A stretch of DNA of 33,978 nt from a virus (taxonomy: Duplodnaviria; Caudoviricetes). Below are positions 1 to 33,978 of this stretch, one piece after another. The position numbers and the translations under genes are program-made. The notes below the pieces were generated by a model, which did not search any database, was not told the DNA's origin, and saw only the letters and a list, made by a program, of their open reading frames with translations. Position 1 is the stretch's first letter, and every line of letters begins with the position of its first letter. The stretch lies in the IMG/VR virus record IMGVR_UViG_3300037692_000500, positions 1 to 33,978 of that record; one strand, written 5' to 3'.

Positions 1-334
1 TAAAATGTACGTAATAACATATTACGTGCACGCAAAAAAGGCAAGAAAAAAGCACGGTTTTTCAACTAATCCGTGCTTATGGGGTTGTTTTTTTGGCTTA
101 AAGTGTGCGCTTTATCCGATTTTCAGGGTAGTCCTGTTTTCTAGTTTTATTTAAAATAGTTTCCCAAAATTTCCTGCAATTCCGCTGCACCTACTCCACC
201 AAGAAACCGCACATGCCTTAGCCCCAATACCTGTTATTATCGATACCCGCCATTCGGATCAAGACTGACACCGGCAATGTCTGCTGGCTATTAGGTTCGG
301 AATCTCCAACTATTTCCAACAGGAGACAAGCGAT

Positions 335-604
335 ATGGCATTGATTACAAAGAAAAATAAGAGACGTCACCGCATACAGTTCACCATGACTTGTGGGCTG
401 CATGAGCGCTATACATCATACCAGGTTCTGGCCGATAATCTTGGCCTTGTTATCAATTTTAGCGAAGATTTCGAGGAGTGGTTCAATATCCAGCTGGACA
501 AGATAGGGCATGAGTTGAACAGGATTGAGACAGAACAAGCCGGGCCAGAACCTGTCTGTGAAGCAAAAGAATTCACAGATAATCCATACGGTCTTGAACA
601 ATAA
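335..604 (+). CDS. Hypothetical protein, possible small DNA-binding regulator
   Basis: 89-aa ORF with AGGAG RBS, co-directional and upstream of alpA. Confidence 0.6.
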   Translation: MALITKKNKRRHRIQFTMTCGLHERYTSYQVLADNLGLVINFSEDFEEWFNIQLDKIGHELNRIETEQAGPEPVCEAKEFTDNPYGLEQ

Positions 605-676
605 CCCGGTTGCAAATCCACGGACAATTCATGAGATTAGCCTACCCTTAATCTGAACCTATCAAGAGGTCATTAT

Positions 677-952
677 ATGAAATCCATCACGACATCAAAT
701 ATTTTACCAGCATCCGGTTTTGTACGACTATCACACATAATCGGCAACTCGAATAACAATCCACCAATTCCTGCAATCATTCCGGTTTCAAAAAGTACCT
801 GGTGGGCCGGAGTAAAATCTGGACGTTTCCCCAAACCAATAAAACTCGGTCCCCGCACCACAGCCTGGCGGGTAGAGGATATTCGAAATCTCATATCCAG
901 AAGCCAGGTGATCAAACATGAGAATGAGCAATATGCAACTGATACTGAGTAA
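677..952 (+). CDS. alpA: AlpA-family regulator / excisionase (recombination directionality factor)
   Basis: IIPVSKSTWWAGVKSGRFPKPIKLGPRTTAWRVEDI is the classic AlpA wHTH pattern; GAGG RBS. Confidence 0.9.
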   Translation: MKSITTSNILPASGFVRLSHIIGNSNNNPPIPAIIPVSKSTWWAGVKSGRFPKPIKLGPRTTAWRVEDIRNLISRSQVIKHENEQYATDTE

Positions 953-957
953 CCACG

Positions 958-1932
958 ATGGACTGGATAAAGATTATGTGCAATATCCTGGATCATCGAA
1001 AAATCAAAATGATCCGCAAAGGGCCGGAAGGCAACACTCTCGTCTTGCTCTGGTTGCTGATGCTCACCGAAGCGGGGAAATGTAATCGAGGCGGGTACCT
1101 GATGATCTCGGACAGCTTGCCGTATACGGTTGATACCTTGAGCATGGTGATGGACATTCCCTTACCTACAGTCCAATTAGGACTTGTGATATTTGCCGAT
1201 CTGGACATGATCGACAGCAAAGACGGGGTAATCTTCATAAAAAATTGGACAAAGTACCAGAGTGAAGACAGGTTGGAGGCCCGCAGAGAAAAGGAACGGC
1301 TGCGACAGCAGCGACATCGACAAAAGGAACGAGATAAATTGCGAGCCCTCCCTTCGCCCGAGCAGGCGTCACGTGACAGTCACGTTTCAATGTCACGTGA
1401 CGTCACGCAGGAGAACAGACAAGAACAGAGTAGAGTAGATAAGACAACAGACAAGGTTCGTTTGCTGTTGTCGGGTACCCCTTTGGAGGAAATATCCGAC
1501 GAGAAACTGGAAGTTCTTTTCAAGAGACATGGTCCCGAACAGCTCTTGCTGACTGCCGATGTTGCCGCCGAGATTTGGCGACGCAACCCGGAAGACCGAT
1601 ACAACCCCGGTGGCTACCTCCACACCCTATGCGTATCTCTTGACCTCCCCGATTGGTATGTACCCTTTGAAAAACGCGCCAAGAGGGCCGAGGAGTCACT
1701 TCGCCGGAAAAAGGCCATTGAGGCAGAGCAATCTGCCATGGGACTTAAGGAGGAGGAAAAAAATGCCGCTATGGACATCTGGTGGAATACGTTATCGAAT
1801 AAACAGCGCAAAGGATATCAGGACCAGGTATGCGAGAGTCTGCCGAGGAATATCGTGGTAGCCGAGGATATCGTCATGATTATGGCCAAATCGCTTGCAT
1901 GGGAGGAGACTCAAGCCTGTAGCCATGAGTGA
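958..1932 (+). CDS. Phage replisome organizer N-terminal-domain replication initiator
   Basis: WIKI..DHRKIKMIR..PEG...LWL.ML..AGK.N..G...PYT...L and IKNWTKYQ followed by a basic helix; internal iterons. Confidence 0.85.
   Translation: MDWIKIMCNILDHRKIKMIRKGPEGNTLVLLWLLMLTEAGKCNRGGYLMISDSLPYTVDTLSMVMDIPLPTVQLGLVIFADLDMIDSKDGVIFIKNWTKYQSEDRLEARREKERLRQQRHRQKERDKLRALPSPEQASRDSHVSMSRDVTQENRQEQSRVDKTTDKVRLLLSGTPLEEISDEKLEVLFKRHGPEQLLLTADVAAEIWRRNPEDRYNPGGYLHTLCVSLDLPDWYVPFEKRAKRAEESLRRKKAIEAEQSAMGLKEEEKNAAMDIWWNTLSNKQRKGYQDQVCESLPRNIVVAEDIVMIMAKSLAWEETQACSHE
1368..1408 (+). repeat. GTCACG(TGAC) iterons inside rep, candidate replication origin
   Basis: GTCACGTGAC at 1368 and 1392, GTCACG at 1379 and 1402, in the linker region of the initiator gene. 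Confidence 0.65.
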
Positions 1933-1952
1933 AGGTGGAGGAGAGAGGGAAT

Positions 1953-2130
1953 CTGTGCGAATAATTCGCGCACAGATTCTCGCGCGTTACGCGCGGGGCG
2001 GAAACTTGGGCGTGCCTGCCACTGTCGCCGGAGTGTTCTTCTCAGCTGTTCGGTGTATGCAGTCCTTGGCTGGGCCCTCCGCGCCCCATAATTTCCGCGC
2101 TGTGTCAGCATAAGCCGACACAGCGCGGAA
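1953..2130. promoter_or_regulatory. oriT-like cluster of inverted repeats
   Basis: CTGTGCG..CGCACAG (1953-1975), CGCGCGT-T-ACGCGCG (1981-1995), perfect 14-bp IR TTCCGCGCTGTGTC/GACACAGCGCGGAA (2093-2106/2117-2130); intergenic. Confidence 0.55.
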
Positions 2131-2186
2131 CCAGAACAATCACCTTTTTGCCGCTCATAACGCGACAATTCACGGAGGACAAATAT

Positions 2187-2483
2187 ATGGATATGAAAGA
2201 CGGGACATTTGACGCGCAAGCGGAAGTCGATCGCATTCGCTTCCGCCGCGCAGAAGCAAGACGGAAACTTTTTCGCAAAAGTCGCCTCGATAAATACCGG
2301 TTTGAATTGTCGGCAATGAGTCGTGCAGGCGCCTCTTGTGCCGACCTGGCTGAGTGGTTGAAAATCAACCACCGTTGCAAAATCAGCCGTAGTTCAATAG
2401 ACCGCTACTTGAAAAAACTTCCTGAATTGAAAGAGGAGGTCGAGTCAGAACCGAAAATGATTCATAACAACAACAATATATAG
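2187..2483 (+). CDS. Small basic HTH-like protein, putative mobilization accessory protein
   Basis: GGAGG RBS before ATG 2187; SRLDKY..EL.AM.RAGAS..DLAEWL...KISRSSIDRYL looks like an HTH. Confidence 0.7.
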   Translation: MDMKDGTFDAQAEVDRIRFRRAEARRKLFRKSRLDKYRFELSAMSRAGASCADLAEWLKINHRCKISRSSIDRYLKKLPELKEEVESEPKMIHNNNNI

Positions 2484-2492
2484 GGAAAAACC

Positions 2493-3383
2493 TTGCCAAG
2501 ATTTCGATCCGCCAAAGCCCAGGCCGAACACGCCATTTCCCTGAAAATTGCCCTGGGGCAAGGAAGACATGAGCACCGAACCGATGGTCGAGTCCATAGT
2601 GTCGGGACAGCGCGGGGATATCAGCAGGCACTGAAGGGTTTTGCTGAATATATTCAAAGCCAACGATTCGGGGATCTTGCCGGCGCGACTCTTGAAATGG
2701 CGCAACAATACCTTGCAGATCGGGCAGCGATGGTCGGTCAGAAGACACTTGATCTTGACCGTCAGGCAATACAGATGCATTTAGGGACCGTGCTCGAAGT
2801 CGTGAAGAGTGAAATCGAGACAACTCTTTCCACTCGCAGTTATACATCTGCCCAAGTCGAACGGATTGCTTCTGCCCAAACCGAGCGTAACAGTCTGGCC
2901 ACCCAAATAGCTTATGATGCCGGCCTGAGAGCGCATGAATTGTTGACCCTTCGTCCAACGTATGAAAGGCCGGCCTCTGCACACCGGGAATGGAGTTCAG
3001 ACCGCTTCACCGGCAGAGATGGTGAGAGATACACGGTCCATGGTAAAGGAGGCCTGGTACGTGAAGTCTTGCTGTCCACTCGCCTGGCGGCACGGCTGGA
3101 AGCAAATCGTCTCAGCGAACCGTGCCATGTAGTAGATAGGGGAGTGAACTACACGCAACACTATAATCTCGGCGGTGGACGTACATGGAGCCAGAGCTTT
3201 TCCTCGGCAAGCAAACGGGAACTTGGCTTTTCCAATGGTGCACATGGTCTCCGCCACAGCTACGCCCAGGATAGAATGAAGGCACTGCAGCGTAGCGGCA
3301 TGCAGTACGATCAAGCAAAGAGGACGGTCGCTCAGGAAGTCGGCCATTTTGATAAAAAAACCACAGAAACATATCTCCGATGA
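2493..3383 (+). CDS. Tyrosine-recombinase-fold protein without arm-binding domain; candidate MpsA-like atypical relaxase
   Basis: Catalytic set AGLRAHEL (R), GKGG (K), HGLRHSYA (HxxR), VGH, terminal TYLR (Y); 296 aa, TTG start. Confidence 0.8.
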   Translation: MPRFRSAKAQAEHAISLKIALGQGRHEHRTDGRVHSVGTARGYQQALKGFAEYIQSQRFGDLAGATLEMAQQYLADRAAMVGQKTLDLDRQAIQMHLGTVLEVVKSEIETTLSTRSYTSAQVERIASAQTERNSLATQIAYDAGLRAHELLTLRPTYERPASAHREWSSDRFTGRDGERYTVHGKGGLVREVLLSTRLAARLEANRLSEPCHVVDRGVNYTQHYNLGGGRTWSQSFSSASKRELGFSNGAHGLRHSYAQDRMKALQRSGMQYDQAKRTVAQEVGHFDKKTTETYLR

Positions 3384-4021
3384 AAATCTTTAGGCTCATT
3401 GTTGCGACAAGCATTGTTGTTGGCATTATCTGGCTGACCTGGTTGGTAGTGCTCCCTTTTGGAATAATTCAATTTTCACCCGATGGTCAGCCAAACCCTG
3501 CTTCAGGGTTTTCACTTGTCTTATCTCTGGATGGACAGAAGGTGTCTTCCTCTCCTCTGACTATGATTGAAATTGGCTGGGCGGGGATCCTGACAGCATG
3601 GCCATATGTTTTTATTGGCCTGTTATTTGGCGTCATGGTCGGTTATCCCCTGGGGGAACTGGCTAGACGCCGATTCGGTATTGAGAAGGCATCGAAAGAA
3701 GCTCTCCGAATGAGTTCTGCATTGACTCTGGACTCATTCATTGGAGAGTGCCATGCCAAAAACATAGTGAAAGAAATCAAATCTCTTTTTATCGACTTGC
3801 CAAAACTGCAGAAAGAAGTCGTTGCCGCACGGGAAAAAATCTTGACTATGAATCTGTCTGCCTCAGAGCAAACTCAAAACTATGAAGCTTTGCAGAAAAA
3901 AGCGGAATCGCTCGAAAAAGAACTGATCAAAGCGCGAGCGAAAATCAGGAGATTGGAAGATAAAGCCAATCGACCGACAGGAAATCAATTGACGCAACCA
4001 GAAAATCTTCGTAATATTTAA
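3380..4021 (+). CDS. Membrane protein (two hydrophobic segments) with C-terminal coiled coil
   Basis: ATGA overlap with the recombinase gene; hydrophobic N-terminal and central segments; heptad-rich C-terminus. Confidence 0.7.
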   Translation: MKIFRLIVATSIVVGIIWLTWLVVLPFGIIQFSPDGQPNPASGFSLVLSLDGQKVSSSPLTMIEIGWAGILTAWPYVFIGLLFGVMVGYPLGELARRRFGIEKASKEALRMSSALTLDSFIGECHAKNIVKEIKSLFIDLPKLQKEVVAAREKILTMNLSASEQTQNYEALQKKAESLEKELIKARAKIRRLEDKANRPTGNQLTQPENLRNI

Positions 4022-4680
4022 GACATAACAGCGTACCGTGACGCTTTGTCATTATGACACACGGATCGGCCCACAGAGCCGGCCATATGGCAAATCTGAT
4101 TCTATCGGATCTGCACAATCGCAGAGGATAGCAGCGGCGAACAGTCCCACGCTGAAAATTTGGGGGCGAATCGGGAAGGTGACTTCTCGCGGTGGTGATG
4201 ACCATCGGCCACGGCAGCAAAAAGCTGACCGTATGGCAATCTAACGCGACGCGAATCCGGGGGAGTGCCTAAGAATGACAAGAACGAACCTTTCCCAAAG
4301 ACCCTTTTTTGTTTTCCAACTATTTTCGCAAAATATTTCGATTATCAAACCGTCAATAGTCAATCAAAATCAGTCAGGATAATTTTGAAAATACGTTGAC
4401 TCTGACGAACCAAACTTTTCAGGAAGGTTAACCAGTGAGGTATGCTTTTCAATTGAAGGTTGCCAAGGACAAGCACGTGAACATCTGCGGCTTGTCCGCA
4501 GAATGTTTTAGTCGGATCAGCCTTTCTTTAAACAAGAGAAAAGCATAATTTTATGACGCCACTTTCTCTGTCCTCAGTGCGCAAACCAAAACAGTTTAGA
4601 AAGGAATTGGCTCTCTACATGAAAGAGCCGACGGCATAATTCAGTAATGCAAGCCTGATCACGTGTACGTGCATTCTCGG

Positions 4681-6186
4681 TTAGCTTAGCTCAAATTTAT
4701 GAATATTGGGCAATTCAACATACATCCATCCAGATTCTGAGTAAACAATTGAACTGGCGCATATTTTCTTTACCCTTGAATTGTCACGTTTCATGGAGAT
4801 CATATTGACTCCTCGAGCTGCATCTTGTTTTTGATTGTTACCGCTCGGGGAGGGAGCACCAACTACCATATATTTATTGCCATCCTGGATGGTGCCCCAC
4901 CGCTTATGATTATGTCCATGTATTAATAATCGTGGAGCAAATATCTGCTGCATGAATCGATTCAAGTAAAAATCATTATGATCATCAATCTGTTCTCTTA
5001 CTCCTCCATAGCCTACAGGGCTGTGATGTGATAGAGAAATATGTAAGATAGCATTGTTGTTATTGGAAAAACCCTTTTCTTTAAAGCTTTCTATGACACA
5101 GTCAATGTCATGTTTATCTATCGTTCTCAACGGCCATGATTTTTCGTTTATTTTTTTAGAAGTATTTAAGCCGGAAAAAACGACGCCATATTCGTAGAAA
5201 CCGAATTCCGTCCACGATCCAACCGGAGCATTACCCCAAACTCCTTTTGTAGACGATACCTTTGCTGCAAAATTGCTAAATGGTTGACTCGCGTAAGTGT
5301 TTAATTCGGTGGCTTCATTTTCCACAGAAGAGACGAATTCCAGATTCGGCTTGTCATCTCTTGTAGTTTGGAAGTTTAATTTCAGTTGTTGGGCACCAGC
5401 AAGGGGGATAGAAACATCATGATTTCCTGGAACCAACAAAATTCTGGGAGATGGGAGGCTGATTCCAAGCTTTTGCATAAAACTTTGAAACCAGCCAAGG
5501 GCCATTGCGTATTCCTTCGGATGACCTGTATTGGCAATATCTCCGGTTATCGCTACAAAATGAGGTCCAGTTGTCCATTCCGCCATGATCTTGTCACAGA
5601 GAAAATTGATATCAGGTATGCTGGCCAAAGTTTTCTCAGTCCCTTGCGAGCCGAAGTGCAAGTCGGAAAGGTGCAATATCTGGAGATCGTCTCCAGTGCG
5701 AATATCTAAACTGTACAGTGATTTCTTTCTCCTGAGAAATAGTACTATCTGAGTGCAAATCGCGGCAAAGCCGCCAGATTGAAAATCTTTTAAGGTAAAC
5801 ATTAACGGCTGGTCAATATCTGGGTTATCCGATAGGAAGCCTCGGACAAGCTTCATGGATGAATCGTCCCAAGCGTTGCTGACCAAAGCAACAACATACC
5901 TTTCACTAGCACGACGAAACAGATCCTTAAACAGAGTTCCATGTTCATCATCATCCCAGCCTTTTTTATTTAACCTCACATCAAGCAAAACAATATCAGT
6001 TTTACCTTCAGGTGTTTCGGTCTCAAGATAGACCTTTGCTTGGCCTGGAGAATCAGCAAAGGTCAAATGAAACCCCCTTGGGTCGTAATGCTGGCCCTGC
6101 AGTCTCATGTATTTGTTATATCTGCTATTATTATCCTCACTGTATTGAGCCTCATCGTCAATAATCAACACGTTCCAGTTGTTCAT
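4681..6186 (-). CDS. Response-regulator receiver domain fused to calcineurin-like metallophosphoesterase
   Basis: REC: NVLIIDDE, DIVLLDVRL, VALVS. Phosphoesterase motifs: HLSDLHFG, ITGD, VPGNHD, SHH, HGHNH. Confidence 0.88.
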   Translation of the reverse strand: MNNWNVLIIDDEAQYSEDNNSRYNKYMRLQGQHYDPRGFHLTFADSPGQAKVYLETETPEGKTDIVLLDVRLNKKGWDDDEHGTLFKDLFRRASERYVVALVSNAWDDSSMKLVRGFLSDNPDIDQPLMFTLKDFQSGGFAAICTQIVLFLRRKKSLYSLDIRTGDDLQILHLSDLHFGSQGTEKTLASIPDINFLCDKIMAEWTTGPHFVAITGDIANTGHPKEYAMALGWFQSFMQKLGISLPSPRILLVPGNHDVSIPLAGAQQLKLNFQTTRDDKPNLEFVSSVENEATELNTYASQPFSNFAAKVSSTKGVWGNAPVGSWTEFGFYEYGVVFSGLNTSKKINEKSWPLRTIDKHDIDCVIESFKEKGFSNNNNAILHISLSHHSPVGYGGVREQIDDHNDFYLNRFMQQIFAPRLLIHGHNHKRWGTIQDGNKYMVVGAPSPSGNNQKQDAARGVNMISMKRDNSRVKKICASSIVYSESGWMYVELPNIHKFELS

Positions 6187-9100
6187 GGTTTACTCCCATA
6201 AAAGTGCTCTATCAAAGGTAAACATACTGTGATATTCATTTGATTGTCTTTGTAGCTTCTCTGTACCGGATTATGGATTAAGTGTGTGGATACCATTGTT
6301 TCTGAAGGTTTGATTCTAGGACAATCTTCATTTTCTGCATGGTTCATCATTTCAAGGATTAAGGCTTTGTCTTTGACATAAAGGATACAGTTAAGATCAC
6401 AGAACAATCCATCAAAGAAAATTTTTTCAGAAGAGTGCAGAACGTTATAAATAAATTCTTTTATCATAGTTTTAAGTATCGGAGGGCAAACGATGCAAAC
6501 TTTTGCCGGATCTAATACTTTATCCATGCATACATTTATGTCTGGCAAGCACCCTTGGTCAGTCCAACGATGATGTTTTTTGCATAAAGGATCTTCTATC
6601 TTTTTTTTCCATTCGTCGGTTGAAATAGATCTTGTTAAAAAATTTCTGATCTCTTCTGCAGTTGATATAATGTCTTCACGAAACGATTTAGCAGTAGCTT
6701 TTTCACTATCAAAAATTTCGGAAAGGATCTTCGCCTTGACACTATCAAGAGCAACCTCATTTTTCTGCAACAGCGCAACATAATCATGCACTAAGTCAGC
6801 ATGATTATCTGTGTCGAATGAGCTTTTCACGTTACCAGTAAGAACAAGGGGTGAAATTTCTCTCAAGGCTGTTTCAATTATTTGTAAATCCCTGCATATT
6901 TCACGCTTATTTGCGTATATTTCGCCAGTTAACCTCTTTCGGCAAAATCCAGCATGACGATCATTATCTTGTTTGCCCAGCAACAAATAGAGGGAATAAA
7001 ATGCATGTCTAGTGCCCCTTGCATTTTTCCCTTGACTAAATAAATAAGCGTCTGTGAGTAGCGTCTCTGCTGTTGTTTTTTCGTTCTGCTTCAGTGATGA
7101 ACATCGCAACTCTTCAATCTGCTTCTGATACGTTCCGGCACGCTCCATCAGCCCACCCAACATCAACAGAAGGTCATCATCTGGATTGTGAACGTTCGTA
7201 GTTTGTCGCCATAGTTGTTTCGTTAGGATATCAACTTGTTTGTCTGTCGCCAGGAGTAGTGCCAAACAACCAAGACGCTCAAGCTGCTTCGTTCTATCCG
7301 GATTATCCATGTCCGGCCTATGAGCTAGAAGCACTTTCAAGAGAAGCTGAAACCGTTCTTGAACTTCTTCATCATCAAAATCGTCAAAATAGATAAATAA
7401 CTGGCAGAGCAAAATTTCCAGTGTTGCATCACGCCATTTTGAGCGGTCTCCGGGATAATCATCTTCCCATGGAACTCGCGCAAACTTCAAACCAACACCT
7501 TTATAAGAGGTTGTCCTAATGATCTCTATAACCGTTGCAGCCAAGCCTGTAGTTGTTCCGTGTTCTATCTTATATTTTTTGCCCTCCCCTTTGCCCTGCC
7601 AATCTTTTCCGAACGTGATTTTACGGATATCAGGCAATTGTCCAGGGCTCAGGCCATGTCGTCTCCAATGGTTTGTAACCGAACATGCAGTCCACGCACT
7701 TACCCATTCTTCAATTTCAGCTCTTGCCTCATCCCTCCACATCCGCCGTGCTAATTGCCTTGCAAGGTCTATGGAGCGACACAAAGAGCAGGTGCTAGCA
7801 TTGCCCAATGGTGGTACATCCCAGCGCCAGTAGTACCGGTGGGTGTTACGGTGGACGTCACAAAGATATTTCCGATAGAGAGGCAGCCCGGTACGTGAGA
7901 GCATACCGAGATGGATCACCTCCTTGGCACCGGCATTCCGAAGCAATTGTTCCATCTCTCGCTGAACCTTGCCAGTAACAGCAGCGTCATCAAGCAAAAC
8001 GATCTTTGTCATATTATTAACAAAAAGCTCGTCCCGTATCCGATCATAGGTAAGCGAGGGGATTCGAATTGCTGTTTGTGAATGTGAAGCCCAGAAACGT
8101 ACGGGAATAAAAGTCAGATTTAATGTTCTATTATCTTGGGCGAGGTTCTTAAGTGCTTCAACCAATTTATCAGTTACAGCATGGGAAGGATATACAACCA
8201 TGACCCGATATGAGCCTCCGTTATGCTGAGCCTGTTTTTTTAACTCACCAAGTATCCACTCTGTTGCTGTTCCCTTGTAAAAACGCTTGGATTCGACACC
8301 ATATGCTAGGTTCATTGTCAATAAATCATGGTGGGTACCATAGACCCAGTGCCCCAGTTTTAACAAATCGAACCGAATCATATCCTTATACGTTTGCTGG
8401 GGATCTTTTCCGTAGACAGATTCAGCAAAAAGATCATCGTCAATCTTGACAAATCTACGTATCGGTGCTGCTTTTGGACCGCCACGACTGATGTAAGGAG
8501 TACCAGGAAGGCGCTCGTACTGTAATTTATTGGTTGGTGGATTAAGCAAATTGATAGGCTGCTTCAACCAATCAAGAGCACAAAGGCGGGGGTCAATTTG
8601 CTCCGTTGCCCCTTTAACTTCGCCATGACGCAACAAATGTATAGCGAATTGCCCTGACAGAGCCGCACGTTGTGCGGTCCTGCCGGTAACAAATACACTG
8701 CCAACGACTATCTGAAGATTCCTGTCATCCGTTCTACTGCTAATCTCTTGCAGGGACATACGCGCATCTCCAGGCAATAGATCAGTTAGTAATGGATCGG
8801 CAGCGACACATTCTGCCTTATGCGCGTAAAGAAGCCAAGTTCTCTCAAGGGCACGCCGGGCGACAAATTTTCTTGTTGGATCAAGCAACGCGTGGGTCAG
8901 ATCCAGATAGCCATTAAGTTTGATGCTTGGTTCTTTGTTGTCATCACGTTCCCAAATAACCTCCTCACAAATGAAAGCGGAAGCTGAATTCTCTTGTTCC
9001 AACACCCCCTGCCAAAAAATTGCTGAATCGTTCTCCCTTAATTTTTCTAAGATAAATGCTCCGTATTCTTCCTTTACTTTCCTGGCCTGCCCTTCATCCT

Positions 9101-10844
9101 GTTTAAATACACTTCCTGACTGTCTAGAGGTAATCGATTTGTAACACTTCACGCACCAGTCACGGGTTATCAGGTAGACCCAAACAGAATTTCTTTTTCT
9201 TAAACTTTCTTCACTCGAAAGCACTGCGTCCATCAACGAAGCATCTTTTCGTGACATGTCTGCAAAAATCCACACCCATCGGTCTTGGGATACTTGCTTT
9301 TTCGGTTTATGGACTATTTCATTCATCCAAAAGAGAACTTGATTCTTTCGCACAAGCTCAGGGAGCCAAAGCGAAAAAGGCTTTGTGAAATTTTCAAGAT
9401 GCCATTTACGACTTTTTAGACCCCCACCAAGGTTTCGATCATCAAAAACCTGCCAATCACTTAATTGGGTTTTGCCGGGATGCTCAATGCGAATGTCGCC
9501 ACTTGTTATCTTCTCCCATTCGGGTGGAGGATCCCCATATTTCTCAGTTAGCGCGTCTAGGCTCAGGCAAAAATGCCATAACGTTCCCTTGGTAAAATGC
9601 ACAATTTTATCACTCGCAACATAAGCTGTTCTCTTTGCTAAATTATCGGCACTACCAGCACGATCAGGATGCCATGGTAGTCGTTCAGCCACCCATTCAC
9701 CGGAGCTGTATAGTCTAGCACTTTCTTCATTGTCTGAAAGTGAGTTGCGGACATATTGCAAACCTGTGAGCATAGTCTTGTTTTCCCGGGTGTGACGGGA
9801 TAACGGTTCCTTAAAAAGAACTTTCCCGATCTCATGGAGTGGGTTAGAAGTAGATTTTATCTTTTCCAGCCGTTCTTTTAGTGCTGGTGAAGCATTTATT
9901 ATCCACTCTTCAAGGTCATCAACGAAGCCACGCCCCTGATCCATATAGAAAAACTCCAGCCAAACAGAATTGTTACCACTCAACTCAAATTTACTAACCC
10001 CAGGACAACATTGTGTTTCTGTGGTGATGTAGCCCTTTTTCTGGAGCAGGTTTTTGCTTAATTGTCCAGCAGGTTCACGTAAGCGTGCATATAGTCCTAC
10101 ATAACATGAAGATGCCTCGTCTTTGGCATAGGCATGCTCTCCAGCGTTTAGAAGAATTTCTACGATAAGGTTATGAATTTTTGTTATCAAATCATTAAAC
10201 TTGTCCGGCTCTCCTTCAAAAAAACTACTTATTCTCGACTTCTTGATTCGTGTCGTCCAGTTGGTAACTGTTTGCGTTACACTATCCTCTTCCTGAAATT
10301 TTGTTACCGGTTCAATGATGGCTTCCAAACAAATCGAGTCCGGATAGGCCATCACATAACTGTTCGAATCCAGCTTTTCATATAACTTCTCATCATCAGC
10401 GGCATAAGTTGATGCTCCCAGATGGACATCAGATTTCATATCTTTGAGGTTAGATAAGAATCCGTGAAGACTGACGAACTTCAAGAAACCTCCACGAATC
10501 ATGATGTCGTGGTTCGATACAGGCTCATCTCCAAGCAAAACAGTCAAGGACGATCCAGACCTAGCACAAAAAGTTTTCGCCGCGATGAGAATACCCAGAA
10601 GGGGAAATGGATCGATCCAGCAGAGGCGAGAAAAATCTAAAATCAGCTCCACCGGATCTGTAATGTTGGCGAGGGCCTCCTGGCAAATGCCGAAGGTTGC
10701 AGACCAAAATTCGTCACGTATTTCGACATAACCCTCTTTTTTCGGTGGAACACCCCAAACCGGCTGCAACACACCGGGATCTGGTAGTTTTACTACTGAA
10801 ACAACAGACACCAAATCTGTAGTAATAGTTTTCATTCTATGCAT
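6183..10844 (-). CDS. 1553-aa multidomain protein: STAS-like, GHKL/HATPase, phosphoribosyltransferase-like domain(s), degenerate C-terminal HATPase
   Basis: LDFSRLCWIDP (STAS-like); EILLNAGEHA, DQGRGF, TGL, KGT (N/G1/G2/G3 boxes); IVLLDDAAVTG..LLRNAGAKEV (PRPP loop); EFIYNVLHS..ITVCLP near the C-terminus. Confidence 0.8.
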   Translation of the reverse strand: MHRMKTITTDLVSVVSVVKLPDPGVLQPVWGVPPKKEGYVEIRDEFWSATFGICQEALANITDPVELILDFSRLCWIDPFPLLGILIAAKTFCARSGSSLTVLLGDEPVSNHDIMIRGGFLKFVSLHGFLSNLKDMKSDVHLGASTYAADDEKLYEKLDSNSYVMAYPDSICLEAIIEPVTKFQEEDSVTQTVTNWTTRIKKSRISSFFEGEPDKFNDLITKIHNLIVEILLNAGEHAYAKDEASSCYVGLYARLREPAGQLSKNLLQKKGYITTETQCCPGVSKFELSGNNSVWLEFFYMDQGRGFVDDLEEWIINASPALKERLEKIKSTSNPLHEIGKVLFKEPLSRHTRENKTMLTGLQYVRNSLSDNEESARLYSSGEWVAERLPWHPDRAGSADNLAKRTAYVASDKIVHFTKGTLWHFCLSLDALTEKYGDPPPEWEKITSGDIRIEHPGKTQLSDWQVFDDRNLGGGLKSRKWHLENFTKPFSLWLPELVRKNQVLFWMNEIVHKPKKQVSQDRWVWIFADMSRKDASLMDAVLSSEESLRKRNSVWVYLITRDWCVKCYKSITSRQSGSVFKQDEGQARKVKEEYGAFILEKLRENDSAIFWQGVLEQENSASAFICEEVIWERDDNKEPSIKLNGYLDLTHALLDPTRKFVARRALERTWLLYAHKAECVAADPLLTDLLPGDARMSLQEISSRTDDRNLQIVVGSVFVTGRTAQRAALSGQFAIHLLRHGEVKGATEQIDPRLCALDWLKQPINLLNPPTNKLQYERLPGTPYISRGGPKAAPIRRFVKIDDDLFAESVYGKDPQQTYKDMIRFDLLKLGHWVYGTHHDLLTMNLAYGVESKRFYKGTATEWILGELKKQAQHNGGSYRVMVVYPSHAVTDKLVEALKNLAQDNRTLNLTFIPVRFWASHSQTAIRIPSLTYDRIRDELFVNNMTKIVLLDDAAVTGKVQREMEQLLRNAGAKEVIHLGMLSRTGLPLYRKYLCDVHRNTHRYYWRWDVPPLGNASTCSLCRSIDLARQLARRMWRDEARAEIEEWVSAWTACSVTNHWRRHGLSPGQLPDIRKITFGKDWQGKGEGKKYKIEHGTTTGLAATVIEIIRTTSYKGVGLKFARVPWEDDYPGDRSKWRDATLEILLCQLFIYFDDFDDEEVQERFQLLLKVLLAHRPDMDNPDRTKQLERLGCLALLLATDKQVDILTKQLWRQTTNVHNPDDDLLLMLGGLMERAGTYQKQIEELRCSSLKQNEKTTAETLLTDAYLFSQGKNARGTRHAFYSLYLLLGKQDNDRHAGFCRKRLTGEIYANKREICRDLQIIETALREISPLVLTGNVKSSFDTDNHADLVHDYVALLQKNEVALDSVKAKILSEIFDSEKATAKSFREDIISTAEEIRNFLTRSISTDEWKKKIEDPLCKKHHRWTDQGCLPDINVCMDKVLDPAKVCIVCPPILKTMIKEFIYNVLHSSEKIFFDGLFCDLNCILYVKDKALILEMMNHAENEDCPRIKPSETMVSTHLIHNPVQRSYKDNQMNITVCLPLIEHFYGSKP

Positions 10845-10920
10845 CTTATATTCCTATTACGCTCCTACAATGGTCTTTCACTACTTCCATGCGTGGTGCT
10901 GGTCAGCCCTCATCCTTTAG

Positions 10921-12003
10921 TTAGGCAATCTGCTCAGGAACCCAGTATGGCAGTAGCGAACTTCCTGGTTCATCAACAATAATCGCCACACTCTGGGAAG
11001 CTCTTGACACGGCCACGTAGAACTTGGCTGCTGCAATGGGCTCCAGATACGTACCGCACTGCACGAACTTAGTGATACCAGTGGTCGGTGCGATTAGTAT
11101 GCGCTCGTACGTCATTCCCTTTGCGACTCTGAAGTTTATATAGTCAAGGTCGAAGGCCTTTCCTGAATTGGCGCTATCGCGTAGGCACTGCGGGTAGAAC
11201 CGGCTCAAATATTCTTTGATGTGTTTGGAACGAATGAGAAACACGCCGTCATGCCCGGTTATTGTGTGGTTTGCCGACTCCGTCCTTGGAAAGGCCCAAC
11301 TGGAGTTAAAAATTGTATCGGAGAATTCCGCAATCTTGGGTTCGCAACGCCAAGTCGTGGCATTCTCAATGATTGTCAATACACCACGCTCCTGACGTTC
11401 CCGAAACCACTTGACGGCTTCGGCATATGCATACCTCTTGTTCTTGCTACTGCGCGGATTCGTGGAAAGCACCGACTGCCGTACATCGCCAACCATCCGG
11501 ACCTCGATGGTCGAACCGAGGAGCACGTCAATGACATCCCAATCATGGCTACTGAGATCTTGGGCCTCGTCGATGAGGATTTCGTTGTAGATGCACTCAA
11601 GCCTGCGCAGAAGTGATCCCCGGCTCGCTCCGACCAGTTCATGTGCTAGCCGCCCCAATTCACAAGCATAAACAGCACCGTTTGAGTCGAGAAAACGTCT
11701 AAGACCGGTAGCCATCCGGTGTGGCCGCCCATCAAAGTTGAAGCCACAAACCCTCTCGCCAGCGAACTTAAAGGGAAGAAACGGCCGAGCGAACTCCCCC
11801 AACAAAAAAGTGAACCAACCCATGACTACAATGCCAGAATGATCGGGAGCGTATTTTGCGAGACGACGGCGAAGCTCTGCTTGGTTTGTCTGCGTATACG
11901 TCAGCACTAATGCCCGTCGGTCGCGGGGAAGTGCGGCATAATATTCGACGATTCCCTGGGTCTTGCGAGAACCTGCAACAGCTAATGTGACACAGTTAGC
12001 CAT
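10921..12003 (-). CDS. gajB: UvrD-like helicase, Gabija GajB
   Basis: AVAGSRKT Walker A, LTYT, LIDEAQD Walker B, VGD.RQS, KGMTY, YVAVSRA; ATG 12003 overlaps the gajA stop. Confidence 0.85.
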   Translation of the reverse strand: MANCVTLAVAGSRKTQGIVEYYAALPRDRRALVLTYTQTNQAELRRRLAKYAPDHSGIVVMGWFTFLLGEFARPFLPFKFAGERVCGFNFDGRPHRMATGLRRFLDSNGAVYACELGRLAHELVGASRGSLLRRLECIYNEILIDEAQDLSSHDWDVIDVLLGSTIEVRMVGDVRQSVLSTNPRSSKNKRYAYAEAVKWFRERQERGVLTIIENATTWRCEPKIAEFSDTIFNSSWAFPRTESANHTITGHDGVFLIRSKHIKEYLSRFYPQCLRDSANSGKAFDLDYINFRVAKGMTYERILIAPTTGITKFVQCGTYLEPIAAAKFYVAVSRASQSVAIIVDEPGSSLLPYWVPEQIA

Positions 12004-13597
12004 GTATAAATACCGCCGCGTTGAGCATGTACCCTGGTGGAATGATCGACTTTGTGGCGCTGGCAATGCGAAGGGCTGCCTCTGTCTTTTCCCGCTTCAT
12101 CCAAGTTGCCAGGTCGGCCGCTTCCGTAATGCCCAGAACCTCTCTGAGCAGGGGTTCACCATTATGATGGATCAGCTGAGGTTCAAGGGTATGGCCATGG
12201 CTGGGTGCTCCGATAAAGAGTTCTCTTCTTCCTGCAGCGAGCCATGGCTGAAGCGGAACACTCAGTTCACTTGGTTCAACACCATCGTTGTCGCGAACTG
12301 CCGCCACAGTTTTATCGAGCGCCTCGCAAAGTTCCAGGCACCGGCCGAGGGACAGACCTCGCATACTGAGTACATCGATCCCGAGTTCCATTGGTCTCAT
12401 CTTGTATTTGTCTCTGAAGATACGCTCGAAGATGATCTCGTCGGAAGGGCCTTCGACAAGGACAATTTTGTTTGCCATAACCATGCGAAGCGTGTCGTAT
12501 CCTGGGAGTTTCTGGAAGTAGGCAACAGTGTCAGGATTCAAGTCAGACAATCTATGTGAATTGCCAATGCCGAGCAGATGAAGTCCATTTAAGCCCAAGC
12601 GATTGATAACGAACGAGCTGTGAGTCGCAATAAAAAGTTGTTGGTTTTCGCCAGCGAGCGATTCCACTCGCGATAAAAGGGTAGTGAGACTGGTGTGCGT
12701 CAAATGATTTTCGGGCTCTTCGATCATTATAAAGGCCGCACGTTCAGAATGTCGGCTCATGGCCAAAGAGATCTTGATTGCCGCCTGCTGGCCTTGGCCG
12801 GACATTGAGAAAGGCACGTTCTTGACATGTGGGGTAACTACTCCCTCCCATGAGGTACGGGCGCTTTGATCCATAGCAAGGATTATTGGTTGGTCGTGAA
12901 GTGATGCATGTATTCCGGCTATCCGTTGGTTTACTGTTTTTAGGGCGCTATCGGACATTGACGCCTTGACTCTGCGGTACGCAACGGAAATCGCAGCCCG
13001 TTCGATTGGTTGCATGCTGTCGTTAAGCAAGTATCTCATGTGGTAATCTACACCGGTGGAAGAGCGCACTGTACGTGAGTCAATGATGGCCGTTGCCAAT
13101 TGCCGTGGACGATTTGTGATGACAACATCCGCAAATGAGCGCCAGTCGATAGTGTAGTACTCTGAGGGCAAGAGAGGTGATGGATCCTTGGCCCACTCTT
13201 CGCGCTCGGTAGCGTAGTCTGGATCCGGAAAAACCCCCATCGCTACTCCTGGACATGCATTCGTGGGAATATCGGTGTTTATTGCTCCACAAAACTGCTG
13301 GAGATTGTTGCAATTCTCGAAAAACAATTCAATGTGGATCTTGGGCCATGGGACCTTTTTGCCGGCTGCACATTGTTTGACGAACTCCTCAACCAGTTCA
13401 GTATTAAACCAATACGGATTGAGCTCTTCGGAGGCTGTACGCCCGTTTATTCGTCCGGTCAACGCAAGCGCAATTGCCTCCATCAGAGTTGACTTACCGC
13501 TCTCGTTAGCGCCAGCAATTAGATTGAACTTTTTGTTCGGTTCGAATGTGAAATCTTTGTAGATCCGGTAACCGTGGATTTTTATCTTCGTGATCAC
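11996..13597 (-). CDS. gajA: OLD-family ABC-ATPase/TOPRIM nuclease, Gabija GajA
   Basis: GANESGKST, GQGQQ, IEEPENHL, THS; TOPRIM VLVEGPSDE and RDND; GTG start at 13597 with GGAGG RBS. Confidence 0.88.
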   Translation of the reverse strand: MITKIKIHGYRIYKDFTFEPNKKFNLIAGANESGKSTLMEAIALALTGRINGRTASEELNPYWFNTELVEEFVKQCAAGKKVPWPKIHIELFFENCNNLQQFCGAINTDIPTNACPGVAMGVFPDPDYATEREEWAKDPSPLLPSEYYTIDWRSFADVVITNRPRQLATAIIDSRTVRSSTGVDYHMRYLLNDSMQPIERAAISVAYRRVKASMSDSALKTVNQRIAGIHASLHDQPIILAMDQSARTSWEGVVTPHVKNVPFSMSGQGQQAAIKISLAMSRHSERAAFIMIEEPENHLTHTSLTTLLSRVESLAGENQQLFIATHSSFVINRLGLNGLHLLGIGNSHRLSDLNPDTVAYFQKLPGYDTLRMVMANKIVLVEGPSDEIIFERIFRDKYKMRPMELGIDVLSMRGLSLGRCLELCEALDKTVAAVRDNDGVEPSELSVPLQPWLAAGRRELFIGAPSHGHTLEPQLIHHNGEPLLREVLGITEAADLATWMKREKTEAALRIASATKSIIPPGYMLNAAVFIHG

Positions 13598-13675
13598 GAC
13601 GAACCTCCAATACATGCCATAGCGAGCTTACCGGCTTCCGAAGCAGAGAGTATGGATTGAGATCTAGACCAGTCA

Positions 13676-13729
13676 GTCCAACGGACCTAATCAGCGGCGC
13701 GGCATTTTGCGTCCGCTGATTAGGGCCGT
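13676..13729 (-). repeat. attC-like site (integron cassette recombination hairpin), interrupted at one end
   Basis: 17-bp stem with 1 mismatch (13681-13697/13713-13729); minus strand ends in GTTGGAC (GTTRRRY); the other end is cut after ..CCGT by intron sequence. Confidence 0.65.
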
Positions 13730-13862
13730 GTGCGCCCGGCATGGGCGTGAACTTGTGGGGTAAAGTCCCTCTATATGCTCCTGCGTTAAGTCATTTGCTT
13801 AACATAACATACTAACTGAAGGCAAGAGCATTATCGTGAGGCAATGTTTGGAGAGAAGTGGC
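13730..13862 (+). mobile_element. Truncated 5' fragment of a group IIC intron (no RT ORF)
   Basis: Starts GTGCGCCCGGCATGGGCG, then GGGGTAAAGTCCC and GAAGGCAAG..CGTGAGG..GAAG, matching class C domain I; inserted directly after a hairpin. Confidence 0.75.
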
Positions 13863-14044
13863 TCAATTAGTTTGAACAGAAATCTATCGATTTTAGCTAG
13901 AATCTTTGTTTCGGGAGAGTGTCGAGATTAAGGTTGCCGATGCAAAGCCCTATACAAATGATTTTTGCTACTGGTTAAGAGAGACTGTATCTCTGATTTA
14001 AAAGTGAAAATCTTTCTATTTATCAATCGGAGAACACATAAAAA

Positions 14045-14129
14045 TAGCAGAGAGTAACTGTCAGGTCAAGGCCAAGCCCTCCGGGTGCTCGCCCACTCAC
14101 AGCCTTGACCTGACAGTTACTCCCTGCTA
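14045..14129. repeat. 28-bp inverted repeat (1 mismatch) with 29-nt spacer
   Basis: TAGCAGAGAGTAACTGTCAGGTCAAGGC / GCCTTGACCTGACAGTTACTCCCTGCTA. Confidence 0.85.
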
Positions 14130-14255
14130 AACTTGAGGGTGGCGATGACGAAGGGCGGCAAAACCGACCCTCGCCTCCGGCAGGGCTTCAACAAAAGGGC
14201 TTTTTGATAGATGATGCTGCGGTAAATGCACGTGCATTACAGGAAAGTATTCTAC

Positions 14256-15458
14256 TCACCGGGGTGAAATATTTCTTTGGTTCCCCTTCAGTGAGTCCAG
14301 ATAATCTGCCCATTTTTGCATCATCCGACGCCGTTCCGGTAAATGTTGGGCGTGATTATAGGCCGCTTTTATGTTGTTACGCTCTGCATGTGCAAGTTGA
14401 CGTTCAATGATATCTGACGGCCATCCCTGTTCATGCAAAATGGTGGAAGCCATAGCCCGGAAACCATGCCCGGTCATTTCATCTTTGCCATAGCCCATAT
14501 TTCGAAGCGCCGCCAATATCGTATTATTGCTCATTGGACGGGTGCCACTCCGTAAACTTGGAAATACATATTTACTATTCCCAGTCAGTGGCTTGATTTC
14601 TCCTAAAACAGTTATTGCCTGCAAAGAAAGCGGGACAATATGCGTTGTCCTCATTTTCATTTTTTCGGCCGGGATCTTCCACTCCGCCTTGTCAAGATTG
14701 ATTTCAGACCACTCAGCATGGCGCAACTCACCAGGCCGGACGAAGGTGAGTGGGCCAAGTTTCAAGGCGCATCTTGTGATAACGCTACCCTGATATCCAT
14801 CTATAGCGACCATCAACGCCCCTATTTTTTCAGGATCGGTAATGGTTGCCATGCTTTTTGAGCGCGTTGGTGTTAAAGCCCCCCTGAGATCAAAACTTGG
14901 GTCCCGCTCTGCTCTGCCCGTGGCAATAGCATAACGAAAGACCTGTCCACAAATCTGCTTGACCCTGTGCGCGGTCTCATGCGCTCCCCGGTCTTCAATT
15001 CTTCGAAGAACTTCCAGAAGCATTGGTGCGGTTAATGCCGAAATGTCACATTTGCCCAGCCATGGAAAAATATTGTTTTGCAAGCGACTGATGATTGTTT
15101 CAGCATGTTTTTCAGTCCACACCGACTTGTTTTTTATGAACCATTCTCTGGCAACAGTCTCAAATGCGTTTTTTACCTCGGCGTGAACCTCAAGTTTCTT
15201 CTGTTTCTTGAATTCCATCGGGTCAATGTCTCTTACGAGCAAGCGCCGCATATCTTCATGCTTCTCCCGAGCCTCTTTCAAGCTTATGTCTGGATAAACA
15301 CCTAGCGCAAGCGTTTTACGTTTTCCGGCAAAGCGATAATCCCAGCGGAAATATTTCCCTGCTTTGCTAATAAGTACATACAATCCTCGACTATCGGCGA
15401 TCTTGAACGGCTTATCCATTGGCTTGGCGTTACGAACAGCAGTGTCTGTTAGGCTCAT
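14256..15458 (-). CDS. int: P4-family tyrosine integrase
   Basis: MSLTDTAVRNAKP..D..GLY arm-binding domain; TFVRPGELR, KMK, HGFRAMAST, QLAH, AAYN. Confidence 0.95.
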   Translation of the reverse strand: MSLTDTAVRNAKPMDKPFKIADSRGLYVLISKAGKYFRWDYRFAGKRKTLALGVYPDISLKEAREKHEDMRRLLVRDIDPMEFKKQKKLEVHAEVKNAFETVAREWFIKNKSVWTEKHAETIISRLQNNIFPWLGKCDISALTAPMLLEVLRRIEDRGAHETAHRVKQICGQVFRYAIATGRAERDPSFDLRGALTPTRSKSMATITDPEKIGALMVAIDGYQGSVITRCALKLGPLTFVRPGELRHAEWSEINLDKAEWKIPAEKMKMRTTHIVPLSLQAITVLGEIKPLTGNSKYVFPSLRSGTRPMSNNTILAALRNMGYGKDEMTGHGFRAMASTILHEQGWPSDIIERQLAHAERNNIKAAYNHAQHLPERRRMMQKWADYLDSLKGNQRNISPR

Positions 15459-15520
15459 GACGGTATCTCCTCTGACGGTAGTTGGATATACCGCCTAAAA
15501 TACCGTCATTCATGTCGGTA
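15458..15520. promoter_or_regulatory. Putative integrase arm-type binding sites
   Basis: TGACGGTA at 15458 and 15473, inverted TACCGTCA at 15501, variant TGTCGGTA at 15513, between int start and att. Confidence 0.6.
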
Positions 15521-15554
15521 TGTCAATGGATTTTACTGGACCCTATTGGCAAGT

Positions 15555-15590
15555 AAAAACCCCGAATGCCTTATCAGCACCGGGGTTTTT
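15555..15590. terminator. Hairpin downstream of the ssrA fragment, likely bidirectional terminator
   Basis: AAAAACCCCG-N16-CGGGGTTTTT. Confidence 0.6.
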
Positions 15591-15616
15591 GGTCTTTACT
15601 GGACTTCTTTAAACTG

Positions 15617-16027
15617 CTAAATGGTGGAGGCGGCGGGAGTCGAACCCGACGCCCCCTCCTGGAAGCCTTTACCCACAAGGGTTTCAGAAGTAGGTGAACA
15701 ACCTCCGAACAACATATGGACTTTCCCCCCATAGCTCGGCACCCCGATATTGTCCCAATGTTCTTCTTCCTGATCATGCTCGCACCAGAGCACCAAAACC
15801 TTTTCCAGACAATCAAGATTCCCCTGGACCTGTTCCAGGGCCGACGCGAGCAGCGGTGGATGAAAGACGGCATCGGTCAACGCTCCCTCGCGTAGGGTGC
15901 CGATAATTCCTCTTGTCCGGTCTATGAGAGTTCTGCTCATTTCCACCGGATCAATTGTCACGTTCGGGTTAAGAAAAATTTCTTCGGGAAAAAATGAGAT
16001 GGTGGGCTTAATTTCTTTTTTACTCAT
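15617..16027 (-). CDS. Hypothetical prophage protein reading through the att core
   Basis: GGAGG RBS, dedicated upstream promoter; C-terminus GSTPAASTI is encoded by the ssrA fragment. Confidence 0.6.
   Translation of the reverse strand: MSKKEIKPTISFFPEEIFLNPNVTIDPVEMSRTLIDRTRGIIGTLREGALTDAVFHPPLLASALEQVQGNLDCLEKVLVLWCEHDQEEEHWDNIGVPSYGGKVHMLFGGCSPTSETLVGKGFQEGASGSTPAASTI
15622..15648 (-). repeat. ssrA: att core: duplicated 3' end of tmRNA (fragment only)
   Basis: CGGGTTCGACTCCCGCCGCCTCCACCA (T-arm, acceptor 3' strand, CCA); no tmRNA body upstream. Confidence 0.85.
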
Positions 16028-16047
16028 TGGTGTTCCTCCATAGAAAA

Positions 16048-16112
16048 TGCCATGAGCTGTCCTAGGTCAGTAGTGACCTTCCGGGCCTCGCGGGAACCGG
16101 CAACTCATGGCA
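16048..16112 (-). ncRNA. c4-like antisense RNA / structured leader
   Basis: Closing stem TGCCATGAGTTG/CAGCTCATGGCA with two inner hairpins; loop CACTACTG is complementary to upstream CAGTAGTAGTG (16163-16173). Confidence 0.55.
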
Positions 16113-16185
16113 AATCGTATCTGTAGAAACAAAAATAGCCGATCTTTAAAGTGCTGGCCACACACTACTACTGTTAAGGAATTAC

Positions 16186-16215
16186 AGACTACATAATTAA
16201 CTTAATTATTGTCAA
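16186..16215 (-). promoter_or_regulatory. Sigma70 promoter with palindromic operator in the spacer
   Basis: TTGACA-N18-TAGTCT; ATAATTAA-G-TTAATTAT perfect dyad at 16193-16209. Confidence 0.7.
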
Positions 16216-16400
16216 GACTGTTGTTGCGGCCGCGCGGCTATTCCCTTCGTGAATGGAGCGTGTTACGAATAGTGTGATTCGTCATACGTAACACGTATCG
16301 TAATATTCGTAACACTGGTTAGGAAGTTGATTAACTATTTGTCATTATAATATATAACAGAAAAAAATGGATCAAAACAGCCGAAAAAAAATTTAGGTCA

Positions 16401-16712
16401 CCCCCCCCCTCTCAGAAAAAGGTGATAAGGTGATGAAACGATTTTTAGGCCGATATAACGACGAAATAACAAGGAGATATTAAGAAAGAAAAAAGGTGAT
16501 GATTTGGTGATTAGAGGTGATAATCATCACCTTTTTTATAACTTTTTTTAAAAATATAACTATCTAATATCATTACACATCACTTTTTACATCACCTCTC
16601 ATCACCAAATTATCACCTTTTTAGAAATGCTATTTATAGCTGTGCATTCGGTTACTTATCCTTGTTATTTTCCCTCTCATCACCAAATCACCTTTTTCTG
16701 AGAGGGGGGGGG
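16401..16712. repeat. Nested inverted repeats with GGTGAT/ATCACC iterons, candidate phage origin
   Basis: Perfect 26-bp IR (16401-16426/16687-16712), 12-bp IR (16464-16475/16659-16670), 32-bp IR with 2 mismatches (16490-16521/16591-16622), AT-rich centre. Confidence 0.85.
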
Positions 16713-16751
16713 GTACCTCAGTTTTTTTGCCTTTTTTCTTATTGTTAGGTG

Positions 16752-17000
16752 TTAGGTGCTGAGTGAGGAAAAAAGACGTTGCTGCTCGATACGAGGGAGC
16801 ATGCGTATCTTGGCAATGATCTGGTCCGGCAGGTCCATGGCGGATGGGCTGAGCGTGTGGGAAAAAGCAAGCTCCATAACGAAGGTGTGCCCGCATAGCG
16901 GATTGGAACAAGTGCAGTACAATTTTTTAACTGAATCGGATTCCTGAGCACTCGACTGAATAACGGCCACTTTCTCACAACGATTACATCTGATTCGCAT
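16752..17000 (-). CDS. ogr: Ogr/Delta-like zinc-finger late activator
   Basis: MRIRCNRC..LYCTCSNPLCGHTFV..FSHTLSPSA; GAGG RBS favours ATG 17000. Confidence 0.92.
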   Translation of the reverse strand: MRIRCNRCEKVAVIQSSAQESDSVKKLYCTCSNPLCGHTFVMELAFSHTLSPSAMDLPDQIIAKIRMLPRIEQQRLFSSLST

Positions 17001-17051
17001 AATCAAAAACCTCTAAAAACTCATATTAACTGATAATAGATTATACAATTT

Positions 17052-18050
17052 TCACTCAGTTTTTTCAAAGCTTATCGCATTGTTATTGCTTAATAAATCG
17101 TTAATTTGCAGCAAGTATTTTCTGAGCGGTGCTATCTCGTTTTTCTCGTAAATGACAGCCGATTTTGTCACGTCCCCGAAGCCTCCCCTTGCCTCTGCCG
17201 GGACGATACTTGCAAGTGCCGGTGGTATCCGGTGGGCGGCTATGATGTCGTCTCGCGAGATGTTTTTGATTTTCTCCAGATCATCCCTTGTTGAAAAATC
17301 GCCGACTGGAATAATCTGCACGTCTTTTTCCCGCCCATTCGGGATATGCAAAAACATATTCCTAAAGTTACCGAGCTTCTTGGTTGACTTGACGGCATCA
17401 CGTATAGATTTCTTTTCCGGCTCTCCAAGCATGGCGGCTGAGGAATAAAAGATATAGCCGACATGCGCGCCGTTGAGGTAATACCGTCTGCGAAAAAGGG
17501 TTGCGTCCTCATTGAGCAACATTGACTGGATCGCTCCCAGGTATGACGGTATGCCGTAGATAGTTTGAGCTACGTCATAGTTTTTCATATGCAGCACTTC
17601 GCCGGGCTTGAACTCGGTCTTTGAACCGTCATATTCAATCATGCAGTATTGGTCTTTCGCCTTCATTCTCCTCATATTGATTGCCGGAAGATGCCGGAGG
17701 TATACGACTTCCCCGATAAGGTTCTTTATCTTTTGAAAATAGGCGTTGCAGAAGGTGACGAAATCCGTGGTGAACGGCACTATTTCGGAAAACGGCACTG
17801 CCGGTGAAAGGATGATGTCCTTCAAAATCATATTCGTTTTGAACTCAAGCAGCGGCCCGTGGTAGGCATTGGCACCACGTAGCCGGGCCAGGCCCGAGAG
17901 CGAGACAGGCGGGGAATAATACGAACCGTTATCCAACAGGAAAACCCCGAGGTAATCGGTAATGCTGCCATTAACGACCGGTTCCGGATCCCCGAAGGAA
18001 AAGGCCATCGATTCTTCTTGTTCCGCTGCTCTCTGCTTTTTTTTAGCCAT
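17052..18050 (-). CDS. gpQ: Portal protein (P2 gpQ-like)
   Basis: FSFGDPEPV, YGIPSYLG..LLNEDATLFRRRYY.NGAH.G, GNFRNMF, AAHRIPP. Confidence 0.95.
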   Translation of the reverse strand: MAKKKQRAAEQEESMAFSFGDPEPVVNGSITDYLGVFLLDNGSYYSPPVSLSGLARLRGANAYHGPLLEFKTNMILKDIILSPAVPFSEIVPFTTDFVTFCNAYFQKIKNLIGEVVYLRHLPAINMRRMKAKDQYCMIEYDGSKTEFKPGEVLHMKNYDVAQTIYGIPSYLGAIQSMLLNEDATLFRRRYYLNGAHVGYIFYSSAAMLGEPEKKSIRDAVKSTKKLGNFRNMFLHIPNGREKDVQIIPVGDFSTRDDLEKIKNISRDDIIAAHRIPPALASIVPAEARGGFGDVTKSAVIYEKNEIAPLRKYLLQINDLLSNNNAISFEKTE

Positions 18051-18075
18051 TGGAGTTGTCCGTTAATATAAAATT

Positions 18076-19830
18076 TTACATGCACTCGACGGTTGCTATT
18101 GATACCTGATCGTGACTGATCGGCTCGTTAGCCAGCGCATGCATGATTGACCAGGCCACGTCCGCATGGCCGGTTGTATTTGTCCTGTTTGCCGCGTAGG
18201 TGATCTGGCCGCCTGGCGTCATGATTTTGCGGATAGTCAAAAATGCATGGGCGATGGTGGTTTCCTGTGCATCCCATTCAATTCTTTTGGCCTCAATGAC
18301 TTCCTGTGCTTTTAAAACCATGTGGCTTTTTGTGCTGACTGAATAATGGATAGGCGTTGCCTGGGGATAAAAATTTTTAACGTTGTCAAATACTCCTATT
18401 CCAGGGCCGGTAACATCGATTCCCATGTAGGAAAAATTAAATTGATTGCAGAGCGCTTTAATTTCTTCAGCCTGCCAGGTGAAACTTTTATCGACCCACT
18501 TCAGTCTTTTAATAACCCTGAATTTTTCGCCTTTGATAAGCGGAGGTAAAACGACAACAAAAGAGGCGTCATCACGTACTCGGCTGGGATCGTATCCACC
18601 CCAGACAGGACGGTTACCGACAGGCCGGATTGCATTATGATCAACGTCATGCCAGAGACTGGAGTCAACGGCGCAGTCCTCCAGATCCACAAAACGGAAT
18701 ACGCCGAAAGTGTCATCGACAAACAGGCATCCAAATAAATTTTTGAATTCATCAGGGCTGTATTCGAGAATTAAACTATCCCGGTCAAAAAGATTACAGC
18801 CGCCCGCCTCGGCATCGTCCAAGGTAATTATTTTTCTAAAGGTATTGTCAGGGCAGAGAATACCGGATTGCATTTCTTTAAAACCCGGGAACTCAACCCG
18901 TTTCTTTTTAAAACGCTGGTTGTATCTCTCCCCTGTCCATAAATCATATGCGTCATGAGTGACCGCCGATGGAGTTGAAAAAAGTGTCTTTCTCCATTTT
19001 TTATGAGTCGCCATTCCAGACGCGACTTTATAAAGTTCGTTGAATTTTTGAATCCAAAAGAACTCATCGATATACACATCACCGGTATAACTTTGTGCCG
19101 ACTTGGAATTGTTTGATAAAAAATGGAGTTCTGCCGGACCATTGGCAGTATGCAGCACCATCGGATTTCCAGACAGATCAATATCAAAATGTTCGCGCGC
19201 AATGGAAATAATATACCGGCGAAATACTTCGGCTTGAGCCCTGGTTGCCGAGAGGAAAATTTTATTTCGGCCATGCAGCGCGGCATCTTCAAAAGCCTCT
19301 TGCGCGAAATACCAGGTTGCTCCTATCTGCCTGGATTTTAATAACATTCGGGTGCGGTTAAACCGCGCTTCCCGTAGTTCTAACTGGTATTTGAAATATT
19401 GTTTATGAAGCTTTGCTTTAAAGTCGGATGCGGAAAGTTTAGAGACATCGTTTTTACGTTTCTTACGATTTGCTTTTCCCTTGTTGCCGCTTCTTCTTTC
19501 TTCATTGGCTGGCGTTGTATTTCCCTTATCGAGGATTCCCCCGGTATTAGGATTAACCGATTGAATTTTTATAATTGAATCGATGAGAATTTTTATTTCA
19601 GTAAGATCAAGCCTTGTTTTGTCTTCCTTTTCGGCGATTAATGACAGCCTTCTAGTCATTGATTCGACAGCCGTTTCATGGATAAGAAGATCATCCCAAC
19701 TCTCTTTTATCCGCCAGTCGTAAATAGTGCGCAAGGGTGTATTGAGCAATTCGGCAATTTCTTTTGCCTTGTGCCTTCTTAAATACAGTTGCTTTGCCGC
19801 CTGTTTTATTTCTTGCGGATAATTAATCAA
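18076..19830 (-). CDS. gpP: Terminase ATPase subunit (P2 gpP-like)
   Basis: LKSRQIGATWYFA, YIDEFFWI, FSTPS, WGGYDPS, GHADVAW; TTG start with RBS. Confidence 0.95.
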   Translation of the reverse strand: MINYPQEIKQAAKQLYLRRHKAKEIAELLNTPLRTIYDWRIKESWDDLLIHETAVESMTRRLSLIAEKEDKTRLDLTEIKILIDSIIKIQSVNPNTGGILDKGNTTPANEERRSGNKGKANRKKRKNDVSKLSASDFKAKLHKQYFKYQLELREARFNRTRMLLKSRQIGATWYFAQEAFEDAALHGRNKIFLSATRAQAEVFRRYIISIAREHFDIDLSGNPMVLHTANGPAELHFLSNNSKSAQSYTGDVYIDEFFWIQKFNELYKVASGMATHKKWRKTLFSTPSAVTHDAYDLWTGERYNQRFKKKRVEFPGFKEMQSGILCPDNTFRKIITLDDAEAGGCNLFDRDSLILEYSPDEFKNLFGCLFVDDTFGVFRFVDLEDCAVDSSLWHDVDHNAIRPVGNRPVWGGYDPSRVRDDASFVVVLPPLIKGEKFRVIKRLKWVDKSFTWQAEEIKALCNQFNFSYMGIDVTGPGIGVFDNVKNFYPQATPIHYSVSTKSHMVLKAQEVIEAKRIEWDAQETTIAHAFLTIRKIMTPGGQITYAANRTNTTGHADVAWSIMHALANEPISHDQVSIATVECM

Positions 19831-20020
19831 TATATTCCTCGCCTGATTTAGACTCCTTTCACTCCTAGAATATCAGCTTTTTTCAGGTGTTCTTTTTATT
19901 TCATTTCGATAACGCGAGAATCGAAATGGAATTCGTGTACAACGATGATTCCGCCCTTTACAATTTAATTTTAAAGAGAGCACAGATTTTAAAACTATCA
20001 TTTCACAGGAGCTTTTTAAA

Positions 20021-20866
20021 ATGCCTTCTTCTCTTGTTTCAGACTGGAAACGAATTGCCCAATCGGGGCCGACAATGGACGGCCGTGTTATTAAGCCGGA
20101 ATGGCTGACGGATATGGCGGAGAGTTATAATCCGGACGTGTACACGGCTATGATCTGGCTGGATCATATGCGCTATGCCTCATATGGATCTGTTAAAGCG
20201 CTGAAGGTTGAAAAAGATGGGGATGTGGTTCGGCTGTATGCCAAAATCTCCCCTTCCCGGTCCCTGCTGCTAATGAATCAGGTGTGGGAGCAATATCTTT
20301 ATTTCTCCATCGAACCGATAGAAAACTTTGCCAAGTCAGGAAAATGTTATTTAGGCGGGCTTGGAATGACCGATCAACCGGCAAGTCTCGGGACCGATGA
20401 AATGAGATTTTCGAAGATGCCGGGCAGGGAATACACCGCGCGATATGCAGGTGAAAAGGTTCCCGACCTGCGGGAGCCCGACGACGAACAGGACATAGAA
20501 CGATTCGGGCAGAAGCTTGCTCGATTCTTTTCAAAAAACAACAAGCCAAAAGAGGACAACGAGCTCATGGATAAACAGCAATTTGAGGTACTGACAACTT
20601 CGCTTACAAACCTTCAGCAGACCTTCGGCGCTTTTGCAGAAAAGCTGGAAAAATTCACCACTGCAAAACCGGTTGAAGGTGAAGGCAAGCCCCAGAAAGA
20701 TCAAGCCGACGAAGCATACAAGACTCAGTTTACCGAGTTAAAAAATAGCCTGACTGCTCTTGACGGGAAATTCAATGCCATCGTTGAGCGTATTGAAAAG
20801 GTTGCACCGGCGACCGAGTTTAAGGAAAACACTGCAGCCGCAGCCGACGAAGCCGAACTTCTCTAA
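20021..20866 (+). CDS. gpO: Capsid scaffolding protein/protease (gpO)
   Basis: SGPTMDGRVI..WL.DMAESY, YLGGLGMTDQPASLGT. Confidence 0.93.
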   Translation: MPSSLVSDWKRIAQSGPTMDGRVIKPEWLTDMAESYNPDVYTAMIWLDHMRYASYGSVKALKVEKDGDVVRLYAKISPSRSLLLMNQVWEQYLYFSIEPIENFAKSGKCYLGGLGMTDQPASLGTDEMRFSKMPGREYTARYAGEKVPDLREPDDEQDIERFGQKLARFFSKNNKPKEDNELMDKQQFEVLTTSLTNLQQTFGAFAEKLEKFTTAKPVEGEGKPQKDQADEAYKTQFTELKNSLTALDGKFNAIVERIEKVAPATEFKENTAAAADEAELL

Positions 20867-20900
20867 AAAAAACTACAGGGCATAAGGAGAACATATTCCC

Positions 20901-21926
20901 ATGAAAGAAATCACACGGAAGCTGTACAACAACATGGCACTCCGCCTCGCCAAAACCTACGGCGTAGCAAGTGTCACCGCTCCTTTTTCGGCAACACCCG
21001 AGGTTGAACAGCGGCTACAGGATAAGATTGTTGAGCAGGATAACTTTCTGCAAAAAATCAACGTTATCACTGTCGCCGAGATTGAGGGGCAAAATATTCT
21101 TGGCAGCGCTTCCGGTCCATCGTCCGGCAGAACTGATACTTCCGTTGAAGGACAGGAACGCTCCCCTAGGGACCTGCTGGGACTCGATACGTTTGCCTAT
21201 AAACTGTATCAGACCAATTCGGATGTGTACATGCGGTATGCCACCATGGACGCCTGGGCCAAATTCAAAGACATGGCAGAGCGGTACGCCCGTTACCTGC
21301 AGCAACGCATTGCCAGTGATCGATGTCTGATCGGCTGGTTTGGGGCGTCTGCAGCCGCTGATACCGACCTTGTTGTAAACCCGATGATGCAGGACGTTAA
21401 TAAAGGCTGGATCCAGTACATGAAGGATAAAAAGGCCGCGAACATCCTTCTCACCGGAACCAAACAGGCCGGAGAGATCCGCATCGGCACCGATGGCGAT
21501 TTCCTTAATCTTGATCATGCTGTTTCCGATCTTGTTGAAGGTATCCCGCAATATCTCCGCCAAGACCTGGTTGCCCTTGTCGGTAGCGAGTTGCTCGGGA
21601 TGGAGAAAAGCGCACTGTATCAGGCCATTGCCCTGAAGCCGACCGAGAAAAATCTTGCAACCGCTTCGCTTACTTCCTTCGGCGGTCTCCCCACCGCTAC
21701 ACCGAATAATTTCCCAGCTCGCGGCATCGTCATCACCAGCTATGACAACCTGTCTATTTATGTCCAGGAAGGATCGTGGAAACGGCACCTGAAAGACAAA
21801 CCGGAGAAAGACCGGGTTGAGGACTACAACAGCCGGAATGAGGGCTATGTCGTAGAGACTCCGGATAAGTTTGTAGGCGTCGATTTTACCAAGGTCAAGC
21901 TTCCCGATGGCATTGGTTGGGCGTAA
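20901..21926 (+). CDS. gpN: Major capsid protein (P2 gpN)
   Basis: SGRTDT, LYQTNSD, DAWAKF, QDVNKGW, DNLSIY.Q, NEGYVVE. Confidence 0.96.
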   Translation: MKEITRKLYNNMALRLAKTYGVASVTAPFSATPEVEQRLQDKIVEQDNFLQKINVITVAEIEGQNILGSASGPSSGRTDTSVEGQERSPRDLLGLDTFAYKLYQTNSDVYMRYATMDAWAKFKDMAERYARYLQQRIASDRCLIGWFGASAAADTDLVVNPMMQDVNKGWIQYMKDKKAANILLTGTKQAGEIRIGTDGDFLNLDHAVSDLVEGIPQYLRQDLVALVGSELLGMEKSALYQAIALKPTEKNLATASLTSFGGLPTATPNNFPARGIVITSYDNLSIYVQEGSWKRHLKDKPEKDRVEDYNSRNEGYVVETPDKFVGVDFTKVKLPDGIGWA

Positions 21927-21941
21927 GAACGTAACGTGCTG

Positions 21942-21974
21942 ATCCTGGAGGGGCAACTCTCCAGGATGTTTTTT
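21942..21974 (+). terminator. Intrinsic terminator/attenuator after the capsid gene
   Basis: ATCCTGGAG..CTCCAGGAT followed by a T run. Confidence 0.7.
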
Positions 21975-21997
21975 GAAACCGAGACAGGAAAATTGAC

Positions 21998-22678
21998 ATG
22001 GGTATTATGACCAGCTTCCAGAAACAGAAAAAAACAGATCCGGGCTATGGCGCGTCAGGCAGCGGGTACAAAATCGTCGCCACCATGCCGGGCTCCAGCA
22101 TCGGCAAACAGCAGGCCGTCACGGCGTTTGAAAAAGAACTGGCGGCGGACCTGGAAAAGCTATCGTTTATCAGGAGTATCAAGCAAAAAGAAACGGAAAA
22201 AGCAGAACACCTGGTTCCTAAGTATTTGCCTGTTGTTCAGACTTTGATTGCTGCCGGTTCGGCTCATCCGCTGCTCGGGCAGATCCTTGTCTGGATGTTT
22301 GATACCAAGGACATTCACCAGGCCATGGGCCTAGCTTTTTACTGCATCGCAAACAATATCCCGATGCCGGAACGGTTTAAACGGGACCTGCCTACATACC
22401 TATGCGATGTGGTGCTTGACTGGGCTGATGGTGAGTTTGAAGCAGGCCGAAGCGCTGAACCATATTTCGAGCAGATGTGTGAAGCGGCAAAAGGCTTTGA
22501 TCTTCCCGACCAGGTCACCGCGAAAATGTACCGGTTGAAAGGCTTGATTGCCGAGAAAAACGAGGACTATGCACAGGCCGTGCTTGATCTGACAGAGGCC
22601 GAGAAATACGGAGCCAAGGTCAAAACAGTCCTGGCCCGTGTCGCTAAAAAAATGGATGCCGAATCATTCGGTCAATGA
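21998..22678 (+). CDS. gpM: Terminase endonuclease (small) subunit (gpM)
   Basis: LVPKY, VWMFD, PMPERFKRD, AKMY; position after capsid. Confidence 0.88.
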   Translation: MGIMTSFQKQKKTDPGYGASGSGYKIVATMPGSSIGKQQAVTAFEKELAADLEKLSFIRSIKQKETEKAEHLVPKYLPVVQTLIAAGSAHPLLGQILVWMFDTKDIHQAMGLAFYCIANNIPMPERFKRDLPTYLCDVVLDWADGEFEAGRSAEPYFEQMCEAAKGFDLPDQVTAKMYRLKGLIAEKNEDYAQAVLDLTEAEKYGAKVKTVLARVAKKMDAESFGQ

Positions 22679-22688
22679 GCTCCCACCC

Positions 22689-22754
22689 CCGGTCGAACCG
22701 GCGTGCAAGGGGTGTTATTTGCATGATACCCCTTGCACTGCCGGGACCGGCTTT
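22689..22754 (+). promoter_or_regulatory. Intergenic hairpin between gpM and gpL
   Basis: GTGCAAGGGGT/ACCCCTTGCAC (22703-22738) extended by CCGG pairs, followed by TTTT. Confidence 0.5.
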
Positions 22755-22782
22755 TGTGTAAGGTTGTGTAAGGTTAAAAAAT

Positions 22783-23256
22783 ATGAGCTTCACAGGATTT
22801 TCAGACGACATCCCGGCAGAGACAGAAGTGGTAAACGCTGCCTTCTGGCCCGCTCTCAATCTGGCAAAGTTTCAGGCTGAATACCGGTTACCGGCTGAAT
22901 ACAGACAGGAGATGTTGGCGCATCGTTTAAAACTATCCATGCTTTGGGCAAACGGACAGCTCAACGACTGGAGGCTTGAACAACAGGCCTTTGGTTTTGT
23001 GGATCTGAATTCCGTCACCGGCGATGCAAGCCAGGATCTTGGAGCCGAAAAGCGGTTGAATATTCTGTATGTCCGCGCGGTTTCCTGCCATGCGAAAGCC
23101 CTTCTGCTGGCGGATTATCAAACCATGATGAGAAAATCAGACGCGCAAAATGACGCCAAGGAGTCGGAAGATACGGCGGACAGGTGGCACACAATGGCGA
23201 CTGATGCAATCAACGGCATCCTGGGCAATCTAAAAATCCACGCGGAGGCGCTGTAA
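22783..23256 (+). CDS. gpL: Head completion/stabilization protein (gpL)
   Basis: N..FWP.L....F...YRLP, LY.RAV...AKA.L. Confidence 0.88.
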   Translation: MSFTGFSDDIPAETEVVNAAFWPALNLAKFQAEYRLPAEYRQEMLAHRLKLSMLWANGQLNDWRLEQQAFGFVDLNSVTGDASQDLGAEKRLNILYVRAVSCHAKALLLADYQTMMRKSDAQNDAKESEDTADRWHTMATDAINGILGNLKIHAEAL

Positions 23257-23705
23257 TGGAAAAACTGTCCCTGCTTGCCAAGCATCTTGAGTCCTTGCCG
23301 GGAATTACTCGCGACCAGATGGAAGCTTTTGCCGACCTGGGGAAACTCATTCCCACCGGCCGGGACCTCGGGCACGGTCTTGAAATTGGACGCTTTAAGT
23401 ATGACGCGGTGATATCGATTGAACGGTGTCCGGCTGTGATTGCCTCTTTGCTGCTTTCTTCCTTGTTGGTCTGGCTTGATAAAAATGACCCTGACCGGGA
23501 TCGATATCAACTGGCTGAACCTGACGTCGATGTCACGCTTGAGGATGAGCAAACGGTTTCCGTCCAGATCACCGTTGAGTTTGATGAGGGGCTGGAAATA
23601 GTTGAGGATCCGGACGGCCCGCTGCTTTATGACGGCAAGCTGTGGAAGGTTGCCGGTGTCGGAATTGATGTCGCTGAAACGCTGGATAGTTTGGAGAAAG
23701 CGTAA
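23256..23705 (+). CDS. Tail completion protein (gpR-like)
   Basis: Position, 149 aa, Y.AVISIER.P..WL...D.DR pattern. Confidence 0.75.
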   Translation: MEKLSLLAKHLESLPGITRDQMEAFADLGKLIPTGRDLGHGLEIGRFKYDAVISIERCPAVIASLLLSSLLVWLDKNDPDRDRYQLAEPDVDVTLEDEQTVSVQITVEFDEGLEIVEDPDGPLLYDGKLWKVAGVGIDVAETLDSLEKA

Positions 23706-24409
23706 TGGCTCTTGACCTCACTCTTGATACCGATCCCCGCTCACGGCTCCGGCTGAATCATCAGCTCGAAGTTTTGTGCATGGGATCGACCAGGCGGAGG
23801 GTGTTTTTGCGCCGAATTGGGAAAGAGGTTCGTTCGGATTTACGGAAAAACGTCAGGGGGCAGAAGACAGTTACCGGCTCGAAGATGGAGCCACGGGCAA
23901 CAAAGAAGAAACGGCGGATGTTTCTTAATATGTCAAAAAAAATGGTCACAAATCTTAAAGGCGACCATAGCGCAGACGTAACCTGGCGGGGATATGGCAT
24001 AGCAAAAACGGCATACCGACATCATCACGGGATAGCCGAAGACGTCACGGCACGAAAGGCATCTGCAATAGCAAAAAAACAATTTGGCCCCCCTGATTAT
24101 AAAGCCAAGGCTACACCAGCGCAAGCCAGGGCCTTGAACAAAGAAGGGTTCCGCCTGCGGGTGGCACGGAAGAGAGGCAAAGGCGGAGCCATCTTAAAGA
24201 AGGTTCCGCAAAAGTGGATCCAGGACAATATGACCGTCGGCAAGGCGGGCTTAATCCTCCGCCTGATGCGGACCAATAACCCGCGCGGAAAACAAAGCTG
24301 GAAAATAAATGTACCTGCCCGCCCAATACTCGGGGCCTTACCGGCAGACGCGGATAAATACCTCACTGCAATGGCCACAAGCATCTTGCAGGATACAAAA
24401 AGAGCATAA
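23705..24409 (+). CDS. Virion morphogenesis protein (gpS-like)
   Basis: Basic protein; Q...G....PR, HH.G, PARPILG. Confidence 0.8.
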   Translation: MALDLTLDTDPRSRLRLNHQLEVLCMGSTRRRVFLRRIGKEVRSDLRKNVRGQKTVTGSKMEPRATKKKRRMFLNMSKKMVTNLKGDHSADVTWRGYGIAKTAYRHHHGIAEDVTARKASAIAKKQFGPPDYKAKATPAQARALNKEGFRLRVARKRGKGGAILKKVPQKWIQDNMTVGKAGLILRLMRTNNPRGKQSWKINVPARPILGALPADADKYLTAMATSILQDTKRA

Positions 24410-24421
24410 GGAGAACCAACC

Positions 24422-25528
24422 ATGCTTGGAACAGTACAAATCAATAAGCTCAACCTGATACAAGGGGCGCTGCCCGATGTTGAGCGGCATTTTCTTTTTA
24501 TCGGGGTGGGTGCGACGAACGTTGGCAGCATTCTGTCTGTTGGTCCTGAGACTGATCTTGATGCCGCTCTTGGGGCAGTCAACTCCGTTTTGAAAACACA
24601 GGTGCTGGCCGCTTTGCAAAATGCCGGACAAAATTTTTCCGCTTCGGTTATGCCGATTGCCGTTGCTGCCGAATGGCCTGCAGCCGTCGATTTTGCCATG
24701 GAGAGTATCACTTGTGAGGCCGTTGTCCTTGTTGACCCCATAACGATCAACACCGCGCTTGAAGCCATGCAGACAAAAACCGATGAGGTTATGGCCTTGT
24801 ACATGCGCCCTATCTTTTTCATGGCGGCGGCCCGGGCGATTGATCCAGTGACCGAGTCCTGGGATAATTACATCACCGCCATTGAACCGCTTACGGAAAA
24901 TGTCGCAGCCGACCAGGTTTGTATTGTGCCGTATCTGTGGGGCAGTGACCTCGGCGCACTGGCCGGCAGGTTGTGTGACCGGTCCGTAACCGTTGCCGAC
25001 ACACCGATGCGAGTGGCGACCGGGCCGCTATCCGGGGAATGGGCTGAACGGCCAATAGACATGAACAACGCGGCCATCACCATGGCGCAGCTTAAGCAAC
25101 TGGACGCTAACCGTTTTTCCGTCCCCCAGTGGTACCCGGATTACCCCGGCACATACTGGGGCGATTGCAATATGCTGGATGTCCCGGGCGGTGACTTTCA
25201 GGTGGTAGAAAATCTCCGGGTTGTCCAGAAGGGCATGCGGAAAATATACCCGCTGGCGGTTGCCCGTATCGGTGACCGGCGGTTGAACTCGACCCCGGTC
25301 TCCATCGCCGAAAATAAACAGTTCTTCATGCGTCCATTACGGGCAATGGCTAAGAGCGTGACGATTCTTGGCAAGACTTTTCCGGGGGAGATCTACCCGC
25401 CGACCGACGACTCAATTGAAATTGTCTGGATGGATAAAACGACCGTGCAGATATACCTGATGATCCGTCCGTATAACTGCCCGAAAGACATCACCGTCAA
25501 TCTGGCCCTTGATCTGTCCAACGATTGA
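24422..25528 (+). CDS. Tail sheath protein (HP1/K139 type, DUF2586-like)
   Basis: VQIN.LNL.QG...VERHFLFIG, LAGRLC..SV.VADTPMRVATG, RFSVPQWYPDYPG, PY.CPK.I. Confidence 0.9.
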   Translation: MLGTVQINKLNLIQGALPDVERHFLFIGVGATNVGSILSVGPETDLDAALGAVNSVLKTQVLAALQNAGQNFSASVMPIAVAAEWPAAVDFAMESITCEAVVLVDPITINTALEAMQTKTDEVMALYMRPIFFMAAARAIDPVTESWDNYITAIEPLTENVAADQVCIVPYLWGSDLGALAGRLCDRSVTVADTPMRVATGPLSGEWAERPIDMNNAAITMAQLKQLDANRFSVPQWYPDYPGTYWGDCNMLDVPGGDFQVVENLRVVQKGMRKIYPLAVARIGDRRLNSTPVSIAENKQFFMRPLRAMAKSVTILGKTFPGEIYPPTDDSIEIVWMDKTTVQIYLMIRPYNCPKDITVNLALDLSND

Positions 25529-25556
25529 TAAAAAATCACAATAGGAAATTGAGAAA

Positions 25557-26006
25557 ATGAAAAGAGTAAGTAATTCGAGTTTTGCTTTCAGCCTTGGGGA
25601 TTTCAAGCTTATTGCCGAGAAAGCGTCCCTCTCTATTGAGGATGGCCGGAAAGTCGTCAAGGACGGCGGTATCCCGAACGGCTACGTGGATGGGGAAGTC
25701 GGAGCCTCCGGAGAGATTGAAATTGACGCTGCAGCGCTCTCGATTATTTCCGAAGAGGCGAAGTCAAAAGGATCATGGCAGGAAATCGAACCTGTGGACC
25801 TGCTGTTTTATGCCAAGGGCACCAAGGAAGAGGAGAAAGTTGAGGCCTTTGGCTGCCTGCTGAACCTAACCGATATCGCCGAGTACGACCCGACCAGCGA
25901 CAAAAAGGCTACCACAAAAATTACGTTCGAGGTTACCAGCCCGGACTTCGTCCGGATCAACGGTGTGCCGTATCTGGCTAAAGATCGTACAGAGGCGTTG
26001 GTCTAA
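25557..26006 (+). CDS. Tail tube protein (HP1 type, DUF2597-like)
   Basis: GIPNGYVDGEV, KVEAFGC, VTSPDFVRINGVPYL. Confidence 0.9.
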   Translation: MKRVSNSSFAFSLGDFKLIAEKASLSIEDGRKVVKDGGIPNGYVDGEVGASGEIEIDAAALSIISEEAKSKGSWQEIEPVDLLFYAKGTKEEEKVEAFGCLLNLTDIAEYDPTSDKKATTKITFEVTSPDFVRINGVPYLAKDRTEALV

Positions 26007-26219
26007 ATGGATATTCTGGACAGGGCTCAGGAACTGGAAGAGGAGCATCTTGAAAGGTCTCTCGCCTTTCGGTTTGTTGTTCCTGTTGGCCCTGACCGGG
26101 AATGTTGCATTGAGTGTGATGACCCTATTCCGGCTAAGCGGCTGGAGGCAATACCTGGTTGTCAATTGTGCGTGGATTGTCAGGCAGAACTTGAGATTGA
26201 GCAAAGGAAGCAACTATGA
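26007..26219 (+). CDS. TraR/DksA C4-type zinc-finger protein
   Basis: MD..DRAQELE, CIECDDPIP..RL.AIPGC.LCVDCQ. Confidence 0.92.
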   Translation: MDILDRAQELEEEHLERSLAFRFVVPVGPDRECCIECDDPIPAKRLEAIPGCQLCVDCQAELEIEQRKQL

Positions 26220-26773
26220 ACCTTCTGATTTTCCGGAAAATTATTTTTATCAATGAGCTTGGGGGGAATAAAGATTTCTTGTACCGGTTCAGTGACCCTG
26301 ACGGCAGAGCCGGGCGGAGCGGTTACAGTTTCGGCCTTTGTCAATTTGACGTTTCGCATAATCCTGAAGCTGTGCTGTGCCTGCGGGAATGTGAGTTTAC
26401 CACTGATGAAATAGCCGGACTGAAGTCTCAAGCGATTGACGCGGAAAGCCTGGAATGGAAACTCGCGGAGAACAAACAAGTGGTTGATAGGTGGGACAAC
26501 AGGCAGATTGATCAAAGTTTGACTCATCCGGTTGATATCTGCATTCGGTCCGGAATCGACGTTGAAGAAAAGGCTATGTACCATCTCGCCGACTACCATA
26601 ATCAATTTTATATGAGCAAGGGCGGCAAGATGCACAGATTCCTGCTTGCATTGCAACGGCCTGTCACCCCGGAAGATATCCTTAATTTAAAGCTACATAC
26701 GCAGTGGGGAAAACTTCGGTCTGGTGATGTTCACCGGCGTTACAACAACATAGTAGCTATTCTCGGAGACTGA
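26216..26773 (+). CDS. Putative endolysin (lysozyme-like fold)
   Basis: Lysis-cassette position; NE..SGYSFG..QFD, DYHNQ, RRY motifs. Confidence 0.6.
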   Translation: MNLLIFRKIIFINELGGNKDFLYRFSDPDGRAGRSGYSFGLCQFDVSHNPEAVLCLRECEFTTDEIAGLKSQAIDAESLEWKLAENKQVVDRWDNRQIDQSLTHPVDICIRSGIDVEEKAMYHLADYHNQFYMSKGGKMHRFLLALQRPVTPEDILNLKLHTQWGKLRSGDVHRRYNNIVAILGD

Positions 26774-26776
26774 AAA

Positions 26777-27355
26777 ATGGATCTTGGCAAGATACTGAAA
26801 AAAGTCGGCGGTGCAGTTATTAAGGACATCCTCCCCGGAGGCGGTATTGCTTCCCTTGTTCTCGACGCCGTTAACGCTTTCCTTCCGGGCGATGACAAGT
26901 TGCCGGAGAACGCGACAGGGGACCAGGCTTTGACTGCAATAAGCAGTCTCCCCGCAGATCAGCAGGCGGCACTATTGAGCAAGCAGTTTGATGTTGAAAT
27001 AGCAGAGATTAACGGCTGGTCTCAAGTTGTCGAATCGCTCTCGAAAGCGGATGCTTCCGGATCTTCGACCCGCCCTGAAATTGCAAAGATGATGGCCGTG
27101 GTTGTGGCTTTCGCCGTTGTCCTTGCAACCAGCACATGGGCTATAGCTGTCTTGACAAACAAGGGCGAACTGCTGGCAAACCTGAATGGCTCGTGGCCTC
27201 TAATCGTCACTATTATTGGTACCCCGACCGCCCTGCTACGGGCTTATTTCGGGCTGCGCACAGATGAAAAAAAATCGAGGTATTCAGTGGCCTGTGGTGG
27301 AACTGTCCCGCAAAGTGGGATGTTCTCAACCATGGCCGCACTGATAAAGCGCTGA
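26777..27355 (+). CDS. Putative holin-like membrane protein
   Basis: TRP.I followed by two hydrophobic helices and YFG.R, resembling 3TM-type holins; next to the lysin. Confidence 0.55.
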   Translation: MDLGKILKKVGGAVIKDILPGGGIASLVLDAVNAFLPGDDKLPENATGDQALTAISSLPADQQAALLSKQFDVEIAEINGWSQVVESLSKADASGSSTRPEIAKMMAVVVAFAVVLATSTWAIAVLTNKGELLANLNGSWPLIVTIIGTPTALLRAYFGLRTDEKKSRYSVACGGTVPQSGMFSTMAALIKR

Positions 27356-27356
27356 C

Positions 27357-27605
27357 ATGCAGATTGTTGAGCTCATAGCCAAGTACGTTTGGCCGCTGGT
27401 CCTGGGGTGGAATATCTTTTTGTTCAACGGAGTGCGGGCGCAAGAGCTGGCACACATAGAGTACCGTTTGTTCGTCGCCGAAAACTATACGTCAAAAGCC
27501 GATCTGAAAAATATGTTTGATGGCTTTGAAAAAAGATTTGATGAGAAATTTTCAATGGTTGTGAAACTGGCCGATAACAAAAACCAACAATTCAACGGGA
27601 GATAA
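27357..27605 (+). CDS. Small membrane-anchored phage protein
   Basis: N-terminal hydrophobic helix then VAENY.SK.D pattern. Confidence 0.65.
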   Translation: MQIVELIAKYVWPLVLGWNIFLFNGVRAQELAHIEYRLFVAENYTSKADLKNMFDGFEKRFDEKFSMVVKLADNKNQQFNGR

Positions 27606-27610
27606 AGGAA

Positions 27611-27871
27611 ATGAGTGAAACAATTGTCATGAACATAAACGGGGAACGTGTGTCTTTTGACATCACGACCGACAACCACGAGCGCCTGATTAATGAGATG
27701 ATGCCGAACAATAAAGTCGGGCCTATGCATAATTTCCTGGTTCGAAGTGTGACTAAGGAATCTAAAGAAACGCTGATGCCGTTTCTGAAGAATCCCACGT
27801 CAGTAGTCACTATCGGGCAACATCTGATCGAAAAGTTTATCCCCCAATTAGAGATAACCGTGGGGGAGTAG
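27611..27871 (+). CDS. Tail assembly chaperone
   Basis: INEMMPNNKVGP.HNFL, P.LEITV; upstream of the tape measure gene. Confidence 0.85.
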   Translation: MSETIVMNINGERVSFDITTDNHERLINEMMPNNKVGPMHNFLVRSVTKESKETLMPFLKNPTSVVTIGQHLIEKFIPQLEITVGE

Positions 27872-28056
27872 AGAGGGTGGCGGAGGGTATTGAAAGAAAT
27901 GCCCTGTCTCAAATGGCGGTGTATTCCCGCAAATGGTTTCCAGGGCGCGAAGTGACAACCAGGTCCATGGGAGAGGCCGTTTTCTTAGAAAAAGATTTTT
28001 GGGACAAGCAGAGAATAGCCATTCAAAGCGGTATTTCCATGGCGTTTAAAGGGTAA
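27865..28056 (+). CDS. -1 frame extension of the tail chaperone (HP1-type DUF6890-like)
   Basis: Open -1 frame GVERVAEGIERNALSQM..KWFP..AVFLEKDFWDKQRIAIQSGISMAFKG, filling the gap up to the tape measure gene. Confidence 0.75.
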   Translation, partial: GVERVAEGIERNALSQMAVYSRKWFPGREVTTRSMGEAVFLEKDFWDKQRIAIQSGISMAFKG

Positions 28057-28061
28057 AACAG

Positions 28062-29837
28062 ATGTCAATGCTACAAAAATTGATGTTTTCGATTGGGCTC
28101 CTGGACAAAGTTTCCGGCCCTGCAGGTCGAATTCAAAAGACCCTGGGGAATGTTGCCGGCAAAGCCACGGAAAGTTTTGCCAAAATGGCCGGAGGTGCAG
28201 CGGGTGTTGTTGCCTCCGGTTACGCCATGACCTCTCTCGCCACCCCAGCCCATGATTTAAACCTTGCGCTTGGTGAGGTCCGCAGTCTTGATGTGGCGCA
28301 GAGCAGCCTTGATGCGCTCTCGAATTCGGCGGTTTCCTTTTCTGTTAAATATGGCGAGTCTGCCTCTGATTTCGTCAAATCATCTTATGATATTCAGTCC
28401 GCTATTGCCGGACTGCAGGGCAACGAGCTGGCATCATTTACCAATGCCTCCGCCGTTCTGGCAAAAGGTACCAAGTCGGATGCCGGGACCATCACGAACT
28501 ACATGGGCACCATGTACGGCATTTTCAAAAACTCTGCCGATAACATGGGCAAAGCTGAATGGGTTGAACAGCTCACCGGCCAGACGGCAACGGCGGTGCA
28601 GATGTTTAAGACCACCGGTAGCGGAATGGCTGAAGCATTCAGCAGCATAGGGGCAAGCGCCACGGCGGCGGGAATAGCGCAGTCCGAACAGATGGCAATC
28701 CTTGGCACGCTGCAGGCGACAATGACTGGCTCCGAAGCGGGAACAAAATACAAAGCGTTCTTGACAGGTGTCGGCGAGGCACAAGACAAGCTTGGTCTTA
28801 AGTTTACCGACTCTCAGGGCAACATGCTTGGGATGGTCGATATTTTGGGCAAGCTGCAGGGTAAATTCGGCAGCACGTTTGATGTCGCCGAATCGGACGC
28901 ATTGAAAAAAGCGTTCGGCTCTGATGAAGCTGTGGGCATGATCAAACTGTTAATGGCGGATACCACCGGCCTTGCCACGTCCATCGATTCAATCGGCAAA
29001 GTAACCGGGATGGATAAAGCCAAGGCTATGGCTAAGTCCATGGTCGATCCTTTCCAGCGCTGGAACCAGGGGATAAACGCGGTCAAGATCGGCTTAGGCC
29101 AGGCGTTGTTACCGATCCTCTACCCGCTATCTGAAAAACTGGCAGAGGGCGCAGGCTGGATCCACAATTGGACTCAACGCTCTCCGATGCTGACAAAAGT
29201 TATAGGGTTTACGGTTATCGGGGTCACGGCCCTGGTTGCCGGTTTCTCGATTTTCGCTATCGTTTGTGGGATGGCAAGCATGACTGCAGGGGCTTTCGGG
29301 GTTGTTATGGCGGTTATTACCAGCCCTGTCACCGGAATAATTCTTTTGATTGGCGGACTTATCGCAGGGGTTGCCGCGGCTGTCTACTATTGGGACACGT
29401 TTAAGGCAAGCATGGGTGATACGGCATGGGGCCGAATGTTGATCTTTGTTATGGAAAAGATCGGTTCCGTTTTTGCGTTTGTGTGGGACTCCTCGGTCCA
29501 GAGCTTCATGCAGTGGGGCGAAGCAATTGAATCTATGGTCATGCCCTACCTCAACATGCTCTCAGATGCCTTTTCTTCTATCGGCGACGCGGCCAATTGG
29601 GTGGCCGAAAAGTTCGGTTTCGGTGATGACAAAGTGGCGGCGCCGGCGTCATCCCCACACCTTGATGCTGCAAAAAAAGCGGAGGTCTTGCCGGGAGGCG
29701 CTTCCAAATCTATTGCCACCGCTGTGAACAACAACAGCACATCTGAATCACGGTCAGTCAATATCGGCTCGGTCACCACCAGCCGTCCGCTGAACAGCCA
29801 GGAAATAAACAATATGGCAATGATGGCGGGGGCATGA
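28062..29837 (+). CDS. Tail tape measure protein (TP901 family)
   Basis: ALGEVRSL, SYDIQSAIAGL, AVQMFKTTG, GSEAGTKYKAFL; Ala/Gly-rich. Confidence 0.95.
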   Translation: MSMLQKLMFSIGLLDKVSGPAGRIQKTLGNVAGKATESFAKMAGGAAGVVASGYAMTSLATPAHDLNLALGEVRSLDVAQSSLDALSNSAVSFSVKYGESASDFVKSSYDIQSAIAGLQGNELASFTNASAVLAKGTKSDAGTITNYMGTMYGIFKNSADNMGKAEWVEQLTGQTATAVQMFKTTGSGMAEAFSSIGASATAAGIAQSEQMAILGTLQATMTGSEAGTKYKAFLTGVGEAQDKLGLKFTDSQGNMLGMVDILGKLQGKFGSTFDVAESDALKKAFGSDEAVGMIKLLMADTTGLATSIDSIGKVTGMDKAKAMAKSMVDPFQRWNQGINAVKIGLGQALLPILYPLSEKLAEGAGWIHNWTQRSPMLTKVIGFTVIGVTALVAGFSIFAIVCGMASMTAGAFGVVMAVITSPVTGIILLIGGLIAGVAAAVYYWDTFKASMGDTAWGRMLIFVMEKIGSVFAFVWDSSVQSFMQWGEAIESMVMPYLNMLSDAFSSIGDAANWVAEKFGFGDDKVAAPASSPHLDAAKKAEVLPGGASKSIATAVNNNSTSESRSVNIGSVTTSRPLNSQEINNMAMMAGA

Positions 29838-30160
29838 TGGAACAATATTTCGACCTACTCATAACGGATGACGATCTGACCCCGGATGATGCGCAGAACC
29901 CTGTCATCATCTCCGACCGTGACGTGATCGCGCAGGATCTTGTCCATATGATCCGCGAGTCAGGATACCTTCCCCCGCTGGTCGGCAACCGGAACAGGGA
30001 TCTTTCCGAGCGGACAAAAGTAGAAATCACCATCGCCGTAGATAACGATTACCGGATTGTTCCGGGTTCCGCTTATATCGATGAGCCGGAGGCAGGTACC
30101 TTTTACCTTGTTGCAGATACTATTGATTTCGGGCCTGTGCAAATTTTTCTGGGGGTTTAA
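29834..30160 (+). CDS. Baseplate protein (HP1 type, DUF2590-like)
   Basis: YFDLLI, IAQD..H.IRESG, D.RIVPGS, T.DFG. Confidence 0.85.
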   Translation: MMEQYFDLLITDDDLTPDDAQNPVIISDRDVIAQDLVHMIRESGYLPPLVGNRNRDLSERTKVEITIAVDNDYRIVPGSAYIDEPEAGTFYLVADTIDFGPVQIFLGV

Positions 30161-31336
30161 ATGGCTGATTCGGTTTACAAAAAAATGGTGATAGCTGCAG
30201 GTATCCCGACTACTCAAGCAGAGATGCAGGCAAAGTGGAATGCGCTGAACGCGGCGGAGAATGTCAAAATTGCCAACGATTCGAATTGGTCCCCCTTCTG
30301 GCGATTAATTTCGGCGATTGTCACGACCCCGGCTGAGTGGCTGGTCGATCTGCTTATCACCTACGCCCTGCCCAATGCCTTTTTGCGGGATGCCACGGGC
30401 TCGTGGCTGGAGCTGCTGGCCTGGGCTGTGAACGTTGAAAGGAAGGTTGCCACAAAAACCACCGGGCAGGTACTCATCACTAAGGAAAACGCTGCTGTTG
30501 AAACCGTTATTCCGGCAGGATTATTTGTTGCCACCAACCCTATAAACGGGGTGGTTTATCGGGTCATGACAACTGAGCAGACCACCCTGCTAAGTGGTGT
30601 TTTGACGGCGCTGGTTCCCGTTGTAGCGGAGTTTGCCGGGGCTGGTCATAACCTCGGCCCTGGGTATTTTTCCGTTTTGCCGGAACAGATTACCGGAGTT
30701 TTGTCTGTATCAAACACGTCCGATTGGATACTCGTTGCCGGGGCGGATGCAGAATCGGACGAATCGCTCCGTCTTCGGTGCCGCAATCAATTTTCCGCTG
30801 TGGGGCAGTATCATCATGATGCCGCATACCGTGCGGACATCTCGTTGTTTGCCGGGATTCAGACCGATTATGTTTGGTTTGAGCACGGAGCGCCCAGGGG
30901 GGCCGGTTCGGCCAACGCCTATATCATGATTGATAGTGGGGCTCCGTCTCAGGAACTTGTCGATTCGATAAACGACTATATCACAACACAGGGCAATCAT
31001 GGCCATGGGGATGATCTGCTGTGTATGCCCATACCTCTGACGCCGTATCCGCTGGTTGTCACTGTTTACTATGACAGTTTCCTGGCTACAGATCGACAGG
31101 CGGCCCTGCAGACGGAAGTAACCAATATCATCCGCTATGCCTTCCGGGAAAATCAAAATTATACAGGTATAACAAGGACAATGCCCTTTGCCCGGCTGAG
31201 TTTTTCGAAATTGTCGGATGAATTGCATGATCTATTACCGGACCTCAAGAGTATTGCCTTTTCTCTGCCGGATATTATTTCGGCCATGGAGCTGGCAACA
31301 CTTGAATCATTAACCGTAAGTCTTGAGGTTGCGTAG
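30161..31336 (+). CDS. Baseplate J/gp47 family protein
   Basis: NDS.WSPFWRL, GAD.ESD..LRLR.RNQF, APRG.GSANA, G.HGHGDD. Confidence 0.92.
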   Translation: MADSVYKKMVIAAGIPTTQAEMQAKWNALNAAENVKIANDSNWSPFWRLISAIVTTPAEWLVDLLITYALPNAFLRDATGSWLELLAWAVNVERKVATKTTGQVLITKENAAVETVIPAGLFVATNPINGVVYRVMTTEQTTLLSGVLTALVPVVAEFAGAGHNLGPGYFSVLPEQITGVLSVSNTSDWILVAGADAESDESLRLRCRNQFSAVGQYHHDAAYRADISLFAGIQTDYVWFEHGAPRGAGSANAYIMIDSGAPSQELVDSINDYITTQGNHGHGDDLLCMPIPLTPYPLVVTVYYDSFLATDRQAALQTEVTNIIRYAFRENQNYTGITRTMPFARLSFSKLSDELHDLLPDLKSIAFSLPDIISAMELATLESLTVSLEVA

Positions 31337-31882
31337 ATGGGTGATCCGGTTTTACCAAAACTCTCGTTGCCGGCCTGGATGAGCCGGGGGGAAGTGGGGA
31401 AGATCGCGGCTGCAGCGTACGCCTGGTTTTCCCTGTTGGTTGGCTATGCGTTATGGCCCCTGCAACAACTCGACCCCATGACCTGCACTGAGCAAAGTCT
31501 GAATCTCGTGGCCTGGCAAAGGGACATCAGCCGCTTCCCGCAAGAGCCGCTTGCTCTCTATCGATTACGCGTGACACACGCTTACGCCAATGCAGTCGAT
31601 TCCGGCAGTGTGGCGGGTTTCAAGCGGATTTTCCAGCGCCTTGGTATCGGCTATATTGAGATAGATGAACGTATGGACGGACTGGACTGGGATGTCATAA
31701 ACATCACGATGTCCGCCACCCAACTTGCCGAAAACGAAAGCCTGCTGGAAGTCTTGATCCAGCAATACGGTAGGTCCTGCAGGCGGTACGGCTGGAATAT
31801 CATTACACCGATACCAATGGAAATCCAGGTTGTCGAATTTTCGAACGATACAATCACCTCACTTGCCATCATGGAGGAATAA
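31337..31882 (+). CDS. Phage tail protein (gpI-like baseplate wedge)
   Basis: LP.WM..GE, AWQRDI.RF..EP..LYRLRV..A..NA.D.GS..GF..IF.RLG, YGRSCRRY. Confidence 0.88.
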   Translation: MGDPVLPKLSLPAWMSRGEVGKIAAAAYAWFSLLVGYALWPLQQLDPMTCTEQSLNLVAWQRDISRFPQEPLALYRLRVTHAYANAVDSGSVAGFKRIFQRLGIGYIEIDERMDGLDWDVINITMSATQLAENESLLEVLIQQYGRSCRRYGWNIITPIPMEIQVVEFSNDTITSLAIMEE

Positions 31883-31887
31883 CGAGC

Positions 31888-32838
31888 ATGAGCAGTGCAA
31901 TTACCATAGTCGGACAAACGCGAATAAATCAACTGAGAGGGGCTGAGCAGCCGCTGATCATCGACAGGATGGTGCTGGCCTTGATACCAGGTCTTGATCC
32001 AACGCTGGCTGTGGACAGATCACAACAGATGCCGGACCCTGGCGATATTGTTCACACTGCGACTATCGCCCCCGGCCACAAAGGATATGTGGATCCGGAC
32101 CAGGTCGTTTATTCCATCATCCTCGGTTCAGATGTTGGTGATTTTTCTTTTAACTGGATAGGCCTTGTAGAGGCGGAAACAAACACAGTTATAGCCATTA
32201 CTTCCACTCCGGAGACACCGAAACGGGCGACGAATCTAGCCACAAACACAACCGGCAACAACATCACCCGTAATTTTATGATTGCGTTTCAGGACGCGCA
32301 GAATCTTACTGGTGTCACGGTTGGGGCTGAGACTTGGCAGTTTGATTACCAGGCCGTTTTAGCGGCGCATGAGGCGCTTGTTGTTAATCCTACGCAGGAA
32401 GGAGTGATTAAAAAACATGTCACTGATAGCCAGGCAAAAGTATGGCAGGATCATGCCGAAGATCCACATGCCTACGCCCCATTTGATGGCGATGCGTCGC
32501 AGGTTTTTAAGGCGGCTTTAGGTGTGGCTGGTGATGATGTGGTAGTTAAGTCTCAAGTATTTGGGGTCGGACAGACATGGCAAGACCTCACTGGAAGCCG
32601 AGCGTTGTCAACCACATATACAAACACAACTGGAAAACCAATCTGTGTAGCTGTGAGGGCAACCATTAACCCTGCAACAAATCTTACACTTAACACACTG
32701 GGGCTGGTGATATCTCAATCAGTTAATCCGGCCGGAACGCCAGTAACTGTCAGCGTTAATGGTGTTATTCAAAATGGAAACACCTATATCGTAGACGCAG
32801 TCGGTGGAGCATTAGTTAAATGGGGAGAGTTGAGATGA
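31888..32838 (+). CDS. Tail fibre protein
   Basis: N-terminal VVYS..LGSDVGDF.FNWIGL..TWQFD; C-terminal GVGQTWQD.T.SR....TYTNTTGKPI. Confidence 0.88.
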   Translation: MSSAITIVGQTRINQLRGAEQPLIIDRMVLALIPGLDPTLAVDRSQQMPDPGDIVHTATIAPGHKGYVDPDQVVYSIILGSDVGDFSFNWIGLVEAETNTVIAITSTPETPKRATNLATNTTGNNITRNFMIAFQDAQNLTGVTVGAETWQFDYQAVLAAHEALVVNPTQEGVIKKHVTDSQAKVWQDHAEDPHAYAPFDGDASQVFKAALGVAGDDVVVKSQVFGVGQTWQDLTGSRALSTTYTNTTGKPICVAVRATINPATNLTLNTLGLVISQSVNPAGTPVTVSVNGVIQNGNTYIVDAVGGALVKWGELR

Positions 32839-33350
32839 AATACTACAAAAACGGCGACGACAAAGTCTTTGCTTACGAGGTGGACGGATCCCAGGACCAT
32901 ATTATCCCTGCCAACCAAACCCCCATCACGGAAGCCGAGGCGGATGCATTACGAACGCCAGTCCTTACCACTGCCGAAGTATTGGAGCGCATAAAAACCG
33001 AATGTGACAGACAGGACGCCAAACCTTTTGAATACCCTGCTGGATTCGGAGTCTATTATAAGGTCACTTCTGCAATCAAAGAGACCATCGATTTCTGCGA
33101 GTTGTCCGGCTGCATTGACACCGACCCTCTCCCCGTGAATAACGGCTGCTGGGATAACGTTGATGGCACGATTTCCACGCCAATGACCGTTGCCGAACTC
33201 AAATCGCTGTACATATACGGTTACGGTATCCCTGCTCATAATTACAGCAACATGAAGGCCCATATTGCGGCGCTTATGTTGTTGGCCGGAAACGAAAATT
33301 CTTCGCCGGAGGAAATAGGAAATTATGACTATTCAACCGGCTGGCGCTAA
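32835..33350 (+). CDS. Putative tail fibre assembly protein
   Basis: ATGA-coupled to the fibre gene; MKYYK...VFAYE.DGSQD..I...ITEAEA N-terminus. Confidence 0.7.
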   Translation: MKYYKNGDDKVFAYEVDGSQDHIIPANQTPITEAEADALRTPVLTTAEVLERIKTECDRQDAKPFEYPAGFGVYYKVTSAIKETIDFCELSGCIDTDPLPVNNGCWDNVDGTISTPMTVAELKSLYIYGYGIPAHNYSNMKAHIAALMLLAGNENSSPEEIGNYDYSTGWR

Positions 33351-33636
33351 GCAAGAAAATTGCACCTGGTGGCCCGACCTGTGGTATGGCGAATGCTGCA
33401 AATCCCACGACGAAACGGCACCGGACGAAAAATTTTCCTGGATCATGCAAAACTGGTGGCTGGCTTATTGTGTGTGGGCCTCAAGCTACAGTCCTAAAAA
33501 CTGCGACACCCCATGGAAGGTCATGTGGGGGCGATACCTTGCGCCTGTCCTGATGTTCCTGGGAACAACAACATTCGGCTGGTTCTGGCGATGGAAAGCA
33601 GCCGGGGCTAAGACACTCAATGAGGCCTTACCATGA
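33325..33636 (+). CDS. Hypothetical Cys/Trp-rich protein with PLA2-like CCxxHD motif
   Basis: CTWWPD..CCKSHD..MFLGT..FG; fills the gap between tail genes, ATGA overlap with the next gene. Confidence 0.6.
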   Translation: MTIQPAGAKQENCTWWPDLWYGECCKSHDETAPDEKFSWIMQNWWLAYCVWASSYSPKNCDTPWKVMWGRYLAPVLMFLGTTTFGWFWRWKAAGAKTLNEALP

Positions 33637-33978
33637 TGCAGCTTGATAGCTTCAAAATCCCGTGTAAAAATCTGAAAGTGACCGGCAGCATGGAGTTGCG
33701 AACAGAGGATATAGCCGGGGAAACCTCCGGTACCGACATGGTTGAAAAAGGAATCAAACCCAAAGTTATCAGGGTTTCCGGCTCCATTCCTTTTGCCATG
33801 CAGCAGGGACTGAAAGACCTGGTCAAAACTGCCGAGTCAAAAAATGACAAGGGTGAACAGAAGATCTTCACCATCACCAACAGAACCGCCAATGCAGCCG
33901 GGATAAGGCAGGTCCGTTTTGTTGAGCAATTGAGCTGGAATGAGGCCGATACTTTGCAGATGTGGGATGTCTCGTTTG
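33633..33978 (+). CDS. HP1-type tail/baseplate protein (5' part, runs off the window)
   Basis: MMQLDSFKIPCKNLKVTGSM...EDIAGETSGTD.VEKGIKPK...VSG.IPF, open to the window end. Confidence 0.75.
   Translation, partial: MMQLDSFKIPCKNLKVTGSMELRTEDIAGETSGTDMVEKGIKPKVIRVSGSIPFAMQQGLKDLVKTAESKNDKGEQKIFTITNRTANAAGIRQVRFVEQLSWNEADTLQMWDVSF

Follow-up and report, generated by a model that had tools for sequence, protein, structure and literature searches.

A conserved two-gene module beside Gabija may form an anti-phage phosphorelay that releases a nucleotide-degrading effector

Directly behind Gabija, in the 33,978-nucleotide stretch of DNA analysed here (the window), a gene for a giant protein is followed by a gene for a receiver domain fused to a metallophosphoesterase, which raises the question of what such a pair does. 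On comparative grounds we lean towards reading it as a conserved two-gene module that acts as an anti-phage phosphorelay releasing a nucleotide-degrading effector. The position and the gene overlap noted by a sequence-only reading of the window were both confirmed: the ORFs share a 4-bp ATGA at 6183-6186 and the giant gene lies 76 bp behind gajB, in a Gabija recognised by PADLOC (GajA E 1e-199, GajB E 3.5e-131). A tyrosine integrase (14256-15458, Pfam integrase domains) and a tmRNA 3' fragment (15622-15656, Rfam tmRNA E 5e-9) mark the island end, and this two-gene bacterial module sits on a mobile island next to Gabija. The features are:

14256-15656, minus strand: island end, tmRNA 3' fragment, then tyrosine integrase
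10921-13615, minus strand: Gabija gajAB, neighbouring cargo outside the pair
6183-10844, minus strand: giant gene, putative sensor/kinase, ORF of 1553 aa
10425-10742, minus strand: STAS-like domain, residues ~35-140
9546-10340, minus strand: SpoIIAB/RsbW-type GHKL kinase domain, residues 169-433, ATP-binding boxes intact
9009-9482, minus strand: middle alpha/beta domain, residues ~455-612, from structural model and conservation
8535-8987, minus strand: probable degenerate PRTase-like repeat, by motif register only, GSVxVTG replacing DDxxxTG
7809-8417, minus strand: type I PRTase domain with DD PRPP loop, from VIA and hhalign
7779-7790, minus strand: CxxC (C1019, C1022)
6663-7031, minus strand: helical bundle with His1297, candidate phospho-acceptor
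6210-6671, minus strand: histidine-kinase ATP-binding (CA) fold, N box kept, G1 Asp changed to Asn, G2 lost
4681-6186, minus strand: receiver-metallophosphoesterase gene, ORF of 501 aa
5737-6186, minus strand: receiver domain

Homologues of the giant protein amount to 403 cluster representatives at E≤1e-3, most of them collected with a query, residues 1-1200, that ends before His1297. Because of this number, and because each motif residue is kept by 132-162 of the 162 full-length proteins aligned, the motifs are not due to chance. No family in Pfam, NCBIfam, PADLOC or PHROGs names the protein, and ESM Atlas returned only its own unnamed cluster plus leads under 0.9. We then used 62 loci located by the giant-protein pattern alone. 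In all 53 that had room downstream (several phyla, near-copies included) a receiver-effector gene directly follows the giant gene, as it does in 3/3 additional loci where the giant is matched over a long stretch; the proposed pair is thus conserved. The partner is a receiver-PNP fusion (REC-PNP) in 12 of the 53, which form one clade nested among phosphoesterase loci, and the exchange of metallophosphoesterase for PNP is a single event, a point against the relay proposed below. REC-PNP matches PADLOC PDC-M60C over its full length (E 8e-35, versus 7e-14 for housekeeping MtnN), and the swapped-in nucleosidase is like the Detocs effector DtcC. The module is rare and patchy (3/301 and 3/401 sampled genomes); no homologue of the giant was found among the plasmids or GenBank phages searched, and none of 7 pattern matches in viral contigs was confirmed.

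All motifs of the partner are present (IIDDE, D69, HLSDLH, GDI, GNHD, HH, HGHNH). Its receiver aligns with 15 generic receivers (hhalign 98%), and D10, D11, D69 and S103 occur in 41/41 partner receivers, whichever effector follows. The intact acidic residues and the complete phosphoesterase described before therefore stand, the metal ligands being invariant in 64/64 aligned sequences, but the receiver is not fully canonical because the beta5 lysine is absent; Detocs-type receivers in the alignment also seem to lack it. The phosphoesterase (Pfam Metallophos E 2.3e-13) has its best NCBIfam matches, both far below cut-off, in anti-phage DS-8 (E 8e-16) and DS-9A (E 9e-13). It matches GpdQ/Rv0805 (E 6e-12) ahead of SbcD (7e-7) and resembles phosphodiesterases of small molecules more than it does nucleases. 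Of the two effector roles suggested before, nuclease and nucleotide degradation, we slightly favour the latter, with small nucleotides and not DNA as the target.

In the front half of the giant protein the STAS-like start and the GHKL ATPase proposed earlier were both recovered. The former carries DFSxxxWIDP (10608-10646) and aligns with 9 STAS domains (hhalign 41%, E 2.8e-4). We rejected a STAS anti-anti-sigma switch, as the phosphorylatable Ser after the DxS..xD motif is absent and Pro79 occupies its position in 151/162 proteins. The front kinase has a Ser-kinase fold with SpoIIAB (1l0o) as best VIA match (Z 12.3, rmsd 2.6, 141/141 aligned) together with the ExxxN, DxGxG and G2 boxes of the SpoIIAB/RsbW type; EILLNAGEH lies at 10134-10160 and DQGRG at 9927-9941, and E229, N233, D302, G304 and G361 are each present in 162/162. 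SpoIIAB/SpoIIAA and RsbW/RsbV thus have the front-kinase fold, the ExxxN motif and an adjacent STAS-like domain in common with the giant, which differs in being one fused chain with Pro at the phospho-Ser site and no conserved sigma factor neighbour. The middle domain has conserved residues (D468, R470, K500, D529), and its profile gave no significant match to STAS, DUF4325, REC or PRTase (hhalign 0.2% to STAS/DUF4325, against small alignments).

Residues 810-1012 combine a type I PRTase fold (VIA Z about 11 to the HPRT family, hhalign 94%) with a DDxxxTG PRPP loop, the LLDDAAVTG at 7971-7997 already seen in the sequence-only reading, as was the CxxC (CSLC), whose cysteines are kept in 154/162 proteins each. 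Within the loop D952 occurs in 160/162 and D953 in 132/162. A second, degenerate PRTase-like repeat is probable, with GSVFVTG at 8682-8705 and S716 invariant (162/162); the profile comparison of residues 620-770 with PRTase is not significant (hhalign 0.7-0.8%).

The C-terminus had been taken for a decayed HATPase. It does adopt a CA fold (VIA Z 11.4 to 4u7n and 11.2 to VanS CA 8dwz; hhalign 92% to 30 generic CA domains) with a second N box, EFIYNVLH (6435-6458), N1467 in 150/162 and N1501 in 148/162, and it lacks the G1 glycines, the lid and G2; the copy in this window lacks even the GG of its family. Decay is not the whole description, since the module also carries His1297 (codon 6954-6956), invariant in 162/162 aligned homologues and placed at a loop-helix junction in an HxxP pattern. 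The bundle around it resembles CheA P1 (1tqg, Z 9.1, rmsd 3.8), a score tied with unrelated four-helix bundles, and comparison of the region with generic DHp profiles gave no match (0.4%). With the CA fold present, the G1 Asp and G2 absent and no DHp match, a canonical DHp-CA histidine kinase was rejected. Profiles of the two HATPase domains of the giant do not match each other either (0.4%).

We compared the module with Detocs. According to the accessible part of the Detocs preprint (bioRxiv 10.1101/2023.01.24.525353), defence there requires the His, the Asp and the PNP site, and the PNP cleaves ATP and is toxic on its own. In both systems a receiver-effector fusion with a conserved Asp lies downstream of a large kinase that has a conserved His, their effectors are swappable, and Asn occupies the G1 position in the giant's CA and in DtcA-like kinases; the match of one clade to PDC-M60C adds to the likeness, as PDC-M60ABC marks TPR-kinase/REC/REC-PNP loci, the Detocs layout. 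The two also differ. The sensor here is STAS-like/SpoIIAB/PRTase with two GHKL folds instead of TPR, there are two genes, and the main effector is a metallophosphoesterase, which is not among the effectors named in that part of the preprint. A standalone receiver (DtcB) was rejected: scanning ORFs of at least 70 aa in the 62 loci returned 5 short receiver ORFs, all truncated or frameshifted partners. A DtcA-type TPR sensor kinase was rejected as well. PDC-M60A does not match the giant of this window (E≤0.01), 4 homologues (E≤1e-8) or 4 C-terminal pieces (E≤0.1), whereas a Klebsiella plasmid DtcA-like protein matches at 1.9e-82; among 401 genomes searched with PDC-M60A there was no hit, nor did the positive control give one. 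The giant's CA profile scores 69% to DtcA-like proteins versus 92% to generic domains, and neither its CA nor the REC shows a preference for Detocs-type over generic domains, so that these controls ruled out the specific kinship hinted at by a weak 39% pairwise match. By its architecture the module appears to work like Detocs, yet it fails the tests of Detocs membership. The PNP-clade operon tables of the preprint may list the REC-PNP variant.

We propose the following sequence of events. The giant protein would sense infection, its PRTase region registering the disturbance that infection causes in PRPP or nucleotide pools, and the STAS-like and middle domains would keep the kinase off; this part is tentative. 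The front SpoIIAB-type kinase would load phosphate onto His1297. It is proposed as the source because it alone has complete ATP-binding boxes, and its pairing with a C-terminal bundle and degenerate CA serving as phosphotransfer module falls a little short of an even call. To our knowledge, His phosphorylation by a SpoIIAB-type (Ser kinase) domain has no citable precedent. Transfer from His1297 to Asp69 of the partner is likely; a complex prediction of giant residues 1095-1553 with the receiver scored 0.00, which speaks neither for nor against binding. The phosphorylated receiver would then switch on the nucleotide-degrading enzyme, and infection would be aborted as the cell's own nucleotides are destroyed.

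The same defensive relay could also run with the C-terminal CA as true histidine kinase and the front domain phosphorylating a Ser, e.g. S716, as a gate. The retained N1467, the Asn at G1 of DtcA-like kinases in a system that, in the accessible preprint text, needs its His, the SpoIIAB-like front domain and the invariant S716 would fit; DtcA-like proteins, however, keep a G2 box (GEGGSG), and the losses in the giant's CA, which reach the family's GG in this window, make this variant unlikely.

A less probable arrangement makes the PRTase the catalyst of an unusual nucleotide or a toxic effector, with the receiver-phosphoesterase or PNP removing its product as antitoxin or reset. The DD loop is kept, the domain weakly matches the toxin PRTase ShosT (PADLOC, E 3.7e-5), both partner enzymes act on nucleotides, and another preprint, in its accessible part, gives PRTases the effector role in ShosTA, PsyrTA and Ophion (bioRxiv 10.1101/2025.09.30.679545). 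Against it, D953 varies, and in the Detocs text cited above receiver-effector fusions are outputs and the PNP that the alternative partner resembles is toxic alone.

Returning to the proposed relay, its parts recur in other defence systems in different arrangements. The defence PRTases of ShosTA (ShosT) and Ophion (OpnC) are separate small proteins. Ambrosia has a HATPase-REC pair, but as separate small proteins, its REC with a wHTH and linked to RM genes. In DS-8/DS-9 the metallophosphoesterase is needed for anti-phage defence, as stated in the accessible part of the DefensePredictor paper (PMC13092281); there it carries a fused NACHT domain or has a HAD partner, and membership was rejected at 57 versus 790 and 48 versus 420 bits against the NCBIfam cut-offs. 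The claim that the system is undescribed holds as far as names go, with none in the databases above and no description of the architecture in the literature searched; its output logic is that of Detocs. Burroughs and Aravind 2020 reportedly predicted immune systems with histidine kinase-receiver signalling and effector fusions, and may already describe the giant module in silico.

Defence-type genes flank 17 of 42 distinct loci, 11 with named systems, a raw count with no background rate. The other 25, many on short contigs, lack a recognised defence neighbour, and several have housekeeping flanks (L003, L006, L015, L027, L059). No conserved sigma factor or DNA-binding output lies beside the giant; neighbouring genes are shared among near-copies alone. 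It is improbable that the module is a cassette for stress or nucleotide-homeostasis signalling that travels on mobile elements and plays no part against phage. Stress partner-switching typically uses STAS/SpoIIAB parts, and those 25 loci would suit this reading, but the missing sigma or DNA-binding output, the patchy distribution and the swap to a DtcC-like PNP argue against it. Pairing, the invariant His and Asp, the swap and the neighbours instead support the defence role and two-component-like relay first suggested from the letters, and defence is quite probably the module's function.

Detocs is the precedent for two-component signalling that itself defends against phage. If our reading is true, the module would add another example, built independently around a very different sensor, and its cytoplasmic domains suggest testable inputs (PRPP, nucleotides). 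In its boldest form, which we regard as speculative and unlikely as a whole, it would be an unnamed, widespread phosphorelay of immunity. Its kinase, of anti-sigma type and SpoIIAB fold, would have been rewired to phosphorylate the His of a fused phosphotransfer bundle, under the control of a tandem PRTase pseudo-dimer that senses PRPP/nucleotide state, and the metabolic change driven by the phage would itself trigger nucleotide destruction. With two genes and defined residues to mutate, the pair would make it possible to test how immunity is set off by metabolic state; it would also bear on what defence metallophosphoesterases cleave and on whether a kinase of SpoIIAB fold is able to supply a His-Asp relay.

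Both ORFs of the pair, their ATGA overlap and all motifs named in the sequence-only reading were confirmed in the sequence where that reading had placed them. Together with gajAB (Gabija) the pair forms the cargo of an island lying between a tmRNA/integrase end and an AlpA end:

335-4021: AlpA, a replisome-organiser-type replication protein and a 296-aa divergent tyrosine-recombinase-like gene (Pfam), at the far end
4681-6186 (-): partner, 501-aa receiver-metallophosphoesterase
6183-10844 (-): giant, 1553 aa
10921-13615 (-): gajAB
13670-13800: upstream of gajA and close to it, a strong hairpin (z -5.2)
14045-14129: inverted repeat, long and nearly perfect, between integrase and gajA (z -9.0)
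14256-15458: tyrosine integrase
15622-15656: tmRNA 3' fragment (Rfam), at the integrase end

The GC content of the pair is 43%, compared with 49–51% for Gabija and the flanking modules. To the right of the island lies a P2/HP1-like prophage (Pfam), and the position of the tmRNA fragment between the integrase and this prophage suggests that ssrA served as the integration site of two elements in tandem. The genes at the AlpA end may serve an integrative mobilisable element as its module for replication/mobilisation. We take the hairpin upstream of gajA to resemble an integron attC site and the abutting stretch to resemble the 5' end of a group IIC intron; the Rfam search gave no match for either. 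Gabija may have been acquired in the form of a gene cassette.

The giant was modelled as two overlapping AlphaFold models (pLDDT 84.7 and 87.6), and 162 full-length giants were aligned (the window copy, 124 search hits and 37 locus proteins, with some redundancy). The first domain is STAS-like (profile match 41%, E 2.8e-4, against nine STAS domains) with Pro at the phospho-Ser site. The second is a SpoIIAB-type kinase, aligned over its whole chain in the structure comparison (Z 12.3, rmsd 2.6), in which E229, N233, D302, G304 and G361 are invariant across the alignment. It is followed by an alpha/beta domain with conserved D468, R470 and K500. A region with an invariant S716 is possibly a dead PRTase repeat, judging by motif register. 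Next come a type I PRTase (Z about 11; profile match 94%), a CxxC, a helical region and a bundle with His1297, which is kept in 162/162; against CheA P1 this bundle scores Z 9.1, as unrelated bundles equally do. The C-terminal end has a histidine-kinase ATP-binding (CA) fold (Z 11.4) with the N box kept, the G1 Asp replaced by Asn and the G2 box missing.

Conservation of the pair across homologues was borne out. From the giant alone, 62 loci were collected by pattern, 9 of which end too soon; a receiver-effector gene lies directly behind the giant in 53/53 remaining loci (about 8 near-copies, a few partners frameshifted or interrupted) and likewise in three more genome loci. At one locus (L024) an IS200-type transposase interrupts the phosphoesterase partner. 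No third gene is conserved beside the pair in the flanks of 42 distinct loci. D10, D11, D69 and S103 occur in 41/41 partner receivers compared, from which the beta5 Lys is absent. The phosphoesterase metal ligands are invariant (64/64 aligned), with GpdQ/Rv0805 as nearest solved structures. In 12/53 loci the partner is instead a REC-PNP protein matching PADLOC PDC-M60C along its length. The 7 REC-PNP rows in a FastTree tree of 41 giants form a single clade nested among phosphoesterase rows, hence a single effector swap.

His and Asp are invariant with either effector attached. The simplest account is a putative defensive phosphorelay ending in nucleotide destruction, in which the front kinase would supply the phosphate, with the C-terminal module as phosphotransfer unit. 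We favour the front kinase since it is the sole domain with a full ATP site, although its Ser-kinase signature argues against this role. The C-terminal CA might instead be the real kinase: DtcA-like proteins, related to the TPR kinase of the Detocs system, likewise carry Asn at G1, but they keep the G2 box that this CA lacks. For the phosphorelay, the best sensor candidate would be the PRTase region: PyrR and PurR are examples of PRTase folds that have no catalytic role and sense PRPP and nucleotides, and both folds are among the structure-comparison rows for the giant. Alternatively, the PRTase could be the toxin, which the partner resets, or the pair a stress cassette without immune role.

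The expected defence-island setting was found in part. We scanned the flanks of the 42 loci (259 representative ORFs of at least 130 aa, a subset also compared with NCBIfam and PADLOC; L008, with many frameshifts, excluded). Named defence systems occur at 11 loci by our own classification, including a near-copy of the window island (L010): Gabija, type I and IIG RM, QatABCD, BREX, Dazbog/GmrSD, DdmD, Avs2, Thoeris-like TIRs, AbiEii and a PDC-M60A gene. Softer candidates (Schlafen, HNH, PDC-S06, S20, S23, M62) occur at 6/42, while at 25/42 the neighbours are mobile-element, housekeeping or of no known type; as raw counts these are supportive of defence and not a statistic. The PDC-M60A (DtcA-like) gene (L057:14846-17257) follows RM genes, three genes downstream of a homologous pair. 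Five contigs carry a conjugative element on which a REC-PNP gene is followed by TIR, SLOG, Nmad2, 5-hmdU kinase-like and thymidylate-synthase-like genes (L049:16016-23281).

Homologues of the giant comprise 403 representatives at E<=1e-3 (50% clustering), the nearest named one being 53% identical (Desulfobulbaceae MAG). Named hosts of nine genome loci include Thermodesulfobacteriota, Pseudomonadota, Bacillota and a Herpetosiphon bin. The giant is rare: counting the centre genome, it was found in 3/301 genomes of one order, one a fragment only, and in 3/401 of one phylum.

In line with the sequence-only reading, which recognised no named system in this architecture, no family in PADLOC, Pfam, NCBIfam or PHROGs names the giant, and these four libraries gave only weak ShosT and ComF PRTase matches; 25 further homologues gave only PRTase and HATPase matches in Pfam, all below cut-off. 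PDC-M60A/B/C matches mark TPR-kinase, receiver and receiver-PNP loci on Klebsiella plasmids. Such a layout is described for Detocs in the accessible part of 10.1101/2023.01.24.525353, and the shared gene order suggests that PDC-M60 is Detocs. At 3/4 plasmid loci (L064, L065, L067) the DtcA-like gene is annotated in two pieces, with an IS3 insertion in L065. By architecture the pair would work like Detocs. Membership was rejected, the pair having no DtcA match and no standalone receiver, as was special kinship: in small alignments, generic profiles match no less well than Detocs-type ones (92% vs 69% for the giant CA, 98% vs 96.5% for the partner receiver). In the portions available of PMC13092281 and 10.1101/2025.09.30.679545, DS-8/DS-9, Ophion, Ambrosia and ShosTA have only single parts in common with the pair. 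The architecture is not described in the accessible portions of these three sources or of PMC9503650, PMC7824862 and PMC12839542, and term searches of the available text of PMC10853773 and PMC13069673 gave no match. No description of it turned up in the further literature searched, whose reach stopped short of Burroughs and Aravind 2020 and Gao et al. 2020; a prior in silico description is quite possible, though less likely than not.

The pair is real, conserved and without a name in the libraries searched. Its predicted function is probably defence, and it would represent a variant of defensive two-component signalling.
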